DNA from: Candidatus Parcubacteria bacterium | GTDB taxonomy: Bacteria; Patescibacteriota; Patescibacteriia; Patescibacteriales; UBA12075 | DNA length: 64,000 bases | Direction of reading: 5' to 3' | Assembly: GCA_023132155.1 (NCBI GenBank) | Contig: JAGLYP010000023.1 | Coordinates: 11,504-75,503, forward strand | Part shown: positions 1-64,000 of the stretch, in pieces | Numbering within the stretch: the first letter of the stretch is position 1 | Layout of the letters: each line of letters opens with the position of its first letter | Notes under the pieces: model-generated | Told to the model about the DNA's origin: nothing | Databases searched by the model: none | The model's input: only the letters and a program-made list of their open reading frames with translations | Made by a program: the position numbers and the translations under genes

Positions 1-336
1 ATGTTCTTTTTTCATTTGTAAATATAATTGTTTAAGAACGTCTTCAAGTTTTCCTGATAGTTCTCCGGCTTCAACCATATTAACAAATAGTTCTCCAAAA
101 ATTTTTTTGTGGCTATCAAGGCTTTCCGCGAGGCTATTGCCTTTTTCAACCTGAGCCCCAACATCATCAAGCACTTTTTTGAAAAGTTTATTTTCCGTTT
201 GTTTGGCTAATGTTTTAATTGCAATTGATAAAGATATCCCGGATCTAAGCATTACTCCCAAATGTTGAACAAAAAATAATTTTTCTCTAAGAGGGACTTT
301 GGAAAATTTTAACAAATAATCATTAATTTTATCCAT
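1..336 (-). CDS. pilC: Type IV pilus / type II secretion platform protein PilC (GspF family). N-terminal 112 aa; gene runs off the window start.
   Basis: The reverse-strand translation reads MDKINDYLLKFSKVPLREKLFFVQHLGVMLRSGISL...GELSGKLEDVLKQLYLQMKKEH, a typical T2SSF N-terminal domain. It lies immediately downstream of pilB on the same strand. The ATG complement is at 334-336 and the frame is continuous to position 1. Confidence 0.75.
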   Translation of the reverse strand, partial: MDKINDYLLKFSKVPLREKLFFVQHLGVMLRSGISLSIAIKTLAKQTENKLFKKVLDDVGAQVEKGNSLAESLDSHKKIFGELFVNMVEAGELSGKLEDVLKQLYLQMKKEH

Positions 337-455
337 GGCTGACTGTCTGTTTTCTTTGTCGGTTTCGCCAGGCGCGTTTTTTGTTGTTTTTGTGAAATTT
401 ATAGGCATAATATATAAATTTATGGTTTTGGATTTATGATTTATGATTTAATTTA

Positions 456-2192
456 TTATTCTTTGGTTACTCGCATTATTTCCTCAATTGTGGTGATGCC
501 GTTTTTAGCTTTGATAAAGCCGTCTTCAACCATGGTTAGCATCCCTTCTTTAACGGCTTGTTTGTTTATTTCGCGGGTGTTGGCGTTTTTTAGGATAAGA
601 CCGGATGTTTCTTCGGTGTTTTCAAGAATTTCATATATTCCTATTCGCCCTTTATAACCGCTGTTGTTGCAGCGCTTGCAGCCTTTTCCGCGATAAAAGA
701 GCAGTGATTTTAAGCCTTTTTTAGAGTCAATAATTATTTTTTCTTTTTCAAGCGTTTTTAAAAGACTTTCAATATTTAGCTGTTTTTCCAGTTCTTTTAC
801 GGTTTCTTTGCCAAGGTTAAAACTTTGAATGCAATTCGGACAAATTTTTCTTACTAAGCGCTGTGCGATAATTATGTTTGTGGTGGTGGCGATTAAAAAA
901 GTAGGGACTCCCATTTCCGACAATCTAATCATAGTCGCCGCGGCGCTATTGGTGTGAATTGTTGATAAAACCAAATGCCCGGTCATAGCGGCATGCACGG
1001 CGATTTCAGCGGTTTCCTGATCGCGAATTTCTCCGACCATTATAATATCCGGATCTTGGCGCAAAAACGCCCTTAGGCCAGAAGCGAAAGTATAGCCGAT
1101 TTTCGCGTTTACCTGCGACTGGTTGACATGCGGCATTCTGTACTCAATCGGGTCTTCAACCGTGGATATGTTTACCTCCGGTATGTTTAATATATTTAAA
1201 ACAGTATAAAGCGTAGTGGTTTTTCCGGAGCCTGTCGGGCCTGTTACTAATATTATTCCATGAGGTTTTTTGATGTTCGTTTTCAAAACTTTAAGCGGTG
1301 TTTTTTGCAGTCCTAATTGTTCAAGAGTTAAAACCTGGGCTTTTTCATTAAGGAGCCTTAATACGATTTTTTCTCCGTCAAAGGCCGGAATAATTGACAC
1401 GCGGAAAGCGACCTTGTATTCATTGTTTGTAATTTTAAAACGCCCGTCTTGCGGCAGCCGATGTTCGTCAACTTTTAAGTTGGCAAGTATTTTAATGCGC
1501 GCGATAATTCCGGACTGGACGGTTTTTGGCAAAACCATAACGTTTTTTAATATCCCATCAATACGATAACGCACTAAAATATTTTTTTCTTCCGGTTCAA
1601 TATGAATATCGCTCGCGCCTTCAATAATTGAATATTCAAGCAAAGTATCAACAATTCGCACTACCGGCAAGTCGGCCGCCAGTTTTTTTAAATCTTTTGT
1701 TTCTTCAAGCTTGTTTTTGTCTTCGCCCTTGTCATCGCTTAAATAATTAAATTCAGCCTTTAAGCTTTTGTGGTATTGCTTGAGCGTTTCTTTAATATTT
1801 TCCGGCGTAGTCAAACTGATATTGACATTAAGTCCGGTTTTTTTCTTGATAAATTCAAATATTTCCAAATCCTCCGGGTCAATAACCGCCAGCTTAATTT
1901 CTTTGTTATTAGTCTCATAAGCTATAATGTTGTGGGTAGTGGCTATGGGCTCTGGAATTAAAAATAATATATCTTTGCGGATGGTTTGATTTTTTAAATC
2001 TATAAAGGGAATTTTATAATAAGAAGCCGCGTTTTCATATAAAATCATGGGTGTTATTATATTTTTTCCCATTAAAAAAAATTCCATTTTTTTCCCGTTT
2101 TGTTTGGCTTCCTGAAGCAGAGAATCAAATTCTTCCGCGTTTAATATTTCCGCTTTGTCTAGTATGTTTTTTAATTGTTTGTCTGAAAACAT
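456..2192 (-). CDS. pilB: Type IV pilus assembly ATPase PilB (GspE family).
   Basis: 578 aa. It has an N-terminal GspII_E-like region, the Walker A GPTGSGKTTT, Asp/His boxes and a C-terminal CxxC...CxxC zinc motif. Confidence 0.9.
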   Translation of the reverse strand: MFSDKQLKNILDKAEILNAEEFDSLLQEAKQNGKKMEFFLMGKNIITPMILYENAASYYKIPFIDLKNQTIRKDILFLIPEPIATTHNIIAYETNNKEIKLAVIDPEDLEIFEFIKKKTGLNVNISLTTPENIKETLKQYHKSLKAEFNYLSDDKGEDKNKLEETKDLKKLAADLPVVRIVDTLLEYSIIEGASDIHIEPEEKNILVRYRIDGILKNVMVLPKTVQSGIIARIKILANLKVDEHRLPQDGRFKITNNEYKVAFRVSIIPAFDGEKIVLRLLNEKAQVLTLEQLGLQKTPLKVLKTNIKKPHGIILVTGPTGSGKTTTLYTVLNILNIPEVNISTVEDPIEYRMPHVNQSQVNAKIGYTFASGLRAFLRQDPDIIMVGEIRDQETAEIAVHAAMTGHLVLSTIHTNSAAATMIRLSEMGVPTFLIATTTNIIIAQRLVRKICPNCIQSFNLGKETVKELEKQLNIESLLKTLEKEKIIIDSKKGLKSLLFYRGKGCKRCNNSGYKGRIGIYEILENTEETSGLILKNANTREINKQAVKEGMLTMVEDGFIKAKNGITTIEEIMRVTKE

Positions 2193-2195
2193 TAA

Positions 2196-2257
2196 TCTCT
2201 GTCATTCCCGACACCCCCAGCCTCGCTAGAGAAATTATATTAAATGATCGGGAATCT
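2196..2257. repeat. Solo copy of a MITE-like terminal-repeat unit (an internal hairpin ATTCCCGA...TCGGGAAT), immediately upstream of the pilB start.
   Basis: GTCATTCCCGACACCCCCAGCCTCGCTAGAGAAATTATATTAAATGATCGGGAATCT is about 85-90% identical to both terminal inverted repeats of the element at 27318-27550. Confidence 0.6.
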
Positions 2258-2301
2258 TTTTAATTTATGATGAATTTATTATACCATATTTTGTGAAATA
2301 A

Positions 2302-2346
2302 AAAAATCGTAAGGAACAAAAATTTTTGTTCCTTACGATTTTTTTT
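2302..2346. terminator. Perfect 18-bp-stem hairpin flanked by A/T runs (possibly a bidirectional terminator or regulatory hairpin) between the divergent pilB and the Cys-rich protein gene.
   Basis: AAAAATCGTAAGGAACAAAAATTTTTGTTCCTTACGATTTTTT. Confidence 0.4.
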
Positions 2347-2665
2347 AATATTTTTTTAATTTTTATATGTTAATGTTAAATTAAAGAGGGAAACAGGGAT
2401 TATTTCAGTACTTGATGTTTTCTTTGGGGAACTGATTTTCGGATGGTAATGAAAGGACGGGGTACAAAAGCTTCAATTTTTGGAGCTTTTGTTTTTGTGT
2501 GTTATTATAATATAGAAATTGTTATTAAACACTATACTTCCCCCCGTTCTTTAGATAGTGAATTGGCAACTAAATGTAGTTTATTGATATTGTCGCATAT
2601 ATTTTATTATTTGTCTATAATATTGAATTTTTTGTTGAAATTAGGTAGAATATAAGTATAAGTTT

Positions 2666-3385
2666 ATGAGATATATTAAAGATGGAAAAGCGCGCAATAT
2701 GGCTTTGCTAATATTCGGTATTGTTTTTTTGTTTTTATTTTCAGCTTGCGGTGTTAAGAATCAAAGTATTCAGAACAGCGATGACTGGAAAGATGAGGTA
2801 TTATATGCCGATGAGTGCGGTTTTGACGGTTTGAGATGCTGTGACGATTCGGAGCAACCGTGTAAGTTCGGGCAAAATTGTTGTGTTAATCCTGGAAATA
2901 AAAAAGAAAATTATTGCGCTGAAAGTTGTGATTTTGGCAAAGAAAACACGTTTTGCCGCAATGAAAATCCTGTCTGTGATATAGATTTAACTTGCGAAAA
3001 TAGTCGTTGCTTGCCTTGCGGAGGAGAGGATCAATTTTGCTGTCAAACTCAAGATTTTTGTAAAAACTCATTAATTTGTTTTAATAATAAATGCGTAAGC
3101 TGCGGACAAGCCGGATATCCTTGCTGTGATTCTGGATTAGCATGCTTAAAACAGGATAATCGCGGAAATACACGAACGGAGTGTGGCAATGGAATTTGTC
3201 GGGCTTGCGGTTATGGCGGAACTGAAGCTTGCGAGAGTGAACCGTTTTGTAACTCCGGCACTTTAAATAGTAATGGTGTTTGTTACCAATGCGGAGGCTT
3301 AAATCAGCCTTGCTGTGATGAAAAAAGCTGTAACACAGAAGAAGGTTTAGCGTGTGAGCTCGGTTTTTGCGGTAAGAAAAATTAA
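2666..3385 (+). CDS. Secreted cysteine-rich repeat lipoprotein (about 40 Cys in 239 aa; knottin- or hevein-like six-Cys modules).
   Basis: The signal peptide carries the lipobox LFLFSAC. A module of the form CxxCG...CC...C...C...C recurs about five times. No catalytic motifs are visible. Confidence 0.6.
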   Translation: MRYIKDGKARNMALLIFGIVFLFLFSACGVKNQSIQNSDDWKDEVLYADECGFDGLRCCDDSEQPCKFGQNCCVNPGNKKENYCAESCDFGKENTFCRNENPVCDIDLTCENSRCLPCGGEDQFCCQTQDFCKNSLICFNNKCVSCGQAGYPCCDSGLACLKQDNRGNTRTECGNGICRACGYGGTEACESEPFCNSGTLNSNGVCYQCGGLNQPCCDEKSCNTEEGLACELGFCGKKN

Positions 3386-3403
3386 TTAATTTTAAAAAAT
3401 ATT

Positions 3404-3631
3404 ATGCAAAATTTATTCAAAGAGGTTAATAAAAAAGTTAATGGCCTTATTTGGTCGCTTTTAAGTACGGGCATAATTTTAATGCTTCTGGCAATTTTAG
3501 TTGTTTGGACTGATTTTATTTTACGGCTGGTTATCGGCATGTTCATTTTAGTGGTCGCTTATGCTTTTATATATGGCGCTTACAAAGTGTGGGCGATAAA
3601 GCGTGAAGTGGATAAGCATTTTAAATTTTAA
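3404..3631 (+). CDS. Small two-TM membrane protein, hypothetical.
   Basis: 75 aa with two hydrophobic helices; no recognisable family. Confidence 0.4.
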   Translation: MQNLFKEVNKKVNGLIWSLLSTGIILMLLAILVVWTDFILRLVIGMFILVVAYAFIYGAYKVWAIKREVDKHFKF

Positions 3632-3653
3632 TTTAAAATAAAGAAAATCCAAT

Positions 3654-3711
3654 ATTATAATTCGCATGTCCCGCATTTGTAGTTGCGGGTTCGCGAAGCG
3701 GATAACTTATG
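3654..3711 (+). repeat. Copy 1 of a conserved leader stem-loop element (a TATAAT-like box plus a hairpin), ending at the ATG of the downstream gene.
   Basis: ATTATAATTCGCATGTCCCGCATTTGTAGTTGCGGGTTCGCGAAGCGGATAACTTATG has the stem CCCGCA/TGCGGG. Three other copies lie at 59744-59813, 60061-60126 and 62118-62170. Confidence 0.6.
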
Positions 3712-5370
3712 GTAAATCCAAGTTTAAAAAAAATAGAAAAAAAGAGCTTAACCCCGACAATTGATGTTAAAAGGCTTTTTCAGATTATATATCGTGAACA
3801 GTCAAAGGCGGAAGAAAAAAAAGATGATGTTCCAAAGATTAATGTTTCGGAATTAGTTTCGAAAATGTCTTTTTATTATGAAAAAATAAGAAATACAGTT
3901 GATTATAAAGAGGAACACCTTCTCAGAAAAAACGCGATTGAAAGAATTATTAAAAGGCAAATTGTAATTGAAGGCACAATATCCCTAAAGGGCGCAGACA
4001 GTACGGAAATAGCCAGGCATTTATTAACTGAATTAATTAGGGCGGCATATTTATCTAATAATTCAGTACCTGAAACTAAAATTGATGAAGTTGCCGCGAT
4101 TATTCAAAAATATTTAGATTTAAAAAGGGCAATTGCCAAAATAAAAGGACGGAAATTGTCTGAAAGAAATGATTTGAATAATTGGATAATAGCTTTGGCG
4201 GCAAGCGATATTGAGCAGCATTTAGGCTTAAGCAAAATTAATCAAACAGTTGTTGATTACATGAACAAAATTTTGCTTAAGAATATTGAATTGCCTAGTA
4301 ATTCAGAGCATGAGAAAGACAAAGAAATTCAGATATTTTTAGGAATACATAGGCACTACCTGAAGTTTGACCGTGATATGATGAGTTTTATTCTTTTTAA
4401 ATATTATGTTGCCGGATGGAAGAATCCTGATCCGGCAAAAATTGAAGAAGTTGCCGCAAAAATCGTTTTTTTGCGGGGAGCAATCAACAAGCAGCTTGAA
4501 CATCCGCTGGTTAAGCAGCTTAATAGAATTATTAGCCGCTATACGGTTTTTTTTACGGTTTTAACCGATGTAATTAAAGAAAACCCAATCGCGGTTTATG
4601 AAAGTATTAAAAGAGATCCAAAGGTTTTTCCCAGGGATATAAAAAAAGCATGCCTCAAAAGATATGAAGAATCTTCTAAAAAATTGTGGCGCGCGGCGAC
4701 TAGAAGCATAATTTATATTTTTATTACAAAATCATTTTTTGCTGTTTTATTGGAGGTTCCGGCAACAAAATGGTTCGGTGAGGAAATAAATACGGTTTCT
4801 TTGATTATTAATATTGGTTTTCCGGCAATGCTTTTATTTTTTATAGTGTTATTTACTAAATTGCCGTCTGAGGATAATAGCAATAAAATTAAAGAAGGAA
4901 TTGAAGAAGTCGTTTTTGAGGAATATGAACGCAAAGAGCCGTTTAAATTGCGCGACCCGGCGCGCCGCAGCAAGAGCTTGGGATTCGTTTTTGGAATTTT
5001 ATATTTTATAACTTTTCTTTTTTCATTTGGGGCTGTTGTTTGGGCTTTAAATGAAATTAATTTTACTTGGCTAAGTATTATAATTTTTTTATTTTTCTTA
5101 ACATTTGTCAGCTTTTTCAGCATTCGTATCCGCAAAAACGCCCGCGATATGATTATTATTCCCCCGCGAGAGAATATTTTAAGTTTTATTATTGATTTTT
5201 TTTATATCCCGATAGCTGCCGTTGGCAAGTGGATGAGTGAAAAATTTTCCCAAGTAAATGTTTTTGTGTTTATTTTGGATTTTATAATAGAAGCTCCGTT
5301 TAAGATTTTTATTGAAATCGCCGAAGAATGGACCAGGTATGTGAAGGAGCGGAAGGAGGATATTGTGTAA
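3709..5370 (+). CDS. Hypothetical protein with a soluble N-terminal region and a polytopic C-terminal membrane domain.
   Basis: 553-aa ORF with multiple TM helices in the C-terminal half; no recognised motifs. Confidence 0.5.
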   Translation: MVNPSLKKIEKKSLTPTIDVKRLFQIIYREQSKAEEKKDDVPKINVSELVSKMSFYYEKIRNTVDYKEEHLLRKNAIERIIKRQIVIEGTISLKGADSTEIARHLLTELIRAAYLSNNSVPETKIDEVAAIIQKYLDLKRAIAKIKGRKLSERNDLNNWIIALAASDIEQHLGLSKINQTVVDYMNKILLKNIELPSNSEHEKDKEIQIFLGIHRHYLKFDRDMMSFILFKYYVAGWKNPDPAKIEEVAAKIVFLRGAINKQLEHPLVKQLNRIISRYTVFFTVLTDVIKENPIAVYESIKRDPKVFPRDIKKACLKRYEESSKKLWRAATRSIIYIFITKSFFAVLLEVPATKWFGEEINTVSLIINIGFPAMLLFFIVLFTKLPSEDNSNKIKEGIEEVVFEEYERKEPFKLRDPARRSKSLGFVFGILYFITFLFSFGAVVWALNEINFTWLSIIIFLFFLTFVSFFSIRIRKNARDMIIIPPRENILSFIIDFFYIPIAAVGKWMSEKFSQVNVFVFILDFIIEAPFKIFIEIAEEWTRYVKERKEDIV

Positions 5371-5373
5371 TAA

Positions 5374-5478
5374 TAATGCTAATAATGCGAATAAATGCTA
5401 ATCTGCGAATTGCGAATAAAATTTAACTTAAATTCGCAATTCGCAGATTAGCATTTATTTGCAGATTAGCATTATGCT
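5374..5478. repeat. About 100-bp near-perfect palindrome built from GCTAATCTGCGAAT words (AAATGCTAATCTGCGAATTGCGAAT...ATTCGCAATTCGCAGATTAGCATTT). It probably acts as a terminator or REP-like element.
   Basis: The inverted repeat is read directly from the sequence. Related copies lie at 14969-15018 and 15624-15750. Confidence 0.6.
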
Positions 5479-6238
5479 TATGTTATATATCGTTGCCACG
5501 CCAATAGGAAATTTAGAGGATATATCGCTTCGCGCGTTAAGAATTCTCGGCGAGGTTGATTTTGTTTTGTGTGAAGATACGCGAGTGACCAGAAAATTGT
5601 TAGAGCATTATAAAATTAAAACTAAAACCATTTCTTATCATCAGCATTCGGATATTAAAAAACAGGATTATCTTTTGGGGTTGCTTGGCGGAGGCAAAGA
5701 TTTGGCATTGGTGTCTGATGCCGGCACTCCGGGGATATCCGATCCGGGAGGCAAGCTGGTGGCCGCGGTTATTGAAAAATTCGGCGGATCAATTAAAATT
5801 GAGTCTGTCCCGGGCCCTTCGGCGGTTACGGCCGCGCTTTCAATATCCGGAATCGCGACTGATAAATTTGTGTTTTTGGGATTTCCTCCGCACAAGAAAG
5901 GGCGGCAGAAATTTTTGCAAAAAATCGTTGACAGTATTTTTCCTGTTGTAGTTTATGAATCAAAGCACAGGATACTTAAGTTTTTAGAGGAGTTAAAAAA
6001 GATAAATCAGGATATTGTTAAATATAATAAAGAAATAGATAAGCAGAAAAATAAAGGCATAATTAAATCTAAAGATTTGCTAAAAAAAATAAATTTAATT
6101 ACTTCGGTTGTGGTTTGCCGTGAACTATCAAAAATGCACGAAACAGTCTATCGCGGGGAGCTTTCTGATATTATTGATAAAATTAAAAATAGTCAAAACG
6201 ATCAGAAAGGGGAGTTTGTTGTTGTGGTTGGGAGGTGA
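5474..6238 (+). CDS. rsmI: 16S rRNA (cytidine1402-2'-O)-methyltransferase RsmI.
   Basis: LYIVATPIGNLEDISLRALRILGEVDFVLCEDTR...DAGTPGISDPG...PGPSAVTAAL aligns with E. coli RsmI. The start is trimmed to the Met after the palindromic repeat. Confidence 0.85.
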   Translation: MLMLYIVATPIGNLEDISLRALRILGEVDFVLCEDTRVTRKLLEHYKIKTKTISYHQHSDIKKQDYLLGLLGGGKDLALVSDAGTPGISDPGGKLVAAVIEKFGGSIKIESVPGPSAVTAALSISGIATDKFVFLGFPPHKKGRQKFLQKIVDSIFPVVVYESKHRILKFLEELKKINQDIVKYNKEIDKQKNKGIIKSKDLLKKINLITSVVVCRELSKMHETVYRGELSDIIDKIKNSQNDQKGEFVVVVGR

Positions 6239-6285
6239 ATTTTAATTAAGAATTACGAATTACGAATTTTTTTTGAGCAAGTAAT

Positions 6286-7734
6286 ATGGCAAAACAAAAA
6301 TTTTACATAACAACAACCCTGCCGTATGTGAATGCGGAGCCGCATATTGGGTTTGCGGCGGAGATTATTCGGGCGGATTGTTTGGCGCGCTGGGCCAGGC
6401 AGCAAGGGAAAGAGGTGTTTTTTAATACCGGAACCGATGAGCATGGCTTAAAAATATATCGTAAAGCTAAAGAAAGAGGAATGGATCCGCAGAAATACGC
6501 CGATGAATATGCGGCTAAATTTGATGAATTAAAAGAGGCATTAAATCTTTCTTATAACAGTTTTATTCGTACAACTGACGAACATCATAAAAAAGCGGCG
6601 CGGGAGTTTTGGAAATGCTGCGAGGCTAATGGTGATATTTATAAAAAAAATTATCAAGTCAAATATTGCGTTGGCTGTGAATTGGAAAAAACTGAATCCG
6701 AACTTGTGGACGGTGAATGTCCGCATCATCCGGGGCAAGCGCTTGAATTGATTGATGAAGAAAATTATTTTTTTCGCTGGAGCAAATATGGGGATAAGCT
6801 TTTGAAATTTTATGAAAAAAATCTTGATTTTATTGTTCCGGCGCATAGATTAAACGAAATGAGGAATTTTATCAAAAACGGACTTCAGGATTTTTCCATT
6901 TCCCGCTTAAAATCAAAAATGCCTTGGGGCGTGCCGGTTCCAGGCGATGAAAAGCATGTGATGTATGTTTGGTTTGACGCTTTAGTCAATTATATTGACG
7001 CCTTGGGCTGGCCGGAAAATGAAAAAAAATTTAATGATTTTTGGGGAGATGACAAGAATCGCAATGCGCTGCAAGTTGCCGGCAAAGACAATCTTAGACA
7101 ACAAACCGCGATGTGGCAGGCAATGCTTATGTCGGCAGGACTGCCTCTGTCAAGACAAATATTAATTTTTGGTTTTATTACGTCAAGCGGCCAAAAAATG
7201 AGCAAATCAATCGGAAATGTTGTTAATCCTGAGATTCTAGTAAAAAAATACGGTACCGATGCTCTTAGATATTATCTTTTGGCGGAACTAAAATCTTTTG
7301 AAGATTCGGATTATACGGAAGAAAAATTTAGAACAAGATATCAGGCGGATTTGGCAAACGGTCTTGGCAATCTAGTGGCGCGCGTTTCTAATTTGCTTGA
7401 AAAAAATAAAATAGAATTAAATTTAAGTCCGGGGACTGATGAAATTTTAATTGATCAAGTTGCTTTAAAGTTAAAAAAATATCGTTTTGATGAGGCTTTG
7501 AATGTTTTGTGGCGTAAATTAAAGGAAATGGATGAGTATATCACCATTAAAGCTCCTTGGAAGATGTCAGACAAAAAGGAAATTAAAGAAGTATTGCAAA
7601 ATGTCGCGCAAAATATTTTGAATGTGGCTAACCTTTTGGTTCCTTTTATACCGGACACAGCCGAGAAAATTATTAAGCAATTTAAAGAAAAGCAGATAAA
7701 AAAAAGTGAATCATTATTCCCGAGGTTGAATTAA
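6286..7734 (+). CDS. metG: Methionyl-tRNA synthetase, short form.
   Basis: HIGH motif (PYVNAEPHIGFA), KMSKS, and one CxxC...C..H zinc knuckle; 482 aa. Confidence 0.9.
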   Translation: MAKQKFYITTTLPYVNAEPHIGFAAEIIRADCLARWARQQGKEVFFNTGTDEHGLKIYRKAKERGMDPQKYADEYAAKFDELKEALNLSYNSFIRTTDEHHKKAAREFWKCCEANGDIYKKNYQVKYCVGCELEKTESELVDGECPHHPGQALELIDEENYFFRWSKYGDKLLKFYEKNLDFIVPAHRLNEMRNFIKNGLQDFSISRLKSKMPWGVPVPGDEKHVMYVWFDALVNYIDALGWPENEKKFNDFWGDDKNRNALQVAGKDNLRQQTAMWQAMLMSAGLPLSRQILIFGFITSSGQKMSKSIGNVVNPEILVKKYGTDALRYYLLAELKSFEDSDYTEEKFRTRYQADLANGLGNLVARVSNLLEKNKIELNLSPGTDEILIDQVALKLKKYRFDEALNVLWRKLKEMDEYITIKAPWKMSDKKEIKEVLQNVAQNILNVANLLVPFIPDTAEKIIKQFKEKQIKKSESLFPRLN

Positions 7735-7777
7735 TTTTATTTTTTACTTTTGACTTTATAACTTTTTACTAAATTTA

Positions 7778-8293
7778 ATGCCTTTAATTGACGTAATTTT
7801 AATTGTAATATTGGCTGGTTTTGTTTTTTATGGCTTGTTTTTCGGCCTTATCCGCACACTAGGCGTTTTTGTCGGCTTGATAGCGGCGGCTTTTTTAGCT
7901 AGCCGTTTGTATTTGCCTGTGTCTTATTGGCTTGAGAATTTTTTCTTTGGTTATAATAATTTGGGAAAAGTTTTGGTTTTTGTAATTTTATTTTCATTAA
8001 TCAACCGCTTAGTCGGTTTTTTATTTTACTTACTGCATAAAACTTTTAATTTAATATCTATCATCCCGTTTTTAAAAACCTTTAATCGCCTTGGCGGATT
8101 AATTTTAGGATTTTTAACCGGTTCGCTTTCAATCGGCTTGTTTCTTTATGTGATATCCCGTTATTCTTTAATAGAAACTTTATTCGGGAACTGGCTGTCA
8201 CAATCAAAGTTGGCGCCGTTTTTTTTAAAATTCGCAAACGCGCTTTTACCGCTATTGCCGGAGGCCTTGAAGAAATTGAAGAGTTTATTTTAG
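7778..8293 (+). CDS. CvpA family membrane protein.
   Basis: MPLIDVILIVILAGFVFYG..., four TM helices, 171 aa. Confidence 0.6.
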   Translation: MPLIDVILIVILAGFVFYGLFFGLIRTLGVFVGLIAAAFLASRLYLPVSYWLENFFFGYNNLGKVLVFVILFSLINRLVGFLFYLLHKTFNLISIIPFLKTFNRLGGLILGFLTGSLSIGLFLYVISRYSLIETLFGNWLSQSKLAPFFLKFANALLPLLPEALKKLKSLF

Positions 8294-8472
8294 GGAAGAT
8301 TAAAATTAGAAATTTAAAATGTTGTTAAAAATTAAAAAATAATTCTCACCTCTCTGAATCAGCCAATTATTCAATCTATTCAAAACAAATTGAAAATTGG
8401 CGAATTCAAAAAAAATGGGCAGAAGACGAATTAATTGTCTCCTGCCCATTGAAAGATGTCTTTAACTACAAG

Positions 8473-9123
8473 CTAAAAGGTTACTTTAAGTCCTATTCTA
8501 GCTTTATCTGTCCTGTCGGCATTATCATGTACAACATTCCAGTCGCAAGATAATCGCAAGTAAACTGAAAGGTTGTCCATGACCTTATATCCAACATAAG
8601 GACCAACGAAATAAAAATTATGGTCCTCATCTTGCCAATAATGGCAATAATCCAGATCCAACCCGACATAAAATTTTTTGCCAAGCGGATACTCGCCCTC
8701 CAGAAAGCAGTCTAGATAATCAGATGACTCTCCGTCAATATTCCAATAGTTTCTTAGATCAAAGAAAACCTTGAACTTGCCAAACTTATTGATATACCAA
8801 CCACCACCTTGGATATAGTCGTTTCCGGAGCTATCTGTAGATAGGCCACCCAAGAAATACAACGGGCCTTTGTTTAACGTAAACCACGGTTTGACTTCAG
8901 TATAATCATATTTCGGCTTAACCGTTACACTCAGTCCGCCGCCAAACCAATTGCCATCGTGGCAATAAATGGTCATTGACTGCTTATGGTAGCTCTCCGC
9001 TTTCTCGGGCTCCACAAAATCATTTTTTATAACGATTAATGCGGAAGCTTTTTTGTCCTCTGCCTGAAGTTCTGCCGTAAAACAAAACGTTGCCATTATT
9101 AGAAACAAAATAACTTTTTTCAT
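8473..9123 (-). CDS. Secreted beta-rich protein with an outer-membrane-beta-barrel-like signature.
   Basis: It has a signal peptide, alternating hydrophobic beta-strand patterns (YVGYKVMDNLSVYLRLSCDW) and the C-terminus ...RIGLKVTF ending in Phe. Confidence 0.45.
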   Translation of the reverse strand: MKKVILFLIMATFCFTAELQAEDKKASALIVIKNDFVEPEKAESYHKQSMTIYCHDGNWFGGGLSVTVKPKYDYTEVKPWFTLNKGPLYFLGGLSTDSSGNDYIQGGGWYINKFGKFKVFFDLRNYWNIDGESSDYLDCFLEGEYPLGKKFYVGLDLDYCHYWQDEDHNFYFVGPYVGYKVMDNLSVYLRLSCDWNVVHDNADRTDKARIGLKVTF

Positions 9124-9169
9124 AATTTTTCTCCTTGTATAGCGGAGAAAGAGTTTTTTCTCCGGCTGT

Positions 9170-10369
9170 TTAGTTTGGATTATTTAAAAAATTAACCCTT
9201 GGCCAAACAGCCGTAATAGGAATATGATCAATATTTTTGACAAATTCCTGGATACCTAAATAATTCAGTACCCAAGAAAAAACTCGTGCCGTTAGTCGAA
9301 AATCAAACAACAGGAATTCATGGAGTAAATCCTTGTCAATCCAATCATTTTGATTGTTTGTTTCGTCTTTTTCAATATACATTCGAGCTAAGTTTTGTCC
9401 TAACTGTTCCGCAATAATTTCTGTATCGCAAACCTTTTTCTTAGAAGAAGCTATCACTGTTGCTCTTGGCAATAATAACATCAAGAATGACATTACCAAG
9501 GCAGCTATTACGGCTTTTACTAAACCGTGCTTGAGAAATAAGCCTTGGGCTAAAAATTGCTTGCGCCAACATATCACAGACAAGCTGCTTTTCGCAAAAT
9601 CTTTAATCTGGCCGATTTCATCATCAGAAAGAAAAGTAAAAATTTTATTCTTAGTCCGCCGCAATTCCGCCTCAGCCCAAATTCTGCGTTCCGAATATTG
9701 CAGCCATTTGAAAAATATATAAGCCGCAACAAAAGGATACGCAATTAAAGCCAAAACAAAACTTAAGGGACTGCGAAAACAAAAATTTTTATTTCGTTTC
9801 TTGTCTTCGTTCAGCCAAATCAGATAAAGCAACAAAGCTAATGGCAAGGTTTTAAAGTAAAGCAAGAAACACCAATCCAGAATGCCGTTAATCCCCATTT
9901 GTCTAATTGTAGCAAAGGCCTCATCTCTGGCTTCTTTCGCCGGATCAATGTGCTTCTTATACTTTTCTCTGGCTATTTTTACATCATATTCATTATAGCC
10001 ATTATCCAAGCTTTGCCTTGCGAGATACATTAACTGATGAAAATAATTCAAATTAACAACCGCATCTAACTCTAACTCTTTTTGCTTGTCAGAAAAAATA
10101 GCCAGATCGCGAAAATAATGATAAGGAGAATAAACCTCTCCCGCTTCTGCTAAATTCTTTGCCTGTCTTACTTTTTCTTTTGCAAAGCCATATAAGGCAA
10201 TCTGACGCTCCGCTCTTTCTTCCGTTGTCATCGTCAATGTCGGCTTTCCTGGCTCGTGAAGATTTAGAAAACCTTCAACAAAACCAGCACTTGTCATAAA
10301 TAGAAAAAAGAGTATAAACTTAAGCAACCATGGCCGATATATCAATTCTAAAATTTTCTTCACCTTCAC
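9170..10369 (-). CDS. Hypothetical polytopic membrane protein.
   Basis: 399-aa ORF with several TM helices; no recognised motifs. Confidence 0.45.
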   Translation of the reverse strand: MKVKKILELIYRPWLLKFILFFLFMTSAGFVEGFLNLHEPGKPTLTMTTEERAERQIALYGFAKEKVRQAKNLAEAGEVYSPYHYFRDLAIFSDKQKELELDAVVNLNYFHQLMYLARQSLDNGYNEYDVKIAREKYKKHIDPAKEARDEAFATIRQMGINGILDWCFLLYFKTLPLALLLYLIWLNEDKKRNKNFCFRSPLSFVLALIAYPFVAAYIFFKWLQYSERRIWAEAELRRTKNKIFTFLSDDEIGQIKDFAKSSLSVICWRKQFLAQGLFLKHGLVKAVIAALVMSFLMLLLPRATVIASSKKKVCDTEIIAEQLGQNLARMYIEKDETNNQNDWIDKDLLHEFLLFDFRLTARVFSWVLNYLGIQEFVKNIDHIPITAVWPRVNFLNNPN

Positions 10370-10585
10370 TCACCTCCTTTATATATGTCCGAAATTAATA
10401 TTTAATATTGAATTCTAATTTCAAAGAACACGAAAAGAACATTATATCAAGATAATATACTATTAAAAATTTGTCAATAGCTGTTCCATTGCTGTTCCAT
10501 TGCTCAAAAACGATTTTTTTATTAAAATAGTAACAGTAATATAAAAATTAAATTTGTAGTTTGTTTCGGGCTTGGCGAAGCTATC

Positions 10586-10890
<305 letters not shown>

Positions 10891-10905
10891 GTTAAAAAAT
10901 AGCTT

Positions 10906-11541
10906 ATGCAAATAATAAAAATCAATAAAAATAATCTTACAAAAGCAGATGTTGATTTTATCGCGGACGAGTTAATGCAAGGAAGGGTGATAGTTTTACC
11001 AACTGACACTATTTACGGCTTGCACTCTATTGCCACAAATAAAAAGGCGATTGAAAGAATTCATAAAATTAAGAGAATAAGCAAAAAACGTCCCTTGTTG
11101 GTTTTGGTAAACAGTTATCGCATGTTGCGTGATTATGTTTTTGTTTCAAAGACGCAAGAGCGGTATATTCGCTCAATTTGGACGTCAACCGCTGGTTTGG
11201 CAAAAGATAAAAATTATTTGTATAAAAAAAGACCGATAACTTTTGTCTTAAAAGCCAGAGAAAAATTACCAAAAGAAATTCGCGAAAAAGATAATTCACT
11301 GGCGGTTCGCTTGCCAAAAAATGATTTTTTGATTAAAATAATAACAAGACTTAATATTCCTTTGATTTCTACCAGTTTTAATATTGGCGGGCAAAAATAT
11401 AATGAAGATTTTTTAGTAAATTTTAAAAAATTTCAATCAAAGCCAGATATAATAGTTAATTCCGGAAAATCAAAAAATATCAAAGAATCAAGAATTATTG
11501 ATATTAGGGATATTAATAATATAAAAATTATTAGAAACTAA
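10906..11541 (+). CDS. tsaC: L-threonylcarbamoyladenylate synthase, TsaC/YrdC family.
   Basis: The hallmark VLPTDTIYGL is present; 211 aa. Confidence 0.8.
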   Translation: MQIIKINKNNLTKADVDFIADELMQGRVIVLPTDTIYGLHSIATNKKAIERIHKIKRISKKRPLLVLVNSYRMLRDYVFVSKTQERYIRSIWTSTAGLAKDKNYLYKKRPITFVLKAREKLPKEIREKDNSLAVRLPKNDFLIKIITRLNIPLISTSFNIGGQKYNEDFLVNFKKFQSKPDIIVNSGKSKNIKESRIIDIRDINNIKIIRN

Positions 11542-11598
11542 AAAATAATCTGAATTTTTAAACAAAAATAACTTGTTTGTTTGGATTATTACAATTTT

Positions 11599-11727
11599 AT
11601 GGGATGGTTAGCAAAATTATTTGGTCAAAAAGACGAAGAAGCAAAAGAGCAAACACAAGAGCAAGCCGATGAAACTGGCGCGGAAGAATCAACTCAAGGG
11701 GAAAACACTGAAAATCAAAATCAGTAA
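11599..11727 (+). CDS. Possible small acidic protein (42 aa), hypothetical.
   Basis: Short ORF MGWLAKLFGQKDEEAKEQTQEQADETGAEESTQGENTENQNQ in an otherwise empty 250-bp gap; it may be spurious. Confidence 0.2.
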   Translation: MGWLAKLFGQKDEEAKEQTQEQADETGAEESTQGENTENQNQ

Positions 11728-11790
11728 AAAACAACAGATGAACAAGCAATATATGTTTTGTTGATGGTTTTTCTGAAGTTATAAATATTT

Positions 11791-12630
11791 ATGTTAATAG
11801 ACACGCATGCGCATGTTAATTTTGATTTTTTCAAAAAAGACGCGGACGAGGTTATACGGAGGGCTTTAAACGAGAAAGTTTGGATGATTAACGTGGGCAC
11901 TAAATATAAAACATCAAAAAGAGCTCTTGCGCTGGCAAATAAATACGAAAAAGGGGTTTACGCCGCTGTCGGCTTGCATCCGATTCATCTTTTTGAAACG
12001 CGGGCGGATGGAGAGGATTATAGCTTTAATACTCGCGCGGAAGTATTTAATTATGATATTTATGAAAAATTAGCCAAATTTGAAAAAGTTGCGGCTATCG
12101 GTGAAATTGGATTGGATTATTACCATATTGATAAGAATATTGATGTTAATTTGATTAAAGAAACTCAAAAAAAAGCATTTTATGAACAGTTGCTTATGGC
12201 GAGAAGATTGGATTTACCGGTAATAATTCATTGCCGCCAAGCGCATGACGACATGTTTAATTGCTTGAAGAGTTTTCGCAAGGAATATGCCGATTTAATC
12301 CCTAAAAATCGTCCTTGGGGTGTTATGCATTGTTTTTCCGGCAACGAGGATTTAGCTTGGAAATATTTTGGTTTGGGATTGATTGTAAGTTTTACCGGCT
12401 TAATTACTTTTAGCCGGCAGTGGGATGATTTGATCAGGCGTTTGCCAAAAGATAAGTTTATGCTTGAAACCGATTGTCCTTTTATGACGCCTGAACCTTT
12501 TCGCGGCCAAAGAAATGAGCCATTGTATGTTAAATATGTTGCCAAGAGGATTGCGGAAATTAAAAATTTAAGCATAGAGAGAGTAGCTGAGGTTACGACA
12601 AAGAACGCTAAAGAGTTATTTAGAATATAA
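11791..12630 (+). CDS. tatD: TatD family metal-dependent hydrolase/DNase.
   Basis: MLIDTHAHVNFDFF..., with the typical His/Asp metal ligands; 279 aa. Confidence 0.85.
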   Translation: MLIDTHAHVNFDFFKKDADEVIRRALNEKVWMINVGTKYKTSKRALALANKYEKGVYAAVGLHPIHLFETRADGEDYSFNTRAEVFNYDIYEKLAKFEKVAAIGEIGLDYYHIDKNIDVNLIKETQKKAFYEQLLMARRLDLPVIIHCRQAHDDMFNCLKSFRKEYADLIPKNRPWGVMHCFSGNEDLAWKYFGLGLIVSFTGLITFSRQWDDLIRRLPKDKFMLETDCPFMTPEPFRGQRNEPLYVKYVAKRIAEIKNLSIERVAEVTTKNAKELFRI

Positions 12631-12674
12631 TTAAAATAAAAAAATAAAATATTAAATAAAAAAAAGGGGGAATT

Positions 12675-13235
12675 ATGGATTCTTTTGAAGTTAGTATTTT
12701 TTCTTTAAGTCTTGAAGAAAAAAAAGAGTGCAAGGAAATGAATATTCCAAATTATTATTGGTATTATTTAAAAAGCAAAAAATTTGGATTCGGAATAAAA
12801 ACATTAAGAAATTTTGTAAAAAGCAGAATAAAACCAATTTTTTCAAAGCAGGAGTTAGAAGTGTTAATAAGAGGTATTGTTGGAAAGATAAGAGAATTAG
12901 TAATTCATTATAATGATGGGAAAAAACAAGGAATTGAATATTTGGAAAAAGAATTTAATTCTGAAATATTTTTTTTAGTAAAAAATATTTTGGATAAAAG
13001 AGAGCGGAGCAAAAAAAGGGGAATTAAAAAAGGGGAAGTTAAAAAAATTTTTACAATAATTTCAAGGGATGGTGATAAACAGATATTAAATCCTGCTTCT
13101 GTTCCTTCGGGTAAAATAGTGAAGGATAGGTGTTGTTTATATTTTCCACAATGTAGCGATTTTATTGCAAGTCATGTCTATAAAGGACGGTTTGATTGTT
13201 CATTTTGTAAGCATAATATTAACAAGGAGGAATAA
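12675..13235 (+). CDS. Hypothetical protein, very AT-rich, with a C-terminal Cys cluster (CC..C...C..C).
   Basis: 186-aa ORF with a strong Shine-Dalgarno sequence (AAAGGGGGAATTATG); no family recognised. Confidence 0.45.
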   Translation: MDSFEVSIFSLSLEEKKECKEMNIPNYYWYYLKSKKFGFGIKTLRNFVKSRIKPIFSKQELEVLIRGIVGKIRELVIHYNDGKKQGIEYLEKEFNSEIFFLVKNILDKRERSKKRGIKKGEVKKIFTIISRDGDKQILNPASVPSGKIVKDRCCLYFPQCSDFIASHVYKGRFDCSFCKHNINKEE

Positions 13236-13277
13236 TAAATATGTTCTTCCTTGTTTTATTTTATATTTTTAAAAACC

Positions 13278-13306
13278 TTGACTTTTTTAAGAATTTGTAA
13301 AATAAT
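13278..13306 (+). promoter_or_regulatory. Candidate sigma-70 promoter for the atp operon (TTGACT, 17-nt spacer, AATAAT).
   Basis: Hexamers read from the sequence; the -10 match is weak. Confidence 0.25.
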
Positions 13307-13408
13307 AAGAGCATAAAGCTGATAAATCATTTGACATATTATTGATTTGAAAATTTTACATCAAGGACCCTAGATGTCCTTATTTATTTTGTTTGAAGTT
13401 ATATTAAT

Positions 13409-13720
13409 ATGAATGAAAATAATAATAAAATCTCTGAAAATAATTCAAAACAGGCATGGTGGCAGCCGGCTTTAATTTTATTCGCAAAATTTTCCGTGTG
13501 GATAGTTGTTCCGGTGATAGCAGGCGCGCTAATCGGCAAATGGCTGGACAACAGATATGGCACTGATCCTTGGTTGTTTTTGGCGGCGGTTGGATTTGCT
13601 TTTTTAATATCAATGTTCGGATTAATTAGGAGTGTGACAGAGGAGTATGGGAAGATGGAGGATAAAAATAGTATAAATAATCAAGAGACGAGAAACAAGG
13701 ATGGGTTTTTAAAAAAATAA
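13409..13720 (+). CDS. atpZ: AtpZ/AtpI-like small membrane protein preceding the F0 genes.
   Basis: Two TM helices, the GKWLDNRYGTDPW motif, and its position directly upstream of atpB. Confidence 0.7.
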   Translation: MNENNNKISENNSKQAWWQPALILFAKFSVWIVVPVIAGALIGKWLDNRYGTDPWLFLAAVGFAFLISMFGLIRSVTEEYGKMEDKNSINNQETRNKDGFLKK

Positions 13721-13762
13721 GACACAAGATACAAACAAAATATAAATCTCAACATATAAACT

Positions 13763-14680
13763 ATGTCTATTGGTTATTGGAATTTGTATCTTGTTTGTGT
13801 CTTGTGTCTTGTGTCTTATTACTTAATTATTATGTCCCATAAAGATGAAAATCACAATTTAGTTGAAACTCACGAAGAAATTGTTCACGAACATACATTG
13901 TTTGCTGAGCCGATTTTTAATCTTGGCGATTTTTATGTTACTAATTCTTTAATGAATTCATGGCTTGTGGTCTTGATAGTGTTAATAATAAGCTTGTTTT
14001 TAAAATCACGAATTAAGGCGATACCCGGGAAAATTCAAAACATGCTTGAAATGATAATAGAAAAATTTTTGGAAATTTTTGATTCCGTAACGGCATCGCG
14101 CAAGCGGTCATTGAAATTTTTTCCGCTTGTTTTTTCTTTTTTTATATTTATATTATTGTCAAATTGGATGGGGCTTCTGCCTGGCGTAGGATCCGTAGGA
14201 CAGGTTGTATCAGAGCATGGACACAAAGCTTTCGTGCCATATTTTCGCGGAGGCACGGCAGACCTGAACACAACCTTAGCTTTGGCTATAATAGGCGTGG
14301 TTGCCAGCCACATATTCGGCGTTGTGGCAATCGGCTTATGGAATTATTTTAATAAGTTTATAAATATTAAAGCGTTTTTGGAGATACCAAAGAAAATAAT
14401 GAAAGACCCCGCAATTATCATAGTCAACCCGATCAAGGCCTTTGTTGGGCTTATTGAAATTATAGGAGAATTTGCCAAGGTCGCCAGTTTATCTTTTAGG
14501 TTGTTCGGAAATATTTTCGCGGGCGAAGTCCTGCTCGCTTCAATGTCGGCCATTCTCGCTTTCGGCCTGCCGATACCGTTTATGTTTTTGGAAATAATAG
14601 TGGGCTTGATTCAAGCGTTAATATTTGCTATGTTGATATTGGCGTATTTAACAATGAATACTAGCGCGGAAGAACATTAA
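13763..14680 (+). CDS. atpB: ATP synthase F0 subunit a.
   Basis: LSFRLFGNIFAGE with the conserved Arg; polytopic. The true start may be the downstream Met (MSHKDE...). Confidence 0.9.
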   Translation: MSIGYWNLYLVCVLCLVSYYLIIMSHKDENHNLVETHEEIVHEHTLFAEPIFNLGDFYVTNSLMNSWLVVLIVLIISLFLKSRIKAIPGKIQNMLEMIIEKFLEIFDSVTASRKRSLKFFPLVFSFFIFILLSNWMGLLPGVGSVGQVVSEHGHKAFVPYFRGGTADLNTTLALAIIGVVASHIFGVVAIGLWNYFNKFINIKAFLEIPKKIMKDPAIIIVNPIKAFVGLIEIIGEFAKVASLSFRLFGNIFAGEVLLASMSAILAFGLPIPFMFLEIIVGLIQALIFAMLILAYLTMNTSAEEH

Positions 14681-14707
14681 TAACAGTTAAAAATTTATAA
14701 AGTTTAA

Positions 14708-14968
<261 letters not shown>

Positions 14969-15018
14969 GGTGTAACGCTAATCCGCGAATAAACGCGAAT
15001 GCCGCTAATTGCTAATAG
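14969..15018. repeat. Copy of the GCTAAT/CGAAT-word repeat family between atpE and atpF.
   Basis: GTAACGCTAATCCGCGAATAAACGCGAATGCCGCTAATTGCTAAT. Confidence 0.5.
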
Positions 15019-15115
15019 TTTATTAGTAGTTTTACGAACTGCTCCAATTTTGGGGCAGCGGTAAAATTGTTAAATCAATTACGAATTAAAATAATTCGTA
15101 ATTGATAATTTTTAA

Positions 15116-15622
15116 TTGAAAATTGAATGTATGGAGAATTTAATTGAAACATTTCATATTGATATAAAATTGCTAATAGCCCAAGTGATTAATTTTGCCA
15201 TTGTTTTCAGTGTTTTATATTTTTTTGCCTTAAAGCCGCTTCTTAAAGTTATGCGGGATAGAACTAAAAAAATTGAAAAAAGCATTGATGACGCGCAAAA
15301 AATAGAAAAAAAATTAAGCAGAACAGATGAAGAATACGACAAGGCAATTGGCAAAGCAAAAAAGGAAGCAAATATTATTATGGAAAAGGCAAATATTATG
15401 GCAGAAGAAAAAAGGCAGGATTTAATAAAAAAAGCCAAAAATGAAATAGGACAGATTATTAATAAAGAAAAAGAGCAAATGCAGGTTGAAAAAGCCAAGA
15501 CACTAAAAGAAATAAAAAAAGAAACAGCGGATTTGGTGGTCGTTTCTTTGGAAAAGATTTTGGAAGAGAAAGTTGATAATAAAAAAGATAGTGAGTTGAT
15601 TAGGAGGATGGTTAAAAAATAA
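15116..15622 (+). CDS. atpF: ATP synthase F0 subunit b.
   Basis: A single N-terminal TM followed by a long charged coiled coil. Confidence 0.85.
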   Translation: MKIECMENLIETFHIDIKLLIAQVINFAIVFSVLYFFALKPLLKVMRDRTKKIEKSIDDAQKIEKKLSRTDEEYDKAIGKAKKEANIIMEKANIMAEEKRQDLIKKAKNEIGQIINKEKEQMQVEKAKTLKEIKKETADLVVVSLEKILEEKVDNKKDSELIRRMVKK

Positions 15623-15623
15623 G

Positions 15624-15750
15624 TATAATGCTAATCTGGCGAATAAATGCTAATCTGCGAATTGCGAATGATATGTATTCGCGTATTAGCGATTAGCGGA
15701 TTGGCATTTATTAGCAGATTAGCATTTATTCGCCAGATTAGCATTACATC
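15624..15750. repeat. About 130-bp imperfect palindrome of GCTAATCTGCGAAT words between atpF and atpH.
   Basis: ATAATGCTAATCTGGCGAATAAATGCTAATCTGCGAATTGCGAAT...AGCAGATTAGCATTTATTCGCCAGATTAGCATTAC. The automatic ORF start at 15647 lies inside it. Confidence 0.6.
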
Positions 15751-15754
15751 ATTT

Positions 15755-16156
15755 ATGAAGATTACTCCAAAACAATATGCCGAAAGTTTATATCAGGCTG
15801 TTAAAGAAAAGAAAGACAGTGATATTAAAGATGCTATAAATAATTTTTTTAGTATTTTAATTCAGAATAATGACATGGCAAAAGCAGAAGCAATAGTCGT
15901 GGAGTTTGAAAAAATATGGAATATGGAGCAGAGAATTGTTGAAGCGGAACTTGTAAGCGCCAAAGAGCTGGATAATAGTATTGTTAAATTGTTAAATGGC
16001 TATATTGCCGAATTATCCGGAGCTAAAAAAGTTATTTTAAATCAGAAAATAAATAAAAATATTTTAGGAGGAGTGGTAATTAAATATGAAGATAAAATTT
16101 TAGATGGGAGTTTAAGGATGAGGCTGGGAGAGCTAAAAAAGGAGATGGTAAAATAA
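15755..16156 (+). CDS. atpH: ATP synthase F1 delta subunit (OSCP), short.
   Basis: Its position between atpF and atpA, with a conserved C-terminal region; the start is trimmed to the Met after the palindrome. Confidence 0.75.
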
Positions 16157-16159
16157 AAT

Positions 16160-16262
16160 TATTAAATAAGATTTTTAAGATTGTTGGGATTTTTAAGATT
16201 GTTAGGATTTTTATTATCCTAATCATCCTAGATATCCTAATCATCCTAAATATCCCATTTTT
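16160..16262. repeat. Low-complexity inverted repeat of GGATT/AATCC words (AAGATTGTTGGGATTTTTAAGATTGTTAGGATTTTT...ATCCTAATCATCCTA).
   Basis: Read from the sequence, immediately upstream of atpA. Confidence 0.5.
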
Positions 16263-16266
16263 TATT

Positions 16267-17844
16267 ATGTCAAATACAAAAGATTTCATTGTAGAACAAT
16301 TAAAACGGCAAATTGCCGGTTTTAAGCATGAAATTAAAGAGCAAACCGTTGGCAAGGTTATTAAAATCGGAGACGGAATCGCTCAAATTTCCGGGCTTTC
16401 CGATGTTATGATGTCTGAAATGCTTGAATTCTCAAGCGGCAAAAAATCCGACCCCGCCTCTCGCGAGAAGCGGGGCGAAATCCGATATGGTGTGGCATTG
16501 AACTTGGAGGAAGATAGTATTGGCGCTATTATTTTGGGAGATTTTTTTGGCATAAAAGAAGGAGATGAAGTTAAGTCATTGAAAAAAATTTTAGAAGTTC
16601 CTGTCGGAAACAGCGTAGTCGGAAGAGTAGTTAATCCAATGGGGCAGCCGCTAGACGGAAAAGGAGAAATATTGGCTGATAAATTTTATCCGATAGAAAA
16701 AATCGCTCCGGGAGTAATCGCCCGCGAGTCAGTAAGCGAACCGGTGCAGACAGGAATAAAAGCGATTGACGCGATGATTCCGATTGGCCGCGGCCAGAGA
16801 GAATTGATTATCGGCGACCGCCAGATTGGCAAAACCGCGATTGCCATTGACGCGATAATAAGCCAAAAAGGCCAAAATATGAAATGCGTTTATGTGGCAA
16901 TCGGGCAGAAAGAGTCAAAAGTGGCAAATATCGCGGCTAAACTGGAAGAGCACGGAGCAATGGAATATACGACAATTGTTTTAGCGGGCGCTTCCGATCC
17001 GGCTTCATTCGCGTATATCGCGCCTTACGCGGGTTGCGCTATGGCGGAATATTTTTTGGACAAAGGCGAAGATGTTTTAATTGTTTATGACGATTTAAGC
17101 AAGCACGCCGTTGCTTACCGCGAAATTTCCTTGCTTTTGCGCAGGCCGCCTGGGCGCGAAGCTTATCCGGGGGATGTTTTTTATCTTCATTCAAGATTAT
17201 TAGAAAGAGCCTGTAAATTAAATAAAGATTTTGGCGGCGGGTCAATCACGGCGCTTCCTATTATTGAAACGCAGGCAGGAGATGTGTCCGCGTATATTCC
17301 CACAAATGTCATTTCAATTACTGACGGACAGATTTATTTAGAGCCGGATTTGTTTTATCAAGGCAATCGTCCGGCCGTGAATGCCGGTTTATCGGTTTCC
17401 CGTGTTGGTTCTGCGGCGCAGATTAAGGCCATGAAAAAAGTTGCCGGCAAGATGAGACTGGAAGCAGCGCAATATCGCGAGCTTGCCGCGTTTGCCCAGT
17501 TTGGGTCTGACTTAGACGAAGAAACAAAGAGTAAATTAGAAAGAGGAAAGCGTCTGGTGGAAATATTCAAGCAGGATCAATACAAAACAGTTCCCGTTGC
17601 CAATCAGGTATTAATATTTTTTGCAATAATTTCCGGTTTGCTGGATGATGTGTCGGTTGAAAAAATTTTAGAATTTGAAGAAGAATTAAATAAATACGCG
17701 GAAAACAGCGGACAGGATATATTAAAGGATATTGCGGAGAAAGGAGAGTTGAATGAAAAGTTGGAGGAGAGGATGAAGAAGTTGGTTGAGGATTATAAAA
17801 GTACATTGGATTATTTAGAAAAAGATATTTCCACCGCCCTTTAG
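16267..17844 (+). CDS. atpA: ATP synthase F1 alpha subunit, carrying a 14-aa in-frame insertion.
   Basis: GDRQIGKT Walker A, and near-identity to E. coli AtpA across the core. An extra [14 protein letters not shown] sits between the conserved SSG and [10 protein letters not shown]. Confidence 0.95.
16441..16482 (+). repeat. 42-nt palindromic repeat inserted in-frame within atpA (the intragenic copy of the CCCCGCCTCTCGCGAGAGGCGGGG terminator-hairpin family).
   Basis: AAAAAATCCGACCCCGCCTCTCGCGAGAAGCGGGGCGAAATC. The same core occurs as intergenic hairpins at 23805-23850, 26761-26784 and 57210-57239. It spans exactly codons 59-72 of atpA. Confidence 0.75.
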
Positions 17845-17941
17845 GGCAGGGTTCGTGAGACTTTAGTCTCACGAATAGATGGCAATTTCGGGATGCTAAA
17901 GCATCCTGAATCCTCGGCTAAAGCCGGGCGGAAATTTAATT

Positions 17942-18910
17942 ATGGCGAATACAAGAGATATACAAAATAGAATAAAATCCATTAATAATACCAAAAAGAT
18001 TACCAAGGCGATGGAAATGGTGGCGGCGTCAAAGATGCGGCGCGCGATTGAGGCTGTTCTTAAAACCAGGACTTACGCTAATTTGAGTTGGAATATTGTT
18101 TTAAATTTATCGCAAGCAACAAACGGTAACCACAAAAAAGCATTGCATCCGCTTTTAATAAAGCGCGAGAACATTAAAAAAGTCGGCATTATTTTAATAT
18201 CATCCAATAGAGGCTTGTGCGGCGGGTTTAATACGGCTATTATAAATAAAGCGCATAATAGTATCAAAATACATATGGAGCCGGAGGAAGAACAGCCGGA
18301 GTTTATAATAATAGGAAAAAAAGGAGTAACAATAAACAAGTATTACGGATATGATATTGCCGCTGAATTTCCCAAGGCAGATATAATTAGCGAGATAAAA
18401 GAAGTTTTGCCAATAGCGAAAATAGTCTTGGATGATTATTTAAGCGGAAAATATGATAAAATTATGGTTGCTTACACTGATTATGTCAACGCGGCAAAAC
18501 AGATTCCGCGCGTAAAACAGCTTTTGCCGATTGATATATCAACGCAGGATGAATATTTGGGAATTGTCGGTGAAGATACTAGAGTTGGCATTGACAAAGA
18601 ATTTGTTGACAAGAAAAAAGAAAAATATTTGCGGGATGAAAAGCATATATATGAATATACTTTTGAGCCGAATCCAAAAGAAGTTTTAGACGAAATGATT
18701 CCACGCTTGATTGAAGTTCAGCTTTTTCAGGCATTACTGGAGTCAAACGCGTCAGAGCATAGCGCGCGAATGTCGGCAATGCATCAGGCAACAGACGCGG
18801 CTCAAGACATGGCGGACGAGTTAACGCTTTTTTATAACAAATCAAGGCAGGCGGCAATCACGAACGAGATCGCGGAGATTAGTGCTGGGGCGAATGCGTT
18901 AAGCGAATAA
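17942..18910 (+). CDS. atpG: ATP synthase F1 gamma subunit.
   Basis: MANTRDIQNRIKSINNTKKITKAMEMVAASKMRRA.... Confidence 0.9.
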   Translation: MANTRDIQNRIKSINNTKKITKAMEMVAASKMRRAIEAVLKTRTYANLSWNIVLNLSQATNGNHKKALHPLLIKRENIKKVGIILISSNRGLCGGFNTAIINKAHNSIKIHMEPEEEQPEFIIIGKKGVTINKYYGYDIAAEFPKADIISEIKEVLPIAKIVLDDYLSGKYDKIMVAYTDYVNAAKQIPRVKQLLPIDISTQDEYLGIVGEDTRVGIDKEFVDKKKEKYLRDEKHIYEYTFEPNPKEVLDEMIPRLIEVQLFQALLESNASEHSARMSAMHQATDAAQDMADELTLFYNKSRQAAITNEIAEISAGANALSE

Positions 18911-19011
18911 ACTACAAGAATTATTTATAAAAAAGAATAAATAAATTTAATGTTCGTTTAAATAATTCTTTTTCATAAATAATTCTTGTAGTTAATATTG
19001 AGGAAAAAAAA

Positions 19012-19035
19012 GACCGCAACTGTGAGGTCGCGGTC
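19012..19035 (+). terminator. Hairpin after atpG (GACCGCAACTGTGAGGTCGCGGTC).
   Basis: A GC-rich stem with no clear U-tract. Confidence 0.3.
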
Positions 19036-19135
19036 AATGATAATAAGAAAGGTTTGTAAGAGTTGGATGTCTGGCTTCGGCAGAATGTCTAGCTCCAATG
19101 AAATTTTATCCATTTTCCACTTCTTTTGTAAAGAG

Positions 19136-19414
19136 CTAATTAAAGCGAAAATATCGCATCAGTTGGCATAAATAGGGGATTTGGTAAAGGCTAGCTATTC
19201 CAGATCCCACACCTCCTAAAAGTAAAATAATTTCCAGAGTTGGCGATATATGGGACGCTTGCCCCGATAATACCGTTAAATTGCATATCATCGAAATTAT
19301 AAAAAAATGGAGCCATGTTATTGGGCTACATCCTGCCCACTCCCACTTGTTTATGGTGTTATTCCATTCGTCCGTCACATTATCCAATTTTTTCATAATA
19401 GCTTTCTTTTTCAT
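19136..19414 (-). CDS. Small membrane protein, hypothetical, encoded on the opposite strand inside the atp operon between atpG and atpD.
   Basis: 92 aa with one TM (LEIILLLGGVGSGIASLY) and a strong Shine-Dalgarno sequence (AAAAGGAGGATATTATG), unlike the neighbouring genes. Confidence 0.5.
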   Translation of the reverse strand: MKKKAIMKKLDNVTDEWNNTINKWEWAGCSPITWLHFFIISMICNLTVLSGQASHISPTLEIILLLGGVGSGIASLYQIPYLCQLMRYFRFN

Positions 19415-19522
19415 AATATCCTCCTTTTAAATTGCTTATTATGTACAATATAGATAATATAACAATAGCATAAAATAATTAATTTGTCAAGCCTTCACTG
19501 AAAGCTACGGCTTGTAAACTAA

Positions 19523-20944
<1,422 letters not shown>

Positions 20945-20975
20945 AAATATAAAATTTTTAATTTCCAATTTTTGT

Positions 20976-21413
20976 ATGTCAAATAAACTTATTAAATTTG
21001 AAATAGTCACACCTGAACGAGTTGTATTAAAAGAGCAAGTTGTTCAAATAACCGTGCCGACAAAACAGGGCGAGATTACTGTTTTACCAAATCATATTCC
21101 ATTGGTAGCGAGTTTAATGCCTGGCGTGATTGAAATTATTAGAGAAGACGGAAACAGCGAAATTATGTCTGTATCAGGCGGATTTATTGAGGTTTTAAAA
21201 GATAAAGTGGTTATTTTGGCCGATACCGCTGAAATGGCCGAAGAAATTGACATGACAAGAGTTGAAGAAGCCAGGGAAAGAGCGGAAAAAACCGTTAAAG
21301 AGTTAAGGCATTTTGACCGCGAAAGATTTGCGGGTATCAATGCCGGGATTGCCAAGGAATTGGCAAGAAGCAGGGCCGTGAAGAGATGGAAGAAGATTAA
21401 AAAAATTGATTAA
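20976..21413 (+). CDS. atpC: ATP synthase F1 epsilon subunit.
   Basis: An N-terminal beta-sandwich and C-terminal helices; 145 aa directly after atpD. Confidence 0.85.
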   Translation: MSNKLIKFEIVTPERVVLKEQVVQITVPTKQGEITVLPNHIPLVASLMPGVIEIIREDGNSEIMSVSGGFIEVLKDKVVILADTAEMAEEIDMTRVEEARERAEKTVKELRHFDRERFAGINAGIAKELARSRAVKRWKKIKKID

Positions 21414-21438
21414 TATTTTTGGTAAATATTTTTAGTAT

Positions 21439-21480
21439 GTTAAGCCCATTGAAAAGTGAACACTTTTCAATGGGCTTAAC
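21439..21480 (+). terminator. Long perfect hairpin after atpC (GTTAAGCCCATTGAAAAGTG-aaca-CACTTTTCAATGGGCTTAAC).
   Basis: 20-bp stem read from the sequence. Confidence 0.55.
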
Positions 21481-21484
21481 AGGT

Positions 21485-21512
21485 CTTGACAGTAAGTGAA
21501 AAAGTGATAGAA
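21485..21512 (+). promoter_or_regulatory. Sigma-70-type promoter for groES-groEL (TTGACA, 16-nt spacer, TAGAAT).
   Basis: The hexamers sit directly upstream of the CIRCE element. Confidence 0.6.
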
Positions 21513-21522
21513 TAATATTGTG

Positions 21523-21549
21523 TTAGCACTCTCACTCTCACAGTGCTAA
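21523..21549 (+). promoter_or_regulatory. CIRCE operator (HrcA-binding inverted repeat).
   Basis: TTAGCACTC-TCACTCTCA-CAGTGCTAA versus the consensus TTAGCACTC-N9-GAGTGCTAA (one mismatch); upstream of groES. Confidence 0.8.
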
Positions 21550-21686
21550 TTATTTTTTTTAAAATTAAACCAAAAATTAAATAATTAATTTTATCCACAG
21601 CGAAAAGCGTACAGTACACAGCATAAATTATGTTGTATGATATGTGATGTGTGTTGCGTGCTACGTGTTGTGTGATTCACATTTCT

Positions 21687-21977
21687 ATGAATATCAAACC
21701 AATTCATGACAAAGTGGCTGTAAAGCCGATTGTCAAAGATGAAGTTACAAAATCAGGAATTGTTTTGCCTGATACCGTTGATAAAGAGCGTCCTGAAAAA
21801 GGCGAAGTCGTTGCCGTTGGAGCGGGACGAATTCTTGACAACGGACAAACAGCGCCAATGAGCGTAAAAGTCGGCGATATTGTTATATTTAAAAAATATT
21901 CTCCTGATGAAATAAAAATTGACGGAGAAGAATACTTGGTTATATCAGAAGGAGATATAATGGCAATAATTAATTAA
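21687..21977 (+). CDS. groES: Co-chaperonin GroES.
   Basis: MNIKPIHDKVAVKP...GEVVAVGAG...; the start is trimmed to the conserved Met. Confidence 0.9.
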   Translation: MNIKPIHDKVAVKPIVKDEVTKSGIVLPDTVDKERPEKGEVVAVGAGRILDNGQTAPMSVKVGDIVIFKKYSPDEIKIDGEEYLVISEGDIMAIIN

Positions 21978-22070
21978 ATTTTCAATAATCAATATTCAAC
22001 ATTCATTCAATTCTTAATAATCAATTAAATTTTAAAATAAATTTATTGATTATTGAATATTGTTTATTGA

Positions 22071-23744
<1,674 letters not shown>

Positions 23745-23804
23745 AATGATTTAGGATTTATGATTTAGGATTTATGGTATAAATTAAGAGTTGAAAGATA
23801 ATTT

Positions 23805-23850
23805 AAAAAATCCGCCCCGCCTCTCGCGAGAGGTCGGGGCGGATTTTTTG
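23805..23850 (+). terminator. Rho-independent terminator after groEL; the canonical intergenic copy of the CCCCGCCTCTCGCGAGAGG-CGGGG palindrome.
   Basis: AAAAAATCCGCCCCGCCTCTCGCGAGAGGTCGGGGCGGATTTTTT. Confidence 0.75.
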
Positions 23851-23943
23851 TTTGCATAATTTTTAAAAATATAATATAATATAATTAAATGTGAATAAGC
23901 CATAGTTTTAATAATCATTAATCCTAACAAAAGGAGGTACGAA

Positions 23944-24468
23944 ATGAACAAAAAAATTGGCTTATGTATGTTGTTAGGCGCATTTTGCGCATTGTTTTTG
24001 GTAGCGGGCGCGACAGCCGACTTCATGGTGTCCCAGATGGCGATTACAGATTGCAGCATAAACGAGACAACCGAAAATCCAGTGAGGGATATGGTTGTTA
24101 TTACTGACGCGTTAACTGCACAGGAGGTCAGTTATCTCGTTTTTAACACTATTACGCCTGACATGATGGCAGCCGACGACACAGCGATCGGTCTTTGTGA
24201 ATTCGTAACGGCTAACGAGGCAACCGAAAATCCAGCGACGGATGTGGTTGTTATTACTGATGCGTTAACTGCACAGGAGGTCAGTTATCTCGTTTTTGAC
24301 ACTATTACGGTTGATGGTGTGACTAACAAAGACATCACAAATGACATCAGGAAATTTGTAACGGCTCAGGAGGTCCGTTCCCCCGTTTTTTGCTCTGTAC
24401 ATACAGCGGCGGATGAGTCTTCATTTTTCGCAGTCAAAGGCCATGTCGGCTATTGGTTAATGCTATAG
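23944..24468 (+). CDS. Secreted protein with two ~28-aa near-identical internal repeats; GC-rich with a strong Shine-Dalgarno sequence, probably acquired.
   Basis: A signal peptide; the repeats ENPVRDMVVITDALTAQEVSYLVFNTIT and ENPATDVVVITDALTAQEVSYLVFDTIT; about 46% GC; AAGGAGGT Shine-Dalgarno. Confidence 0.55.
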   Translation: MNKKIGLCMLLGAFCALFLVAGATADFMVSQMAITDCSINETTENPVRDMVVITDALTAQEVSYLVFNTITPDMMAADDTAIGLCEFVTANEATENPATDVVVITDALTAQEVSYLVFDTITVDGVTNKDITNDIRKFVTAQEVRSPVFCSVHTAADESSFFAVKGHVGYWLML

Positions 24469-24655
24469 TATACCATCTCCTTCCCTCTTTAAGTAGGGAA
24501 AATAGCGACCATAAGCCCGTAATTCCCCCTGACCTTTAATTGAGTGTTAAGAAAGCTCTATTATCGGTCAGGGCTTTCTTTTATTTTTAATTGCCTATTT
24601 TTGTTTATTATTATATAATCTAATTAAGCTTATAATATAATAATTTTCATAAATT

Positions 24656-25735
24656 ATGGAAAATAGTAAAAAACCGGTATATATCAATATTACCGCCATG
24701 GGGGTGGTAAAAATCATTTTAATTTTAGTTGTTTTTTATTTTTTATTTTTAATCAGGGAAATATTGGCAATATTGTTTGTTTCTTTGATTTTTGCCAGTG
24801 CGGTTGATCCTTGGGTTGATTGGATGCAAAGCAAAAAAATTCCCCGCGGATTGGGAGTTATTTTTATTTATTTGGTGATGTTTGGCGTGGTTGGCGCCGT
24901 AGTGGTCGCGATTATTCCTCCTATTATTGAACAAACCAATGAATTGCTTGCGAATTTTCCAGCGATATTTGAAAAAGTAATTTCCGGATTCCAGTATTTG
25001 CGCGATTATTCAATTGAGCATGGCATATTTGACAGTATAAAAGAGAATTTTGGTTCTCTTAGCGCTAATCTGCAAAATGCCGCCGGCGGAGTTTTTTCAA
25101 CGGTTTCCGGAATTTTTGGCGGAATTGTTTCTTTCTTTTTTGTTTTAATAATGACTTTTTATATGGTTGTTGAAGAAAACGCTCTTAAGAAAATCGTTTG
25201 GTCTGTCGCGCCGGAAAAGCATCAGATTTATATTATTAAATTAGTCAACCGCATGCAGAAAAAAATTGGTTTGTGGCTGCGCGGACAGTTAATATTATCT
25301 TTAATTATTTTTACTTTAACATATATAGGACTTCTTATATTGGGTGTTAAATATGCATTGGTACTGGCTTTAATAGCCGGTTTAACCGAATTTGTGCCGT
25401 ATTTAGGTCCGATTTTAGCTTCTGTACCGGCAATATTCCTTGCCTACACTCAAGAGCCTGTCTTAGCGATATTTGTGTTGGTTTTGTACTATGTTATCCA
25501 ATTAGTGGAAAATAATATTATAGTGCCGAAATTAATGCAAAAAGTAATCGGTTTGAATCCAATCATCAGTATCGCCGTGCTGCTAATCGGGTTTAAAGTT
25601 GCCGGCATAGTTGGGGCGATTTTATCAATTCCGGTTGCTACGGCCGTATCCGTATTTCTTTATGATTTGTTTGAAAGCAAGGTTAGCGGCCAATCTGCTG
25701 AAATAGATTCTTTTGAACAATCTCTTGACAGATGA
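24656..25735 (+). CDS. AI-2E family transporter (PerM/YhhT-like).
   Basis: 359 aa, polytopic, with the family-typical N-terminal TM pair and a conserved C-terminal region. Confidence 0.7.
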   Translation: MENSKKPVYINITAMGVVKIILILVVFYFLFLIREILAILFVSLIFASAVDPWVDWMQSKKIPRGLGVIFIYLVMFGVVGAVVVAIIPPIIEQTNELLANFPAIFEKVISGFQYLRDYSIEHGIFDSIKENFGSLSANLQNAAGGVFSTVSGIFGGIVSFFFVLIMTFYMVVEENALKKIVWSVAPEKHQIYIIKLVNRMQKKIGLWLRGQLILSLIIFTLTYIGLLILGVKYALVLALIAGLTEFVPYLGPILASVPAIFLAYTQEPVLAIFVLVLYYVIQLVENNIIVPKLMQKVIGLNPIISIAVLLIGFKVAGIVGAILSIPVATAVSVFLYDLFESKVSGQSAEIDSFEQSLDR

Positions 25736-25802
25736 GTAAAATCTGTTAAGATTAAACATCCAAAGTAAATACACAATTTTAATTTAACAAGGAGGTATCA
25801 CA

Positions 25803-26222
25803 ATGCTATTATCTTGTTCTTTACGTACGGAAACCAGATTGGCGATGATCCAATCACTTCGGATTGTCGGCGGCGCTACGGCGTCTATTTTTCCACAGGC
25901 GGAGGCAATGTTGCTTGGCAGTAATGATTACCAGAGTGCGCTTGAGTATGTGGCGGTCCGCAAGAGGATGAGCAGATATTGGTCTGTAATTGATTTCCTT
26001 TTCTGCGAGCTTCATCCGAGATGGCGCATAGCATGTTTTCGTTTTTACGCGGGCAATGGTCCGCGGCTCAAAGATCAAATCACGTCCGAACAGCTCGCGA
26101 CGTACAACAAACGATTGCTTAAAGCCATTGAGGTGGCTTACGACCTGTTTTGCGAACAACATCGTGAGAATTGGGGCTGGTACAGCGAGCAGGTGGAAGA
26201 AGCCATCAGAGCTGCCGCCTGA
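25803..26222 (+). CDS. Hypothetical protein, about 50% GC with a strong Shine-Dalgarno sequence (likely horizontally acquired).
   Basis: 139-aa ORF, AAGGAGGTATCACAATG, followed by two GC-rich hairpin terminators. Confidence 0.5.
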   Translation: MLLSCSLRTETRLAMIQSLRIVGGATASIFPQAEAMLLGSNDYQSALEYVAVRKRMSRYWSVIDFLFCELHPRWRIACFRFYAGNGPRLKDQITSEQLATYNKRLLKAIEVAYDLFCEQHRENWGWYSEQVEEAIRAAA

Positions 26223-26461
26223 ATCTTAACTGTAAACAGAAAAAGACGCGCGCAATGGCGCGTAAATTTAACCCCCGCGAACAGCAAGTTTATATGAATT
26301 TTGCTTAACGGGGGTTTATGTTTTTTATAAAGGAACTTAGCCCCTTATACGAAACTTGACATTTTTATTGGTATTTTTTGTGTTTTCCTGTATAATACAT
26401 AGTATAAGTGTGCCTTGTGGAAAAGACGCAAAATTAATTATTTAATAATAAATCAAAAATT

Positions 26462-26743
26462 ATGGCGAAAATGACAAAATCGCAATTGCTAACCGCATTA
26501 GCCGAGGCTACAGGGCTTAGCAAAAAAGACGTTGCTAATTTATTTGATAAATTGGCAGCTTTAGCCTATAGCGAGGTTAAAAAAGACGGAGAATTTGTAT
26601 TGCCCGGTTTTGGAAAGCTTGTAAAAGCTTATCGTAAGGCAAGAATGGGCAGGAATCCCGCCACAGGCGAGGAAATTAAAATTGCGGCAAAAACAGTTGT
26701 TAAGTTCCGTTTAGCAAAAGCCGCGAAAGACGCTGTATTATAA
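26462..26743 (+). CDS. hup: DNA-binding protein HU.
   Basis: MAKMTKSQLLTALAEATGLSKKDVANLFD...GFGKLVKAYRKARMGRNPATGEEIKIAAKTVVKFR.... Confidence 0.9.
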   Translation: MAKMTKSQLLTALAEATGLSKKDVANLFDKLAALAYSEVKKDGEFVLPGFGKLVKAYRKARMGRNPATGEEIKIAAKTVVKFRLAKAAKDAVL

Positions 26744-26760
26744 AAAAAGTGTATAAAATA

Positions 26761-26793
26761 CCCCGCCCCTCGCGAGGGGCGGGGTTATTTTTG
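26761..26793. terminator. Bidirectional terminator palindrome CCCCGCCCCTCGCGAGGGGCGGGG with a T-run.
   Basis: Perfect 10-bp stem between the convergent hup and HTH genes. Confidence 0.7.
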
Positions 26794-27111
26794 CCAATTT
26801 TCAATATATTGGCCGATTCCGTTTTGGTAGAGCTTGTTTCGCAGTTTTTTGTTTGAATGCAGATAATGAAGCGCTGATTTAAGATCCGTTTGGTAGCGAT
26901 TTTTAACTATTTTATATGTTATATTATTATTTTGAATAGCCCTTCTAATGGTTCTTGAATTTACTCCGCCAAGTTTTGCGGTTTCGGATACGGAAACCCA
27001 GATTGGATTTTTTATTTCAGTTAAAATAAGAATTTTTTCATCTTCTTTCTTTTTTTTACTATGCGATTTTTTTTTAATAAGGGGATCTGAAATTATTGTT
27101 TTTTCTGTCAT
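26785..27111 (-). CDS. Excisionase/MerR-like helix-turn-helix DNA-binding protein with a K-rich N-terminus.
   Basis: WVSVSETAKLGGVNSRTIRRAIQ is an HTH_17-type motif; 108 aa. Confidence 0.6.
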   Translation of the reverse strand: MTEKTIISDPLIKKKSHSKKKKEDEKILILTEIKNPIWVSVSETAKLGGVNSRTIRRAIQNNNITYKIVKNRYQTDLKSALHYLHSNKKLRNKLYQNGIGQYIENWQK

Positions 27112-27123
27112 ATATTAATATTT

Positions 27124-27274
27124 AAGTCTAGGTTAGCCTAGACTAAAGTATTAAAAAAATCTAATATTAAGTATTTTTTATATTTAAGTCTAGGTTAGTG
27201 TGGACTAAAGTATTGAAAAAATAATATAAAATAATAATATTTTTTATCAAAGTCTAGGCTGGTATAGACTTAAG
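27124..27274. repeat. Three operator- or iteron-like imperfect palindromes (AAGTCTAGG-N-CCTAGACTAAAG) at an exact 63-bp period, immediately upstream of the HTH gene.
   Basis: Copies at 27124-27148, 27187-27210 and 27250-27274. Confidence 0.65.
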
Positions 27275-27317
27275 TTGATTTGTTTTTCTATTTTTGCATA
27301 AATAAAGAAAAAAAGCA

Positions 27318-27550
27318 AGACCCCTTTTGTCATTCCCGACACACAATAGCCCCGCAGAGAAATTATATTAAATGATTGGGAATCTCTTTAAGAGCATCTA
27401 AACTATTTTTTAAAATAATTGTTAATATAATATTCTATTTACGTGTTTTGCTATTTTTTATGTTCGTGGTTTTTTACGAGATCTCCGATCATTTAATATA
27501 ATTTCCCTGCGGGGCTATTGTGTGTCGGAGATGACAAAAATAGGGGTTTT
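27318..27550. mobile_element. MITE-like element with ~70-bp terminal inverted repeats around a ~90-bp AT-rich core; no coding capacity.
   Basis: Left TIR AAGACCCCTTTTGTCATTCCCGACACACAATAGCCCCGCAGAGAAATTATATTAAATGATTGGGAATCT; the right TIR is its near-perfect reverse complement. A solo copy lies at 2196-2257. Confidence 0.65.
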
Positions 27551-27829
27551 TATTGCAATTCCCGTCTGTATATGCTAAAGTTTTGTTAATATCAACATAA
27601 CAATATTTCTTCATAATATAAGGAATTCCGCATATATTATTAATAAATTTGTTATATAAAAAAAGAAAAAAAGACCAAAAAAGTCTTTATTTTTTCTTTT
27701 TCTTGTGGAATAAATAATGTAAATTCACATTAATATATTCAAGTGTAACGTTTTTAGATATTTTACGTATTATTATATAGATGAGTTTAATAGGCGAATT
27801 TTATTATATTAAATTCATTTCTCATTTAA

Positions 27830-28387
27830 ATGAGCGCTAAGCGAATTAAAGATAAAATTTTATATCTACGATTGAAGCAGAAAGACAAGGAGGCTTTTAT
27901 TAAAGCCTACGATAATTATATTAATGATATATATCGCTTTATATATTTCAAAGTAGGCAGTAAAGAAGATGCCGAGGACATTACCTCGCAAGTTTTTTTA
28001 AAGTCATGGGATTATATTCAAAATAATGATTTATTGGAATATAAAACCATAAAGGCGTTTTTTTATCGCGTAGCGCGGAATATCATAATTGATCATTATC
28101 GCGGCAAGAACACTCAGGCAAATATCAGTATTGATAACAAGGAAAATCAGATTGACATAATAGACGAAAAAGTTGATTTAGGCAAAGAAGTGGATTTAAA
28201 AAATGATATAAAAAATCTCCAACAAGCCATGCGGGAATTAAAAGATGAATATCGCGAAGTTTTGATGCTTAGGTATATAAATGAGTTATCCATCAAAGAA
28301 ATCGCGGAAATTCTTGATAAAAGCAAAGGCAATGTTCGCGTACTAATTTTTAGAGCAATCAAGGCATTGAAGAATATCGTGAATTAG
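27830..28387 (+). CDS. ECF-type RNA polymerase sigma-70 family factor.
   Basis: Region 2 (DITSQVFLKSW...ARNIIIDHYR) and region 4 (LSIKEIAEILDKSKGNVRVLIFRAIKALK). Confidence 0.85.
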   Translation: MSAKRIKDKILYLRLKQKDKEAFIKAYDNYINDIYRFIYFKVGSKEDAEDITSQVFLKSWDYIQNNDLLEYKTIKAFFYRVARNIIIDHYRGKNTQANISIDNKENQIDIIDEKVDLGKEVDLKNDIKNLQQAMRELKDEYREVLMLRYINELSIKEIAEILDKSKGNVRVLIFRAIKALKNIVN

Positions 28388-28461
28388 ATTTCACGCGTTT
28401 TAGGAGCTAAGCTCCTAAAATATTTAATTTAAAAAGCCCCATCGCCATAAATAATTATTTT

Positions 28462-29466
28462 ATGAACGACAAACAGCTATTCAAAGAATTTAAAAAAATA
28501 TCCTCATTTAAACCTAGTCAAACATGGAAAGCTAAAAATCGGGAGCTTTTGTTAAGCCAAATTTTTTCAGCGCAAGAGGCCCTAAAGCCAAGTTATTTTA
28601 ATTCTGTGTTAAAAGGTTTTTCATTAATACCTCAATCAGCGATGGTTGCGGTTTTTATTTTGGCAATAACTTTAAGCGGAGGTTTTTTAGGACTGCGTGC
28701 CGCGCAAAATACCGTTCCGGGCGATTCATTATATATCGCGAAAATAGCCGGTGAAAAAACCAAATTGGCTTTGACTTTTAATAATAAAAATAAGGCGCGC
28801 TTGGGTTTGGAGTTTGCGGGCAATCGCGCCAAGGAAATAAATCAGGTTTTAGCCGATACGGATGTTGTTGAGGATAAAGATGAGAAAGTGGAAAAATTGG
28901 TGTTTAATTTTCATAAGGAAATAAACGGGGCTAAGTCGCGTTTGAAAAAAATAAATAAAAATAGCGAGCCGGCTAATAGTAAAAAAGAGAGTGAAAAAAC
29001 GCCGGTTGCCAGCCCTGAAAATAATTTAGCGCAAAATCAAACAGAAGAAAATGAATTGGCAAAAGATGATAGCGAGGCAGACGATAAGGAACCTCAGGTG
29101 TTTAGCGCGAATTTAGGAAAGGATGAAAACGGTTTGGAAATATATGACGCCAATGCGGGCGAAAGCGGAAGCGCTGTTGCTGTTGAAGAATCAGCTCTCG
29201 CGGATGAAGATGTTCAGAATGCCAGCACAACCGATGAAGGGTTCGCGGATGTTTCAACGACAAATCCCGAAGAAATATTAAAGCAAGCAGGCGATTCATT
29301 GGATAGCGATGATATAAGCGCGGCTTTAAATTTAATTGAAGAAGCCGGGCAGGTAATCAACCAAATTGAAGAAAACAGCGGAGCGACAAGCACTGAGGAT
29401 TTGAAAATTGAAGCTTTGGAGATTGAAGAGAGCGCGGCGACTACGAGTGAGGAGGGTGTAAATTAA
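28462..29466 (+). CDS. Membrane-anchored protein downstream of the ECF sigma factor (putative anti-sigma/regulatory partner), with an acidic C-terminal tail.
   Basis: A single TM at about aa 60-85 and a D/E-rich low-complexity C-terminus; the assignment rests on gene order. Confidence 0.5.
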   Translation: MNDKQLFKEFKKISSFKPSQTWKAKNRELLLSQIFSAQEALKPSYFNSVLKGFSLIPQSAMVAVFILAITLSGGFLGLRAAQNTVPGDSLYIAKIAGEKTKLALTFNNKNKARLGLEFAGNRAKEINQVLADTDVVEDKDEKVEKLVFNFHKEINGAKSRLKKINKNSEPANSKKESEKTPVASPENNLAQNQTEENELAKDDSEADDKEPQVFSANLGKDENGLEIYDANAGESGSAVAVEESALADEDVQNASTTDEGFADVSTTNPEEILKQAGDSLDSDDISAALNLIEEAGQVINQIEENSGATSTEDLKIEALEIEESAATTSEEGVN

Positions 29467-29481
29467 TTTTTTATTTTTTGT

Positions 29482-29636
29482 TATTGCGAGTGCCGGCGCG
29501 ACTGTCATTGCGAGCGACTATTACATTTGTCATTGCGAGCGCCAGCGAAGCAACCCCGTGGTACCTGCATTGTCCGTTGTAAATTCACGCCTATATTTTG
29601 TGGCACGGGATTGCTTCGCAAGCTCGCAATGACAAG
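29482..29636. repeat. MITE-like repeat with tandem TGTCATTGCGAGCG units and an inverted partner (CCAGCGAAGCAACCCCGTG / CACGGGATTGCTTCGCAAGCTCGCAATGACA).
   Basis: The inverted repeat is read from the sequence; it is related in termini to the elements at 27318-27550 and 56598-56738. Confidence 0.55.
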
Positions 29637-30006
29637 TATAATACTGATCTGTCAGTTCAAAAATATTCTGAATTGACAAATCCGTATTAAGCGGAGGCGG
29701 GCGAGACCAAAAAGGTCGATTCCTAAAACAGGAAGTTTTGCTCGGATTAATTAACAACAAAATCTTTTAAAATTTAACGCTTTATCAATAATATTTGATA
29801 AATCAACTAAAGCTTTTCCAAGCCCCGGTTTTAACAGAGCAGGGGGCGGGAAGTATCAAAGGCTTGTCGTTGGTACCGCTTGCTCGGGAGGACAGTTCTT
29901 AATCAAAGGGTCTGTTAAGTCCGGGGCATTGGAAGCGGGATTCCGGTTGATTTATTGCTTTAACATAAAGTGTTGATTTTAAAGATTAGAAAGGACATAA
30001 AAATTT

Positions 30007-33000
30007 ATGCAAAAATTACGCAAAGCTTTAGTTGTCAGCGTGATGGCGATCACTGTCTTGTCTCTTAGCGTGTTATCTGTACCTTTACAGGTTGACGCGG
30101 CTGCGCAAGCCGGTGATTTGATTAAAATGGATGGTCTTTCATCTGTTTATTATCTAGCCGCCGATGGCAAGCGTTACGTTTTCCCTAATGAAGCTACATA
30201 TTTTTCCTGGTACGGCGACTTTTCCGGAGTTGTGACTATTCCTCAATCTGAGTTAGAGTCTTATTCTTTGGGAGCTAATGTTACTGTTAGACCGGGAACA
30301 AAATTAATTAAAATTACCACAGATCCAAAAGTATACGCTGTTGAGCCAAACGGAAATTTAGTACACATTCCGGATGAAGCAACCGCTATTACTTTGTACG
30401 GAGCTGATTGGGCTGCACGAGTTGTTGATATCGCTGACGCGTTTTTCACCAACTACAATGTAACCGGAAATCAAACAAGCGCGACTGCTTATCCAACAGG
30501 TACTTTAGTTGATTTCGGCGGTACCGGTGATGTTTCTTACATTGACGCTGACGGAAACGCGAGAAAGATTGCTGATGAAGCAAGCTTTTTGGCAAACCGC
30601 TTTAAATGGGGTGATGTTATTGTTTCAACTTTAACAGCGCCTACTGCAGGCACTGAAGTTGCAGGTGCTGAAGAAGGTATGACTGACACATCTTCTGGCG
30701 CTGGCGGAACTGCCGGGGCTGGAACTGGATTGACTGTTGCTTTGGCGAGTGATACTCCTGCGGCTGGAAATATTCCAGATGATACCCCAGTTGAATTTTT
30801 AAAGTTTAATTTAACTGCTGCATCTGATGGTGATGTTACTGTTAACTCCGTCATTATTACCGCCTATGATTTGGGTAATTATGATAATATTGAAAATGTA
30901 ACTTTATACAGCGATGGCATTAAGATCTCATCTGAAAAAGATATCAACAGTGACGGAGAAGCTACTATTAATCTATCAAGTGGATTTTTAGTTGCTGCCG
31001 GAACTACTGAATCTTTAACTGTTCGCGCTGAAATTGATGACACTAGCGGAAACTTTGCCTTAGGTTTAGCTTCTGCTTCTGATATCGTAACTAACGGAGC
31101 AGTAGTAAGCGGATCTTTCCCAATTATCGGCAATACTAAAGCTATCGTTGATGTTACTATTGGCGATATTGAAATTGATGGTTTTGCTGCTAGTCCTGTA
31201 ACTGAAGAACTAGGAGAAGAAGATATCCTTTTAGCTGATTTTAATTTGGATAATGAAGGAAATGAAGATGTTATCTGGGAATCAGCTAGAATTGAAAATA
31301 AAGATGACGCTGGTGTTGCTGAAAATGTAAAACTTTACATTGAAGGCGACGAAGTTGCTGACGCTACTCTTAGCGGTGATTTCTATGTTTTTGACATTGG
31401 AAATTATTTAATTGAAGAGGGCGATAATATTGATGTTGAAGTAAGAGGTGACATTGGTGTTACTGACACTGATGATACTTTTAATCTTCAAATTGATGAA
31501 ATGAGTGATTTTTCATTTATGGGACAAAGATATGGCTATGGTATTGAGATGGCTGATGACGATGCGGATTTGAGCACAGGTATCGCCGTAACTTTAGAAA
31601 CTGGCGAGGTTACTATTGCTATGGATGAATCTGCTCAAGACAACGAAGTACGTTCTGGTACTGATAATGTAGTTTTAGCTGTTATCCAAATTGTTTCAAA
31701 CAGTGAAGACGCTACTATTGAAGAAATTGATGGTGGTACTGCTCAGTTTATTATTGAGCCTATCAGCGGAACAGTTGCTTTTGCTGAATTAGAAGATATT
31801 GAGCTTCATAATGTTGATGGAGGCACTTATGATGTTGATGCCGGTTCTGCTTTAGTGGGCGGAAACTGGGAATTAGATATTGATGAAGATATCTTTTTAC
31901 CAGTAGGCGAAATGCAAACTTTTGAATTATTAGCTGATATTACTGATGATATGGATGATGGAGTTGAATTACAGGTTACTTTAGAGGACGGAGCTTTTAC
32001 TATTACCGGTGAAGACTCTGATGCTGCTATTATCAATATCTCTCCTTCTAGCATTGACGCTAATGAAGTAACTATTGAAGAGGCTTCATTTGAGATGGTT
32101 GTTCAAGCCTTAACTGATGAATCAGTTGTCGGCGGCGCTTTAGATGTTTTAATTTTTGAAGCTACCTTAGAAGCTGGTGATTCTTCTGAAATTGAACTTC
32201 GATCCATTACTTTGGATGCAGAAGCTGGAAGTGACGCTTTTGATGATGATGACATTACCGATCTTAGATTAATGATTGATGGTGAAGAATTAGAAGCATT
32301 ATCCTCTGAAAGCTCTATGGACGGAACAGCTGCAGCTTATATCACATTCAACAGCTTAGATTCTACTTTAAGAGTAATTCCTGCCGGCGATATCGTAACT
32401 TTACAAGTTTATGCAGATATTGACGGAGATGCTACAGCTGGAAGTTTTGCTTTAGAAATTGACGCTGTTGCTGATATTGATGCTGACGATGAAGATGGTG
32501 ATGATGTTGTTGCCGGATCAAAAACAATTAATACTGGAACAGTTTCAAGAGATGTTACTATAGCTGAAACAGGAACTTTAAAAGTTGAGTTAAAGATTGA
32601 TGATACCGCAGCTAATAATGATGTTTACATCTTAGCTGGTACTGAAACCGTCCAAGATAGGTATCTTGGTGAATTAGTTTTTGTTACCGAGTACGAACCT
32701 ATTTTGGTTGAGACTTTGGTATTGGAGCAAACAGGTACTGCTGATAGCGGGGATATCAAATATGTTGTTTTATATGATGAAACAGGTGCCGAGGTAGCTT
32801 CTAAAGCTCCTAGCGCTGATGGTCATGTAAATTTTTCATCATTTGATATGGAATTCGCAGCTGACGAATCCACATCTCTTTTCCTCGGTGTTGTTACTAA
32901 GGGAATTAATGTTGATGGCGACGCCACTGCTACTGCCAGTTCATCCGCTACCATTAAGTTTGAAATTGCCGATGATACAGCATTAGCTGCTTTAAGTGTC

Positions 33001-33624
33001 GCTAGCGATGAAGCTGTAACTGCCAAAGGAGTTGAATCTAATGAGACTTTGGATATCGCTTCTACTACAGGTGCTGTTGCTGATAATCAGTATGCTGTTG
33101 ATGATACATCAAATGAAGCTACTTTAGCTGGCGCCGTGTTAACTTCTGTTGTTAACGTAATGGACGACGGTATTTTAACAGGCGGTACTCCTACAATTGC
33201 CAAATACAAATTTGTATTTGACAATGGCTCTAACCGAACTACCAGCAACGAAGAGTTAAAAGCTCAATTAGTATCTTTAACTCTTACTATTGCCACTTCT
33301 ACTGGAGTAGGGTTAGAAGAGGTTCGCGCTTATATAGAAGGCGATTCAGCCAATAAAACTGCTACTGGCGTTGATAGCGCAGCAGGAGAAGTTACTATTG
33401 TTCTAAGCAGTGGATTAGCTGATAGCTCTTTAGTTGACGGTGAAGTTACTTTAGTAATTACCGCTGACGTTACCGGTATTGATGAAAATAATTGGTTGCA
33501 GACAGAGATTGATGATTTGAGCGCAGACTTTACTTATAATGGCAACAACGGAGAAAACACTGATGATTTCTCTGATGCTTTGTTGGACATTACTGAAGTA
33601 ATTGGAGCATATCTTTCTAATTAA
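30007..33624 (+). CDS. Giant (1205 aa) secreted, extremely acidic cell-surface / S-layer-like protein, with an N-terminal tandem ~60-aa repeat domain.
   Basis: A signal peptide, two N-terminal repeats (LIKMDG...YYLAADGKRYVFPNEAT / LIKITTDPKVYAVEPNGNLVHIPDEAT), then a D/E/T/A/G/V-rich low-complexity body. It sits behind a ~500-nt GC-rich leader and ahead of a strong terminator. Confidence 0.7.
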   Translation: MQKLRKALVVSVMAITVLSLSVLSVPLQVDAAAQAGDLIKMDGLSSVYYLAADGKRYVFPNEATYFSWYGDFSGVVTIPQSELESYSLGANVTVRPGTKLIKITTDPKVYAVEPNGNLVHIPDEATAITLYGADWAARVVDIADAFFTNYNVTGNQTSATAYPTGTLVDFGGTGDVSYIDADGNARKIADEASFLANRFKWGDVIVSTLTAPTAGTEVAGAEEGMTDTSSGAGGTAGAGTGLTVALASDTPAAGNIPDDTPVEFLKFNLTAASDGDVTVNSVIITAYDLGNYDNIENVTLYSDGIKISSEKDINSDGEATINLSSGFLVAAGTTESLTVRAEIDDTSGNFALGLASASDIVTNGAVVSGSFPIIGNTKAIVDVTIGDIEIDGFAASPVTEELGEEDILLADFNLDNEGNEDVIWESARIENKDDAGVAENVKLYIEGDEVADATLSGDFYVFDIGNYLIEEGDNIDVEVRGDIGVTDTDDTFNLQIDEMSDFSFMGQRYGYGIEMADDDADLSTGIAVTLETGEVTIAMDESAQDNEVRSGTDNVVLAVIQIVSNSEDATIEEIDGGTAQFIIEPISGTVAFAELEDIELHNVDGGTYDVDAGSALVGGNWELDIDEDIFLPVGEMQTFELLADITDDMDDGVELQVTLEDGAFTITGEDSDAAIINISPSSIDANEVTIEEASFEMVVQALTDESVVGGALDVLIFEATLEAGDSSEIELRSITLDAEAGSDAFDDDDITDLRLMIDGEELEALSSESSMDGTAAAYITFNSLDSTLRVIPAGDIVTLQVYADIDGDATAGSFALEIDAVADIDADDEDGDDVVAGSKTINTGTVSRDVTIAETGTLKVELKIDDTAANNDVYILAGTETVQDRYLGELVFVTEYEPILVETLVLEQTGTADSGDIKYVVLYDETGAEVASKAPSADGHVNFSSFDMEFAADESTSLFLGVVTKGINVDGDATATASSSATIKFEIADDTALAALSVASDEAVTAKGVESNETLDIASTTGAVADNQYAVDDTSNEATLAGAVLTSVVNVMDDGILTGGTPTIAKYKFVFDNGSNRTTSNEELKAQLVSLTLTIATSTGVGLEEVRAYIEGDSANKTATGVDSAAGEVTIVLSSGLADSSLVDGEVTLVITADVTGIDENNWLQTEIDDLSADFTYNGNNGENTDDFSDALLDITEVIGAYLSN

Positions 33625-33657
33625 TTTTTTTAAAAATTAATTTAGATAGAAAAATCC

Positions 33658-33692
33658 AAAAACCCCCTCCCATTTTCGGGAGGGGGTTTTGT
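33658..33692 (+). terminator. Rho-independent terminator (AAAAACCCCCTCCCATTTTCGGGAGGGGGTTTTG).
   Basis: A GC stem followed by a U-tract directly after the surface-protein gene. Confidence 0.85.
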
Positions 33693-33827
33693 CTTGAACT
33701 ATGATTTGTATGATTAAATGATAGACTATGATTATTTTTTTCATAGCCCATCATAATAATCAGAAAAATCATAGTTCAGAAATTTTTGACATATTTTTTA
33801 TTTATGATATTATAAAAATATAACAAA

Positions 33828-34289
33828 TTGGAAAATAATTACATGATAATAACATCTCAACAATTTAATAAATTGGCTACTAAAAAGGACTTAAAAAAGG
33901 ATTTGGAAAAATTAGAGCAAAAGATAGACAAAAAGTTTTCCACAAAAGAGGAATTAAAAAAGGAAGTAAGCAAATTAGCTACTAAAAAAGACTTGAAAGA
34001 ATTAAGGCAAGAATCTAAAAAAGATTTGGAGAAATTTGCGATTAGGGCATTTGATATGTTTGCCTCTAAAGATGATTTGAAAGAATTAGAAAAAAGGGTT
34101 GCAAGCAAGGCAGATATTGACAAACTTTTAACCGTAATGGACAGTATTGTCGGAAAACACCAAGAGATTGAAACAGAACGCGCAGCCAATATCGGCGCGC
34201 ATGACCGTATTGAAAAAGATATTGTTAAAACAGACAAAAGAGTTACGGTTGTTGAAAAAAAACTTGAAACAATTCCGGTCGCGGTATAA
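33828..34289 (+). CDS. Coiled-coil protein with K/D/L/E heptad-like repeats (ATKKDLKKDLEKLEQK...), hypothetical.
   Basis: 153 aa of low complexity. Confidence 0.45.
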   Translation: MENNYMIITSQQFNKLATKKDLKKDLEKLEQKIDKKFSTKEELKKEVSKLATKKDLKELRQESKKDLEKFAIRAFDMFASKDDLKELEKRVASKADIDKLLTVMDSIVGKHQEIETERAANIGAHDRIEKDIVKTDKRVTVVEKKLETIPVAV

Positions 34290-34413
34290 TATAGCTAGTT
34301 TTCGCAAGGCAGTTATTTAAAAATGTTTCTTGACTAAAATAAAAATTTTGGCTAATATAATAATATTAATGCTAAACAGTAGTTTAGTTTATTTTTTTTG
34401 CGCATAAATTATT

Positions 34414-34486
34414 GCCGGCGTAGCTCAGTTGGTAGAGCAATGGTTTTGTAAACCATCGGTCGGGGGTTCGAGTCCCTTCGCCGGCT
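34414..34486 (+). tRNA. tRNA-Thr (anticodon UGU).
   Basis: GCCGGCG acceptor, GCTC/GAGC D-stem, anticodon loop TTTGTAA, T-loop TTCGAGT; 73 nt. Confidence 0.85.
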
Positions 34487-34487
34487 C

Positions 34488-34523
34488 AAATAAAATAAGT
34501 CTCTTTTGGGACTTATTTTATTT
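34488..34523 (+). terminator. Hairpin terminator after tRNA-Thr (AATAAAATAAGTC-tcttttg-GGACTTATTTTATTT).
   Basis: Read from the sequence. Confidence 0.6.
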
Positions 34524-34526
34524 GAG

Positions 34527-34560
34527 AGGTGAATGGGACTCGAACCCCTTTGACCAGTAT
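34527..34560 (-). repeat. Inverted tRNA-like fragment (GGGACTCGAACCCC, the complement of a T-arm).
   Basis: GGTGAATGGGACTCGAACCCCTTTGACCA. Confidence 0.4.
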
Positions 34561-34643
34561 TTTTAGAGAGTAAAAACATAGGAATTAAAATAAAATAATA
34601 AAAGAAAATATTAACGTGAATAATGACGGTGTAGGGTTCACCC

Positions 34644-34665
34644 TTTCGAGTCCCTTCGCCGGCTC
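34644..34665 (+). repeat. Direct duplicate of the 22-nt 3' end of tRNA-Thr (an att-like scar).
   Basis: TTCGAGTCCCTTCGCCGGCTCA is identical to 34465-34486, about 160 bp downstream of the tRNA. Confidence 0.7.
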
Positions 34666-34710
34666 AGATATATAAAAAACTATCCTGAATAGGATAGTTT
34701 TTTATATATC
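34666..34710. terminator. Perfect 20-bp-arm palindrome (AGATATATAAAAAACTATCC-tgaat-GGATAGTTTTTTATATATCT); terminator for the HD gene.
   Basis: Read from the sequence. Confidence 0.6.
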
Positions 34711-34734
34711 TGAGGGGCGTGGAATTAATTTGGA

Positions 34735-35334
34735 TTAATAGCCCGCCTCAGGCATTTTAATCCATTTATTGGCTTTGAGATGCCAGTCTGAAACATCAAC
34801 CTTTTGCAGTAAATCCCATAATTCTTTAGCGGAATTCGTATATAATTTTTTATCCCTGACCATTTTACGAATATCTTTCCATTTTTTCGGAAGTTTTGAT
34901 CCGCGCTCTTCAAACTCCTTAAGCTCTATGTCAACATCCAAATTGTCCGCGTCTTTCACAATTTTTGATTCAACGCAATTTCTGTCTTCGTAATTCCTGA
35001 ATTCATTATCATAAAAATCCTTGAGAATTGTGTTGGAAAATAGATCATTGGCGGCTAAAGCATCATCAGCTTTTACGTAAATTTTTTGCATATAGCCTAA
35101 ATCAGATGTTCTTGTTTCCGGCAAATCATGCACCATGGCCATGCGAATAATCTTATTTTCATCTCCGGCATTTTCCATTCTGGAAATTATCAAGGCGATC
35201 CAAATCACCCGCATGGTATGTTCTAAAACAGTAGCGCAATCCATGTCCAGGTGCTGCCGCCATCCTCGTTGGACATTTTTTAGAGTTCCAATTTCAAATA
35301 AGAAATCTATATTTCTTTTATTATGGTTTTTCAT
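34735..35334 (-). CDS. HD-domain phosphohydrolase (YfbR-like 5'-deoxynucleotidase family).
   Basis: H...HDLPE...D metal-binding motifs and KDADNLD; 199 aa. Confidence 0.75.
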   Translation of the reverse strand: MKNHNKRNIDFLFEIGTLKNVQRGWRQHLDMDCATVLEHTMRVIWIALIISRMENAGDENKIIRMAMVHDLPETRTSDLGYMQKIYVKADDALAANDLFSNTILKDFYDNEFRNYEDRNCVESKIVKDADNLDVDIELKEFEERGSKLPKKWKDIRKMVRDKKLYTNSAKELWDLLQKVDVSDWHLKANKWIKMPEAGY

Positions 35335-35419
35335 TTTATCATTTTATCTAGTTATTTTTTAATATTTTTATTATACCACGTTAGTTTTAAATTGTGAAAA
35401 TCTGTGTTAATATTGAAGT

Positions 35420-36517
35420 ATGAAAAAAATAATCATAATTTCACTATTATTGCTAATTTTACCGGTTTTTGTTGCCGCGCAGTCTGAAATGGAAAAAGAT
35501 ACGATTTTTAAGGCGGAAATTATTGAAATATTAGCCGAAAAAGAAATTATTTTAACTGACGGATCAACAGATAAGCAGCAGCATTTAAAAATGCTGGGGC
35601 TTGAAAGTGATTTTAAAGGCAAAGAGTTTGAGTTTAACGGGATAGGGGAAATAAATGTTTTAAATAAGCAGATATATGATGTCGGAGACAAGGTTTTGGT
35701 TATTGAAAATAAAGGGGAGGATAAAAATAATTATTATATAGTTGATTACGTGCGAGCCGGAGCGCTTTGGTGGCTGGCCGCGTTTTTTGTTTTGGTTTTA
35801 TTATTTGTTGGAAAAATCAAAGGGCTTAGATCTTTATTGTCGCTGTTTTTGTCTTTTGTAATTATAATAAAATTTATTATTCCGCAGATTATAACTGGCG
35901 CTAATCCTTTAATTATAACAATCATCGGTTCAGTCGCGATTTTGTTGATTATTATTTATCTTACGGAAGGCTTTAAGCCAAAGGCGCACTTGGCTTTTGC
36001 AAGCATATTTATAAGTTTGTTATTAACCGTAGTGGTTTCACAATTATTTGTCAGTTTGGCAAAATTAACCGGAGCGGCTTCCGAGGACGTGCTTTTTCTT
36101 TTTAATATTGACGGCTTAAGCATTAACTTGCAAGGCTTGCTTTTGGCCGGAATTATAATCGGCGCCTTGGGAGTTTTGGATGATGTTGTGATCGCGCAAG
36201 TTTCCACGGTTAAAGAAATTGCTTCGGCCGATAGGGGATTAAACAGTAAAGCGGTTTTTTCAAAAGCCTATAAAGTCGGAATATCGCATATCGCCTCAAT
36301 GACAAATACGCTTTTTTTAGCTTACGCAGGCGTTTCTTTGCCGTTATTGGTTTTGTTTGTTTCAGGAGAAAGCGTTTTTTCTTCTTGGACGCAAGCCGTT
36401 AATACGGAATTGATTGCCACAGAAATAATCCGCGCCTTAACCGGCAGCATCGGCTTAATTTTATCAGTGCCAATATCAACTTATATAGCCAGCCGATGGT
36501 TTTGCCGGCGGAGGTAG
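35420..36517 (+). CDS. YibE/F-like polytopic membrane protein.
   Basis: A signal/TM segment, a periplasmic N-terminal domain, then about eight TM helices; the family assignment is tentative. Confidence 0.5.
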   Translation: MKKIIIISLLLLILPVFVAAQSEMEKDTIFKAEIIEILAEKEIILTDGSTDKQQHLKMLGLESDFKGKEFEFNGIGEINVLNKQIYDVGDKVLVIENKGEDKNNYYIVDYVRAGALWWLAAFFVLVLLFVGKIKGLRSLLSLFLSFVIIIKFIIPQIITGANPLIITIIGSVAILLIIIYLTEGFKPKAHLAFASIFISLLLTVVVSQLFVSLAKLTGAASEDVLFLFNIDGLSINLQGLLLAGIIIGALGVLDDVVIAQVSTVKEIASADRGLNSKAVFSKAYKVGISHIASMTNTLFLAYAGVSLPLLVLFVSGESVFSSWTQAVNTELIATEIIRALTGSIGLILSVPISTYIASRWFCRRR

Positions 36518-36529
36518 TTTGGTTTATTT

Positions 36530-36551
36530 TGTAGCCCGTAGGGGAGTCGAA
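36530..36551 (-). repeat. Direct duplicate of the 22-nt 3' end of tRNA-Glu (an att-like scar).
   Basis: TGTAGCCCGTAGGGGAGTCGAA is identical to 36709-36730. Confidence 0.7.
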
Positions 36552-36710
36552 GGGCCGAGGCCCACGCCATCATTGTTCCTGCAGGGTGGAAATATCAAGA
36601 GAAAGTTAAGTTTAAGTATTGTTATATTTTAACACATATAATCATCAGCGGTTCTCACCCCTACGGGCCACAAACACAAAAACTCTGCTGTCGCAGAGCT
36701 TTTGTATTTG

Positions 36711-36783
36711 TAGCCCGTAGGGGAGTCGAACCCCTCTTTCTAGGATGAGAACCTAACGTCCTAAACCGATAGACGAACGGGCC
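36711..36783 (-). tRNA. tRNA-Glu (anticodon CUC).
   Basis: The reverse complement is GGCCCGTTCGTCTATCGGTTTAGGACGTTAGGTTCTCATCCTAGAAAGAGGGGTTCGACTCCCCTACGGGCTA; the D-arm and T-arm resemble bacterial tRNA-Glu. Confidence 0.75.
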
Positions 36784-37023
36784 TTAACCAATTATTAATT
36801 AAAAATTAATAATTAAGAATTTTTTAATTAAATTAAAAAACAGCTTTCTCGCTGATTTCTTTGATTATCTTAGCATGGTTTTTTGTTTTTGTCATTAGTT
36901 TTTTGTTTTTGTTTTTTATCCCTTTACTTTTTTTAAAAAATATATTAATATATAATTAATTAACCGCCAAAGAGGTGGTTTTTAGTTGTTTGGCCGGGTT
37001 GAAGTAATAAAAATATAATAAAT

Positions 37024-37097
37024 TCGGAGGTCGTCTAATGGTAGGACTCCAGGTTTTGGTCCTGGCTATCGGGGTTCGAATCCCTGCCTCCGAGCCA
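37024..37097 (+). tRNA. tRNA-Gln (anticodon UUG), CCA encoded.
   Basis: TCGGAGG acceptor, anticodon loop TTTTGGT, T-loop TTCGAAT; resembles bacterial tRNA-Gln. Confidence 0.8.
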
Positions 37098-37363
37098 CGA
37101 AAAATGCCCAAGGGCATCTCGTGGCACGCCACATCAAAAATTGGCATGTCACAACATTATAAGGTGAAAATTTAAAAAGCATTTTTACGTGAGCCGCGTG
37201 ATGCGCTTGCGCATTTTACGCGGCAAGGAACGTGGATTACGCACAGCCTTGCCATATAAAAAAAATTTATGTCAGATCGTTTAGAAATATCATGCATAAA
37301 AACACGTCTTTATCCGACGTGTTTTATGTTATACTATAAATGTTATTATTTTAAGAAAAAAGT

Positions 37364-37687
37364 ATGTTTTACATTTATTTACTAGAATGCCGACAAGACA
37401 AGTCTTGGTACATTGGCTATACTTCCGACTTAAAACGAAGGATAAACGATCATCAAAAAGGTTGCGGTTGCCGCACTACTTCCGCGAAAAATAACAAAGT
37501 TATCTCGCGGCAAGCCACGAAAAATGGTTTCGCCATCTCGCGGCAAGCTATGAAAAATAATTGGAAATTAATTTATTACGAAGCATACATAGAAAAGCAA
37601 GACGCTATTGGTAGAGAGAAATTTTTAAAAAGCGGATCGGGCAGGAAATATTTAAATAAGCAGTTAAGGAATTATTTATTAAAGTAG
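37364..37687 (+). CDS. GIY-YIG nuclease family protein (YhbQ/UPF0213-like) with an internal repeat-derived insertion.
   Basis: MFYIYLLECRQDKSWYIGYTSDLKRRINDHQKG...KLIYYEAY...REKFLKSGSGRKYLNKQL. The inserted segment ISRQATKNGFAISRQAMKNN is encoded by tandem ATCTCGCGGCAAGCCACGAAAAATGG units related to the tRNA-Gln 3' flank. Confidence 0.7.
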   Translation: MFYIYLLECRQDKSWYIGYTSDLKRRINDHQKGCGCRTTSAKNNKVISRQATKNGFAISRQAMKNNWKLIYYEAYIEKQDAIGREKFLKSGSGRKYLNKQLRNYLLK

Positions 37688-37861
37688 ACATAATTCTTGT
37701 TTAAAAGTTTTTAGATAGTTTTTTAATTTTTGTTTTATTTGTTGAGTTTTCATATGGGGTTATTATATCATATTTATGGTTGTGTTTGTAAAATAAGTAT
37801 TGATTTTTTGAGAAAATGAGCATAAGATTATAATAAATTAATAATTTAAAAAACAACTACT

Positions 37862-39205
37862 ATGAAAAAATATTTTGAATATCTTTTAAGTAAAGGGATA
37901 GTTAATCCGCCAGACGTAATAGATGTTTTTAGAAAAATTAACATAAAAGAAATACTAGAAATTGCATTTCAATGTTATATGCTAGCTGAAAAATCAGCAG
38001 AAAAGGACTACAAAGATAGCGTTTTTAATTTCGCTGTTAACAGCTCTATGAGTGGTGGCATTCATCCTTGCGCTAATTTGATATGCAGAACAAGAAATGT
38101 GTTTGAATTAGCCACATTTAATGCTCTTTATGCCGATAAACTAGTTATCTTAAATCCCTTCGAACATGTTTATCATCATATCGAGACTGGTTTTGACTTT
38201 AAAAATGAAAAACAATTAGATAACTTCATTGATAGATTACTTGGGGACATTGTTATAACTGTTATATTAAAGCCATTATTTGAAAGTAAGTTAATAACAA
38301 TAAACCCGGCACTCAGAGGCTATTGCAAGCCTTGCTTAAAGAAAAAAATATTGGAAGAAAAAACTCTACAAGAAGCATTTGATAAAATAGAAGACAAAGT
38401 AATATCTGATATTGGAAAAAATGTTAAAGTAACAATGGATACAAAAAATTCTATTGTTTTTGATGGAAAGGATAATTATCTTGGAGCCGAAGCATTTAGA
38501 TTTATAAAAGTACCCGCAAGCTTAAAACAGTTTACAAAATTTGTACCTTACACCTTTAACCCAGAAGAAATTAAAAAGTTGGGTCTTTGGGAAATACCTG
38601 TTGTGCCAATATTTAATGATGTGATAATGCAAAAGTTTCTTATCACCAATCAAAAAGTAAATTATCTTACAAATAGAAAAATTGAGAGCGATATCATTAG
38701 CTATTTAAACGCAAATAATCTTGAAATATCTAATGAAAATGATATTTTTAATGGACTTACTCATAAGTTGCCTTTTGTAATGAATGCTTCATTGGAGAAA
38801 CTTGTTGATTTTAGAAATAATGAAGCCGAATCTTTTGATGCATACAGACTTTCAGTAAAAAGGGCCATAGAACTAAGTAAGGAAGAAACAAAGCAAAAAA
38901 TAATTGAAGAAATATCAAGTGACATTATAAAACCAGAATTAAAAAAATTAAGCAGAGTGTTTAAAACTCATCAAAAAAAATTTACTAATAAAGGTAAGGA
39001 GAAAATTATTTTCAATAGTCTTTTATTGTCCGCTGGATTATTTGCTAATAATCAATTTGGGTTAAATTTTGAAAACATTTTAGCACTTGGTGGTTTACAC
39101 AAGTTATCGGATATAGGTGGTGATTTCATTGAGGCTTCGTCTGTCCCAGATGAGGTAATAAATAATGATTATTATTTTTTATGGCAAATTCAAAAAGGAT
39201 TATAG
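37862..39205 (+). CDS. Orphan hypothetical protein (447 aa), very AT-rich; single-gene unit in a tRNA / GIY-YIG hotspot.
   Basis: No recognisable motifs; flanked by its own terminator hairpin. Confidence 0.5.
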   Translation: MKKYFEYLLSKGIVNPPDVIDVFRKINIKEILEIAFQCYMLAEKSAEKDYKDSVFNFAVNSSMSGGIHPCANLICRTRNVFELATFNALYADKLVILNPFEHVYHHIETGFDFKNEKQLDNFIDRLLGDIVITVILKPLFESKLITINPALRGYCKPCLKKKILEEKTLQEAFDKIEDKVISDIGKNVKVTMDTKNSIVFDGKDNYLGAEAFRFIKVPASLKQFTKFVPYTFNPEEIKKLGLWEIPVVPIFNDVIMQKFLITNQKVNYLTNRKIESDIISYLNANNLEISNENDIFNGLTHKLPFVMNASLEKLVDFRNNEAESFDAYRLSVKRAIELSKEETKQKIIEEISSDIIKPELKKLSRVFKTHQKKFTNKGKEKIIFNSLLLSAGLFANNQFGLNFENILALGGLHKLSDIGGDFIEASSVPDEVINNDYYFLWQIQKGL

Positions 39206-39256
39206 ATACAAATATATTTATTTTAAAATATTAGTTCGAACATCGTCCGCGACCCC

Positions 39257-39302
39257 GAGCAAATATAAATACACCCTTTTTAGGGTGTATTTATATTTGC
39301 TC
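39257..39302 (+). terminator. Perfect 21-bp-stem hairpin (GAGCAAATATAAATACACCCT-tttt-AGGGTGTATTTATATTTGCTC).
   Basis: Read from the sequence. Confidence 0.6.
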
Positions 39303-39358
39303 GGAGGCATGGTATAATAAAATTATAAATATATTTTAATAATTAAAATAAAAAAACT

Positions 39359-40006
39359 ATGAAAATTAAATTATTTGCCATGATTTTATTTATGGTGTTT
39401 ATGTCAATTCCGGCTTTTGCGCAAAGTGAAAATGACGCGAACAGCAACAAGCCTGTACCTACACAAATTTCCGAGAAAAAGGAAATGGGCGAGCAAAAAA
39501 AAGCGGATAATATAGACGAGTCAAAAGCATTACGAGAAACAGCAAAAAATAAAAAAGAGAAAGCAAAACAGCTTAAAAGTAAATCCGCCAATGAGCATAG
39601 AAGCGCGGTTGCTGATTTTGTCCAAAATTTATTAGACGTGGCTGATCGTCAGTCTTTAGGCGGTATTGGCGAGCAGGTAAGAGAGATTGCCAGACAACAG
39701 AACGCTTCCGAAGACAAGGTAACCCCGAATTTAGAAAAAGTAAAGAATAAAAACAAAGTTAGAAAATTTTTATTCGGTACTGATTTCAAAAAAACAAAAG
39801 AAATTAAGAAAGAAATGCAAGAAGCCAAGAAAAGATTAAATGAGCTGGAAAAAACGAAAGACGAAGTTGATAATTCCGCTGATAAAGCAATAATCGAGGA
39901 ACAAATAAAGAGTTTTCAAGATAACATAAATAATGTATTGAAAGACGTGGAAGATGAAGAAAAGAAGTTTAGTATATTCGGTTGGGCGAAAAAAATGTTT
40001 ATTTAA
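39359..40006 (+). CDS. Secreted lysine-rich coiled-coil protein, hypothetical.
   Basis: Signal peptide MKIKLFAMILFMVFMSIPAFA, then K/E-rich low complexity. Confidence 0.5.
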   Translation: MKIKLFAMILFMVFMSIPAFAQSENDANSNKPVPTQISEKKEMGEQKKADNIDESKALRETAKNKKEKAKQLKSKSANEHRSAVADFVQNLLDVADRQSLGGIGEQVREIARQQNASEDKVTPNLEKVKNKNKVRKFLFGTDFKKTKEIKKEMQEAKKRLNELEKTKDEVDNSADKAIIEEQIKSFQDNINNVLKDVEDEEKKFSIFGWAKKMFI

Positions 40007-40023
40007 TAATTTTTTACAAACAA

Positions 40024-40056
40024 AAAAACTGTGTAATTTAGATATACAGTTTTTTT
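40024..40056 (+). terminator. Rho-independent terminator (AAAAAACTGTGTAATTTAGATATACAGTTTTTT).
   Basis: A stem with a U-tract. Confidence 0.6.
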
Positions 40057-40099
40057 ATTTCAAATTTTACGATCATCCATTAGCACATTCTATGGAATG

Positions 40100-40108
40100 T
40101 GCTATAAT
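40100..40108 (+). promoter_or_regulatory. Extended -10 box TGCTATAAT placed 6 nt before the ATG at 40115, giving a probable leaderless transcript.
   Basis: Read from the sequence. Confidence 0.35.
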
Positions 40109-40114
40109 GGCAAT

Positions 40115-40282
40115 ATGGCTAAACGCATTATAAAATTAACAAAATCATCCCGTTACAGCTATTCAGTGGTTATTCCAAGGGAGATTATTAAAAAATACGG
40201 CTGGAAAAGCAAACAAAAACTTACTATTGAAGATAAGGGGAGAGGGAGCTTGGAGATAAAGGATTGGAGAAGGATGAAATAA
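40115..40282 (+). CDS. Small AbrB/MazE/SpoVT-like looped-hinge-helix DNA-binding protein (putative orphan antitoxin-like regulator).
   Basis: MAKRIIKLTKSSRYSYSVVIPREIIKKYGWKSKQKLTIEDKGRGSLEI resembles the SpoVT/AbrB swapped-hairpin fold; the assignment is tentative. Confidence 0.4.
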   Translation: MAKRIIKLTKSSRYSYSVVIPREIIKKYGWKSKQKLTIEDKGRGSLEIKDWRRMK

Positions 40283-40451
40283 AACAAAAAAATTGATAAA
40301 ATTTTTATTTTGCAGACCTTGACAAAAAATAAAAATTATGGGATTATTATGGTTGTGCTTTTAAAAAAATTAAATATAAGACTATTTGTACTCTTTAATA
40401 TAGATATAGACAAAATTAATATTTTTAGGATTGGGGCAAATATAACAATTT

Positions 40452-42131
40452 ATGACAACATTTAAAGAACTTGGCCTGAATCCTGAAATAATGAAGAGCC
40501 TTGACGATTTAGGGTTTACAAATCCTTACCCTATCCAGAGACAGGTTATCCCGTTTATATTAAAATCAAAAAAGGATTTAATCGCTTTAGCGCAAACCGG
40601 AACAGGAAAAACGGCGGCTTTCGGTTTGCCGATTTTAAATCAGATGAAGGCAAATGAAAAGGATTTGTTTGCTATAATTCTTTGCCCGACAAGGGAATTG
40701 TGCCTTCAGATTTCACAAGATATAAAAAAATTCGCCAAATATTCAAAAGGAATTACAGTTACCGCGGTTTACGGCGGAGAAAAAATTGATTTTCAAATTA
40801 AATCGTTAAGAAGGGGAACCAATATTGTTGTGGGCACTCCCGGACGCGTTCATGATTTAATCAGAAGAAAAGTTTTAAAACTTCAATCTATCAAGCGGCT
40901 GGTTTTGGACGAGGCCGATGAAATGCTTGATATGGGATTTAAAGATGACTTGGATGCCATTTTAAATGAAACTCCGAAAACAAGACAGACTTTGCTTTTT
41001 TCGGCAACCATCTCCGCGAGAGTTCGTTCAATCGCCAGGCAGTATATGAATGAAGCCCAAGAGATAAGCGCGGGAGAGAAAAATATCGGAGCGGAGAAAG
41101 TAACCCATGAATATTATGTAGTCCAGGCCAGGGATCGTTTTGAGGCTTTAAAAAGAATTTTGGATTATTTGCCTGGAGTTTACGGCATTCTTTTTTGTCG
41201 GACAAGAAGAGAAACTCAAGAAATATCCGACAAGCTAAAGCAGGCCAATTATGACACGGAAGCTCTGCACGGCGATATTTCGCAAGGCATGCGGACAAAA
41301 ATTATGGATAGATTTAAACGCAAGCAGATTTGTTTGCTGGTTGCGACAGACGTGGCGGCAAGAGGAATAGATGTGAGCAATCTAACTCACGTTATAAATT
41401 ACAATCTTCCCGGCCAAAACGAAGCCTATACGCACAGAAGCGGAAGAACCGGAAGAGCCCGGAAGAGCGGGGTTTCTATTTCTATTCTGGGTCAGAGAGA
41501 GATAAGAAGAATTAAAGAGCTGGAGGGCGCTATAGGCAAGAAATTTGAATATAAAAAAGTTCCAAACGGAGAAGAAATTTGCCAAAAGCAGATTGATAAT
41601 TTTTTGAAAGAAATGGAAGAAACAGATATTAAAGAAACCGGCAATGAACAATATTTTCAAAAATTCGCGAAAAGGCTGGAAAAAATAAATAAAGAAGATT
41701 TAATAAAGCTGTTTTTAAGCCATAAATTCAGCCGTATTTTAGATGATTACAAAAATGCCCGCGACTTGAATGCCAAGGCCAAGCCTTCCCGAGAAAGAAG
41801 AGGAGGCGGAGATGATATTAGTTTGAAGATTAATTTTGGCAGAAAACACGGATTTGATATTAAAGGGCTTTTCGCGTTGGTTAATTCAAATAAAAATTTA
41901 AAAGGCGTTGAAATCGGAAAGATAAATTTAATGCCCGAGTATTCAATTTTTTCAGTTGATAAAAAACGCGCGGACAATGTGATTAAATTTTTGAAAGGAA
42001 CAAATTTTAGAGCTAAAAAAATTGTTATAAGCAAAAGCAACGTAACGATGGCAAGCGGTTATCAAGGAAAAAAAAGAGGCGGATATAATAGAGGATTTAA
42101 GGAAAAAAGAAGAGGATTTAGAAAAAAATAG
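40452..42131 (+). CDS. DEAD-box ATP-dependent RNA helicase (DeaD/CsdA-like), with a C-terminal DbpA-like RNA-binding domain and an RGG/K-rich tail.
   Basis: Q-motif, AQTGTGKT, DEAD, SAT and HRSGRTGRA motifs. Confidence 0.9.
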   Translation: MTTFKELGLNPEIMKSLDDLGFTNPYPIQRQVIPFILKSKKDLIALAQTGTGKTAAFGLPILNQMKANEKDLFAIILCPTRELCLQISQDIKKFAKYSKGITVTAVYGGEKIDFQIKSLRRGTNIVVGTPGRVHDLIRRKVLKLQSIKRLVLDEADEMLDMGFKDDLDAILNETPKTRQTLLFSATISARVRSIARQYMNEAQEISAGEKNIGAEKVTHEYYVVQARDRFEALKRILDYLPGVYGILFCRTRRETQEISDKLKQANYDTEALHGDISQGMRTKIMDRFKRKQICLLVATDVAARGIDVSNLTHVINYNLPGQNEAYTHRSGRTGRARKSGVSISILGQREIRRIKELEGAIGKKFEYKKVPNGEEICQKQIDNFLKEMEETDIKETGNEQYFQKFAKRLEKINKEDLIKLFLSHKFSRILDDYKNARDLNAKAKPSRERRGGGDDISLKINFGRKHGFDIKGLFALVNSNKNLKGVEIGKINLMPEYSIFSVDKKRADNVIKFLKGTNFRAKKIVISKSNVTMASGYQGKKRGGYNRGFKEKRRGFRKK

Positions 42132-42301
42132 ATAAATTGATTGAGCTTGATTTTTTATAATTTTTATGTTAAGATCGCTGAAAGCTCTTTGAGAATATAT
42201 TTTTTAAAAATCTTATATTATAAGGAGGAATAGGAGATTTTATTTACAAGACGGCATTGTTTTTTAAAAATTGTTACTGAATTTGAAAAGGAGAAAAAAT
42301 T

Positions 42302-43774
42302 ATGGCTAGAATAGCACTTGAAGAAACATATTCTTTTGATGATGTTTTATTGGTTCCGGATTATTTTGATGTATTGCCCAAAAACGTGAGTATTAATACC
42401 CGCTTGACTAAAAACCTTAGCTTAAACATTCCTATCATCAGCGCTGCCATGGATACTGTAACTGAGGCCAAAACATCAATAAGTATGGCGCGAGAGGGCG
42501 GATTGGGTTTCATACATCGAAACATGAGCATAGAAAGTCAGGTTACAGAGGTAAAAAAAGTAAAGAAATCGGAAAGCGGTATGATTATTGATCCAATTAC
42601 TGTTAATCCGGATCAGTCTGTTTCAGACGTGCTTAAGCTTATGGAGCAGTACCGTATTTCAGGGGTTCCTGTTACAGACAAAGGTTATTTGGTCGGGATT
42701 GTGACAAATAGGGATTTAAGATTTGAAATCGATATGGAGAAAAAGATTTCAGCGGTAATGACTAGTAAGAATCTTGTTACGGTATCAGAGGGAATTACTC
42801 TGGAAGATTCTAAAAAACTGCTTCATGAACACAGGATTGAAAAACTTCTGGTTGTTGACAAAAAACGTAATAGATTGCTTACGGGTATGATAACCATAAA
42901 GGATATTGAGAAAATAAAAAAATATCCTAACGCCTGCAAAGATAATAAGGGCAGATTAAGAGTCGGAGCCGCTGTTGGCGTTGGTCCTGATATGGAAGAG
43001 CGCGTAGCAGCGCTTTTAAAAGCAGGCGCTGATGTTATATTAATTGATACGGCTCACGGTCATTCAAAAAATGTTATAGATGCCGTGAAAATTTTAAAAA
43101 GTAATTTTGATGATATTGATTTGATTGCTGGCAATGTCGGTACCGCGAAAGGCGCGGATAATCTTATTAAGGCCGGAGTTGATGGAGTAAAAATCGGAAT
43201 AGGGCCGGGATCTATATGCACAACTCGCATAGTGGCGGGTGTAGGAATTCCCCAAGTTACGGCTATAATGAATTGTAAGTCCATATCAAATAAAACAGGC
43301 GTGCCTTTGATTGCCGATGGCGGTATAAAATATTCAGGCGATATTACAAAAGCTATCGGCGCGGGCGCGCATGTTGTGATGATTGGAGGACTTTTTGCCG
43401 GAGTAGAGGAAAGCCCAGGCGAGTTAATATTTTTTCAGGGACGCAGTTATAAATTATACAGAGGTATGGGATCTATTGAAGCAATGAAAAAGGGAAGCGG
43501 AGATAGGTATGGACAAATCGAAGAAGTTGAAAATAATAACAAGCTGGTTCCGGAAGGCATTGTCGGACGCGTGCCATATAAGGGTTTACTTTCCGCGAAT
43601 ATTTTTCAGCTTGTTGGAGGATTAAGGGCTGGTATGCGGTACACGGGTTGCCGGACCATTGAAGAATTAAGAGAAAAAGCCGGATTTGTTAAAATTAGCG
43701 CCGCCGGTCTGCGCGAAAGCCATGTCCATGATGTAATAATTACCAAAGAAGCGCCTAATTATAGCCTTGATTAA
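42302..43774 (+). CDS. guaB: Inosine-5'-monophosphate dehydrogenase with a CBS pair.
   Basis: [28 protein letters not shown], a catalytic Cys loop, and tandem CBS domains. Confidence 0.9.
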
Positions 43775-43805
43775 AGACAAATGGGCGCTAAAATATAAGG
43801 CGCGG

Positions 43806-43857
43806 TTAATACGGATTTATTCGTGTTTAACCGCGCCTTTTTCTTTTTTATCTTTTT
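43806..43857 (+). terminator. Rho-independent terminator (AAGGCGCGGTTAA...TTTAACCGCGCCTT followed by a T-run).
   Basis: Read from the sequence. Confidence 0.7.
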
Positions 43858-43936
43858 TTTAATTGAATTATTTGATTTTTTCTTTAATATTTGCTATTTT
43901 TATAATATAAAAAAATAATCAGTTTTTTGAATTTTT

Positions 43937-45514
43937 ATGGATTATCTTAAAATCGGCAAAGCCACCGAATTGCTAGGCAAGGATTATAAATTGTACCGGG
44001 TTTTAGAAATTTTACCCGGTTTTTTGTCTTGGTCAACTATTCTTTTGCTATTAATTTTTTCGTATTTTTATCCTGTTGTCGTGGCTTTTTTTATTATCGC
44101 GTTTGATGTTTACTGGCTGCTTTTGGTTTTTTATCTTGGCATTCATTTGCTTTCGTCTTACCGAAAAACTAAAAAAAATATGAAAATTGATTGGCGAAAT
44201 AAATTGTATTCTCTTGACAGTAAAATATTAAAAAGAACTGATTTAGTCAGCGGTAAAGATATTAAAATAAAAATTAAATGGGACGATGTTATTCATTTGA
44301 TAATTTTTCCAATCGCCTGTGAAAGCCTTGAAGTAATCAGCCAGAGCGTTAAAGCGATAACGGAAACGGGCTATTTGGAAAAAAATATGATATTGGTCTT
44401 GTCAGTAGAGGAAAGGGGCGGTTCAGAGCTGAAAGCAAGAGCGGAGGCCGCAAAAAAAGAATTTGCGAAATTTTTTCGTAATTTTATCGTAACAACGCAT
44501 CCTGATGGGCTGGTAGGCGAGTTAAAAGGCAAAGGCGCTAATCAGTCTTGGGCGGCTAAAATTGTGGAAGACAATTTAATTGACAAAAACGGTTTGGATT
44601 ATGATAAAATTTTGGTAAGCGTTTTTGATATTGACACAGTTGTTTATCCTGATTATTTTCATTGTTTAACTTATAAATTTTTAACTGTAAAAAATCCGTA
44701 TAGGGCAAGCTATCAGCCGATACCGCTTTATCATAATAATGTTTGGCAAGCGTCGTTTTTCGCGCGAGTAGCGGCTTCTTCCAATACTTTTTGGCAGATG
44801 ATGCAACAGATACGGCAGGAAAAATTAGCCACTTATTCTTCTCATTCAATGACATGGCGGGCTTTGGTTGAGGCCGGATTTTGGGGAAAAACCATGGTGA
44901 GCGAGGATTCACGCATTTTTTGGCATTGTTTTTGTAATTATAACGGTGATTATCGGGTTGAGCCTTTGTATTATCCGGTGTCAATGGATGTAACCATGGA
45001 TGACACGGTCTGGCAGACCGCGAAAAATTTGTATAAACAGCAAAGGCGCTGGGGCTGGGGCGTGGAAAATATTCCGTATTTGCTTTTTAACGGGATTAAG
45101 CGCTGGCCTAAATTTAAAAAAGGAAAATTAATCAACCGTATTTTCGTACAGCTTTACGGGTTTCATTCTTGGGCGACAAACGCTTTGATTATCGGTTTTA
45201 TCGGTTGGATGCCCATGTTTTTGGGGGGTGATAGATTTAACGCCACGGTTTTATCAACAAATTTGCCTGTTGTTACCAGAGCGTTAATGACGCTTGCCAT
45301 GCTTGGTTTGGTTTTGTCAGCCATTCTTTCAACAATTTTATTGCCGAAAAAACCGAAGAAATATGGATTTTTTAAATATGCTATTATGTTCTTGCAATGG
45401 CTTGTATTGCCGTTTAGCATAGTTATTTTTGGAGCAATCCCAGGGCTTGACGCGCAGACAAGGTTGATGTTCGGCAAATATTTGGGGTTTTTTATTACGC
45501 CCAAATCCAGGTAG
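43937..45514 (+). CDS. Membrane-bound family-2 glycosyltransferase (processive, cellulose-synthase-like; QxxRW motif).
   Basis: D,D signatures (FDIDT), QQRRWGWG, with N- and C-terminal TM helices. Confidence 0.7.
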   Translation: MDYLKIGKATELLGKDYKLYRVLEILPGFLSWSTILLLLIFSYFYPVVVAFFIIAFDVYWLLLVFYLGIHLLSSYRKTKKNMKIDWRNKLYSLDSKILKRTDLVSGKDIKIKIKWDDVIHLIIFPIACESLEVISQSVKAITETGYLEKNMILVLSVEERGGSELKARAEAAKKEFAKFFRNFIVTTHPDGLVGELKGKGANQSWAAKIVEDNLIDKNGLDYDKILVSVFDIDTVVYPDYFHCLTYKFLTVKNPYRASYQPIPLYHNNVWQASFFARVAASSNTFWQMMQQIRQEKLATYSSHSMTWRALVEAGFWGKTMVSEDSRIFWHCFCNYNGDYRVEPLYYPVSMDVTMDDTVWQTAKNLYKQQRRWGWGVENIPYLLFNGIKRWPKFKKGKLINRIFVQLYGFHSWATNALIIGFIGWMPMFLGGDRFNATVLSTNLPVVTRALMTLAMLGLVLSAILSTILLPKKPKKYGFFKYAIMFLQWLVLPFSIVIFGAIPGLDAQTRLMFGKYLGFFITPKSR

Positions 45515-45534
45515 GAACGCGCCGCGGCGCGTTC
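45515..45534. terminator. Perfect GC palindrome GAACGCGCCGCGGCGCGTTC between the convergent GT2 and typA genes.
   Basis: Read from the sequence. Confidence 0.6.
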
Positions 45535-45544
45535 TTGCGATTTT

Positions 45545-47335
45545 TTATTTTTTCCTCTTCATCCTAACCCTCTCATTCTCGCTTAAATATTTTTTTCTTA
45601 AGCGAATATTTTTCGGAGTTATTTCCAAATATTCGTCATCGCTCATAACGCCCATTCCGCGCTCAAGCGTTAATTCAATCGGCGGAGTTAAGCGGATAGC
45701 CTCGTCCGCTCCGGATGCGCGCATATTGGTGAGCTGTTTGCCTTTTGTGGGATTAACTGTTAAATCATTACCTTTGGCAACATCACCGATAACCATTCCT
45801 TCGTAAACTTCCGTAGCGGCGGGAATATACAAGTTTCCTCTATCTTGCAGGTTAAATAATGAAAAGCCAAGCGTTTTACCGGTAGCCATTGATATCATTG
45901 ATCCGACTTCGCGCTTTTCAATTTTGCCGGCGTATGGCTTAAATCCGATTACGCGCGTATAAATTATGCCTTCGCCGCGAGTGTCAACCACAAATTCATT
46001 CCTATAGCCTAAAAGTCCGCGAGTTGGAATTTCAAAAATAATTTTCGCACTGCCGTGTTCCGGCTTCATTTCCAGCATATTTCCGCGGCGCTTGGAAAGT
46101 TTTTCAATTACAACGCCGGTCATATCATCAGGCGCGATTATTGTTACTTCTTCAAATGGTTCGTGTTTTACGCCGTCAATTTCTTTGATTATTACTTGAG
46201 GCTGGGATATTTGCAGTTCATAGCTTTCGCGCCGCATATTTTCCAAAAGAATTGCTATATGCATTTCACCCCGGCCGTAAACTTTGTAATGATCTACCGC
46301 GGAAAAGTCTATTTTTAAGCCGACATTAACTTCCAGCTCTTTTTCAAGCCTTTCTTTAAGCTGGCGGTTAGTAATAAATTTGCCTTCACGGCCGGCAAAT
46401 GGCGAGCTGTTTATTAAAAAATTCAAAGAAATTGTCGGCTTGTCAATATTTATAGCCGGCAAAGGTTCTTGCTCGCTATTTTCGCAGATAGTTTCACCGA
46501 TATAAATGTTAGGCAGGCCGCTCGTCATAATAATATCGCCGGTTGCGGCTGTTTTCACTTCTTTTCTTTGCAATCCTTCAAAGGTAAAGAGTTTTGAGAT
46601 TTTTCCGGTACGCGTATTTCCTTCATTGTCTTTTATAATAACTTGGCTTCCGGCTGCTATTTTTCCTTCATATACGCGGCTGATTGCCAGCCGTCCGAGA
46701 AAATTATCATAAGCTAAATTAAAAGGCTGTACGCGAAATGGCTTGTTTCCCGCTTCTTCGCTTGAAGCGACAGGAACTTTTTCAATAATTAAATCAAGCA
46801 GGGGCGACAAATTTTTGGAATCATCATTAAGATTTTTTTTGGCAATGCCTTTTTTCGCGATCGTATAGATAATTGAAAAATTTAATTGCTCGTCATTCGC
46901 GCCTAAGTCAAGAAATAATTCATAAACCATTTCTTGCGCTTCGTCCGGCCTTGCGGCCGGCTTATCTATTTTGTTAATAACTACAATCGGCTTTAAACCG
47001 AGATCAAGCGATTTTTTTAAAACAAATTTTGTTTGCGGCATCGGACCTTCTTGCGCGTCCACTACCAAAAGCACGGAATCAATTGATCTTAATACACGCT
47101 CAACTTCCGAGCCGAAATCGGCATGTCCGGGAGTATCAACAATATTGATTTTAGTATCTTTATAATTCACGGAAGTGTTTTTTGAATAGATTGTAATCCC
47201 GCGTTCTTGCTCAAGCGCGTCCGAATCCATGCTAACCCCTTCCGCCGCCATGCCCGTTTGTTGCATCAAAGCATCGGTTAAGGTTGTCTTGCCATGATCA
47301 ACATGCGCGACAATAGCGATATTTCTTATTTCCAT
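45545..47335 (-). CDS. typA: Translational GTPase TypA/BipA.
   Basis: [28 protein letters not shown]... matches the BipA N-terminus; the start is trimmed to the conserved Met. Confidence 0.9.
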
Positions 47336-47547
47336 AGTTTTTGATATAATTTGATATAAAATAAAAAACATACCCTTTTCAGTCAAGAGTATATTTTCTT
47401 GCTCTATTAAGTAAATTTACAATAGCATTTTTGGAAAAATTTGTCAAAAAAATAATTCAAAAATAGAGTAAAGAAATAAAAACGAGGCTACTAAAGTTTT
47501 TTAACCTGAGTAGCCCCTTTCACTAATAGTTGACGCAAGGATAGTTT

Positions 47548-47820
47548 TTAGGCTTTTGCAGGTGCCTTGGTTTCAATTGCTTTACTACCACCAGAACCGT
47601 AGGTCACCTTGAAAAAGTGGACGAATTTTTCGTTGAGAGGTTTTCCCTGAAAAATTCCTTCGCCCTTTTCGTATTTTAGGCACCATCCCTTAGAAAAAAA
47701 TTTTTGTGTCCATCCGCTTTGCCCATTTACTAACAAACATGTTGTTTTAACTGGTGGATTAAAACAATAGGTAGTATTTGGCACAAAGCCGCCCCTCTTC
47801 TCTTCTAGGCTAATAATCAT
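47548..47820 (-). CDS. Hypothetical 90-aa protein.
   Basis: ORF only; followed by the terminator hairpin GGCTACT...AGTAGCC at 47487-47517. Confidence 0.35.
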   Translation of the reverse strand: MIISLEEKRGGFVPNTTYCFNPPVKTTCLLVNGQSGWTQKFFSKGWCLKYEKGEGIFQGKPLNEKFVHFFKVTYGSGGSKAIETKAPAKA

Positions 47821-47853
47821 TTTTTCCTCCTGCTTGTTTATTTGATTAAAAAT

Positions 47854-48581
47854 TTAATCCTCAAAACACATTGAAAAGTTGGCAGCAAGCGCCTCACTAG
47901 GCTGAAGGTAAATCCCATTTTTGGTATCAAATTCATGATATGAAAGTAGAGGTTCAACGCAAAAATATTTTTGTCTCCAATCTGTCCAGACGCAGACATT
48001 GCCTCTATTGAAGCCTTCGGCGAGTTCCATTCTGACCGTACCAATTCCGTTTAATTTTATAAGAATTGTGTCAGTTGCAGGAAAAACTTTTGGTCCATAG
48101 GCTTGCTGAATGACAATATCTGAAACATCGCTATTAACAAATTTCACTTCACCGCCATCGGGGGCGTTAAAGTATGGGTGCCAGCCGAGCTCAATGGGTA
48201 TAGGAATTTTTTGGTAACTAAAAATTTGGGTATTAATCTTAAAACAATTGTCCGAAATTAGATAAGACACATCGTAATCTATGATTACACCCCAATGACA
48301 ATATTCGTAATTAAAATTACACTCTTTATCGTCGAAATAATTATGACTCCAAAAAACATTTCGGAGTTCCCCGTGTTGAGGAGCAGAAGAAAAAATTCTT
48401 TTGCCTTCAGGTGAACCGAAAATTGGCGAACAGATATGCATCCCGCCGCGCATGACTACGCCGCTATCTTTATTAATTATTTGCTGAGGGTAAAAAAGTG
48501 TTTACTTCCCTTTTGGAGCGTGCAAGTTCTTGCTCCGGTGGATGATGTTTCAATGTGCGAATCCTTATTGTGCTTGTACAT
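47854..48581 (-). pseudogene. Frameshifted YeaD-like aldose/glucose-6-phosphate 1-epimerase family gene.
   Basis: The 199-aa ORF has RGGMHICSPIFG (compare AIRGGVPVCWPWFG), GWHPYFNAPDGG (compare HTYFN) and FCVEP. A 34-aa ORF with a Shine-Dalgarno sequence (48477-48581) supplies the N-terminus in another frame; the two join with a 1-nt change at the T6 run near 48497-48502. Confidence 0.55.
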
Positions 48582-48909
48582 GGCATTCTCCTTTCAAAAT
48601 AATATATTTATTTAAAAGTTAAACATAATTTTTGCCGATGATGACTTAAAAATATAGCACAAAAAATAATTTATGTCAAACAAAAAAAGTCAAAAAAAAG
48701 TCAATTTTTTGTTAAATAAAAACCAAAATAAATAAACCACCAACCACGCCACACGCACTATGTGGCGTGGTAAGGCAAGTAAAAATATGCCAAGATTAAA
48801 GCATTCGGGGTTTTATTGCGAAAAAGCCTGAAAATTCGTAAATTTTCAAAAATAACTCAAATAATTTTAATATTTTTTAAAAAGTATAATTGTATGCTAT
48901 AATATATAT

Positions 48910-49407
48910 ATGAGCAGAATAAATGAAAAAAAATATTATAATATAATTTTATTCTTTGCGAATAAGATTAAAAACGGAACTCTTGGAAAATTAAAAATGA
49001 TGAAGTTATTATACTTCCTTGATTTTGATTTTTTTGAGAAATATGGGAAATCAGTAACCGGTGATAAATATTTGCGTTGGGAAAATGGTCCTGTGCCGCG
49101 AAAAGCTGAACAAATAATAAAACAAATGAACGGTGTTGATATAAAAATATCAAAAAGAAAGGTAGGCAACGGTTATAATGACCAGCAGCACATTGAGGCT
49201 CTGAAAACTTTTGATTTAAATTTATTTTCAAAAGAAGAATTAATAATGATGGATGATATTGCCGATAAGTGGGAAAAATTTTCCGGCACTGAAATGAAAA
49301 ATGCCAGCCATGGCGAAGCTCCATGGATCGCGACAAAACCAAATGAAATAATTGATTATAATCTTGCATATTATCGCAATAAATACGGCGAAATGGATAA
49401 AGATTAA
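48910..49407 (+). CDS. Panacea-domain (DUF4065, SocA/GepA-like) antitoxin.
   Basis: GKLKMMKLLYFLDFDFFEKYGKSVTGDKYLRWENGPVP matches the Panacea core (LKLQKLLYYA...WKHGPV). Confidence 0.65.
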   Translation: MSRINEKKYYNIILFFANKIKNGTLGKLKMMKLLYFLDFDFFEKYGKSVTGDKYLRWENGPVPRKAEQIIKQMNGVDIKISKRKVGNGYNDQQHIEALKTFDLNLFSKEELIMMDDIADKWEKFSGTEMKNASHGEAPWIATKPNEIIDYNLAYYRNKYGEMDKD

Positions 49408-49416
49408 AAAAGCGGC

Positions 49417-49752
49417 ATGCTGATTATATATCATTGCGAAATCAACAAAGATTATAAAAATTTAAAGCGTTTTCCCGAACCAAAAAAGTCATTAGAGGCA
49501 TGGGGGCGCCTTTTTTGTTTAAAGGGATTAAGCGAGACTCCGGGCATTGAACAATACCCCGGTTTTGGCGGACGTAAAATATATAAAGCCAGAGTTGTGC
49601 CATTGAAAGAAAATTGCGGTAAATCAAAAGGATATAGATTAATTTTTCAATTATTGGGAAATGGAGATTTTGTATTTTTAGTTTTTTCAAGACACGGAAT
49701 TTATAATAGCGAGAAAGATTTAATGAATTTAATAAAAAATCGTATTTGTTAA
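49417..49752 (+). CDS. RelE/ParE-superfamily toxin-like protein.
   Basis: ...GYRLIFQLLGNGDFVFLVFSRHGIY... matches the yRiiY...v.il.i.HR..vY core of RelE/ParE-fold toxins. It starts 10 nt after the Panacea gene. Confidence 0.55.
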   Translation: MLIIYHCEINKDYKNLKRFPEPKKSLEAWGRLFCLKGLSETPGIEQYPGFGGRKIYKARVVPLKENCGKSKGYRLIFQLLGNGDFVFLVFSRHGIYNSEKDLMNLIKNRIC

Positions 49753-49761
49753 AAAAATTCT

Positions 49762-50931
49762 ATGAACATTTTTCTATTTTTAAGCGCGTGTTTTTTGTTT
49801 GTCTTTTTATTTGGGAGATTAATTGAAAAATTCAGGATTCCATGGGTTTTTTCAGCTTTGATTTTAGGGGCGATTTTCGCGGTTTATAATCCGTTTACGG
49901 CAATAACATCATCAGAAACTTTTAATTTTTTGGCGGAACTGGGCATGTACTTTTTGTTGTTTATGATTGGCCTGGAAATTGATTTGAAAAAATTTAAAAA
50001 ATCAAGCGCTTTTATTTTTAAATCCACTTTTTTTATTATTTTTTTGGAAGCGGTTTTCGGAGGTTTGTTAATTCATTTTGTTTTTGGGTATAGCTGGCTG
50101 GTTTCTCTGGTTGTATCTTTATCTTTCGCGACAGTGGGGGAGGCGATATTGATTCCGATTTTGGATGAGTTTAAAATAATTAATACCAAGCTCGGACAAA
50201 GCATAATAGGAATCGGGTTTTTTGATAATTTAATTGAATTGACAGTCTTAATCGGCGTGATTTTTTTAACCGGAACGGCGGCGTCATCCTCGCAGCTTAA
50301 TATATTTTTGGTTTTATTGTCTTTGCTGTTTTTATTTTTTTTAACTTACATAGCTTCAAAGTTTAAAAGCAAGGCGCAAAGTTTTAATCATTTTCCGGTA
50401 GAAATTGTTTTTTTATTTTCTTTGTTTTTACTTTTTCTTTTTATCGGAATCGGCGAATACGCGCACGCGACGCCGATTGCCGCTTTGCTTGCCGGAATTG
50501 CTTTAAAAACATTTATGCCCGAGGCGCGCTTATTAACGATTGAAAGTGAAATCAAAGCGCTCTGTTACGGTTTTTTTACGCCGATATTTTTTCTTTGGGT
50601 GGGATTGTCAATTGACATAAATATTTTGCTGGCAAGTCCATTGCTAATTCTTTTAGTGGTGGCTGTTTCAAAAACCGCGAAAATTTTAGGCAGCTATTTG
50701 GCAGCCAAAAAAGAGCTTGGCGCAAAGCAGTCAATCTTGCTCGGGATAGGCCTTTCAGTAAGATTCAGCACAAGCATAATAATCATTAAAATTTTATTTG
50801 ACAGCAATATAATTGACGCGAATTTGTATTCCATAATTATCGCCTCAAGCATTGTGTTTAAATTTATCGTGCCGGTTTTGTTTTCAAATTTAATTGTCAG
50901 ATGGGGAGTCGCGCCAGCCAGGGCGATTTAA
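49762..50931 (+). CDS. Cation:proton antiporter (CPA/NhaP-KefB-like).
   Basis: 389 aa with about 11 TM helices. Confidence 0.7.
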   Translation: MNIFLFLSACFLFVFLFGRLIEKFRIPWVFSALILGAIFAVYNPFTAITSSETFNFLAELGMYFLLFMIGLEIDLKKFKKSSAFIFKSTFFIIFLEAVFGGLLIHFVFGYSWLVSLVVSLSFATVGEAILIPILDEFKIINTKLGQSIIGIGFFDNLIELTVLIGVIFLTGTAASSSQLNIFLVLLSLLFLFFLTYIASKFKSKAQSFNHFPVEIVFLFSLFLLFLFIGIGEYAHATPIAALLAGIALKTFMPEARLLTIESEIKALCYGFFTPIFFLWVGLSIDINILLASPLLILLVVAVSKTAKILGSYLAAKKELGAKQSILLGIGLSVRFSTSIIIIKILFDSNIIDANLYSIIIASSIVFKFIVPVLFSNLIVRWGVAPARAI

Positions 50932-50991
50932 TTGCCGAAAGCCCGTCAATCTGCTAAAATTATATCAGTTAAAATTTTAATATAAACAATC

Positions 50992-52077
50992 ATGAAAATA
51001 GTTATCCGCGCCGGCGGCATCGGAACAAGGCTTTGGCCGATGAGCCGTAAAAACAATCCCAAGCAATTTCAAAACGTGGTAGGGGACAAAACGATGGTCC
51101 GAACAACCTACGAAAGGATTCAAGGAATTTTGAAAACCGATAAAGATGTTTTTGTTTCCATTAACAAAGATTTTATTGAAAAGGCATTGAATGAAATTCC
51201 GGAAATAAGCAAAAAGCAATTAATTATTGAAACCGATACCAGAAATACCGGTCCGGCAATGTGTTTGGAAGTGTGTTTTTTGGAGAAATTTTGCGATAAA
51301 AAAGAAGTAATCGCGTCTCTGCCGTCTGATGATTTTATTTCCGACAATTCGGCTTTTCAAAATTTGCTGGAGTCAAGCGAAAGTTTTATTTTGAATAATC
51401 CCGAATATATTTTAACGCCGGCAATCAGGCCGGACTATATTGATACCGGCTATACTTATTTTAAAGCAGGAAAAAATTTGCAAAAAAATTCCAAAGACGC
51501 GATTTATCAGGTGGCGGGCATAGCGGAAAAGCCGAATTATGAGCATTGCCAAAATCTAATCAATACCGGCGTATATTATTGCCATACCGGCATATATTTG
51601 TGGCGGCTTGAACATATAATTAATCTTTTTAAGATCCATCAAAAAGATATGTATGAAAGCTGCCGCAAAGCAGTGGATTTGACTTTGAAAAATGATTTAG
51701 AGAAGGCTGAAAAAATCTATTCTCAATTAGAAAAAATTTCCATAGAAAGCGCGATTACGGATAAAGTTGATAAAATAGCTATGAGTGTTTCTAATAAAAT
51801 CGGTTGGAGCGATTTGGGTAAATGGCGTATAATTAAAAAAATTCTTAAGCCCGAAGATGATGAAAATTTAATTAAAGGAGATGTGGTCGCGCGGGAAGCA
51901 AAAAATAATTTAGTGTATTCTTTCGTGCCGAAAAAAATCGTGGTTATTAATGATGTTGATAATTTAGCGATAATTGACACAAAAGACGTGCTATTTGTTT
52001 CTTCTTTAAAAAATTCTGTTGATGTAAAAAAAATCGTGGAGAAATTAAAAGAAGAAAACAAGGCGGAATATTTATAA
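50992..52077 (+). CDS. Mannose-1-phosphate guanylyltransferase-like sugar nucleotidyltransferase.
   Basis: MKIVIRAGGIGTRLWPMSRKNNPKQF.... Confidence 0.75.
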   Translation: MKIVIRAGGIGTRLWPMSRKNNPKQFQNVVGDKTMVRTTYERIQGILKTDKDVFVSINKDFIEKALNEIPEISKKQLIIETDTRNTGPAMCLEVCFLEKFCDKKEVIASLPSDDFISDNSAFQNLLESSESFILNNPEYILTPAIRPDYIDTGYTYFKAGKNLQKNSKDAIYQVAGIAEKPNYEHCQNLINTGVYYCHTGIYLWRLEHIINLFKIHQKDMYESCRKAVDLTLKNDLEKAEKIYSQLEKISIESAITDKVDKIAMSVSNKIGWSDLGKWRIIKKILKPEDDENLIKGDVVAREAKNNLVYSFVPKKIVVINDVDNLAIIDTKDVLFVSSLKNSVDVKKIVEKLKEENKAEYL

Positions 52078-52081
52078 AAAA

Positions 52082-53107
52082 ATGAAAAAATTAACTTTTA
52101 TTATAATATTATTAATTTTAACTGTATTTTGCGGTTTTTATTTTGTGTATCAATATAGTATCGGCGTAGCTGATACTAAAAATTACGAAGACATAACTTT
52201 TCGGGTTGCCAGCGGAGAAAGCGTAAAACAGATCGCGGAAAATTTATTAGAAAAAGATTTAATCAAGTCAAAATTTTATTTTTCACTTTATGTTAAAAGC
52301 CAAGACAAGGAAAACGTTTTGCAGGCCGGTGAATATATCCTGAATTCTTCAATGCCAATCAGAAAGATTGTTTCTATTCTGGCAAGCGGGCGCGCTTTAA
52401 GCAGGGAAAGGGATGTTAAAATTATTGAGGGATGGCGCTTAACGGATGTTGGGGAGTATTTGGAAAAAGAAGGCGTATCCACTAAACAGAAATTTTTAAG
52501 CTTAACTAAAAGCGCGGCTAATTGGCCTTTTGATTTTGAAAAACCAAAAATGTTAAACGCGATTCCGGCTAATGCCGATCTTGAGGGTTTTTTATTTCCG
52601 GATACTTATAGAATTTATAAAGATGATAATGAAGTTGTGCTTATAAAAAAGATGATAAATAATTTCGCTGATAAATTTACGGCAAAGATGGCGGAGGATG
52701 CCGCAAGGCAAGGACGCGATGTTTTTGAAGTCGTAACAATGGCTTCAATTATTGAAAAAGAAGTAAGAGGTTACGAAGATATGCGTATTGTTTCCGGTTT
52801 GTTTTGGAATCGCGTAAAAAACGGACGGGGATTAGAATCTTGCGCTACCTTAGCGTACATTTCGGGTGTTGATAAGCCGGTTTATTCCTTGGAAGATACA
52901 AAAATTAAATCCGATTATAATACTTATCAAAACCTTGGTTTGCCGCCGGGTCCGATATGCAATCCGGGATTAAACGCTTTAAATGCCGCGATTTATCCGG
53001 TTGATACGGATTATAATTATTTTTTAAGCCGATCGGATAATGGAGAAACCGTTTTTAGCAAAAGCTATCAGGAGCATCTGCGGAATAAGGCCAAATATTT
53101 GCGATAA
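52082..53107 (+). CDS. mltG: Endolytic murein transglycosylase MltG (YceG-like).
   Basis: An N-terminal TM and the conserved YceG C-terminal region (LASIIEKE...GLPPGPICNPG). Confidence 0.8.
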   Translation: MKKLTFIIILLILTVFCGFYFVYQYSIGVADTKNYEDITFRVASGESVKQIAENLLEKDLIKSKFYFSLYVKSQDKENVLQAGEYILNSSMPIRKIVSILASGRALSRERDVKIIEGWRLTDVGEYLEKEGVSTKQKFLSLTKSAANWPFDFEKPKMLNAIPANADLEGFLFPDTYRIYKDDNEVVLIKKMINNFADKFTAKMAEDAARQGRDVFEVVTMASIIEKEVRGYEDMRIVSGLFWNRVKNGRGLESCATLAYISGVDKPVYSLEDTKIKSDYNTYQNLGLPPGPICNPGLNALNAAIYPVDTDYNYFLSRSDNGETVFSKSYQEHLRNKAKYLR

Positions 53108-53180
53108 GATTTGAATAATGGTATAATATTAGTGAGCGAAGTTTGCTAATATTTTTTATTTGCGAATGTTTTTTTTGTGA

Positions 53181-54740
53181 ATGACCCTAGATTTGTCGCC
53201 AATTTATAATTTTTTTGCCTTGCCCATGAATGAGCAAGTATATCTTTTTTTGCTGTATTTCGCGTGGATTCCGGTTGCTTTTGTAATTCTTTATGGCGCC
53301 AAAGAACTGTGGGTAGATTATATTCAAGGCAAATGGGCGGCAGAGCAAAAATATATTTTACTGGCGATTGATATTCAGCGCGGAAATGAACAATCAGTTA
53401 AAGCGGTAGAAAATTTATTTGTATATTTTGGCGGAGCGCATGGCACTTTTAGTTTAATTGAAAAATTTTGGGTAGGAAAACATCAGCTTGGTTTTAGCTT
53501 TGAAATTGTCAGTATAGAAGGATATACCCAGTTTTTAATCCATACGCATGAAGCATTTCGCAATTTTGTTGAAACCGCGATTTATGCCCAGTATCCTGAC
53601 GCTGAAATTACCGAAGTTGATGATTATGTTGAAGATATCCCCACTAAATATCCTGATGATGAATATGATATTTGGGGCGCGGAATTTATTTATAGCGATC
53701 CTCCCGCTTATCCGATTAGGACTTATAAGGATTTTGAGGATACGGCAGCCGGCAAGCCCGAACTTCAGTTTAAAGACCCGATGGCTTCGTTAATGGACTT
53801 ATGCAGCAGCCTGGGACCGGGTGAACAGCTTTGGTATCAGATGATTATCGTGCCTACTGACTTTGAATGGACAAAAGAACTGAACAAAGAAGCCGGTAAA
53901 ATTTTAAATGAAAAAGTAAAGGCCGAAAAAGGCTCTTTTTCCAAGTTTTTCGGCGAAATCAAGAGCTGGATTGATGAATTCACCGAACAGGCGTTCAGCT
54001 GGAGCATGGGTTCTTTTGCTGAAGCGGAAACGGCTGATGACGCTTTAAAAATGATGAATTTGAAACCTCAGGAAAAAAAGCAGATTGAGGCTATTCAAAA
54101 TAAAATATCAAAAATCGGTTTTGAAGCAAAAAATAGGATGATTTATGTGGCTAAGAAAGAAAATATGAACAAACCCAAAGTTGTTAACGGTTTTGTGGGC
54201 TATATGAAGCAATTTACCGACTGGGATTTAAACGGTTTAAAGCCGGACATGAAAAAAACCGCGACCTCAACTTCTTATTTTTTTAAAGAAGCGCGCGTTA
54301 ATGCCAAAAAAATTAAAATAATGGCGGCCTATAAAAAAAGAAGCGATTTTTTAGGGCGTTTAACTAAAGTTTTTAATGTTGAAGAATTGGCGACTTTGTG
54401 GCATTTTCCAATTGAAAGCGTAGTTAAGGCGCCATTAATTCAAAAGGCGGCAGGCCGCAAGGCAGAACCGCCAATGAGCCTGCCCTTAAGCGAGGGCGCG
54501 GTAAGTGAAGCGGCTTTATATCCCGAAGATGAAGATATTTTTGGCGGCGTTGATTTGAAAGAGAGCGGCGCTAACCATGAAGAAAAAGAAGATGATAATA
54601 AAATAAAAGATAAGCGCGGTGATTTGGATGAGATATTCAGTATTGAAGAAGATATTAATAAAAAATATCCCGTGAAAAAAATAAAAATCGCCCCGGCCGA
54701 GGCTAAAAGTTCGCCTCCGTCCAATTTGCCTTTTGCCTGA
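53181..54740 (+). CDS. Membrane-anchored hypothetical protein; partner of the downstream TraD/VirD4-like ATPase.
   Basis: A single N-terminal TM (VYLFLLYFAWIPVAFVILYGA), then a large soluble domain. Confidence 0.45.
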   Translation: MTLDLSPIYNFFALPMNEQVYLFLLYFAWIPVAFVILYGAKELWVDYIQGKWAAEQKYILLAIDIQRGNEQSVKAVENLFVYFGGAHGTFSLIEKFWVGKHQLGFSFEIVSIEGYTQFLIHTHEAFRNFVETAIYAQYPDAEITEVDDYVEDIPTKYPDDEYDIWGAEFIYSDPPAYPIRTYKDFEDTAAGKPELQFKDPMASLMDLCSSLGPGEQLWYQMIIVPTDFEWTKELNKEAGKILNEKVKAEKGSFSKFFGEIKSWIDEFTEQAFSWSMGSFAEAETADDALKMMNLKPQEKKQIEAIQNKISKIGFEAKNRMIYVAKKENMNKPKVVNGFVGYMKQFTDWDLNGLKPDMKKTATSTSYFFKEARVNAKKIKIMAAYKKRSDFLGRLTKVFNVEELATLWHFPIESVVKAPLIQKAAGRKAEPPMSLPLSEGAVSEAALYPEDEDIFGGVDLKESGANHEEKEDDNKIKDKRGDLDEIFSIEEDINKKYPVKKIKIAPAEAKSSPPSNLPFA

Positions 54741-54759
54741 TTTATATTAAAAAGAAAAT

Positions 54760-56514
54760 ATGTTCAACGATGATATAACAGTATTTGCGGAAACGACTTT
54801 TCGCAATAAAAATCAAAAATTCGGAATCAAAATTGACGATCGGCGCCGGCATATGTATCTGATTGGAAAGACAGGCATGGGCAAATCAACGGTTTTGGAA
54901 AATATGATAATTGGCGATATTCGCGCGGGAAAAGGCGTTGCAATCGTGGATCCGCACGGGGATTTGGCGGAAAAAGTGATTGAGTATATTCCGACGGACA
55001 GAATCAACGATGTGGTTTATTTTAATCCGGCGGATATGGAGAATCCGATTGCTTTTAACGTGGTTGAGCATGTCGCGCCGCATTTAAGGCATTTGGTTGC
55101 CTCCGGACTTTTGGGGGTTTTTCAAAAATTGTGGGCTGATTCATGGGGGCCGCGGCTTGAATATATTTTAAGAAATTCAATATTGGCGGTTTTGGATTAT
55201 CCGGGTTCCACGCTTTTGGCGGTAACCCGCATGCTGTCTGATAAAAAATTCAGGAAAAAAGTAATTGATAAAATTCAGGATCCGGTTGTAAAGGCTTTTT
55301 GGGTAAATGAGTTTGCCGGCTATAATGATAAATTCGCCTCTGAAGCGGTTTCGCCGATACAAAATAAAGTCGGACAATTTTTATCAAGCTCTTTAATCAG
55401 GAATATTGTCGGACAGGTGAAATCTTCAATTGATATGCGGAAAATTATGGATGAAGGCAAAATTTTGATTATGAATTTAAGCAAAGGGAGAATCGGCGAA
55501 GATAATTCACGCCTTTTAGGCGCGATGATGATTACCAAAATTCAATTGGCGGCCATGAGCAGGGTAGATGTTGATGAAAGCGAAAGAAAAGATTTTTATT
55601 TATATGTAGACGAATTTCAAAATTTTGCCACTGACAGCTTTGCCAATATTTTATCCGAGGCCAGAAAATATCGTTTGAATTTGGTTTTAGCGCATCAATA
55701 TGTTGAGCAGGTTGAAGAAAAAGTGCGCAACGCGATATTCGGCAATGTCGGCACCTTGATTGTGTTTCGCGTGGGCGCGGCTGATGCCGAGTGGGTGGTT
55801 CCTGAATTTACACCGACTTTTACCGAAGAAGATATTGTTAATCTTCCTAAATATGAAGTTTATTTAAAATTAATGATTGACGGAATCGCGTCCGAGCCTT
55901 TTTCAGCCAGAGGCTTGCCGCCTTTGTCTGATTCTGAAAAAACCGGAAATACGCAAAAAGTGATTAGTGTTTGCCGTGAGCGCTATGCTAAACCCAGAGA
56001 GGTGGTTGAAGATAAAATAAATCGTTGGCATGAAGACGGCGGCAAAGATGAGGAAGAATATGATAATAGAAATAGTAAAACACAAAATAATAATATTAAA
56101 AATATCGGCGAAACGGATAATAAAAAAAATAATTCCAGCATCAGCCCGGTTGCTAAAAATCTTGATAATTCTGTTTATAAACACGAGGCAAAATGCAGCC
56201 GTTGCGGCAAAGATACGAAGATTTCTTTTAAACCGGATGGAATCCGCCCGATCTATTGCCGTGATTGTTTGACAATAATACGAGAAGAAAAAAAACAAGA
56301 ACTTGAAAATCGCAAGGAACTTAAAAGCAGAGAATTAAAAAAAATTAAAAACAAATCAGAAGATGCTGTTATGCAAGATGTCTCAACTATTTCCCTTAAA
56401 GACGCGTTGTCAAAGCCTCCGGTAAAATTTAAAGCGGGCTCACGGAGACAATTTAATAAATCCCAAAAACCAAAAACCAACATTCTTGGAGAAGGGGAGG
56501 AAGTTGTGTTTTGA
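54760..56514 (+). CDS. TraD/TrwB/VirD4-like P-loop ATPase (type IV secretion DNA-binding-domain family) with a C-terminal CxxC...CxxC zinc ribbon.
   Basis: Walker A LIGKTGMGKST, Walker B LYVDEFQNFA, LVLAHQ, and the ribbon KCSRCGKDTKISFKPDGIRPIYCRDC. Confidence 0.6.
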   Translation: MFNDDITVFAETTFRNKNQKFGIKIDDRRRHMYLIGKTGMGKSTVLENMIIGDIRAGKGVAIVDPHGDLAEKVIEYIPTDRINDVVYFNPADMENPIAFNVVEHVAPHLRHLVASGLLGVFQKLWADSWGPRLEYILRNSILAVLDYPGSTLLAVTRMLSDKKFRKKVIDKIQDPVVKAFWVNEFAGYNDKFASEAVSPIQNKVGQFLSSSLIRNIVGQVKSSIDMRKIMDEGKILIMNLSKGRIGEDNSRLLGAMMITKIQLAAMSRVDVDESERKDFYLYVDEFQNFATDSFANILSEARKYRLNLVLAHQYVEQVEEKVRNAIFGNVGTLIVFRVGAADAEWVVPEFTPTFTEEDIVNLPKYEVYLKLMIDGIASEPFSARGLPPLSDSEKTGNTQKVISVCRERYAKPREVVEDKINRWHEDGGKDEEEYDNRNSKTQNNNIKNIGETDNKKNNSSISPVAKNLDNSVYKHEAKCSRCGKDTKISFKPDGIRPIYCRDCLTIIREEKKQELENRKELKSRELKKIKNKSEDAVMQDVSTISLKDALSKPPVKFKAGSRRQFNKSQKPKTNILGEGEEVVF

Positions 56515-56597
56515 TGATTTATGGCTATTCAGATGTTAGTTTGAAAAGTGTTAAGGTGTAATTATGTGCGATATTATTTTAAATTTACCTGTTAATT

Positions 56598-56738
56598 TTG
56601 TCATTTCGACGAGCGCTAGCGAGGAGAAATCCCTTAAACGCGAAAATATAATAGAATTGCCTGTTTAAATAAGACGTACTAAAATACAACATTCAAGGGA
56701 TTTCTCACTTCCGCTGACGCTTCAGTTCGAAATGACAA
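56598..56738. mobile_element. MITE-like element with ~40-bp terminal inverted repeats (TTGTCATTTCGACGAGCGCTAGCGAGGAGAAATCCCTT ... AAGGGATTTCTCACTTCCGCTGACGCTTCAGTTCGAAATGACAA).
   Basis: The inverted repeat is read from the sequence, immediately upstream of a GIY-YIG gene. Confidence 0.6.
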
Positions 56739-56757
56739 ATAAAAAGTTTTTTTATTT

Positions 56758-57057
56758 ATGCAAAAAAAAGGATACAATTTTTATGTATATATTATGGCAA
56801 GCACAAGCGGTACGATTTATATTGGGATGACAAATAATTTGGAAAGAAGAGTTATTGAACATAAAAAAGGAGTAATTAACGGCTTCTCAAAAAAATATTC
56901 ATGCAATAAGCTTATATATTATGAACATTATCAATATGTATATGATGCGATTAGTAGAGAAAAAGAAATTAAAAAATGGCGCAGAGAGAAAAAACAAAAA
57001 TTGGTTGCAAAATTAAATCCGCATTGGAATGATTTGTCAAAAGAATTGTTTATATGA
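56758..57057 (+). CDS. GIY-YIG nuclease family protein (YhbQ-like).
   Basis: FYVYIMASTSGTIYIGMTNNLERRVIEH...KLIYYE...REKEIKKW. Confidence 0.75.
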   Translation: MQKKGYNFYVYIMASTSGTIYIGMTNNLERRVIEHKKGVINGFSKKYSCNKLIYYEHYQYVYDAISREKEIKKWRREKKQKLVAKLNPHWNDLSKELFI

Positions 57058-57209
57058 CAAGAAAAATAAAAATCAATATTTTTGAAGAGGGAAATAGGAT
57101 GATGGATTTTGACATATAATTATTTTTGTATAATAATGTGTTTACGAGCATTGATGACAGGTTGCATAATCCGCATAGGCATAAATATCTATGCTACATT
57201 TGATTTTAT

Positions 57210-57239
57210 AAGCCCTGCCTCTCGCGAGAGGCAGGGCTT
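57210..57239 (+). terminator. Palindrome AAGCCCTGCCTCTCGCGAGAGGCAGGGCTT (a member of the CTCTCGCGAGAG-core hairpin family).
   Basis: Read from the sequence. Confidence 0.6.
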
Positions 57240-57655
57240 ACAAAATTATTAATTTAGCCAAGTCATTCATGGCTGGGCGGTGAAATTTTACATTTTAATA
57301 GTTTTTTGAGAAATTTTTTAAAAAGAAAACAGCTCAAGAGGTTAGACCAATCAAGCTGAAAAAGTTAATTTGGTTATCCCATACCCGCTATTTTACGCGG
57401 CCCTTTCTCACGATGTTAGTGAGCAGGAGTGGCTAGTTCTACTATTTGCAGCGGGCGTAGACAGGTGCGTTATTGCGCCCAAAGCCATTCCCAAATTAAC
57501 TAAAATTATCCTAGCATATCAATTACAATTTGTCAATAGCGGGTGTAAAAAAAAATTTAAAAAATGGCTTAAGTTAAAAAAAATATTTATAATTTTAATA
57601 CAAAATATTCGGATTATTATACATAAATAAATTTTATTTTAAAATAAACATATTT

Positions 57656-59527
57656 ATGACCTCAAAACAAATACGACAAAAATATTTGAATTTTTTTAAA
57701 AAGCAAGGGCATGTGATTATTCCCAGCGCGTCATTGATTCCTGAAAATGACCCCTCTTCACTTTTTACAAGTTCAGGTATGCAGCCTCTAGTTCCTTACT
57801 TGACTGGAGAAACTCATCCGGAAGGGGCTCGACTTACAAATAGCCAAAAATCATTTCGTTCCGGAGATATAGAGGAGGTTGGAGATAACAGGCATAATAC
57901 TTTTTTTGAAATGCTGGGAAATTGGAGTTTGGGGGATTATTTTAAGAAAGAACAACTGCGCTGGCTTTTTGAATTTTTAATTAAGGAAATTAAACTTGAC
58001 CCAAAACGAATATACGCAACGGTTTATTCCGGTAATAAGGAAATCGGCGTAGAGCAAGATAATGAATCAGTTGAAATTTGGCAAGAATTATTTAAAGAGG
58101 CTGGTATTGAAGCCATGGATTACGATAACGTAGAAAAAGCAGGCATGAGAGATGGCAGGATATTTTATTATGGAGATGAAAGAAATTGGTGGAGCCGTTC
58201 CGGCGAGCCGGCAAATATGCCGATTGGTGAAATCGGCGGTCCGGATTCGGAAGTATTTTATGATTTGGGCGCGGATTTAAAAAGGCACGAAAATTCAAAA
58301 TGGAAAAATGAACCCTGCCATGTGAATTGTGATTGCGGCCGTTTTATTGAAATTGGCAACAGTGTTTTTATTCAGTATATAAAAACAAAAAGCGGATTTG
58401 AACAATTGAAGCAGAAAAACGTGGATTTTGGCGGCGGCTTAGAGAGAATAACTATGGTGAGCCAGAAAAAAGATAATGTTTTTGAAACTGATTTATTTGA
58501 AAATATTTTGGAAAAAATAAAAGAATTATCAGGCAATAAAAATTATCGCGATCATACCCGCGCTTTTGAAGTAATTGCCGATCATTTAAAAGGCGCTTGT
58601 TTTCTAATGGGAGATGACAAAGGAATCGCGCCGTCAAATGTTGACCAAGGTTATATTATCAGACGTTTAATTAGACGTGCCGTACGTTTCGGCCGTAAGC
58701 TCGGAATTAACAATATTGGATGGACAAAAGAGGTTGCGGAAATAGTGATTAGTGATTATGAATATATTTACGGAGAATTAAAACGAAACAAGGAATTTAT
58801 TTTGTCCGAAATGGAGAAAGAAGAAAAGAAGTTTCAAAAAACTTTGGAAAAGGGTGAAAAAATGATAAAAGATGAAATAATTGACGGAGAATCAGCATTC
58901 AATTTATTTCAAACTTACGGATATCCGATAGAAATGACAATTGAGATTGCCCAAGAAAGAAATATTAAATTATCAGATGATTTTTATAAGGAATATAATG
59001 AAGCCTTAAAAAAACATCAAGAACTATCCCGAACCGCAAGCGCGGGAAAATTTAAAGGCGGTTTGGCTGATTCCGGTGAAGAAACCACAAAATTGCATAC
59101 CGCGGCCCATCTTCTGCTTGAGTCTTTGCGAAGAGTTTTAGGCGGTCACGTTTGTCAGCGCGGCAGTAATATCACAGCTGAACGCTTGCGTTTTGATTTT
59201 AATCATGGTGAAAAATTAAGCGATCAAGAAAAACATAAAGTGGAAGATATGGTTAATGAACAGATTAACAAAAAGTTAGACGTAACAGTACGGGAAATGA
59301 GCCTTGAAGAAGCAAAAAAGCAAGGCGCCACCGGAGTTTTTGAATCAAAATACGGCGAAAAGGTTAAAGTTTATACCATAGGCAAAGGTGAAGATGCATT
59401 TTCAATGGAAATATGCGGCGGTCCGCATGTGAAAAATATCGGTAATTTGGGAAAATTCAAAATAAAAAAGGAAAAATCCTCCTCAGCAGGAGTAAGGCGC
59501 ATTAAAGCCGTGCTTGAATTTTGCTAA
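57656..59527 (+). CDS. alaS: Alanyl-tRNA synthetase, truncated form (catalytic plus editing domains, no C-Ala domain).
   Basis: The N-terminus aligns with E. coli AlaS (FTSSGMQPL, TFFEMLGNWSLGDYFK); the editing-domain HxxxH and CGGPHV motifs are present; 623 aa. Confidence 0.85.
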   Translation: MTSKQIRQKYLNFFKKQGHVIIPSASLIPENDPSSLFTSSGMQPLVPYLTGETHPEGARLTNSQKSFRSGDIEEVGDNRHNTFFEMLGNWSLGDYFKKEQLRWLFEFLIKEIKLDPKRIYATVYSGNKEIGVEQDNESVEIWQELFKEAGIEAMDYDNVEKAGMRDGRIFYYGDERNWWSRSGEPANMPIGEIGGPDSEVFYDLGADLKRHENSKWKNEPCHVNCDCGRFIEIGNSVFIQYIKTKSGFEQLKQKNVDFGGGLERITMVSQKKDNVFETDLFENILEKIKELSGNKNYRDHTRAFEVIADHLKGACFLMGDDKGIAPSNVDQGYIIRRLIRRAVRFGRKLGINNIGWTKEVAEIVISDYEYIYGELKRNKEFILSEMEKEEKKFQKTLEKGEKMIKDEIIDGESAFNLFQTYGYPIEMTIEIAQERNIKLSDDFYKEYNEALKKHQELSRTASAGKFKGGLADSGEETTKLHTAAHLLLESLRRVLGGHVCQRGSNITAERLRFDFNHGEKLSDQEKHKVEDMVNEQINKKLDVTVREMSLEEAKKQGATGVFESKYGEKVKVYTIGKGEDAFSMEICGGPHVKNIGNLGKFKIKKEKSSSAGVRRIKAVLEFC

Positions 59528-59743
59528 TATTAAATAATTATTTTATTTCTTTGAAAATAGCAATTTTTTACTTGACAATAAAATTATTTAGATATATAAT
59601 ATTTTTATAATATTCAAGTAAATTATTAAAATATTACCAATATTATTTTGGTAGAATTTTTAAATTTTGCCAATTTTTTTGTGTTTATTGAAAGCAATAA
59701 AATATTAATTTTAAAGTAAAGAAAAATTTCAATATTATCATTC

Positions 59744-59813
59744 GCATGTCCCGCACGTGTGCCGTTCTACGGTATTTGTAGGCGCGGGTTCGCGAAGCGA
59801 ATAACTTATTAAT
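59744..59813 (+). repeat. Copy 2 of the conserved leader stem-loop element (longer loop), ending at the infA ATG.
   Basis: ATTATCATTCGCATGTCCCGCACGTG...GGCGCGGGTTCGCGAAGCGAATAACTTATTAATG. Confidence 0.55.
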
Positions 59814-60054
59814 GACAAAAAAACAAGATAAAAAAACAGTAGATTCAAAAGAGTTTATTGAAGTAACGGGTGAGGTATTGGAATTAATGCCTGCCACAAC
59901 ATTTAAAGTTATGCTGGAAAACGGGCACGAAATATTGGCCCATCTTTCCGGACGAATGAGAATGCACAGGATTCGTTTATTGCCCGGCGATAAAGTAAAA
60001 GTGCAAATGAGTCCCTATGATTTAAGCAAGGGCAGAATTACATACAGAATGTAA
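59812..60054 (+). CDS. infA: Translation initiation factor IF-1.
   Basis: ...[49 protein letters not shown]. Confidence 0.9.
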
Positions 60055-60060
60055 TTCTTG

Positions 60061-60126
60061 TTAATATTATTATAATTCGCATGTCCCGTATTCGTAGTTG
60101 CGGGTTCGCGAAGCGAATAACCTATG
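60061..60126 (+). repeat. Copy 3 of the conserved leader stem-loop element, ending at the rpmJ ATG.
   Basis: TTAATATTATTATAATTCGCATGTCCCGTATTCGTAGTTGCGGGTTCGCGAAGCGAATAACCTATG. Confidence 0.6.
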
Positions 60127-60237
60127 AAAGTCAGAGCTTCGGTAAAAAAAATGTGTAAAGATTGCAAGATCATTCGCCGCAAAGGGCGCGTGATTGTTTT
60201 GTGCAAAAATCCGAAGCATAAACAAAGGCAGGGATAA
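60124..60237 (+). CDS. rpmJ: 50S ribosomal protein L36.
   Basis: [37 protein letters not shown], 37 aa; not in the supplied ORF track because it is under 60 aa. Confidence 0.9.
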
Positions 60238-60245
60238 ATTAATTT

Positions 60246-60300
60246 TAGATTTTAGATTTATGAATTATTTTATTAATTCAAAAATCATAAATCATAAATC
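60246..60300. repeat. Intergenic palindrome of GATTTATGA/TCATAAATC words.
   Basis: TTAGATTTATGAATTATTTTATTAATTCAAAAATCATAAATCATAAATCA. Confidence 0.45.
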
Positions 60301-60311
60301 AGCAATATAAT

Positions 60312-60704
60312 ATGGCCGTAAGAATATCTGGAGTTACAATACCAAACGAGAAAAGAGTTGAAATCGCTTTAACTTATATTTATGGTATTGGCTTAAAAAG
60401 GGCAAATGATATTTTGAAAACAGCAAAAGTGAGTCCTGACGCGAGAGTAAAAGATTTAAAAGAAGATGAAGCTAATAATTTGAGAAATATTATTGAAAAA
60501 CAGCATAAAGTTGAAGGAGATTTGCGGCGGGAAGTTCTTGGCAATATAAAGCGTTTAAAAGAAATTAACAGTTACCGCGGATCAAGGCACGCCAAGAATT
60601 TGCCGGTAAGAGGACAAAGGACTAAAACTAATAATCGCACAGTTCGCGGAAATAGAAGATCAACTGCTGTTTCCGTAAAGAAACAAATAGCGCAAAAAAC
60701 ATAA
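60312..60704 (+). CDS. rpsM: 30S ribosomal protein S13.
   Basis: [27 protein letters not shown].... Confidence 0.9.
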
Positions 60705-60730
60705 AAATTAATATATTATAAATATTTAAA

Positions 60731-61411
60731 ATGACAGAAGATAAAAAAGCTACAGTCAAAACAGGGGAATCCGCTTCTGAGAAAAAATCCGCTGCCGCTG
60801 AAGCTAAGACGGGCAAATCCGCTATGTCCAAAGAAGCAACGGACAATAAAGAAAAAAAAGTTGAAAAATCAACTGCTCTTAAGGCTGAAAAAAGTAAAAA
60901 AGAAGTTAAAAGCGGCAATGCCCCGAAAAGCGAGGCTGACTTGGGCTTGGAAGAATTGCCGGAAGAAATTAAGAAAAAATTAGAAAAAAAGAAAGCCGAA
61001 AGAGACCAGAAATCAAAAGGGAAAAAGGCGCGAAAAAAGAAAAAGAAAACAGCGCGAACTAACGTTTCCGTTGGAAAAGCCTTTATAAAAGCAACATACA
61101 ATAATACAATTGTTACTATAACCGATTTACAGGGCAATGTTATTTCTTGGGCAAGCGCCGGAATCGCGGGGTTTAAAGGACCGAAAAAATCAACTCCATA
61201 CGCCGCTTCCGTTATTACCCGTTTAGCGGTCGGAAAGGCAAAGGAAGAATATGGATTATCCGAAGTAAGCGTTTTTGTAAAAGGCGTTGGAACAGGAAGA
61301 GAGTCGGCCGTTAGGGCATTGAACAGCAATGGCTTGAATGTTACTTTAATTAAAGATGTTACGCCGATTCCTCATAATGGCTGCAGGCACAGAAAACCAA
61401 GAAGAGTCTAA
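60731..61411 (+). CDS. rpsK: 30S ribosomal protein S11 with a ~100-aa K/A/E-rich N-terminal extension.
   Basis: The C-terminal ~125 aa are canonical S11 ([18 protein letters not shown]...). The N-terminal 100 aa are a low-complexity basic tail. Confidence 0.85.
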
Positions 61412-61420
61412 TAATATATG

Positions 61421-61475
61421 ATTTTAGATTTATGATTTATGATTTTTATATCATAAATCCAAAATCTAAAATCTG
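61421..61475. repeat. Intergenic palindrome of GATTTATGATTT words (TTTAGATTTATGATTTATGA-tttttatat-CATAAATCCAAAATCTAAA).
   Basis: Read from the sequence. Confidence 0.45.
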
Positions 61476-61486
61476 AAATTCCAAAT

Positions 61487-62116
61487 ATGGCAAAAGATTT
61501 AAGTTCAAAATGTAAAAAGTGCCGCAGGGCGGGAGAAAAATTGTTTTTAAAGGGAGAACGCTGCAATACTCCGAAGTGCGCCATGGTAAAAAGAAATTAT
61601 CCGCCGGGATTTCATGGCTCAAAAGGAAGGCGCAGGATTACCGGCTATGGCGCGCAATTGAATGAAAAACAAAAAGCAAAGCGCCAATATAACTTGTTGG
61701 AAAAGCAATTTCGTTTGACTTTTGATAAAGCGCGGAAAAAAAGCGGAGATGCCGGTGAGAATTTTTTGCAATTTTTGGAAATGAGAATTGATAACGCAAT
61801 TTACCGTTCCGGCTTTGCTAGTTCGCGTCCTCAAGCAAGGCAATTGGTAAACCACGGGCATTTTGCGGTTAATGGCAAAAAGGTAACAATTCCATCCTAT
61901 ATTTTAAAAAGCGGAGATTTAATCGCGCTAAGAAAAACTAAAAAAGACTGCAAATTACATAAAATAATGCTGGATGCCTTGCAAAAAAAGGAAATTCCGG
62001 GGTGGATGAATTTTGATAAAGCCGAAAATACGGTAAAAATTTTACATAAACCCGGCATGGATATGATTAATCCGAATTTTGAGGTGCGGCAAATTATTGA
62101 ATATTATTCAAAATAA
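61487..62116 (+). CDS. rpsD: 30S ribosomal protein S4.
   Basis: An N-terminal Zn-ribbon-like CKKCRRAGEKLFLKGERCNTPKC and an S4 domain. Confidence 0.9.
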   Translation: MAKDLSSKCKKCRRAGEKLFLKGERCNTPKCAMVKRNYPPGFHGSKGRRRITGYGAQLNEKQKAKRQYNLLEKQFRLTFDKARKKSGDAGENFLQFLEMRIDNAIYRSGFASSRPQARQLVNHGHFAVNGKKVTIPSYILKSGDLIALRKTKKDCKLHKIMLDALQKKEIPGWMNFDKAENTVKILHKPGMDMINPNFEVRQIIEYYSK

Positions 62117-62117
62117 T

Positions 62118-62170
62118 GTTATCAGCTTCGCTGACCCGTCTCTACAAATACGGGACATGCGAATTATAAT
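62118..62170 (-). repeat. Copy 4 of the conserved leader stem-loop element, in inverted orientation between rpsD and rpoA.
   Basis: The reverse complement is ATTATAATTCGCATGTCCCGTATTTGTAGAGACGGGTCAGCGAAGCTGATAAC. Confidence 0.55.
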
Positions 62171-62200
62171 TTAAGATTTATTAATTAATATTAAAAAAAT

Positions 62201-63040
62201 ATGGAGAACATCGCTTTACCCAGAAATGTAAAATTTAACAAAGGTGAAAGTGATAATGAGGCGCGAATTATAGTTGAACCTTGTTTTCCCGGCTATGGCG
62301 TAACTTTGGGCAATTCAGTTAGAAGAGTTCTGCTTTCAAGTCTGTCCGGCGCGGCTCCGGTTGGTATCGTGATTGAAGGAGTTAGCCATGAATTTACGGC
62401 ATTGCCGCATTTAAAAGAAGATATTTTAGAGTTTATTTTAAATGTTAAACAACTGCGCTTAAAAATGCATATTGATGAAACGGTTATTTTAAATTTGGAA
62501 GTTCATGGAAAAAAAATAATTAAAGCCTCTGATATTGAGCTAAATTCGCAAGTTGAAATTGTTAATCCTGATTTAGAGCTTGGTACAATAACCGATATGG
62601 CGGGTAAAATAAACGCCAAGATATATGTTAAAAAAGGCATGGGTTATGTTACCATTGAAAGCCGTGAAGAAAAACAGGACATTGTAAATTATATAGAGAT
62701 GGATTCAATTTTTTCTCCAATTGTTTTAGCCGGCGTAAAAGTTGAAAATGTTCGTGTCGGCAAGATGACTAACTGGGATAAGTTGGTTTTAGACCTTAAA
62801 ACAGATGGCACAATTACTCCAAAAGAAGCTTTTTGCGCTTCAGTTGAAATATTAATTAAACAGCTTTTAGCGTTAATTCCGAAAGAAAGCGTAAAAGATA
62901 TTTCAGAAGATAAAACCGGGGATATTGAAGAAAAAACAGAAAAAAAAGAAGAAGTTGAAAAAAAAGAAAAAAAAGAAAAGGTTGAAAAAAATGAAGTGAA
63001 AGAAAAAAAGAAAAAGCGAGGACGGCCAAAAAAATCATAA
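62201..63040 (+). CDS. rpoA: DNA-directed RNA polymerase alpha subunit lacking the alpha-CTD; the C-terminus is a K/E-rich linker ending in an AT-hook (KKKRGRPKKS).
   Basis: The N-terminal domain (aa 1-230) aligns with alpha-NTD. Residues 231-279 are EDKTGDIEEKTEKKEEVEKKEKKEKVEKNEVKEKKKKRGRPKKS, with no alpha-CTD fold. Confidence 0.85.
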   Translation: MENIALPRNVKFNKGESDNEARIIVEPCFPGYGVTLGNSVRRVLLSSLSGAAPVGIVIEGVSHEFTALPHLKEDILEFILNVKQLRLKMHIDETVILNLEVHGKKIIKASDIELNSQVEIVNPDLELGTITDMAGKINAKIYVKKGMGYVTIESREEKQDIVNYIEMDSIFSPIVLAGVKVENVRVGKMTNWDKLVLDLKTDGTITPKEAFCASVEILIKQLLALIPKESVKDISEDKTGDIEEKTEKKEEVEKKEKKEKVEKNEVKEKKKKRGRPKKS

Positions 63041-63059
63041 AATAATTTAGCGAATAACC

Positions 63060-63410
63060 ATGAGGCATAGAGTTAAAAAAAATATTTTAGGCAGAAAAAA
63101 AGAGCCGAGAGAAATGATGTTAAGGAATTTAACATCCAGTATTTTAATATATGAAAAAGTAAAAACCACCAAAGCGAAAGCGAAGGCCGTAAAACCGTTA
63201 GTTGAAAAGGCGATTACCGCGGCAAAAAAAGGCGATTTAGCCGCCAGAAGATCTTTGATTGAGAAATTACCTCAAAAAATGGCAATTAAAAAAGCAATGG
63301 AAGTTCTTGGTGAAAAATACAAAGAAAGAAAAGGCGGCTATACAAGAATTATTAATTTACCGCAAAGACAGGGCGATGGAGCTGAGATGGCGCAGATTGA
63401 GTTAGTTTAA
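63060..63410 (+). CDS. rplQ: 50S ribosomal protein L17.
   Basis: MRHRVKKNILGRKKEPREMMLRNL.... Confidence 0.9.
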   Translation: MRHRVKKNILGRKKEPREMMLRNLTSSILIYEKVKTTKAKAKAVKPLVEKAITAAKKGDLAARRSLIEKLPQKMAIKKAMEVLGEKYKERKGGYTRIINLPQRQGDGAEMAQIELV

Positions 63411-63480
63411 TTATAAATGGGATTGTTGCGATTGTTGGGATTGTTAAGATTTTTGAGATACAATTCTCAAAAATCCTAAA
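63411..63480. repeat. Intergenic GGATTGTTG direct repeats plus the hairpin GATTTTTGAGA-tacaat-TCTCAAAAATC.
   Basis: Read from the sequence. Confidence 0.45.
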
Positions 63481-63513
63481 AATCTCAGTATAGAAAATAT
63501 TATAAAAAATACT

Positions 63514-63870
63514 ATGGAAAAAATAAGTAGAAAATTACATAAAGTTGACGCGGGAGGCAAGGCTGTCGGCCGTATCGCGACTGATATTGCTTTGATTTTG
63601 CGGGGAAAGAATAAGCCGGAATTTCAGCCTAATTCAGATTGCGGAGATATAGTTGAAGTTTTTAATATTGAAATGCTAAAGTTTTCCGGTAAAAAATTGG
63701 AGCAAAAAAAATATTACCATTATTCGGGCTACCAAGGCGGCTTAAAAGAAAAGAAGATGTCTGATCTGCTAGAGAGCAATCCCGGAGAAATATTATCAAG
63801 AGCGGTAAGAGAAATGCTGCCGCCGGTTAAATTTAGAAAAGCCATGTTGAAACGGCTGATTATTAAATAA
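63514..63870 (+). CDS. rplM: 50S ribosomal protein L13 (short).
   Basis: ...DAGGKAVGRIATDIALILRGKNKPEFQPNSDCGDIVEVFN...YYHYSGYQGG.... Confidence 0.85.
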   Translation: MEKISRKLHKVDAGGKAVGRIATDIALILRGKNKPEFQPNSDCGDIVEVFNIEMLKFSGKKLEQKKYYHYSGYQGGLKEKKMSDLLESNPGEILSRAVREMLPPVKFRKAMLKRLIIK

Positions 63871-63874
63871 AATT

Positions 63875-64000
63875 ATGCAAAAGGCCCAAAAAACAAAAGA
63901 CGAAAAAAAAGCGGAAATTATTAAATTTAAAGGGAAATATATCAGCGCCACAGGCAGAAGAAAAACCTCTGTTTCCAGAGTGCGTTTGTATAAAAAAGGT
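63875..64000 (+). CDS. rpsI: 30S ribosomal protein S9 (N-terminal part; runs off the window end).
   Basis: ...YISATGRRKTSVSRVRLYKKG. Confidence 0.75.
   Translation, partial: MQKAQKTKDEKKAEIIKFKGKYISATGRRKTSVSRVRLYKKG

Follow-up and report, generated by a model that had tools for sequence, protein, structure and literature searches.

A probably mobile two-hairpin repeat of Patescibacteria, many copies of which abut gene edges

What kind of sequence recurs four times in one segment of a small bacterial genome, three times directly before a start codon and once, inverted, behind a stop codon? We addressed this question for a 64,000-nucleotide stretch of a Candidatus Parcubacteria genome (contig JAGLYP010000023.1; hereafter the window, meaning this whole stretch). 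An earlier reading, made from the sequence alone (the sequence-only reading), had proposed either a mobile cassette of a promoter and a structured 5′ untranslated region or a cis-regulatory RNA, for example an autoregulatory leader of IF-1 or ribosomal proteins.

Overall, the four copies proved real, at the positions first reported and far in excess of chance: the 14-mer ATTCGCATGTCCCG occurs four times in the window against 0.43 expected, a count reached in 0 of 100 shuffles. Across the 64 kb, a covariation model scored the copies at 65–76 bits and its next best match at merely 10 bits, so that the window copies are discrete and lack a degenerate halo. The core of the element (~46 nt) comprises a 5′ tail (ATTCGNATGT), a hairpin P1 of 5 bp with the loop ATTYGTAG, a hairpin P2 of 5–7 bp with a C-GAA-G triloop (pattern T-NN-GC GAA GC-N′N′-A), and a 3′ tail, ATAAC, both tails being invariant. 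Some 5′ flank is carried along with the core, ranging from 6–12 nt up to a box of ~27 nt. The window features are as follows.

3632–3659, + strand: copy 1 upstream box, AAAATAAAGAAAATCCAATATTATA, long form of the unit
3660–3706, + strand: copy 1 core, from ATTCG to AAC (covariation model, 76 bits)
3660–3669, + strand: copy 1 5′ tail, ATTCGCATGT
3670–3674 paired with 3685–3689, + strand: copy 1 P1, loop ATTTGTAGTT
3690–3694 paired with 3698–3702, + strand: copy 1 P2, one U·G pair, GAA loop at 3695–3697
3703–3706, + strand: copy 1 TAAC, then TT and the ATG at 3709 (553-aa protein)
10552–10629, + strand: putative decayed family fragments in a long non-coding stretch, ATTTGTAGT..GGCGAAGC.., then ATTCGTATGT..GATAAAC (7.8 bits)
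59714–59739, + strand: copy 2 upstream box, AAGTAAAGAAAAATTTCAATATTATC, within the inserted segment by comparison with relative L167
59740–59805, + strand: copy 2 core including a 19-nt insert (covariation model, 65.5 bits)
59750–59754 paired with 59784–59788, + strand: copy 2 P1
59755–59773, + strand: copy 2 insert of 19 nt in the P1 loop, with its own small hairpin
59789–59793 paired with 59797–59801, + strand: copy 2 P2
59802–59805, + strand: copy 2 TAAC; infA ATG at 59812
60075–60121, + strand: copy 3 core (covariation model, 74.8 bits)
60085–60089 paired with 60100–60104, + strand: copy 3 P1, one U·G pair
60105–60109 paired with 60113–60117, + strand: copy 3 P2
60118–60121, + strand: copy 3 TAAC, then CT and the rpmJ ATG at 60124
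62117–62176, − strand: copy 4, whole inserted segment in the rpsD–rpoA spacer (~11–12 nt of 5′ flank, CTTAAATTATA, then the core and 1 nt)
62118–62164, − strand: copy 4 core, reverse orientation (covariation model, 72.4 bits)
62122–62126 paired with 62130–62134, − strand: copy 4 P2
62135–62139 paired with 62150–62154, − strand: copy 4 P1

As had been described, three copies lie directly 5′ of start codons, with 2 nt to the ATG of the 553-aa protein, 6 nt to that of infA and 2 nt to that of rpmJ (product beginning MKVRASVKK), all three being real start codons. The fourth copy is indeed inverted between rpsD and rpoA, where it sits with its AAC end just 1 nt past the rpsD stop codon (62114–62116). 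Read on the + strand, its segment also yields a promoter-like TCTACA-18-TATAAT at 62141–62170 that faces rpoA (promoter scan). The variable loop length is likewise genuine, the long loop of the infA copy being the 19-nt insert, which is also present in genome L003. The upstream box of copy 1 recurs in copy 2 and in many Falkowbacteria-type copies (AAGTAAAGGAATTTCAATATTnnTA). The segment at 10552–10629 probably represents decayed fragments of the two-hairpin family, albeit on the weak evidence of sequence similarity. An upstream open reading frame beginning at an ATG inside the 5′ tail was considered and rejected, since its frame shifts with 1-nt length variants and it is therefore non-coding.

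The fold differs in part from the one originally drawn, in which an outer UUCGC/GCGAA stem enclosed an inner stem. The variation noted in the inner stem, C-G, U·G and U-A at the fifth pair, is correct; the outer pairing can be drawn but is not evolutionarily maintained, GCGAA being part of the strongly covarying P2, and two adjacent hairpins replace the outer-plus-inner arrangement. Among 119 model-aligned copies from other genomes, compensatory (double) changes were found in 9 of the 10 pairs and 97.8% of cells were paired, with a covariation score of 0.504 compared to 0.137 for shuffled alignments (reached by 0 of 500) and ≤0.047 with slid partners. For the outer TTCGC/GCGAA stem, four pairs are invariant and the fifth, the only variable one, is unpaired in 29% of copies (G7–C128 association, p = 0.053); as an alternative fold, this stem is neither supported nor excluded. 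We also noted a putative loop–loop pseudoknot of UUYG with CGAA, in which the sole variation is C/U opposite G.

The C-G pair that closes the GAA loop is retained in ~97% of copies while the remaining P2 stem is free to vary, and GTAG, located in the P1 loop 1–2 nt before the P1 3′ strand, is nearly invariant; the search patterns themselves account for part of the constancy of the unpaired motifs, although copies found by the model outside these patterns still keep them. In addition, 98% of pairs are Watson–Crick, and G·T is overall scarcely more frequent than A·C. The rare exceptions are G·U in the sense of the adjoining gene, with 8 GT versus 1 AC in the start-codon class and 0 GT versus 2 AC in the stop-codon class (Fisher p = 0.055, from 11 events among related copies), a strand-specific wobble pattern that points to selection probably exerted at the RNA level.

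The claim of mobility held up in comparisons with relatives: four of four window sites are empty at orthologous positions in genomes whose flanking proteins are 66–91% identical. The site of copy 1 is empty in L171, L172, and L173, and copy 2 is missing upstream of infA in L167, L169, and L170. For copy 3, L167 and L168 have an infA–rpmJ spacer of just 15–21 nt, and the element is missing there from all of L167–L170. At the site of copy 4, the rpsD–rpoA spacer measures 84 nt in the window, as against 25 nt for L167 and 31 nt for L168, with flanks that align cleanly around a clean insertion of ~59 nt. Before rpmJ and infA, the insertions replaced the native 10–17 nt upstream of the ATG, and both essential genes were retained; the flanking housekeeping genes of copies keep their synteny.

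No transposase, HUH nuclease or reverse transcriptase was recognized among the 20 window ORFs scanned, and clustering of 883 neighboring ORFs gave no recurrent enzyme candidate and no RAYT or TnpA cluster. Terminal inverted repeats were not found, the sole end-to-end complementarity being that of ATTCGC with GCGAAT, which is lost where the P2 stem differs. Target-site duplications were likewise not seen, either between the filled and empty sites of copy 4 or as fixed-offset identity of flanking k-mers clearly above permutation (best z = 4.4 in 336 tests, at inconsistent offsets). An ATTCGYAGT before the ATG in L171 and L172 was examined as an excision scar and dropped, because ATTCG[CT]A words are general intergenic words that form arrays at many loci and are 5-fold enriched in the non-coding DNA of these genomes.

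Beyond the window, the repeat family occurs in at least 24 species-representative assemblies (38 loci), mostly of Patescibacteria and chiefly Falkowbacteria, Parcubacteria, and Moranbacteria, and in at least 120 metagenome contigs. It is also present in four IMG/VR contigs and at loci with genes for head, protease, connector, and tail. Copies stand in tandem in L002, L014, and L063, and in L065, L074, and L123 one copy sits within the loop of a terminator hairpin. Matches were also seen in assemblies labeled Gammaproteobacteria, Bdellovibrionales, and Desulfosarcina, with flanks of 39–50% G+C; among these off-lineage matches, at least L033, L027, L002, and L014 share with Patescibacteria loci the upstream box or the occurrence in tandem, and the matches may be either mis-binned contigs or true transfers. 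Across the whole window, Rfam release 15 at gathering score returned three tRNAs only and no match to the repeat; the window contains no rRNA. A permissive Rfam scan of 59650–60250 returned only snoRNA-like matches at chance level, and a literature search by sequence strings and keywords found no description of the repeat.

The placement of copies relative to genes was examined for 147 copies. The ATAAC end meets a same-strand start codon in 53 of them, the gap from AAC to the start peaking at 2 nt (21 copies), with 4, 13, and 9 copies at 0, 1, and 3 nt. Another 20 of the 147 (about 1 in 7), including the rpsD copy of the window, stand reversed behind stop codons at gaps of −1 to +2 nt, with a peak at 1 nt. 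In four copies, the AAC end faces the mature 5′ end of tmRNA at a gap of exactly 2 nt (L108, L127, L145, and L070), and in one rRNA operon a reversed copy lies 9 nt past the 23S end and is followed by a forward copy, which ends 16 nt ahead of 5S. The P2/ATAAC end thus faces the edge of the gene product, in the sense orientation before starts and tmRNA and reversed after stops and 23S. The opposite (ATTCG) end showed no comparable preference, with merely 4 starts and 4 stops as close, and an association of copies with tRNAs was looked for and not found. For ~48% of copies (70 of 147), there is no recognized gene end alongside.

Past AAC, the only signal is N-T-W, with T at +2 in 72%. The 53 genes preceded by the element match 84 Pfam families, including ABC ATPases, NrdR, SecA, RpoC, GyrB, and RNase HII, and in other genomes rpsL and rplX are preceded by it as well. 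Some copies lie inside operons with an upstream spacer of almost nil. Most genes of the window's genome have no Shine–Dalgarno sequence; at loci that do have one (L009, L154), the element is placed farther upstream. Finally, the same site is occupied by copies with differing stems in different genomes, i.e., at tmRNA and at the ftsZ stop codon, which could reflect long vertical retention and function instead of mobility.

We then asked which of the two original proposals these data favor. A cassette with its own sigma-70-type promoter just upstream of ATTCG, supplying a new transcription start and a structured leader, appears unlikely to us. The unit is mobile and stands in front of unrelated genes, as such a cassette would; in the window copies, a TATAAT or TATCAT stops 1 nt short of ATTCG, copy 2 has TTTAAA-17-TATTAT (9/12), the long form bears a conserved box with CAATATT, and at tmRNA loci −10-like boxes lie 3–10 nt upstream of the element. 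Across 156 copies, however, upstream information amounts to ≤0.14 bit per position except at −2, with no conserved −10 or −35, and the TATAAT-like box with which the element had been said to begin, although present in the window copies, is unconserved across the family. The upstream box is similarly frequent in the start, stop, and other classes and therefore belongs to the repeat, not to the downstream gene; behind stop codons, it would drive antisense RNA. Moreover, infA has its genuine promoter, a perfect TTGACA-17-TATAAT, ~140 nt before the copy, together with a leader that relatives conserve, some copies directly follow a terminator hairpin or the upstream gene without any AT-rich box (e.g., L018), and the covarying stems would be left unexplained. 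Promoter-like hexamers are limited to the window copies, and the promoter part of the proposal is weak. The structured-leader part, restricted to the start-codon class, is supported, and the −10-like boxes just upstream of the element at tmRNA genes mean that the element would be transcribed. A sigma-70, sigma-54, or ECF promoter inside the element and firing at the ATG was rejected, as the hexamers fall in covarying stems or are wrongly spaced. The sequence-only reading was right that this is no classical terminator, since no U-tract follows: the sequence past P2 is AUAAC and that past P1 in the reverse sense is ACAUNCGAAU, and a terminator scan gave one weak site only, which borrows T's from rpsD. 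As for a gene-specific cis-regulatory RNA, the conserved structure, its covariation, the invariant unpaired bases, and the window copies before infA, rpmJ, and the membrane protein, with rpsL and rplX elsewhere, would all suit a ribosomal-protein/IF-1 leader or a riboswitch. Yet the 84 families among downstream genes, the copies before tmRNA and 5S and reversed behind stops, and the orthologous infA and rpmJ sites of relatives that do without the element refute the autoregulatory leader, and together with the tandem copies, the phage-genome copies, and the missing Rfam match they make any gene-specific regulator extremely improbable. We infer that the element senses neither IF-1 nor ribosomal proteins. 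A riboswitch in particular was set aside for its incoherent gene set, the missing U-tract terminator, and the reversed copies behind stop codons.

Three further readings address the placement or the fold more directly. One is RNA punctuation, in which a structure-reading endonuclease would cut a few nt outside the P2 base on the ATAAC side, in either orientation, to leave mRNAs that start at or near the AUG (leaderless) and end just past the stop, and to trim tmRNA and rRNA precursors. It would account for the use of one and the same end at starts, stops, and the tmRNA 5′ end, and near the 23S and 5S ends, for gap distributions that are as narrow as expected of a measured distance, for hairpins that are conserved in the flanking gene's sense whichever way the copy is turned, and for copies within operons with hardly any upstream spacer, and it would suit a genome with few Shine–Dalgarno sequences. 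We nevertheless hold it to be rather improbable: the 5S and 23S gaps (16 and 9 nt) are not flush, about half of the copies lie away from gene ends, and the same sites function without the element in close relatives. We know of no nuclease that measures from a 5–7-bp hairpin in such a manner, and tmRNA 5′ ends are made by RNase P whatever lies upstream. The fuller form of this idea, which we advance as speculation with low probability, is a mobile RNA punctuation mark, in which a host nuclease would measure from P2 to yield leaderless and trailer-less mRNAs and pre-trimmed stable RNAs, while movement through single-stranded DNA or reverse transcription would leave the repeat sharply bounded at ATAAC and ragged at its 5′ end. 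Quite unlikely, in our view, is a portable translation-initiation module, with P2 and AUAAC ~6 nt before the AUG positioning the small ribosomal subunit. With P2 in place of the Shine–Dalgarno duplex, spacing to the AUG would be constrained, and the AAC–ATG gaps are distributed like ribosome-binding-site-to-start spacing; the element's more distant position when a Shine–Dalgarno sequence is present and the survival of rpmJ and infA after replacement of their native upstream sequence fit as well. A stable hairpin so near the AUG is normally inhibitory, however, and this module would leave the copies behind stops, before tmRNA and 5S, and in the other 48% unexplained. Very unlikely, finally, is a single-stranded-DNA signal for replication, priming, or nicking, with P2 as a DNA mini-hairpin and P1 offering a GTAG/CTAC nick site to an HUH enzyme. 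The dominance of Watson–Crick pairs with little excess of G·T and the constancy of the C-G closing pair would favor DNA, and P2 resembles documented mini-hairpins: according to a review, GCGAAGC/CCGAAGG mini-hairpins (5-bp stem, GAA or GGA loop) occur at the promoters of the phage N4 virion polymerase and at ssiA, the RepB′ priming site. GTAG is described in a REP paper as the tag cut by REP-associated transposases. Against this, neither the 20 window ORFs scanned nor clustering of the 883 neighboring ORFs linked a matching polymerase, primase, or HUH gene to the element, its GTAG occupies a loop rather than the hairpin foot, where REPs carry it, the strand-specific wobble pattern points to RNA, and placement against start and stop codons would be unexplained. 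The reverse P1 loop ACTACGA may resemble the nick site of pMV158-type plasmids, a likeness set aside after a text search gave no support.

Comparison with known repeats places the element close to, but apart from, several of them. Like REP/REPIN sequences, which are mobilized by RAYTs (relatives of IS200/IS605), it is a short GC-rich intergenic hairpin repeat in many copies, without terminal inverted repeats or target duplications, that occurs singly, in tandem, or as inverted pairs, has a conserved GTAG, and is presumably often co-transcribed with the upstream gene; REPs are thought to act as RNA hairpins. REPs, however, are single palindromes of 20–40 nt with GTAG (or CGTC) at one end, while the element consists of two unrelated, independently covarying hairpins plus tails, with GTAG inside the P1 loop. 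REP sequences are also species- or genus-specific and mostly downstream of genes, whereas the unpaired motifs of the element are constant across the phylum and its copies most often stand flush before starts, always with the same end toward the gene. REPs have a cognate RAYT (a Y1 HUH transposase) whose gene they flank, and such a gene was seen neither in the 20 window ORFs nor as a cluster in the 883 neighboring ORFs; similarly, IS200/IS605-derived elements use a fixed tetra- or pentanucleotide target and TnpA, compared to only N-T-W past AAC and no TnpA in the ORFs scanned here.

Other known systems resemble the element in single respects. Correia elements of Neisseria and RUP and BOX of pneumococcus are, like the element, non-autonomous, mobile, and gene-adjacent; they are co-transcribed, as the element presumably is, and can supply promoter-like sequences and folded RNA. 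These MITEs, which alter expression, are nonetheless 100–150 nt or longer, with terminal inverted repeats and a TA duplication that the element does not have, and they lack its nucleotide-precise, one-sided placement at starts and stops. In mitochondrial tRNA punctuation, a structured element abuts start, stop, and stable-RNA ends, its antisense version also serves, and mRNAs have no untranslated regions. With this system, and with leaderless tRNA transcription in Nanoarchaeum, the element has abutting placement in common, yet the analogy is functional only: the element is not tRNA-like, and it is optional (relatives do without it) and mobile. The mini-hairpins of phage N4 and plasmids have the 5–7-bp stem, GAA triloop, and C-G closing pair of P2, but work on single-stranded DNA in phages and plasmids, where a dedicated polymerase or primase uses them, while P2 lies in chromosomal intergenic DNA and no such enzyme was found in the scanned ORFs. 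An integron attC site can be dismissed, being a single imperfect hairpin with R″/L″...L′/R′ boxes in arrays beside an integrase, as opposed to two hairpins in dispersed copies with conserved synteny.

Taken together, we consider it probable, on balance, that the four copies belong to a small, non-autonomous repeat family, recently mobile and present in Patescibacteria and their phages, with a polarity fixed relative to genes and with hairpins that mark boundaries. Movement of its copies would proceed through single-stranded DNA (HUH-type) or through reverse transcription, with a trans-acting enzyme presumably recognizing the invariant unpaired motifs. Since the P2/ATAAC end is flush with the gene edge, the element would be transcribed together with its neighbor and may influence that RNA, setting two stable hairpins right where the functional part of the transcript begins (5′) or ends (3′). 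There, the hairpins may be kept after insertion as a boundary structure that could protect or define RNA ends and replace the native short untranslated region, i.e., with a putative role in stability or processing. Alternatively, placement at gene edges could arise by rapid selection following random insertion.

Patescibacteria account for much of bacterial diversity, and the organization of their transcription, RNA processing, and translation is scarcely known. In this context, the repeat stands out for a signature that is constant across the phylum, for recent movement, and for nucleotide-precise placement at coding and stable-RNA edges. It has also replaced, without harm, the native sequence before the essential genes rpmJ, infA, and rpsL, and together these features offer a natural experiment on what these organisms require around start and stop codons. 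If the placement results from the insertion mechanism, this would be gene-end targeting of a kind known for no bacterial mobile element; if it results from selection, the repeat would be a portable, orientation-dependent module for RNA ends. Should the punctuation reading be true, Patescibacteria, with few Shine–Dalgarno sites and tiny genomes, would define transcript ends via a spreading repeat. In both cases the element, being specific and easy to search for, can serve as a marker in the hunt for the enzyme that reads it, in strain-level population studies of uncultured bacteria, and in re-examining the gene starts of these genomes.

The window (36% G+C, AT-rich) encodes proteins whose closest relatives carry the annotation Parcubacteria, Falkowbacteria or "Patescibacteria group". 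It contains four copies of a ~46-nt element made of two hairpins (P1, P2), all of them at the places described by the sequence-only reading. The AAC end named here is the element's 3′ end, beside P2:

Copy 1, plus strand, ends 2 nt before the ATG of the 553-aa protein
Copy 2, plus strand, ends 6 nt before the infA ATG
Copy 3, plus strand, ends 2 nt before the rpmJ ATG
Copy 4, minus strand (reversed), AAC end 1 nt past the rpsD stop codon

The 14-mer ATTCGCATGTCCCG occurs four times in the window, against 0.43 expected by chance, and under a covariation model built later in the analysis the four copies score 65–76 bits while the next best window match scores 10 bits. Overall, the data show a two-hairpin repeat that is mobile, occurs across the phylum and is placed at gene ends in a one-sided manner.

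Mobility was evaluated in orthologous regions of relatives, fetched via S4 proteins (91, 84, 74 and 66% identity) and via homologues of the 553-aa protein (90, 86 and 71% identity); the element was absent from all of these at the four window sites. The rpsD-rpoA spacer measures 84 nt in the window vs 25 nt in the relative L167, with aligning flanks, and copy 4 is a clean insertion of ~59 nt (11 nt + core + 1 nt). At the rpmJ and infA sites, the insertion took the place of the final 10–17 nt upstream of the ATG. Inserted segments end sharply at ATAAC and vary at the 5′ side, which is either short or extended by a box of ~27 nt; neither target duplication nor inverted termini were found. Elsewhere, tandem copies, inverted pairs and one copy within a terminator-hairpin loop were observed, and phage regions with head, protease, connector and tail genes also contain the element. 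Copies in assemblies labelled Desulfosarcina, Bdellovibrionales and Gammaproteobacteria (L027, a 2.6 Mb Desulfosarcina-labelled contig, L004, L010, L002, L014 and L033) have flanks of 39–50% G+C; L027 and L033 share the upstream box of Patescibacteria copies, and L002 and L014 show tandem copies. These loci may represent mis-binning or real transfer. Within the window, a long non-coding stretch (10370-10905) holds fragments resembling the element, along with the end of a reading frame similar to a PEP-utilising enzyme, probably a pseudogene remnant.

The fold was derived by scanning a single genome for each species with a pattern leaving two positions free (38 loci, 24 assemblies). In every case the pair of free bases that follows CGGGT matches the two bases after GCGAAGC (TC/GA, GC/GC, CG/CG, CA/TG), revealing the second hairpin, P2, which the sequence-only reading had missed. 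A looser metagenome scan, fixing unpaired motifs only, matched at least 120 contigs, with 85 distinct cores among the matches listed; since the scan patterns themselves fix part of the unpaired motifs, the invariance of these is partly built in. Stem variants among the metagenome cores were:

P1: CCCGC/GCGGG, CCGGC/GCCGG, CCCCC/GGGGG, GCCCC/GGGGC, GCGGC/GCCGC, CCTGC/GCAGG, others
P2: TTCGC/GCGAA, TTGCC/GGCAA, TCCCC/GGGGA, TCCGCC/GGCGGA, TCCATC/GATGGA, others

Across 119 model-aligned copies, 97.8% of cells are paired, 9 of 10 pairs show compensatory change, and the covariation score is 0.504 vs 0.137 when shuffled (reached by 0 of 500 shuffles) and ≤0.047 with partners slid. The outer UUCGC/GCGAA stem proposed earlier uses the same GCGAA as P2; it is invariant at four pairs, and 29% of copies leave its fifth pair open. 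The consensus reads A-TTCG-N-ATGT, P1 (5 bp, loop ATTYGTAG plus 1–2 nt), P2 (5–7 bp, GAA loop closed by C-G) and finally TAAC. In one subfamily, which includes window copy 2, L003, L019, L058 and L079, the P1 loop contains a further small hairpin.

Placement was counted for 147 full copies with enough flank, which are not phylogenetically independent and whose neighbours in fetched loci are simple ORF calls:

AAC end abutting a real ATG start codon: 53/147 copies (gaps of 0 nt, 4; 1 nt, 13; 2 nt, 21; 3 nt, 9; 4–7 nt, eight more)
AAC end abutting the stop codon of an opposite-strand gene: 20/147 copies (gap −1 to +2 nt)
AAC end abutting the mature tmRNA 5′ end: 4/147 copies (gap 2 nt)

Around 48% of copies abut nothing recognisable. 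At the ATTCG (5′) end, the counts within these distances are just 4 starts and 4 stops, and distances are evenly spread. Genes with a copy behind the stop codon include ftsZ (two genomes), rplQ, ssb, infC and the window rpsD, and one rRNA operon carries a reversed copy 9 nt after 23S and a forward copy 16 nt before 5S. Divergent pairs, tail to tail and 43–135 nt apart, also occur where two genes or RNAs run in the same direction; each member lies flush against the neighbour on its side, and the two differ in their stems (L025 1777-1918, gene stop and rpsL start; L054 206-437, 23S end and 5S start).

The 53 genes directly downstream match 84 Pfam families and include ABC ATPases, NrdR, L24, L4, SecA, SecDF, RpoC, GyrB, a DEAD-box helicase, RNase HII and ArgRS; tmRNA and 5S rRNA are also preceded by copies. 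This breadth excludes a regulator specific to IF-1 or ribosomal proteins, as the earlier autoregulatory-leader proposal would have it, and no Rfam family matches the element. The alternative of a mobile promoter-plus-5′-UTR cassette was right about mobility, the four sites being empty in relatives. Across 156 copies compared, upstream information is confined to position −2, and the AT-rich upstream box of some lineages is equally frequent in wrong-facing copies. A conserved promoter is not part of the element, and that it brings a promoter to its gene, which explains only part of the data, is unlikely. Window copy 2 itself lies downstream of a perfect promoter and of a leader that is conserved in three relatives:

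59572-59600, perfect sigma-70 promoter TTGACA-17-TATAAT, upstream of infA
59572-59712, promoter plus ~100-nt leader (..ATTACCAATATTATTTTGGTAGAATTTTTAAATTTTGCCAATTTTTTTGTGTTTA..), the leader being conserved before infA in L167, L169 and L170

The candidate for a regulatory leader of the infA-rpmJ-rpsM operon is thus this segment rather than the repeat, and it matches no Rfam family. That the element serves as a ribosome-docking, translation-initiation module would address only part of the data and seems quite improbable. An RNA processing signal punctuating transcripts agrees best with the placement at tmRNA, rRNA, starts and stops, yet we consider this doubtful too.

Whether the hairpins act as DNA or RNA can be approached through their pairs, which are 98% Watson-Crick. 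Few RNA elements pair so strictly; DNA hairpins, or a need to fold in both orientations, would account for it, and P2 is the classic C-GAA-G DNA mini-hairpin; a signal acting in single-stranded DNA nonetheless explains only part of the data and is very unlikely. The few transitional mismatches are G.U when read in the sense of the neighbouring gene (GT vs AC, 8 vs 1 for copies before starts and 0 vs 2 for those behind stops; Fisher p = 0.055), with the same pattern in 5S and 23S copies, which suggests that a role in the adjacent gene's transcript maintains the hairpins. For the invariant unpaired motifs, a role in the element's movement, through the machinery responsible, is probable. These motifs (ATTCGNA-type words) are also general intergenic words in these genomes, arrayed in many loci, and ATTCG[CT]A is 5-fold enriched in non-coding DNA, so that a common host factor may read them. 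Intergenic arrays and palindromes of 7–10-nt words (ATTCGCA, ATTCGTAG, AATGCTAATCTGCGAAT, AATTACGAATT; window 5368-5463, 15620-15746, 6240-6273 and 15088-15121, and L049, L097, L107, L130, L147 and L156 among many) and a recurrent ~40-nt block upstream of genes in other Patescibacteria (ATTCGTAGATTCGCATTCATTCGTTGATTCGAATCGG) may likewise be binding sites for such a factor.

Other features of the window were:

417-449, 23741-23785, 60241-60300, 61413-61480: short tandem arrays of GATTTATGA-like units (9× in non-coding DNA, never in coding DNA), several in ribosomal-protein-cluster spacers
16442-16475, 23805-23838, 26751-26784, 57203-57236: GC-rich hairpins (CCCCGCCTCTCGCGAGAGGCGGGG) flanked by A and T runs, which look like the genome's ordinary bidirectional terminators, not related to the element
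3709-5370: 553-aa protein, >1000 homologues at E≤1e-40 across Falkowbacteria and Parcubacteria, with no Pfam domain recorded among the 120 listed
37364-37687, 56758-57057: small stand-alone GIY-YIG nuclease genes, a family recurring in 6 of 883 ORFs neighbouring the element at other loci
34463-34548: 3′ part of tRNA-Thr (34414-34487) and its inverted repeat 8 nt downstream (39-nt arms, 85% complementary), which could be an integration scar or decayed tRNA
27325-27539: 67-nt inverted repeat (88% complementary, arms 81 nt apart), beside a 46-nt direct repeat (27115-27222), both in non-coding DNA that precedes a gene for an ECF sigma factor (27830-28387)

Among known repeats, REP/REPIN elements come closest, but this element has two hairpins in place of a single palindrome and carries GTAG in the P1 loop and not at one end, and no RAYT transposase gene was found among 20 window ORFs or as a recurrent cluster among 883 neighbouring ORFs. 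The inverted termini and target duplication of MITEs are lacking as well, and no description of the element was found in the literature searched. We rate it as an interspersed hairpin repeat with unusual targeting of gene ends. Most likely, it would be moved in trans by an enzyme, co-transcribed with the neighbouring gene, and act as a boundary hairpin module that protects or defines RNA ends.

Follow-up and report, generated by a model that had tools for sequence, protein, structure and literature searches.

A 24-nt palindrome has been inserted in-frame into atpA, the gene for the alpha subunit of F1 ATP synthase, and three relatives of the same palindrome lie between genes in the window (that is, the whole 64-kb stretch of DNA that was analysed), where they resemble transcription terminators. 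We think it probable that the loop of AtpA was expanded in two layers: an extension built from a heptamer repeat, and a hairpin repeat dispersed among CPR bacteria that was copied into it in-frame and is carried as a tolerated passenger. CPR bacteria have tiny streamlined genomes, and their conserved proteins and RNAs contain unexplained insertions. For some of these insertions, the atpA case points to a definite source that can be named by its sequence, namely one short repeat that serves as a terminator-like stem and as a protein insert alike.

The insertion in atpA

The 525-residue product of the host gene is a 100% match to 'F0F1 ATP synthase subunit alpha [Candidatus Parcubacteria bacterium]' and carries the Pfam domains PF02874, PF00006 and PF00306; the synteny of the atp operon backs this identity. 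The features of the gene and its loop are as follows.

16267 to 17844, plus strand: atpA, encoding the alpha subunit of F1 ATP synthase (525 aa), the gene that carries the insertion (ORF list and protein match)
16441 to 16482, plus strand: 42-nt (14-codon) loop segment, AAAAAATCCGACCCCGCCTCTCGCGAGAAGCGGGGCGAAATC, a composite of heptamer-derived codons and the palindrome insertion
16444 to 16450, plus strand: AAATCCG heptamer unit directly 5' of the insertion (comparison with relatives)
16452 to 16478, plus strand: 27 nt that the nearest relative lacks, made up of the 24-nt palindrome and CGA (codon-by-codon comparison)
16452 to 16475, no strand assigned: 24-nt near-perfect palindrome CCCCGCCTCTCGCGAGAAGCGGGG (window-wide copy search and folding)
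16478 to 16484, plus strand: AAATCCG heptamer unit directly 3' of the insertion (comparison with relatives)
16441 to 16476, minus strand: terminator-like site in antisense direction, with a stem of 11 bp and then CGGAUUUUUU; the pattern scan picked it up on this strand alone

The sequence that the initial annotation quoted for 16441-16482 matches the window exactly and lies inside atpA. This segment has no counterpart in the alpha subunits of E. coli and Bacillus, and exactly 14 residues are unmatched when AtpA is compared with the solved alpha subunit of Bacillus PS3 (PDB 4xd7/6n2y). The segment had been described, from a comparison with E. coli, as a clean 14-codon insertion. The 14-residue gap is thus real against PS3 too, but the palindrome event accounts for 27 nt (9 codons) of it, and the remaining five codons come from a pre-existing AAATCCG extension. 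What is clean at the DNA level is the insertion of the palindrome itself, as judged from a filled and an empty site.

The empty site is found in the nearest relative, L001 (P0002), the AtpA of which is 91% identical and lacks the palindrome but already has a 5-codon loop extension built from AAATCCG heptamer repeats. In the codon-by-codon comparison, the empty site reads ...AAA TCC GA|A ATC CGA, and the filled site in the window reads ...AAA TCC GA, CCCCGCCTCTCGCGAGAAGCGGGG, CGA, A ATC CGA. The 27-nt insertion is read as the bracketed part of the peptide K-K-S-[D-P-A-S-R-E-K-R-G]-E-I-R. Since CGA flanks the palindrome on both sides (16449-16451 and 16476-16478), the exact boundary of the insertion is ambiguous by up to 3 nt. 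The 5' heptamer together with the three A's preceding it forms AAAAAATCCG (16441-16450), and at the position of the 3' heptamer the relatives have 2 to 5 tandem AAATCCG units.

When the AtpA sequences were compared, the palindrome insert was found in only 1 of the 120 nearest clusters, which bears out the suggestion that it is lineage-specific. These alignments indicate that the heptamer layer is the older one and is common to the relatives, and that the palindrome layer is recent and confined to this species-level lineage. Among relatives, the turn that bears the insert holds from 0 to about 25 extra residues, and the inserts there are made from repeat DNA and are unrelated in sequence between lineages; an extension of this turn is also present in 9itj, a solved alpha subunit. 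Judging from these alignments, the turn is a general hotspot of length variation across Parcubacteria.

The initial annotation expected the insert to map to a surface loop of the N-terminal crown domain, and the predicted structure agrees. In the AF2 model, which is mediocre overall (mean pLDDT 64), the N-terminal beta-barrel around the insert is confidently modelled, and residues 59-70, between the strands 51-56 and 73-80, have pLDDT values below 50. That is, the insert is predicted to lie in a low-confidence turn that joins two strands of the N-terminal beta-barrel ('crown') and is disordered and exposed to solvent.

Predicted RNA behaviour of the atpA copy

The symmetry of the atpA palindrome is broken at one position, which gives a C·A mismatch on the sense strand and a G·U pair on the antisense strand. 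The sense-strand hairpin folds at -18 kcal/mol (z -0.1), no better than shuffled sequence; it has no U-tract, and the pattern scan called no terminator there. Because of the mismatch and the missing U-tract, the hairpin should not terminate sense transcription. The question of how a strong RNA hairpin is tolerated in the atpA mRNA, which the initial annotation had raised, thus largely disappears. The antisense hairpin folds at -23.9 kcal/mol (z -2.1), and the antisense site consists of the palindrome and an A-run of lysine codons that is already present in the relatives.

The palindrome contains no stop codon in any of its six frames, and the frame of the 525-residue ORF is intact, as had been claimed. 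Because of this lack of stop codons, essential genes can take up the hairpin repeat and stay intact. The atpA copy is best read as a tolerated passenger, since it has no stops, keeps the frame by its length, adds a hydrophilic peptide (DPASREKRG) to a turn predicted to be disordered, and should not terminate sense transcription. We infer that it is neutral.

Intergenic copies in the window

The window contains three relatives of the atpA palindrome, at 23815-23839, 26761-26784 and 57213-57236. This confirms the earlier observation that the same hairpin occurs after groEL, after hup and at about 57210-57239. No matches to the palindrome were obtained in 100 dinucleotide-preserving shuffles, against the 4 copies in the window, and no further copy was found within the 64 kb even when 7 mismatches were allowed. 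The intergenic copies with their flanks are as follows.

23805 to 23849, no strand assigned: groEL copy, AAAAAATCCG, the palindrome with a 1-nt bulge, and CGGATTTTTT, 61 nt past the groEL stop codon
26760 to 26785, no strand assigned: hup copy, CC/GG variant, terminator-like on both strands
57203 to 57246, no strand assigned: third intergenic copy, CCCTGCC...GGCAGGG compensatory variant, downstream of ORF 56758-57057

These copies are located 17-155 nt past the stop codons of groEL (22083-23744), hup (26462-26743) and ORF 56758-57057. The hup copy sits between convergent genes, that is, hup, which ends at 26743, and ORF 26785-27111 on the minus strand. In each of the three, a GC-rich stem closes a 4-nt loop, with an A-run upstream and a T-run downstream, and the copies fold at -27 to -35 kcal/mol with z values of -4 to -9. 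The values were -34.6/-33.8 kcal/mol (z -6.2/-7.5) for the groEL copy and -30.9/-32.8 kcal/mol (z about -9) for the third copy, which has extended AT-rich paired flanks. By sequence criteria, each of them shows the marks of an intrinsic terminator on both strands, namely a GC-rich hairpin and a U-tract downstream of a gene. Their position, their A/T runs and their folding energy suggest that they are the stems of bidirectional hairpins of the intrinsic-terminator type.

No empty site was obtained for the intergenic copies: the terminators downstream of groEL in L126, L127 and L129 are unrelated, and the intergenic DNA gave no alignment with that of the closest well-assembled relative.

In-frame copies in other proteins

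The initial annotation likened the insert to the Rickettsia palindromic elements, and the comparison proved apt, because the palindrome was confirmed in-frame in at least seven other proteins of other CPR genomes. The hosts are UvrD (L078), the linker of a PcrA/UvrD protein (L066), PriA (L088), LigA (L111), AlaRS (L013, in another frame), the tail of a SpoU methylase (L118) and a ComM-like Mg-chelatase (L019), in which the peptide PASREKRG is identical to that of AtpA. Of the eight host proteins, five have DNA as their substrate (UvrD, counted twice, PriA, LigA and ComM).

The inserts of UvrD and AlaRS are lineage-specific, and each can be set against an empty site. At the AlaRS junction, 24 nt stand in place of about 6 nt (net +18), and the net gain in UvrD is about +12-15 nt. 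Neither junction has a target duplication; a flanking duplication is seen at atpA only. A constant 27-nt insertion unit is refuted by these two cases, and the different net sizes of the three filled/empty pairs (+27, +18 and about +12-15 nt) do not support a single precise transposition mechanism. The description of the repeat as a selfish palindromic element is correct in that a palindrome was inserted, but its selfish or mobile nature is an extrapolation: no mobilising enzyme was found for the palindrome, and the net sizes vary.

The palindrome family in CPR bacteria

In the scan of GTDB genomes, more than 117 palindrome loci were found among the matches listed, overwhelmingly in Patescibacteria, and the MAGs labelled 'Gammaproteobacteria' that carry the palindrome have Patescibacteria/Uhrbacteria as their nearest relatives. 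The family consensus is (A)CCCCGCCYCTCGCGAGRGGCGGGG(T), with a conserved unit of 24-26 nt. Near-identical 22-24-mers occur in many CPR classes with unrelated flanks, and compensatory variants (CCCTGCC/GGCAGGG and CC/GG) preserve the stem. The contexts include terminators, the inside of a CIRCE operator, tRNA-like duplicates and in-frame positions in proteins. The other GC-rich hairpins at the palindrome loci are genome-specific (98 of 107 present in one locus).

There are four copies in the 64 kb analysed here and 1 to 6 loci per genome elsewhere among the matches listed; exact matches on large contigs numbered, again among the matches listed, one on a 0.49-Mb contig, one on a 0.35-Mb contig and two on a 1.5-Mb contig. 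The copy number per genome thus appears to be low among these matches. A repeat that was selfish and nothing more would not usually be so sparse and yet near-identical across CPR classes, and this pattern hints at a constraint on the sequence itself.

Several explanations of this distribution were rejected. A conserved 'master' RNA gene does not underlie the identity across classes, and the tRNA-like contexts are partial tRNA-Trp/Cys duplicates beside intact genes. Carriage by phages is contradicted by the occurrence of the palindrome in only 1 of 2.9 million viral contigs. TCCG or AAATCCG is not a general target, since a TCCG-type flank accompanies just 4 of 93 copies. At PriA, the idea that the palindrome is conserved while its flanks drift was also dropped: L063 and L088 are not orthologous, and these otherwise unrelated loci share a dispersed composite repeat of approximately 120 nt in which the palindrome lies. 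At the gathering threshold, Rfam 15 gave no family over any copy; at a permissive threshold, applied to window positions 23700-26900 only, it gave nothing beyond weak matches to those parts of unrelated sRNA models that represent terminators. The literature searched yielded no description of the palindrome sequence or of palindromic elements in CPR/Patescibacteria.

Origin of the insertion

In the two-layer reading, new copies would arise by copying at the DNA level into new sites, either through a transposition-like activity or through templated repair from a resident copy, anchored by microhomology or by the heptamer. The groEL terminator, which has the same 10-nt flank AAAAAATCCG as atpA, is a candidate template. 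Selection would then purge the copies in ORFs, except for in-frame ones in loops, linkers or tails.

A narrower version, in which no dedicated enzyme takes part, is possible but in our view the less probable course. Here the atpA copy would have been written from a resident terminator copy, such as that of groEL, by replication template-switching or recombinational repair, anchored by the AAATCCG-heptamer flank on one side and by CG(A) microhomology on the other, and the family would spread by illegitimate recombination among hairpins. The identity of AAAAAATCCG at the two copies speaks for it, as this flank exists beforehand in the empty-site relative; AAAAAATCCG occurs 5 times in the 64 kb, 2 of the 5 abutting a palindrome, and the chance that a random pair of sites has 10 nt in common is about 1e-5. 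The untidy junctions in AlaRS and UvrD, the occurrence in L132 of another hairpin, alike in its outer stem, at the corresponding place in UvrD, and the lack of a transposase linked to the family point the same way. This version, however, leaves unexplained why near-identical 22-24-mers with unrelated flanks occur in many CPR classes; it also agrees poorly with the rarity of TCCG-type flanks, with the indel and the substitution that separate the atpA and groEL copies, and with the dispersal of the approximately 120-nt composite between genomes. The repeat might also be a classical REP element moved by a RAYT (REP-associated tyrosine transposase). Y1-transposase genes, with REP_Tyr_transpos as their best NCBIfam match, are present in two palindrome loci (L111 and L132), one of them directly upstream of the interrupted ligA, and intragenic REPs are documented (PMC3733652). 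Yet these proteins score 44 bits against an NCBIfam cut-off of 80, two matches in about 125 loci are at chance level for a single-copy gene, the Y1 gene of L111 has another hairpin of its own, TCTATCGAGGTTCAACCTCGATAGA, to either side, and the window holds no Y1 gene. The tags of REPs are lacking too: of 93 copies, 5 have GTAG and 5 have CGTC within 12 nt, against 6.0 ± 2.5 and 8.8 ± 2.7, respectively, at random positions, so that both are at or under the controls. We regard this origin as very unlikely.

The copies in genes may also be kept because they are useful and not merely tolerated, which we consider improbable. A conserved protein or RNA-binding factor would then recognise the palindrome, for example in termination or processing, in chromosome organisation as for parS, or in uptake as for DUS/USS. 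Exact 22-mers are found in different CPR classes, apparently at low copy, whereas neither their flanks nor other hairpins are conserved; the compensatory variants keep the stem, and the share of DNA-acting host proteins echoes the reported bias of DUS towards genome-maintenance genes. In contrast to DUS/USS, however, half-sites alone numbered 2 against 186 in palindromic context (0.89 Mb), and at 1 per 16 kb the palindrome is 10-20 times sparser than uptake signals, for which reasons a DUS-like signal was rejected. The contexts, moreover, are very diverse, including pseudo-tRNA duplicates and operator centres, the perfect symmetry is already lost in the atpA copy, and no candidate binding protein was found. 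A gain specific to AtpA is more doubtful still. The loop might have been selected for contact with the delta subunit or peripheral stalk at the F1 crown, or the antisense terminator might shield atpA from being transcribed in antisense; the independent expansion of the crown loop in many Parcubacteria and the canonical form of the antisense site would fit this. Against it, the turn inserts are unrelated between lineages and built of repeat DNA, a pattern commonly seen at permissive sites. The loop is also predicted to be disordered, the closest relatives do not have the insert, and the A-run needed for the antisense terminator was already there as lysine codons. Finally, an assembly artefact, which the initial annotation had allowed for, or a chance similarity can practically be dismissed, because the atpA gene agrees over its entire length in assemblies made independently from four different samples (NCBI GCA_030631305.1, two ENA assemblies and one Logan assembly), the shuffles gave no match, and the frame is intact in a protein otherwise 91% identical to that of the relative.

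Significance

Beyond the two-layer reading of atpA, we speculate, with considerable reserve, that a nearly invariant 24-nt module has been dispersed over the whole CPR radiation by a conserved mechanism, at hairpin apexes, in tRNA duplicates and in protein loops. Its landing sites would be the apex of existing hairpins (terminators and the CIRCE operator) and, in tRNA duplicates, the position just after the anticodon. If this is true, the palindrome would be a general source of loop insertions in CPR proteins and a seed of new terminators in streamlined AT-rich genomes. A family that general would mark recent insertions and strain-level polymorphism in uncultured CPR populations, and it would provide a natural map of the positions where essential enzymes tolerate inserts (the F1 alpha crown, UvrD/PcrA, PriA, LigA and AlaRS). 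It would also make a tractable question of the enzyme or repair pathway that copies the repeat and of the constancy of its sequence across the superphylum. For annotation, the case is a warning that GC-rich peptides of 8-9 residues in CPR proteins, PASRERRG and PPLARGG among them, derive from the repeat.

Comparison with known repeat systems

The palindrome differs from ordinary intrinsic terminators, which are not usually conserved in sequence between sites or genomes, and its atpA copy lacks the sense U-tract. Nor does it fit the definition of a MITE, with terminal inverted repeats, a target duplication of constant length and a related complete IS that shares its ends: the CGA duplication is present only at atpA, and the AlaRS and UvrD junctions differ in net size. 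Half-sites standing apart, as they would at the two ends of a complete element, are all but missing (2 in 0.89 Mb).

The DUS of Neisseria and the USS of Pasteurellaceae are short conserved motifs, often arranged as inverted-repeat pairs in terminators and also found inside genes, and a bias of DUS towards genome-maintenance genes has been reported. They are asymmetric, occur about once per kb and are mostly single sites. DUS are conserved within one family, whereas the palindrome is conserved across a superphylum.

The mobile G+C-rich clusters of yeast and fungal mitochondrial DNA are short GC-rich hairpins in an AT-rich genome, which lie between genes, in RNA genes and in-frame in the protein gene var1, with very short flanking direct repeats. 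The palindrome resembles them in being a short GC-rich hairpin scattered between genes, in RNA genes and in-frame in proteins. It differs in belonging to a bacterial chromosome and not to an organelle, in its sequence, and in having a 3-nt duplication at one site only.

REPs of the GTAG and CGTC superfamilies are recognised by one of these tetranucleotides, left unpaired where the stem-loop begins or ends (Di Nocera et al. 2013, PMC3733652). Like REPs, the palindrome is a short stem-loop (20-40 nt in REPs) found mostly downstream of genes, with sub-families that differ by compensatory stem changes; three of the four copies in the window lie just past stop codons. A remark on intragenic REPs resembling a genome-maintenance bias (PMC3733652) is paralleled here by UvrD, PriA and LigA. 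The palindrome nevertheless differs from REPs in that it is fully symmetric, has no unpaired tag and, in the loci examined, no cognate RAYT, appears low in copy number among the matches listed, and is distributed in CPR bacteria, outside the coverage of the REP surveys examined. A REPtron, that is, a cognate RAYT flanked by the same repeat, was not found at L111 or in the window, and the RAYT-like proteins of both L111 and L132 fall below the cut-off.

A further close likeness is to the Rickettsia palindromic elements (RPEs), reportedly described by Ogata et al. in 2000. RPEs are mentioned in PMC3733652 and PMC1166351. In both cases, a non-coding palindromic repeat stands in-frame in conserved essential genes of a bacterium with a reduced genome and is translated as an extra surface segment, and there are intergenic and RNA-gene copies too. 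In-frame insertion is seen here in atpA, UvrD, PcrA, PriA, LigA, AlaRS and the ComM-like and SpoU-like genes. In contrast, the repeat is 24-27 nt long, against about 100-150 nt for RPEs, a length that only the L063/L088 composite approaches (about 120 nt), and it belongs to a different phylum. RPEs form the families RPE-1 to RPE-8 with a CGTC end and are confined to one genus; the palindrome has no CGTC tag, spans many classes of a superphylum, and has terminator-like intergenic copies. Taken comprehensively, the palindrome is not a GTAG/CGTC REP, a Rickettsia palindromic element or a DUS-like signal, but the kind to which it belongs, intragenic palindromic repeats, is a known one.

Insertion of the palindrome into atpA

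The locus comprises the following features.

16441-16482, + strand, sequence AAAAAATCCGACCCCGCCTCTCGCGAGAAGCGGGGCGAAATC, inside the ORF 16267-17844
16267-17844, + strand, atpA, F1 ATP synthase alpha subunit, 525 aa, 100% match to a Candidatus Parcubacteria protein, Pfam PF02874/PF00006/PF00306

The palindromic repeat that the initial annotation reported in atpA is indeed present, and the near-perfect palindrome is the 24-mer at 16452-16475. The gene belongs to the atp operon, which is followed by groES-groEL and hup. The whole gene was identical in four independently assembled samples (NCBI, two from ENA, and Logan), which, within what assemblies are able to reveal, excludes an assembly artefact.

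The alignment of the window AtpA with the solved alpha subunit of Bacillus PS3 showed a gap of 14 residues, the same length that had been read against E. coli as a clean 14-codon insertion. The gap thus stands, but the event itself measured 27 nt, not 42. The nearest AtpA relative, L001 (91% identity), does not have the insert, and its DNA reads TCA AGC AGT CAA AAA TCC GAA ATC CGA TAT, whereas that of the window reads TCA AGC GGC AAA AAA TCC GA[C CCC GCC TCT CGC GAG AAG CGG GGC GA]A ATC CGA TAT. That is, exactly 27 nt were gained, consisting of the 24-nt palindrome and a second copy of CGA, and the insertion point lies between two AAATCCG heptamer units (16444-16450 and 16478-16484). The remaining five extra codons are part of an older heptamer tract. 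At the same place, L002 and L129 have five tandem AAATCCG units, and L126, L127 and L128 have other short CGGA-based tandem repeats. These results indicate that the 14-codon segment has two layers, the palindrome event and the older tract.

When the 120 closest AtpA clusters were aligned, the turn that joins ...EMLEF to YGVALNLEE proved variable within Parcubacteria (0 to about 25 extra residues), and the three closest insert-free relatives had SSSQKSEIRYG there. The DNA of this turn (window 16420-16490; L001, L002 and L126-L129; codons about 50-85) was built, in every case examined, from short repeats, tandem or degenerate, that vary the motif CGGA/TCCG, namely (AAATCCG)x2-5, a duplication of 21 nt, three CGCGGAA units, and repeats of ACGGAT. 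With a unit of 7 nt, the reading frame is kept only when copies are gained or lost three at a time. Intergenic tandem repeats of the TAGGATTT/ATCCTAA type, which are similar to the heptamer, were also seen 5' of atpA (16200-16260) and 3' of groEL (23745-23780) (ATCCTAATCATCCTAAATATCC; GATTTAGGATTTATGATTTAGGATTTATGG).

Effect of the insert on the AtpA protein and mRNA

AtpA was modelled by AlphaFold2 on a 50-sequence alignment. The model was mediocre overall (mean pLDDT 64), and the N-terminal beta-barrel was well modelled (block mean about 80). Residues 59-70, with pLDDT below 50, lie between the strands 51-56 and 73-80, and the model thus places the insert at a beta-hairpin turn of the crown domain. 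One solved alpha subunit, 9itj, is likewise extended here, by 6 residues of its own. This turn is evidently permissive.

A strong hairpin in the atpA mRNA had been raised as a problem, and the sense strand does not bear it out. The stem contains a C·A mismatch at one position (GAGAAG in place of GAGAGG), the folding energy of the 65-nt context, -18 kcal/mol, shows no advantage over shuffled sequences (z -0.1), no U-tract follows the stem, and the terminator pattern scan never flagged this strand. In the antisense direction this position pairs as G·U, CGGAUUUUUU comes after the stem, and the folding energy is -23.9 kcal/mol, so that the site looks like a canonical terminator. The comparison with L001 showed that the A-run behind it already existed as lysine codons, and the antisense site is therefore probably incidental. 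We infer that the insert is a passenger in AtpA.

Other copies in the window

A search of the 64 kb allowing up to 3 mismatches found exactly four copies, at 16452, 23815, 26761 and 57213. Allowing 7 mismatches added none in the same 64 kb, and 100 dinucleotide-preserving shuffles gave no match. Since the G+C content of the window is 36%, these hairpins, at 80-90%, stand out. The three copies outside atpA lie 17-155 nt 3' of stop codons.

23815, after groEL (22083-23744)
26761, after hup (26462-26743), facing the convergent ORF 26785-27111
57213, after the ORF 56758-57057

Each of them is lengthened by its own paired AT-rich flanks and A/T runs, and they fold at -27 to -35 kcal/mol (z -4 to -9 against shuffles). 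In the consensus scan, which covered the groEL and hup copies, both were terminator-like on both strands. Judging from these sequence features, the intergenic copies would act as terminators. The window also contains about a dozen other terminator-like hairpins with sequences unrelated to the palindrome; thus the family is one recurring stem among many.

Distribution of the family

A scan with the query CCYGCCYCTCGCGAGRRGCRGG, using one genome per GTDB species, matched at least 117 loci, where about 2 would be expected by chance by our estimate. The matches listed were overwhelmingly from Patescibacteria (CPR) of many classes, including Parcu-, Falkow-, Moran-, Uhr-, Magasanik-, Sacchari-, Collier-, Davies-, Levy-, Beckwith-, Komeili-, Doudna- and Buchananbacteria. 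The atpA palindrome is thus a member of a dispersed, CPR-wide family. A few high-G+C actinobacterial matches are probably due to chance. About a quarter of the matches listed were labelled 'uncultured Gammaproteobacteria'; such records (L006, L008, L013, L015, L025 and others) are binchicken/SRP co-assembly MAGs of low to medium G+C carrying the CPR palindrome. For L013, one of these MAGs, all named relatives of the AlaRS were Patescibacteria or Uhrbacteria, and the label is probably wrong.

Among the low- and medium-G+C loci, perfect CCCGCCTCTCGCGAGAGGCGGG was found in 53 of 93 copies, and the rest were a few recurrent variants, some of them compensatory. The conserved unit is 24-26 nt long, with C at position -1 in 78% and A at -2 in 56% of copies; adjacent A/T runs accompany only 37 of the 93. 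Other G+C-rich hairpins in the same 0.89 Mb, drawn from loci chosen for carrying the family, were genome-specific (98 of 107 occurred in one locus each). Only 1 of 2.9 million viral contigs had the palindrome, and no Rfam family matched it. It contains no stop codon in any frame and, because it is palindromic, it encodes the same three peptides on either strand. The literature, as far as covered, gave no description of this sequence or of palindromic elements inside CPR proteins.

Two copies (L030:7693 and L065:7215) lie about 480 kb apart on one contig (JAJYXM010000016.1, 1.52 Mb). Their flanks are mutually reverse complementary over more than 25 nt on each side, and thus a larger palindrome-containing repeat is present twice, inverted.

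Copies inside other proteins

The palindrome has repeatedly survived in frame in loops, linkers and tails of confirmed proteins, as follows.

L078, UvrD, PAPREGRG, in-frame
L066, PcrA/UvrD, linker before the Tudor domain, PASRERRD, in-frame
L088, PriA, PASRERRG, in-frame, within a composite repeat (about 120 nt)
L111, NAD-dependent DNA ligase, PAPREERD, in-frame
L019, ComM-like Mg-chelatase, PASREKRG, peptide identical to that of the window AtpA, in-frame
L013, AlaRS, APPLARGG, second frame
L118, SpoU methylase tail, in-frame

The composite repeat of L088 recurs in L063, an unrelated locus. Both the UvrD and the AlaRS insert are specific to their lineages, and their junctions are unlike that of atpA: in AlaRS 24 nt stand in place of about 6 nt (+18), and in UvrD the net gain is about 12-15 nt. 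Because the junctions differ, selection accounts best for the in-frame length, rather than an insertion unit of fixed size. At the UvrD position of the L078 palindrome (5183-5204), L132, which is 83% identical, has a different 24-nt hairpin, CCCCGCACCGCATGGGGTGCGGGG (4467-4490), with the same outer stem and a different apex. This could reflect divergence with compensation, or replacement by another family member.

A further GC-rich hairpin repeat (TLSPKGARG; DNA similar to ACCCTCTCCCCGAAAGGGGCGAGGGG) occurs three times in frame in the ligase gene of L111 (2648-4873). This ligase gene adjoins a RAYT-like (REP-associated tyrosine transposase) gene (1946-2551, minus strand; region 1900-2620), which has its own REP, TCTATCGAGGTTCAACCTCGATAGA, on both sides and a third copy inside the gene (2089-2117).

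Copies in other contexts

Besides terminator-like sites, the palindrome occurs in operators and tRNA-like sequences. In L103 (3430-3580), 5' of an hrcA-like ORF (named by eye from its translated start), it lies in the spacer centre of two CIRCE-like operator copies, which are followed by an intact CIRCE, TTAGCACTC-N9-GAGTGCTAA, with the spacer TTGACAGGG. The family can thus land at the apex of an existing inverted repeat.

In several CPR classes the palindrome is found directly 3' of the anticodon in partial or duplicated tRNA-Trp-like and tRNA-Cys-like sequences beside intact tRNA genes (L018:2247, L076:3128, L081:2416, L114:301, L115:2014, L119:1229, L092:318, L098:955 and L101:6380). Some of these duplicates have a second G+C hairpin as well; in the second tRNA-Trp copy of L101, an insert of about 60 nt after CCA consists of the palindrome and a second GC hairpin. 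These copies may be pseudogenes, intron-like inserts or functional variants.

A conserved motif of a GC hairpin followed by ACATGCGAATAAG was seen just 3' of groEL in two Parcubacteria, L126 (18675-18730) and L127 (20295-20350), and beside palindrome copies in other MAGs (L039, L045, L083 and L121); the window region 3' of groEL does not have it. In the window, the tRNA at 34414-34486 has a second copy of its 3' end (CCTTCGCCGGCTCA) about 180 nt further downstream, and a long, perfect palindrome rich in A+T comes after each copy (34485-34526, 19-bp stem; 34663-34714, 24-bp stem). The region 34414-34714 looks like a remnant of integration or att-site duplication.

Origin of new copies

The initial interpretation was right in essence, with corrections to the event size, the mRNA-hairpin problem and the firmness of 'selfish/mobile'. 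For the last, the insertion and the dispersed family stand, and the claim of mobility should be worded less firmly: new copies would arise by DNA-level copying, by either of two modes. The CGA duplication at atpA, together with the dispersed 120-nt composite, would be in line with transposition-like activity. The untidy junctions elsewhere would be in line with templated repair or template-switching that used a resident copy, as would the 10-nt flank AAAAAATCCG, which is common to the atpA and groEL copies (chance probability about 1e-5), occurs five times in the 64 kb, twice abutting a palindrome, and was already present in the empty allele. Neither mode explains the low copy number together with the near-invariant sequence across the superphylum, and a sequence-specific constraint, i.e. 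a conserved binding factor, therefore stays alive as a rival.

Comparison with known systems

The palindrome works similarly to Rickettsia palindromic elements (RPE) and to intragenic REPs (Di Nocera et al., PMC3733652). According to that paper, genes for replication and repair contain many of the intragenic REPs, and the host proteins of the CPR palindrome echo this. Membership in the RPE or REP families was rejected, as the palindrome has no GTAG or CGTC tag; the length, 24-27 nt versus 100-150 nt, was also counted against it. So were the RAYT-like genes found, whose scores miss the family cut-off and of which one is accompanied by a REP of its own that differs from the palindrome. Nor is the element DUS-like, since half-sites stood alone in 2 cases versus 186 in the palindromic context.

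In yeast mitochondria, whose genome is AT-rich, mobile G+C clusters form GC hairpins that lie in RNA genes and, in frame, in var1, and they are bordered by very short repeats. We think that these clusters offer a close functional analogy to the CPR palindrome. The significance of the family, tempered by such well-known analogues, rests on its CPR-wide distribution and its recurrent insertions in essential enzymes.

Follow-up and report, generated by a model that had tools for sequence, protein, structure and literature searches.

In tRNA-targeting integrases of the T-loop class (class II), the attP core spans the T-arm to the tRNA 3' end, and mycobacteriophage Ms6 was retargeted to other tRNA-Ala genes by editing this core (PMC1762012). 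The far border of integrated elements is marked by partial tRNA copies (PMC9897764). We analysed a 64-kb stretch of DNA from a Candidatus Parcubacteria bacterium (64,000 nucleotides, hereafter the window), in which tRNA-Thr and tRNA-Glu are each followed by a short insert ending in such a copy. Like T-loop class elements (Ms6; islands, prophages), the insert is bordered by an intact tRNA on one side and by an exact partial copy of the 3' end on the other, has a block of identity (22-26 nt here, 26 nt in the Ms6 core) that starts in the T-loop and continues to the end of the tRNA, and shows a present-or-absent distribution among relatives, with the original 3' end and terminator of tRNA-Thr displaced. 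Unlike these elements, which are kilobases long and carry an integrase beside the att site, it measures ~180 bp and has neither genes nor an integrase. Further differences are that members of a single family sit at five or more tRNA species, that an inverted copy of the target end forms a long palindrome with it, and that tRNA-Glu retains its native terminator.

Other known systems share some of these features. CIMEs, too, are non-autonomous and lie between att-type repeats, and an integrase acting in trans is presumed to mobilise them; however, they are kilobase derivatives of an identified parental ICE with one target, whereas the insert is approximately attP-sized, has several targets and has no parental element in viral, genome or metagenome scans. 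MITEs of the Correia/NEMIS type resemble it in being ~150 bp long, non-coding and intergenic, with an AT-rich interior, inverted-repeat ends and the capacity to fold into a long stem. In contrast to MITEs, its inverted ends copy the adjoining tRNA and differ by copy, 22-24 nt are duplicated (82 nt in contig L024) in place of a short target-site duplication of fixed length, and each genome has few, diverged copies, strictly at tRNA 3' ends. Instead of many near-identical copies and an autonomous IS, the 84 kb examined of the source genome hold two copies, their motifs 65% identical and their spacers unrelated, and no related IS was found. The integron attC site and the attP(+) hairpin of CTX phage, which integrates at dif, also form an imperfect palindrome in which an inverted, mismatched target copy pairs with the direct copy, and the right end of the CTX prophage shows a similar order (inverted site, ~100 nt, direct hybrid site). 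Yet the target here is a tRNA T-loop, not attI or dif; the junction reads CCY|TTCRA, R''/L''-L'/R' boxes (GTTRRRY) and Xer-binding arms are lacking, no integron integrase lies nearby, and a single-stranded form is hypothetical. Tandem inversion duplications, generated by fold-back template switching, have a comparable direct-inverted-direct segment with a first junction at the terminator palindrome. They consist of locally derived sequence only, with the copies joined at quasi-palindromes, whereas the insert holds a foreign conserved motif and a fixed-length spacer between the copies and recurs at other tRNAs and in other hosts.

Two intact tRNA genes frame the locus, tRNA-Thr(UGU) on the plus strand (34414-34486/7; ARAGORN, and Rfam at 71.8 bits) and tRNA-Glu(CUC) on the minus strand (36710/1-36783; ARAGORN and Rfam); tRNA-Gln(UUG) follows on the plus strand (37024-37094/7; ARAGORN and Rfam). 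A sequence-only reading of the window had reported exact 22-nt duplicates of both tRNA ends. The Thr duplicate is real and exact, though one base further on (34645-34666, not 34644-34665); the Glu duplicate is also real and, with 24 nt at 36528-36551, two bases longer than reported. The duplicated ends comprise the last 22-24 bases, and because they are exact, start at the T-loop and reach the tRNA end, they can be called att-like, as that reading had done. It had also described a mirror-image architecture around a bracketed block; this is simply the outcome of two convergent tRNA genes.

The source is a metagenome-assembled genome and the repeats are short, so that an assembly artefact, chance repeats or extra mis-parsed tRNA genes had to be considered. 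This explanation is refuted by the evidence and was rejected with near certainty. The region with both inserts is present at 99.9-100% identity in six independent contigs (NCBI, Logan, ENA), which stem from five or more samples and were built by different assemblers (three pipelines), and the same architecture occurs in unrelated metagenomes. Final assembly k-mers are usually longer than a 22-24-nt repeat, which counts against an assembly artefact. The motif combined with the T-loop sequence, AATGAYGGYGTRGGNNTCNNCCY-TTCGA, is present twice in the window, against 0 occurrences expected by chance. At the distal copies no tRNA is predicted by ARAGORN or by Rfam (E-value threshold 5), and on the window Rfam returns only the three tRNAs above threshold and, below it, only spurious miRNA-type palindrome matches. 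No further matches to the Thr and Glu 22-mers were found at up to 4 substitutions in the window and the relatives' loci, and no copy of the tRNA-Gln 3' end at up to 3 mismatches.

Both inserts share one layout: the tRNA is followed by a terminator hairpin, an imperfect inverted copy (X') of its last ~27 nt, an AT-rich spacer, a 23-nt motif and an exact tRNA end starting at T-loop base T54. Each comprises ~180 bp of non-coding DNA (about 156 nt of interior, or 178-182 bp from repeat to repeat), and the 156-nt interior contains no ORF, integrase pseudogene or coding remnant. At tRNA-Thr, on the plus strand, the proximal repeat X is the last 22 nt of the tRNA, T54 to N73 plus CA (TTCGAGTCCCTTCGCCGGCTCA, 34467-34488); the distal repeat at 34645-34666 is its exact copy, and the longer direct repeat 34467-34492 vs 34645-34670 is identical at 25 of 26 positions. 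Directly 3' of the tRNA lies a terminator-like hairpin, h1 (AATAAAATAAGTC / TCTTTTGG / GACTTATTTTATT, 34489-34522; inverted repeat and fold), followed by X' (TGAGAGGTGAATGGGACTCGAACCCC, 34523-34548), of which the T-loop and T-stem part is exact and the acceptor part diverged. X' scores 34 against its own tRNA (null 12.7 +/- 2.2). The spacer (34549-34621; GC 0.20 in the last 70 nt before the motif) leads to the motif (AATGACGGTGTAGGGTTCACCCT, 34622-34644), which contains the hairpin AGGGT-TC-ACCCT (34633-34644) and adjoins T54 of the distal repeat. A second hairpin, h2 (34663-34714), is a perfect, 100% complementary palindrome with 24-bp arms.

At tRNA-Glu, on the minus strand, the proximal repeat (36707-36730) and the distal repeat (36528-36551) are identical at 24 of 24 positions, from T54 to the tRNA end plus CAAA, the latter lying 10 nt past the YibE/F stop codon. 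In between are the terminator hairpin adjoining the tRNA (36675-36706; terminator scan), X' (TTTGTGGCCCGTAGGGGTGAGAACCGCT, minus strand, 36647-36674), which copies the last ~27 nt of tRNA-Glu plus trailer and scores 32 against its own tRNA but 12-20 against other tRNAs, the AT-rich spacer (36575-36646) and the motif (AATGATGGCGTGGGCCTCGGCCC, 36552-36574; hairpin GGGCC-TC-GGCCC). From start to start the repeats are 178 bp (Thr) and 179 bp (Glu) apart, and the distal copies begin 157-158 nt past the intact tRNA end. The inverted tRNA-like fragments noticed earlier are longer than described, since tRNA 3' end, terminator and inverted copy together form long imperfect palindromes, with 39-nt arms at 85% for Thr (34463-34501 / 34510-34548) and 31-nt arms at 90% for Glu (36658-36688 / 36693-36723); fold z-scores of the two regions are -14 and -7.9. 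The X'/X inverted repeats (26 nt at 73%; 17 nt at 94%) are target-derived, differ between the copies and show covariation in their pairing.

In four close relatives (L007, L010/L011, L013, L014; YibE/F 84-88% identical) both modules and the gene for an HD-domain protein are absent, and tRNA-Thr, YibE/F and tRNA-Glu are tightly packed. The synteny check proposed in the sequence-only reading hence bears out its suspicion that the segments are variably present. An identical structure in relatives, which would have indicated an ancient fixed arrangement, is not seen; it is contigs of the same species that are identical, all six being occupied, with no empty-site or excision polymorphism. The distal Thr copy and h2 align to the tRNA-Thr 3' end and terminator of L013 at 86% over 59 nt (alignment and blast), matching an empty site before precise insertion. 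Since the far copy and its terminator are orthologous to the tRNA end of this relative, the module has pushed the original 3' end outwards and provided the gene with a new one. By this alignment h2 is the original tRNA-Thr terminator, like that of L013, to which h1 has no similarity. The opposite is found at tRNA-Glu, where the terminator next to the intact tRNA is orthologous to the relatives' (alignment to L010) and the distal copy lacks a terminator; there the module replaces about 14 nt relative to the relatives, so the empty site is less clean than at tRNA-Thr.

The idea that the two protein genes are bracketed cargo did not survive this comparison. The YibE/F membrane protein gene (35420-36517, plus strand; Pfam) has this position between tRNA-Thr and tRNA-Glu in every relative and is ancestral context, not cargo. 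The gene for an HD-domain (YfbR-like) phosphohydrolase (34735-35334, minus strand; Pfam), missing between tRNA-Thr and YibE/F in L007, L010, L013 and L014, lies outside the repeat pair and beyond the original terminator. This kind of gene is ordinary and widespread in Patescibacteria, and its closest homologues are found in unrelated contexts. Its insertion begins with an extension of the terminator palindrome, the right arm of h2 being 12-13 nt longer than in L013 (24-bp perfect arms vs 12 bp). The HD gene was gained separately, as a single gene and in this lineage only, and does not belong to the module. No two relatives agree in their flanks; in the place of fmt, the window has tRNA-Gln, a GIY-YIG gene and orphan genes.

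The motif pattern retrieved three further low-GC contigs of the same layout, with the module at tRNA-Thr(GGU), at tRNA-Lys(CUU) on a Falkowbacteria-like contig and at one unidentified tRNA end. Four copies are complete and stem from at least two, probably three, organisms; the fifth is partial. Repeat spacing in the complete copies is 178, 179, 178 and 182 bp (the last two being the metagenome copies at tRNA-Thr(GGU) and tRNA-Lys(CUU)), the copy starts 157/158/157/161 nt past the tRNA end, and the motif starts 133/132/133/137 nt after the first repeat. The duplications measure 22, 24, 22 and 82 nt, the 82 nt being those of L024. Among 37 tRNA calls in the examined loci a downstream copy exists only at motif-bearing tRNAs; tRNA-Gln in the window and tRNA-Met and tRNA-Arg in L027 are without the module. 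Because the insert and a near-identical 23-base signature recur behind other tRNAs in distantly related bacteria, it looks like an undescribed miniature tRNA-targeting mobile element, and the family to which it belongs is found in Patescibacteria. A pattern scan of 185,579 species-representative genomes yielded no real match, which means that the family is rare or the pattern too strict.

These measurements bear on the two origins offered in the sequence-only reading, decayed integrative elements and a tiny non-autonomous tRNA-targeting element family. The inserts might be scars of ordinary large prophages or islands, i.e. attL and attR with attP arms left after independent internal deletions removed integrase and cargo. 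Such elements are classically recognised by an exact copy of part of the tRNA at their far border (PMC9897764), and the block of identity found here belongs to the T-loop type (PMC1762012). The surroundings of these tRNAs are a hotspot of rearrangement, as seen from the flanks. In L024 the copy has behind it another left end, truncated to X, the hairpin and 26 nt of X', and after that radC-like and RhuM island-type gene fragments, an arrangement compatible with mini copies derived from a larger element. Nevertheless, we consider scars distinctly improbable. Independent deletions would not yield such uniform spacing at four tRNAs with a fixed motif distance, the interior holds no coding remnant, and as the motif is shared while the cores differ, several parental elements would have to have shrunk alike. 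Four complete copies with a motif 132-137 nt past the first repeat do not fit random scars; by these comparisons the insert is a discrete conserved module, and the element family, with its shared 23-nt motif recurring at three other tRNAs of other Patescibacteria, is the better fit of the two.

The motif has the consensus AATGAYGGYGTRGG-NNTCNN-CCY (23 nt) and contains a covarying hairpin. In an alignment of the five copies AATGAYGGYGT is invariant, the hairpin loop is conserved as YTCR, and the stem is paired in 25/25 cells, with compensatory changes in three of the five pairs. None of 500 shuffles reached the covariation score or the percentage paired; 12/500 reached the compensatory-pair count. 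Motif identity is 65% between the two window copies and 74-91% between these and the Falkowbacteria-like L027. The 91% is that of the window Thr copy with L027; the HU proteins encoded by the window and by L027 share only 34% identity. Together with the stem covariation, this difference suggests a motif under constraint and horizontal spread. Spacer sequence identity between copies is at shuffle level while the length is conserved. In 4/4 complete copies identity starts exactly at T54, base 53 differing, and in 5/5 copies the last hairpin base equals T-stem base 64 of the target.

Such conservation could also reflect a host-beneficial RNA or DNA module and not a parasite, for instance a small RNA that begins with the motif, ends in a genuine tRNA 3' end and may be processed or CCA-tailed like a tRNA, or a structured tRNA trailer or terminator regulating the tRNA or a neighbouring gene. 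Consistent with this are the hairpin covarying around its conserved loop, the invariant motif part, the covarying pairing of X' and X, the kept length with free spacer sequence, the match to base 64 of each target and fixation in the population. We nonetheless regard it as improbable, because the module is absent at both tRNAs in four close relatives and occurs at only some tRNAs per genome, matches no curated Rfam covariance model, has no conserved promoter at a fixed distance in the aligned copies, and forms no acceptor stem from the motif 5' part and the copied 3' strand except at tRNA-Thr.

The explanation that we favour, tentatively and at slightly less than an even chance, is that each tRNA carries one copy of a non-autonomous miniature integrative element which uses the T-loop as junction and is moved in trans. 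Each copy would bring a replacement tRNA 3' end (T54 to end) plus a terminator hairpin, h1 in the case of tRNA-Thr, and an inverted copy of the same end, so that tRNA end, terminator and inverted copy could fold as a long hairpin; the fixed-length AT-rich spacer, the motif with its small covarying hairpin and the second exact tRNA end would follow. Entry would occur by site-specific recombination at or inside the 7-nt T-loop, a junction corresponding to the 'class II / T-loop' sublocation of tyrosine integrases, keeping the tRNA intact and shifting its old 3' end ~160 nt downstream. The near-universal T-loop sequence TTCRA could permit occupation of different tRNA species. As the element is too small for a gene, the recombinase would have to come in trans. 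Several observations weigh against this explanation. The integrase search suggested earlier, carried out with Pfam on the window ORFs of at least 90 aa judged likely genes and on the called genes of 20-kb flanks, detected no integrase, transposase or recombinase in the 64-kb window or the 20 kb more of the same genome; the short related contigs have none either, apart from an IS66 transposase in L025 that seems to be unrelated. Every one of the six contigs of this species is occupied, the 185,579 genomes gave no real match, and in relative L033 hairpin, X' and part of the spacer occur without motif or distal copy, so the left part is able to exist alone. With the native Glu terminator next to its tRNA, a simple crossover in the repeat would not suffice unless there was a further deletion or the element was derived locally. 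Moreover, a single integrase is not expected to give a perfectly matching acceptor strand for five different tRNAs, and a 178-bp double-stranded circle is an awkward recombination substrate.

The lack of a recombinase gene in the window and its flanks agrees with spread by replication template switching or short-homology recombination, with no dedicated enzyme. A nascent strand would fold back at the terminator palindrome, giving X', jump to a donor via the inverted T-arm and return to the target via the conserved T-loop TTCRA, whereby the tRNA end would be copied twice. Both junction regions do lie in T-arm sequence common to all tRNAs, X' is target-specific, the Glu copy keeps its native terminator beside the tRNA, the duplicated block of L024 starts exactly at the T-loop and stops exactly where the inverted T-arm ends (82 nt, 81/82 identical), and the HD insertion likewise starts with a terminator-palindrome extension. 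We think this unlikely, however, since template switching would not preserve the motif between window and L027, the compensatory hairpin changes and the spacer length. In addition, the two Thr terminators are wholly different, which re-copying does not predict, and distantly related hosts would still need DNA transfer.

Returning to the miniature element, it is doubtful, though conceivable, that the module represents a novel kind of self-contained mobile unit, which recognises the T-arm common to all tRNA genes, enters at T54 and brings or regenerates the matching 3' end. Such a unit may recombine as a folded single strand, the inverted copy pairing with the direct copy and mimicking the target duplex, in analogy to CTX-phage attP or integron attC and possibly by a host recombinase; it would amount to gene-free movement between tRNA species and distantly related Patescibacteria. 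If the module is mobile, whatever the kind of enzyme and the way in which the repeat may be re-matched to each new target, it would be the smallest known tRNA-targeting integrative element and would have several tRNA targets. It would raise the question of how a gene-less ~180-bp unit locates the T-loop and keeps the tRNA functional, and the answer might lead to a recombinase, or to a repair route, whose specificity for tRNA ends is programmable.

The family accounts for short partial tRNA copies and long palindromes behind Patescibacteria tRNA genes. Such copies can mislead tRNA annotation as well as prophage and island callers, which may take a tRNA-end repeat for an island border. They also mark tRNA 3' flanks as sites of gene gain in reduced genomes, with the HD gene at this locus and the island fragments in L024.

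The sequence-only reading had described tRNA-Thr(UGU) (34414-34486, + strand) and tRNA-Glu(CUC) (36711-36783, - strand) as each followed by a nearby duplicate of its own 3' end, and as a whole this observation is confirmed. Both genes and the neighbouring tRNA-Gln are called as it gave them by ARAGORN and Rfam. The last 22 nt of tRNA-Thr (34467-34488), TTCGAGTCCCTTCGCCGGCTCA, recur exactly at 34645-34666, one base to the right of the start first reported; including the flanks, 25 of 26 positions are identical. The repeat at tRNA-Glu is exact as well and measures 24 nt (36707-36730 = 36528-36551) instead of 22. From start to start, the repeated end, hereafter X, lies 178 bp (Thr) and 179 bp (Glu) apart. 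No downstream copy of its own 3' end is found at tRNA-Gln. The inverted tRNA-like fragments, hereafter X', exist and are larger than previously stated: together with the tRNA 3' end and the terminator each forms one long imperfect palindrome, with 39-nt arms of 85% identity at Thr (34463-34501 / 34510-34548) and 31-nt arms of 90% identity at Glu (36658-36688 / 36693-36723). Fold z-scores of the two palindrome regions are -14 and -7.9. At least five samples have yielded six contigs (NCBI, Logan, ENA) that agree at 99.9-100% over the region, which excludes an assembly artefact. That artefact or chance accounts for the arrangement is extremely improbable. The source was identified as a metagenome-assembled genome of the Parcubacteria group of Patescibacteria (GCA_030631305.1, contig DAOVLK010000001.1).

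Comparison with relatives shows both segments to be insertions. In four relatives with YibE/F proteins 84-88% identical (L007/L008/L009, L010/L011, L013 and L014-L016), tRNA-Thr, terminator, the gene of the membrane protein YibE/F, terminator and tRNA-Glu follow each other within approximately 1.4 kb. Between these tRNAs none of the four carries the HD phosphohydrolase gene, the segments of approximately 160 bp or the repeats. The distal Thr copy and the hairpin behind it (34645-34714) align with the tRNA-Thr end and terminator of L013 (86% over 59 nt, loop included); the distal copy thus represents the original 3' end. By this alignment, the inserted DNA is the 178 bp preceding it, comprising a new 3' end, a proximal hairpin, X', a spacer and a motif described below, and such an arrangement is the outcome expected of integration into a tRNA gene. 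At tRNA-Glu, the terminator adjoining the intact tRNA is the orthologue of the L010 terminator (approximately 88%); X', spacer, motif and X replace approximately 14 nt between this terminator and the YibE/F stop codon, and no terminator follows the distal X. At this locus, simple crossover within X is therefore insufficient, and a further deletion or a locally derived element is needed.

The proposal that the HD and YibE/F genes are cargo bracketed by the repeats is not supported, as YibE/F is ancestral between both tRNAs and HD lies outside the repeat pair. The apparent mirror image is two convergent tRNA genes with one module each. The HD gene (34735-35334; YfbR-like HD hydrolase, widespread in Patescibacteria) is located beyond the original Thr terminator. 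We reject it as a part of the module, since its closest homologues, 79% and 75% identical, occur in unrelated, tRNA-free contexts. Against the four relatives it is a separate single-gene gain of approximately 675 bp (34715-35385). Its left junction coincides with a lengthened terminator palindrome (34663-34714), which has perfect 24-bp arms as compared to a 12-bp stem in L013 and takes in the final 4 nt of the tRNA copy; the right arm of the original tRNA-Thr terminator is 12-13 nt longer than in L013. The bases after this palindrome (TGAGGGGCGTGGAA) bear a weak likeness to one more inverted copy of the tRNA-Thr end.

The description of the locus as a tRNA-associated hotspot was well founded in the sense of a rearrangement hotspot: both flanks of the block of tRNA-Thr, YibE/F and tRNA-Glu differ in every relative. 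Synteny breaks just upstream of tRNA-Glu (36784-40006), of whose 5' flank approximately 90 nt are kept in the relatives, and fmt-gatB of the relatives is replaced by tRNA-Gln, a small GIY-YIG gene and two orphan genes (447 and 215 aa, GC approximately 0.31) without Pfam or PHROG match. Some further features of the window may be mentioned. Two free-standing GIY-YIG genes of approximately 100 aa (URI domain only) lie at 37364-37687, adjoining tRNA-Gln, and at 56758-57057, upstream of alaS and adjoining a TrwB/TraG-like ATPase gene. A GIY-YIG homing endonuclease is weakly matched in PHROGs, and no link to the tRNA modules is shown. A DUF8128 protein gene followed by the gene of this coupling-protein-like ATPase (54760-56514) spans 53181-56514, and a SocA/Panacea antitoxin-domain gene is found at 48910-49407; the ATPase and SocA/Panacea genes are hints of mobile or defence-related DNA in other parts of the window. 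Approximately 800 bp upstream of tRNA-Thr, with a 153-aa ORF in between, lies a 1205-aa ORF (30007-33624) that has no Pfam match and is found in all same-species contigs.

Both inserts share a block directly 5' of the distal X, AATGACGGTGTAGGGTTCACCCT at Thr and AATGATGGCGTGGGCCTCGGCCC at Glu (aligned in tRNA orientation), and a degenerate pattern of this motif matches the window in just these two places, the chance expectation being 0. Alignment of the whole inserts scored 72 as compared to 27 +/- 8.5 for shuffles, with the likeness concentrated in the motif; the two spacers aligned alone show no significant similarity. Public collections were scanned with AATGANGGNGTNGGNNTCNNCCNTTCRA. Among five matches in JGI metagenomes, three lie in contigs of 31-33% GC (L024, L025, L027) and carry the whole architecture, behind tRNA-Thr(GGU) in L024 and tRNA-Lys(CUU) in L027; the L025 copy carries a different tRNA end and is interrupted by the contig end. 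The other two (L026, L028; GC 61-64%) were rejected as coding-sequence coincidences, and the single match among 185,579 species-representative genomes, on a Deltaproteobacteria contig of 55% GC without a tRNA, was taken as random. Viral contigs scanned with three patterns gave zero matches, and a blastn search of 50,697 phage records with two element copies had no relevant match. The idea of a tiny non-autonomous family of tRNA-targeting elements is supported, and its range now includes other tRNAs and further Patescibacteria.

The order is constant: a tRNA ending in X (T54 of the T-loop to N73, plus CA), terminator hairpin, X', AT-rich spacer, motif, X. For window Thr, window Glu, L024 and L027, in this sequence, X is spaced by 178, 179, 178 and 182 bp, the distal copy lies 157, 158, 157 and 161 nt from the tRNA end, and the motif starts 133, 132, 133 and 137 nt after the first X, while the spacer sequences are no closer to each other than shuffled ones. 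Independent deletion scars of large islands could leave tRNA ends behind, and are contradicted by this constant size; we regard them as improbable. In all four complete copies identity starts exactly at T54, and the base before it differs. Across the 37 tRNA calls of all loci compared, a downstream copy of the own 3' end occurs only at motif-bearing tRNAs; tRNA-Met and tRNA-Arg of L027 have none. None of the tRNA genes of the window, L024, L025 and L027 encodes CCA, yet each has CA directly after the discriminator base. The exact repeat stops at this CA in three of the four complete copies, the Glu repeat being two bases longer.

Within the motif lies a small hairpin, RGGGN-YC-NCCCY. Its 25 stem cells are all paired, and three of five pairs show compensatory changes; not one of 500 shuffles reached the covariation score or percentage paired of this hairpin. 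The host of L027 is Falkowbacteria-like (YmdB 75% identical to a Candidatus Falkowbacteria protein), and its HU protein is only 34% identical to that of the window. Nevertheless the L027 motif and that of window Thr agree at 91%, as against 65% between the two copies within the window genome. It follows that the copies are old, that the motif is under constraint and that the family is not restricted to one lineage. The covarying hairpin and the fixation of the module would also suit a structured RNA or DNA useful to the host, an unlikely explanation given that the module is missing from relatives and from other tRNAs. No matching family exists in Rfam, and no description of such a unit was found in the full-text literature. 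Two further interpretations of the motif were rejected. A mini-tRNA formed with the copied end is not a general feature: GAYGGYG pairs with the copied acceptor strand at tRNA-Thr only (6/7), and in the motif alignment this pairing is absent at Glu, Lys and the third metagenome tRNA end. Peptide coding was dismissed because the frame ATG-AYG-GYG-TRG has, in three of five copies, a stop as its fourth codon.

Concerning X', each interval was aligned to the reverse complement of the last 40 nt of each tRNA. For window Thr, window Glu and L024 the own tRNA had clearly the best score (34, 32 and 30, respectively), the null being approximately 13 +/- 2. The match of L027 is weak; its X' is orthologous to that of L033, a relative, which is recognisably Lys-derived. 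X' and X are paired in the RNAalifold consensus, and within the T-loop part of this pairing both sides carry changes. By the alignment scores X' derives from the target tRNA. Own-tRNA scoring and the L033 comparison also led us to reject 'TGAGAG' as a conserved element terminus, as it represents, in diverged form, the complement of the end of the respective tRNA. Conceivably, though we consider it doubtful, the substrate is a folded single strand in which X' pairs with X and mimics the target.

The metagenome contigs add information on how the parts behave. In L024, a complete module is followed (601-1446) by a second, truncated left end consisting of X, hairpin and 26 nt of X', identical to the first at 81 of 82 positions. 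Beyond it lie a promoter with ribosome-binding site, a truncated radC-like ORF (51 aa) and an N-terminal fragment of RhuM. Tandem integration and a larger relative of the module that carries genes are both compatible with this layout, and the segment resembles what is left of a genomic island at this tRNA. Fold-back with template switching at T-arm microhomology, independent of any enzyme, would likewise account for this 82-nt duplication, for X' and for the Glu terminator layout. It fails on the conservation of motif and spacing, and we consider it a minor possibility. In L025, the contig end inside the motif suggests a repeat-induced assembly break. An IS66-family transposase gene (47-1483) lies approximately 270 bp from the module copy and an IS66-type end (GTAAGCG...) approximately 45 nt after the distal X, at about position 1700; most simply, this is an unrelated insertion. 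For the tRNA-Lys copy, a clean empty site or a parental element was sought in L033, which with L034 and L035 is related to L027 (YmdB 84% identical), and an inverted cluster with a partial module was found instead. The Arg-Met-Lys tRNA cluster is inverted (L027 3400-4200, L033 1474-2120), with one breakpoint of the inversion exactly on the motif's 5' border, and all three relatives retain hairpin, X' and a shortened spacer behind tRNA-Lys, homology to L027 ending exactly before GAYGG of the motif; motif and distal X are absent there. The left part can thus occur by itself, and the breakpoints of rearrangements coincide with the boundaries of the module.

A recombinase was sought close by. The module interior, 156 nt, contains no ORF. 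No integrase, recombinase or transposase was found by Pfam among those window ORFs that were considered likely genes (at least 90 aa) or by PHROGs among the orphan genes, and the called genes of the 10 kb past each window end include none of these and no tRNA, nor does the motif occur there. The integrase search that had been proposed thus came out negative over this range. Our leading, still tentative reading, held at somewhat below even confidence, is that the module is a non-autonomous miniature integrative element with its junction at or in the T-loop. A T-loop sublocation has been described for class II tyrosine integrases (PMC1762012). The attP core of mycobacteriophage Ms6, 26 bases long, extends from the T-arm to the tRNA end, exchange probably takes place in the 7-base T-loop, and other tRNA-Ala genes become integration targets when the core is edited (PMC1762012). 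As for how the module moves, we infer that the conserved motif beside the junction, the fixed spacer length and the AT-rich interior would provide the geometry for binding of a recombinase and a bending protein, as in an attP-like site.

Among known systems, the module works most like tRNA-integrating elements of the T-loop class. These encode their own integrase, whereas the module does not; it further differs in its size of approximately 180 bp, its several tRNA targets and the inverted target copy it carries. Elements in papers on tRNA gene fragments are kilobase-sized (PMC9897764). MITEs are alike in size and foldability, but the module does not match them in target-site duplication, copy number or constancy of the terminal repeats. 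CIMEs share the logic of att-flanked DNA without recombination genes, although no parental element is known for the module. A likeness to CTX-phage attP and integron attC sites would apply if the folded X'-X single strand is the substrate.

Finally, short GC-rich hairpins of a recurring type lie directly up- or downstream of tRNA genes in several Patescibacteria contigs (L027 3720-4030, minus strand; L024 290-348; L007 7226-7290). Examples are CCCTACGAAGCTTCAGCGAAGTAGGG and CTACGCATAAAGCTTCGGAT.GCAGGC, and the L007 form, ACGCTAAAGCTTTGCGGGGCAAGCCCC, is present twice. These hairpins may constitute a family of tRNA-leader or spacer repeats.

Follow-up and report, generated by a model that had tools for sequence, protein, structure and literature searches.

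Two short genes lie next to each other on the forward strand of the window, by which we mean the whole stretch of 64,000 nucleotides from a Parcubacteria genome that was analysed. [quoted passage not shown] Its coordinates for both ORFs are exact, and the peptide strings it quoted are each present in the translation of the respective ORF; the gap between the ORFs, however, is not ten but 9 nt long. The features are the following:

48876 to 48903, forward strand: promoter-like site consisting of TTTAAA, a 16-nt spacer and a TG-extended TATAAT (consensus scan, 10/12 with TG).
48910 to 49407, forward strand: panA, encoding a predicted antitoxin of 165 aa with a single Panacea (DUF4065/SocA-like) domain (PF13274 match, homologues, AF2 model).
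49408 to 49416, forward strand: spacer between the panA stop codon and the ATG of the toxin gene, AAAAGCGGC.
49417 to 49752, forward strand: panT, encoding a basic predicted toxin of 111 aa, RelE/ParE superfamily, HigB2/RelE-like (AF2, Foldseek, family profile).
Parts of PanA: N-terminal helix; Panacea core, residues 31-139; GPV motif, G60-P61-V62; conserved C-terminal tail, residues 140-165.

The window holds one copy of this module, and its neighbours there are housekeeping genes. A decayed epimerase gene had been reported next to it, which holds in part: the 199-aa ORF in question spans only positions ~60-176 of the 299 of the Aldose_epim profile, and the in-frame sequence upstream of it contains three stop codons. 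The stretch had also been called compositionally odd. The oddity is modest; the GC content of the module is 31.4% versus 36.2% in the window, and that of the upstream intergenic region is 23%. Being in line with the general pattern across loci (see below), the offset of the module is only mildly odd. Rfam and tRNA scans detected no RNA features at the locus. A terminator-like hairpin within the toxin ORF (49494-49513) was discarded, as it is no more than chance would produce. A fusion by stop-codon readthrough was rejected, too: the ORFs share the same frame in the window, but the length of the spacer varies across the other loci.

The TATAAT box reaches to within 6 nt of the panA ATG, and a TGnTATAAT box is found close upstream of the PanA start, without a Shine-Dalgarno sequence, in many orthologous loci. 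The region has no more promoter-like sites than expected from shuffled sequences, and by eye no conserved operator palindrome is apparent in the aligned upstream regions. The arrangement suggests a module with its own promoter and a bicistronic mRNA that is leaderless or has a short leader and carries no Shine-Dalgarno sequence, since the putative box comes so close to the start codon. Because the 9-nt spacer lacks an obvious Shine-Dalgarno sequence, translation of panA and of the toxin gene is likely coupled.

PanA is readily classified. The DUF4065/Panacea core that had been read from its sequence is confirmed by Pfam: PF13274 (SocA_Panacea) matches with E = 6e-20 and 72.7 bits versus a cut-off of 25.7, and residues 31-139 cover profile positions 2-112 of 113. 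The GPV motif, a signature of Panacea domains that is critical for neutralisation (Kurata et al. 2022, PMC8832971), is present as G60-P61-V62; G60 and P61 do not vary among 29 homologues and persist in distant partner PanAs. The NCBIfam equivalog of SocA, NF047745 (SocA_antitoxin), is matched weakly (E = 3e-4), with 20.5 bits versus a cut-off of 190. A second domain was detected neither by Pfam nor by NCBIfam. With no other domain detectable, PanA is, by its sequence, a member of the “no N-terminal domain” class. Its homologues fall into 530 clusters at 90% identity; the 120 of these that were listed as matches are all at least 75% identical, and close homologues are already annotated as “Panacea domain-containing protein” or “SocA family protein”. 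PanA also matches the phage protein families phrog_1281 and phrog_10390.

The AF2 model of PanA has a pLDDT of 79, the core being confident and residues 133-165 poor. This poorly modelled tail is nonetheless almost invariant in sequence. The Pfam envelope does not include its residues 140-165, and the motif W139-I-A-T...I148-x-Y150...Y155-R156 is shared with the partners of distant toxin relatives at 36-45% overall identity; W139, A141, I148, Y150, Y155 and R156 stay unchanged even where overall identity drops to 36%. The tail is a candidate neutralising element. A Foldseek search of the PDB with the PanA model gave no significant match; the highest-ranking hit, a chain from the DarTG complex of M. 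tuberculosis, had E = 0.03 and TM 0.46, and the winged-helix matches after it are likewise insignificant. Two properties do not fit the textbook. The pI of PanA is 9.0, versus the acidic profile typical of antitoxins, which counts against a standard TA reading. Moreover, antitoxins of classical type II systems have a DNA-binding domain and autoregulate; in PanA, Panacea is the only domain detected, and classical autoregulation is unaccounted for because the DNA-binding domain is lacking. Many PanAs have no HTH domain (PMC8832971).

Its partner is less easily named. Searched alone, the toxin has no match in Pfam, NCBIfam, PADLOC or, by phmmer, the PDB, and PHROGs contributed nothing useful. HMMs thus bear out the domain assignment of PanA, while no curated HMM recognises the toxin; here the gap is closed only by the family profile and the fold. 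The toxin homologues form 244 clusters at 90% identity, all about 110 aa long, mostly 60-86% identical and nearly all from Patescibacteria MAGs. The clade is small and isolated, since a profile search of 1.84 billion cluster representatives retrieved only 35 clusters at E ≤ 1e-3. Distant family members yield Pfam matches that are all below threshold (best E 1e-4 to 2e-3) and nearly all belong to the RelE/ParE clan: PF06296 RelE, PF05016, PF05973 Gp49, PF15781 and PF15738 YafQ. Against the PDB, the profile of the core family (A1) found no match; the profile broadened by distant members (A2) found V. cholerae HigB-2 with E = 1e-4 and E. coli RelE with E ~ 5e-3.

The AlphaFold (AF2) model of the toxin is of good quality (pLDDT 90.9, pTM 0.84). 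Its topology is beta-alpha-alpha-beta4-alpha, with a C-terminal helix at residues 99-110, and thereby corresponds to the RelE fold, i.e., beta1-alpha1-alpha2 followed by an antiparallel sheet in a protein of ~90-115 aa. The best Foldseek match in the PDB is HigB of S. pneumoniae (6af4; E = 5e-4, TM 0.61, probability 1.0). H. pylori HP0892, M. tuberculosis HigB1, YafQ, YoeB and V. cholerae HigB2 are further matches, the probability being 0.96-1.00 for HigB, HP0892, HigB1, YafQ and YoeB; BrnT stands lower in the list with a weak score. All confident matches are RelE-family mRNA interferases, and no ParE structure is found within the top 50. The link to RelE rests on the broadened profile and on a predicted structure with a moderate TM (~0.6). 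From profiles and model we conclude that the 111-aa protein, with its pI of 9.6, is a predicted toxin of the RelE/ParE superfamily, most akin to the RNase (HigB2/RelE) branch and recognised by no current Pfam model. The RelE/ParE core, originally proposed from motif resemblance only, is thereby borne out, and the assignment can be refined in favour of the RNase branch rather than ParE.

An alignment of 41 homologues shows twelve invariant residues: D12, K57, R59, E65, K69, G72, R74, R92, H93, G94, E99 and R109; the clade is further marked by the motif GKSxGYR. In the A2 alignment, R59, R74 and H93 fall on R51, R64 and K84 of V. cholerae HigB2 (VcHigB2), although the alignment is weak in the region around Y82. 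R51, R64 and K84 are active-site residues, and replacing them by alanine lowers activity 170- to 3000-fold (Hadzi et al., PMC5416850). The position of VcHigB2 Y82 is occupied by Tyr in distant clade members and by Ser (S91) in the core clade, where the invariant R92 or the near-invariant Y96 are possible substitutes. The only dip in model confidence concerns the Lys/Gly-rich beta2-beta3 loop, residues 62-72, which corresponds to the disordered basic loop of HigB2. The latter is thought to contact 16S rRNA (PMC5416850).

The two genes belong together. Among 185,579 species genomes, one per GTDB species, 62 toxin loci were found, and about 60 of these have a PanA orthologue as the next gene upstream, in the same orientation. 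The spacer mostly ranges from about −11 to +19 nt, if apparent overlaps due to upstream start calls are set aside. Exceptions are the loci L058, which ends at a contig edge, L066 and L074; the last one is a 29%-identical relative from Anaerolineae, in which the toxin gene is preceded and overlapped by a small ORF of 85 aa that does not encode a Panacea protein. Truncated toxin copies occur in L020 and L068. Even with distant toxin relatives (25-46% identity) a Panacea gene adjoins in five out of five cases, twice in convergent orientation. Supported by the HMM match of PanA, the structure and profile of the toxin and the adjacency in some 60 genomes, the proposal of a candidate type II TA module made of a Panacea protein and a RelE/ParE-fold partner stands.

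Most hosts are Patescibacteria, and at least one contig that carries the pair is genuinely archaeal: in L056 the pair is directly followed by archaeal-type uS12, uS7 and aEF-2, all above their NCBIfam cut-offs. The neighbourhoods are unrelated between loci, as some examples may illustrate:

L006 and L007: resolvase, HTH, methyltransferase and MazE genes.
L009: a Bro-N gene and bipA.
L012: an EcoRI-type methylase and GmrSD/HNH.
L073: HsdM.

In three genomes bipA lies near the pair. An enrichment near translational GTPases was considered and found unconvincing overall, bipA alone being a weak signal. No copy of the toxin was seen on IMG/VR viral contigs, and PADLOC annotated no defence system. 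In 22 metagenome loci with relatives of the Na+/H+ exchanger (53-73% identity) the pair is absent, and so are all other neighbours, so that these loci carry no information on an insertion of the pair.

Both proteins are strongly conserved, PanA with a mean pairwise identity of 73% and the toxin with 62%. When the window is compared with L017 or L021, BipA is 47% identical, PanA 78-81% and the toxin 66-69%. The divergences of PanA and toxin are correlated (r = 0.66). Where it could be measured, dN/dS amounts to ~0.08 in PanA and ~0.13 in the toxin; in nearly all locus pairs dS is saturated or not computable, which left 15 of 1770 for the estimate. Purifying selection on both genes is strong. 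The GC content of the module tracks that of the host (r = 0.82, slope 0.61) and is on average about 4 points lower. Recent horizontal spread as the main cause of the high conservation was rejected because dS is saturated and the module GC follows the host. Phylum-wide conservation to this extent is atypical for TA modules and, like the basic pI of PanA, counts against a standard TA reading.

ParE and PemK domains are known to occur among the partners of PanA (Kurata et al., PMC8832971), and pairs of the present kind are also on record. In the part of Dataset S1 of Kurata 2022 (PNAS) considered here, cluster T14 comprises HigB-2-like toxins from methanogens and Cryosericum (HHpred 99.7%), T28 YoeB/ParE-like toxins from Proteobacteria, T48 Txe/YoeB toxins from Rickettsia and T59 RelE/ParE toxins from haloarchaea. 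All four have the antitoxin-first (A|T) order, are bioinformatic predictions and are marked “notest”. The pairing and the gene order emphasised in the preliminary description are therefore real but not new in kind. As in the window, a PanA without N-terminal domain precedes a small toxin of RelE/ParE type in these four clusters, and the two genes overlap or are separated by a short spacer. The clusters differ in their hosts, which are RefSeq methanogens, haloarchaea, Proteobacteria, Rickettsia and Cryosericum; in the part of the dataset considered, Patescibacteria were not encountered. Also, the present toxin clade matches no Pfam model.

Of the well characterised systems, HigB2-HigA2 of V. 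cholerae (PDB 5JA8/5JA9/5JAA) comes closest to the toxin by sequence profile, HigB2 being the best match (E = 1e-4). Common to both are the fold, the basic Gly/Lys-rich beta2-beta3 loop, the C-terminal helix and putative equivalents of R51, R64 and K84. VcHigB2 cleaves mRNA in a ribosome-dependent manner, with an active site like that of RelE (PMC5416850). It has Y82, however, where the core toxin clade has S91; its gene precedes that of the antitoxin, and HigA2, which binds through a disordered element at its N terminus, is an HTH and not a Panacea protein. In E. coli RelBE the antitoxin gene comes first, as it does here, and the GYR strand of the toxin aligns to RelE residues 56-85, including R61 (E ~ 5e-3). 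RelE cleaves mRNA in the ribosomal A site, and the same mechanism is proposed for the present toxin. The sequence similarity is marginal, though, and RelB is a ribbon-helix-helix DNA-binding antitoxin. In the structure search the toxin model came closest to HigB of S. pneumoniae HigBA (PDB 6AF3/6AF4), yet this HigB is only 15-18% identical and has another type of antitoxin. In Caulobacter SocAB, a type VI TA system, SocA carries the same Panacea domain as PanA, whereas the SocB toxin is unrelated and SocA acts through ClpXP; PanA neither reaches the SocA equivalog cut-off nor has a SocB-type partner.

Taken together, these data make it probable that the locus is a two-gene PanAT module with its own promoter, in which a RelE/HigB2-type, mRNA-cleaving toxin is neutralised by direct binding of PanA, i.e., in a type II manner. 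Free toxin would most likely enter the ribosomal A site and cleave mRNA under translation by means of a set of basic residues resembling that of RelE: R59, R74 and H93, together with R92 or Y96. The single-domain PanA would neutralise it by direct protein-protein binding. We infer this since published PanAT pairs form complexes and validated ones need neither ClpXP nor Lon: five pairs have been seen to form complexes, and neutralisation proceeds without these proteases (PMC8832971). For single-domain antitoxins, direct neutralisation of the toxin by PanA has been described (PMC10440598; PMC11782079); other PanAs rely for neutralisation on linear elements at the N or the C terminus, for example Phd-C (PMC10440598). 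In the present case the binding element could plausibly be the Panacea core and/or the invariant, intrinsically flexible C-terminal tail (~133-165), the latter by folding onto the toxin. Transcription would start from the extended −10 promoter of the module, probably yielding a leaderless bicistronic mRNA whose two ORFs are translated in a coupled manner.

The chemistry could be a different one. A ParE-like toxin, which would poison DNA gyrase instead of cleaving mRNA and would again be neutralised by binding of PanA, is brought to mind by the weak Pfam matches of family members, mostly PF05016 ParE_toxin and PF15781 ParE-like_toxin, and by the C-terminal helix, which many ParE toxins share. 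As PF05016 is a broad model that comprises RelE and ParE, its name cannot separate the function of one from that of the other. Nor can the fold alone tell the function, since it is common to RelE and ParE (PMC10440598). What makes a gyrase poison highly improbable is the absence of ParE from the top Foldseek matches, where every confident one is an mRNase, the affinity of profile A2 to HigB-2 and RelE instead of ParE, and the invariant basic residues that align, as putative equivalents, with the catalytic positions of RelE and HigB2. Neutralisation, in turn, might follow type VI: PanA would then not sequester the toxin but, like SocA, pass it to ClpXP as a proteolytic adaptor. The shared Panacea domain and the weak match to SocA_antitoxin speak for it, and the two modes may not exclude each other (Kurata et al., PMC8832971). 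However, the equivalog score of PanA is far below its cut-off (20.5 bits versus 190), the toxin is unrelated to SocB, and the PanAT pairs validated by Kurata neutralise without ClpXP or Lon, with five of them forming stable complexes (PMC8832971). A SocA-like adaptor is therefore very unlikely.

A further rival concerns the role of the pair rather than its chemistry. It might be an anti-phage switch for abortive infection, with Panacea sensing a phage trigger and releasing the RNase. Such a sensory role of Panacea has been hypothesised by Ernits et al. (PMC10440598); some loci (L012, L006/L007, L073) are situated among defence or mobile genes, and PanA matches the phage families phrog_1281 and phrog_10390. 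Yet neither PADLOC nor the viral contigs of IMG/VR gave a match, the neighbours in the window are housekeeping genes, and long-term purifying selection with a GC content that tracks the host fits long residence, not the turnover of an arms race; a phage-triggered switch thus appears rather unlikely. The pair might also have been domesticated, no longer toxic and in charge of a housekeeping task such as ribosome-associated regulation in ultra-small symbionts. This would agree with the unusually high conservation and the low dN/dS of both genes across many lineages of Patescibacteria and into archaea, with an antitoxin-like partner that is more conserved than the toxin, and with the proximity to bipA in three genomes. 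We nevertheless give little credence to a harmless pair: it is patchy and not part of a core genome (62 of 185,579 species genomes, in variable contexts), L020 and L068 contain truncated toxins, and the retained residues of catalytic type suggest an active nuclease.

A PanAT module with an mRNA-cleaving toxin thus remains the preferred reading, and as such it would add to the Panacea partners a well-defined and probably distinct family of RelE/HigB2-like toxins outside the Pfam classification, and would also extend PanAT to Patescibacteria and archaeal contigs. The unusual conservation and the Panacea-specific tail in toxin-paired PanAs are equally new. Since no pair of a PanA and a RelE-type toxin has been tested by experiment, the present one would be a good model; conserved as it is, and with candidates at hand both for the catalytic residues and for the neutralising tail, it could show how Panacea handles a toxin of the RelE fold. 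The hosts have tiny genomes, in which retained accessory modules are informative. A bolder idea, which we consider a long shot, is that the GKSxGYR toxins are a clade dedicated to Panacea partners with this invariant tail, shared by Patescibacteria and genuine, probably DPANN, archaea and far better conserved than typical TA modules or than BipA between the same genomes, and that the module, present in two domains of life, has a selected cellular role and is not merely selfish. If true, it would imply such a role in ultra-small episymbionts, for instance in ribosome-targeted control of dormancy or in defence.

A more immediate gain is one of annotation. Both proteins occur as identical copies on contig DAOVLK010000001.1 of GCA_030631305.1, where the toxin is at present labelled “hypothetical protein” at NCBI.

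The module formed by PanA, a single-domain Panacea antitoxin, and its proposed RelE/HigB2-like partner toxin is not confined to bacteria. It is present on a genuine archaeal contig (L056), where the adjoining uS12, uS7 and aEF-2 each score over the NCBIfam cut-off. A second locus is labelled Aenigmatarchaeota (L073); the best NCBIfam matches of one flanking gene are prenyltransferases of the GGGP geranylgeranyltransferase type, below cut-off.

L056, 2497-6327: PanA-toxin module, archaeal-type uS12, uS7 and aEF-2 directly 3'
L073, 738-5245: PanA-toxin module, flanked by a prenyltransferase-like and an HsdM-like gene

The PanA proteins of L056, L073 and a further locus, L070, comprise 164 aa and have LGPVP in place of NGPVP; the three copies may be a distinct sub-clade. 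Some labels of metagenome-assembled genomes look unreliable. L036, whose label is Patescibacteria UBA6102, and L039, whose label is Pacearchaeota, are identical in the module and in the sequence upstream of it. In the "Nanoarchaeota" bin C4_metabat.bin.115, the PanA on L045 is of the bacterial type, and a different contig (L058) has at its edge a second copy of the toxin, which is truncated.

Among distant relatives of the toxin, the gene layout changes.

L097, 2501-3395: convergent pair, Panacea gene downstream of toxin gene
L099, 1505-2376: convergent pair, Panacea gene downstream of toxin gene
L074 (Anaerolineae), 2685-3288: toxin gene overlapped by a preceding 85-aa ORF

The toxin genes of L097 and L099 (31-33% identity) are separated from their Panacea genes by a gap of 1 nt or overlap them by 22 nt, and this convergent layout is unusual for a toxin-antitoxin pair. 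The L074 toxin is the most distant genomic relative (29% identity). The small ORF that precedes it is without Panacea similarity, which suggests that partners have been swapped at the margin of the toxin clade.

In the window, panA and the toxin gene (48910-49752) share one reading frame, with one stop codon and three codons between them and a start-to-start distance of 507 nt. This shared frame is not conserved, because the spacer length differs among other loci. Codons ~26-35 of the toxin ORF, which make up the conserved LEAW-RLF region, contain a terminator-like hairpin with a T-run behind it (49494-49513); such hairpins show no excess over chance at the locus (1 found, 1.0 expected).

Upstream of panA, the window contains:

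48743-48771: perfect GC-rich inverted repeat of 11 bp, ACCACGCCACA-N7-TGTGGCGTGGT
47854-48453, minus strand: aldose 1-epimerase ORF, 199 aa, partial profile match
47548-47820, minus strand: adjoining 90-aa ORF, no family match

The repeat, placed in the AT-rich divergent intergenic region 5' of panA, occurs once in the window, and its matches are confined to contigs of this genome. It has no match in Rfam, and its folding z-score is -3.4. A T-rich run begins 6 nt past it on the minus strand, so the repeat may be a terminator, either orphan or antisense. The epimerase gene looks N-terminally truncated or decayed, since the profile is covered only at ~60-176 of 299 positions and three in-frame stop codons lie 5' of the ORF (48454-48620).

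In three different genomes bipA/typA is found at most about 1.5 kb from the module, each time in a different arrangement; by a rough estimate, ~0.5 such cases are expected by chance.

Window, 45545-47386, minus strand: bipA/typA
L017, 118-1914: bipA/typA
L009/L021, 3453-5276: bipA/typA

Other translational GTPases flank the module in L056, L033 and L059. The proximity possibly reflects chance or a preferred insertion region.
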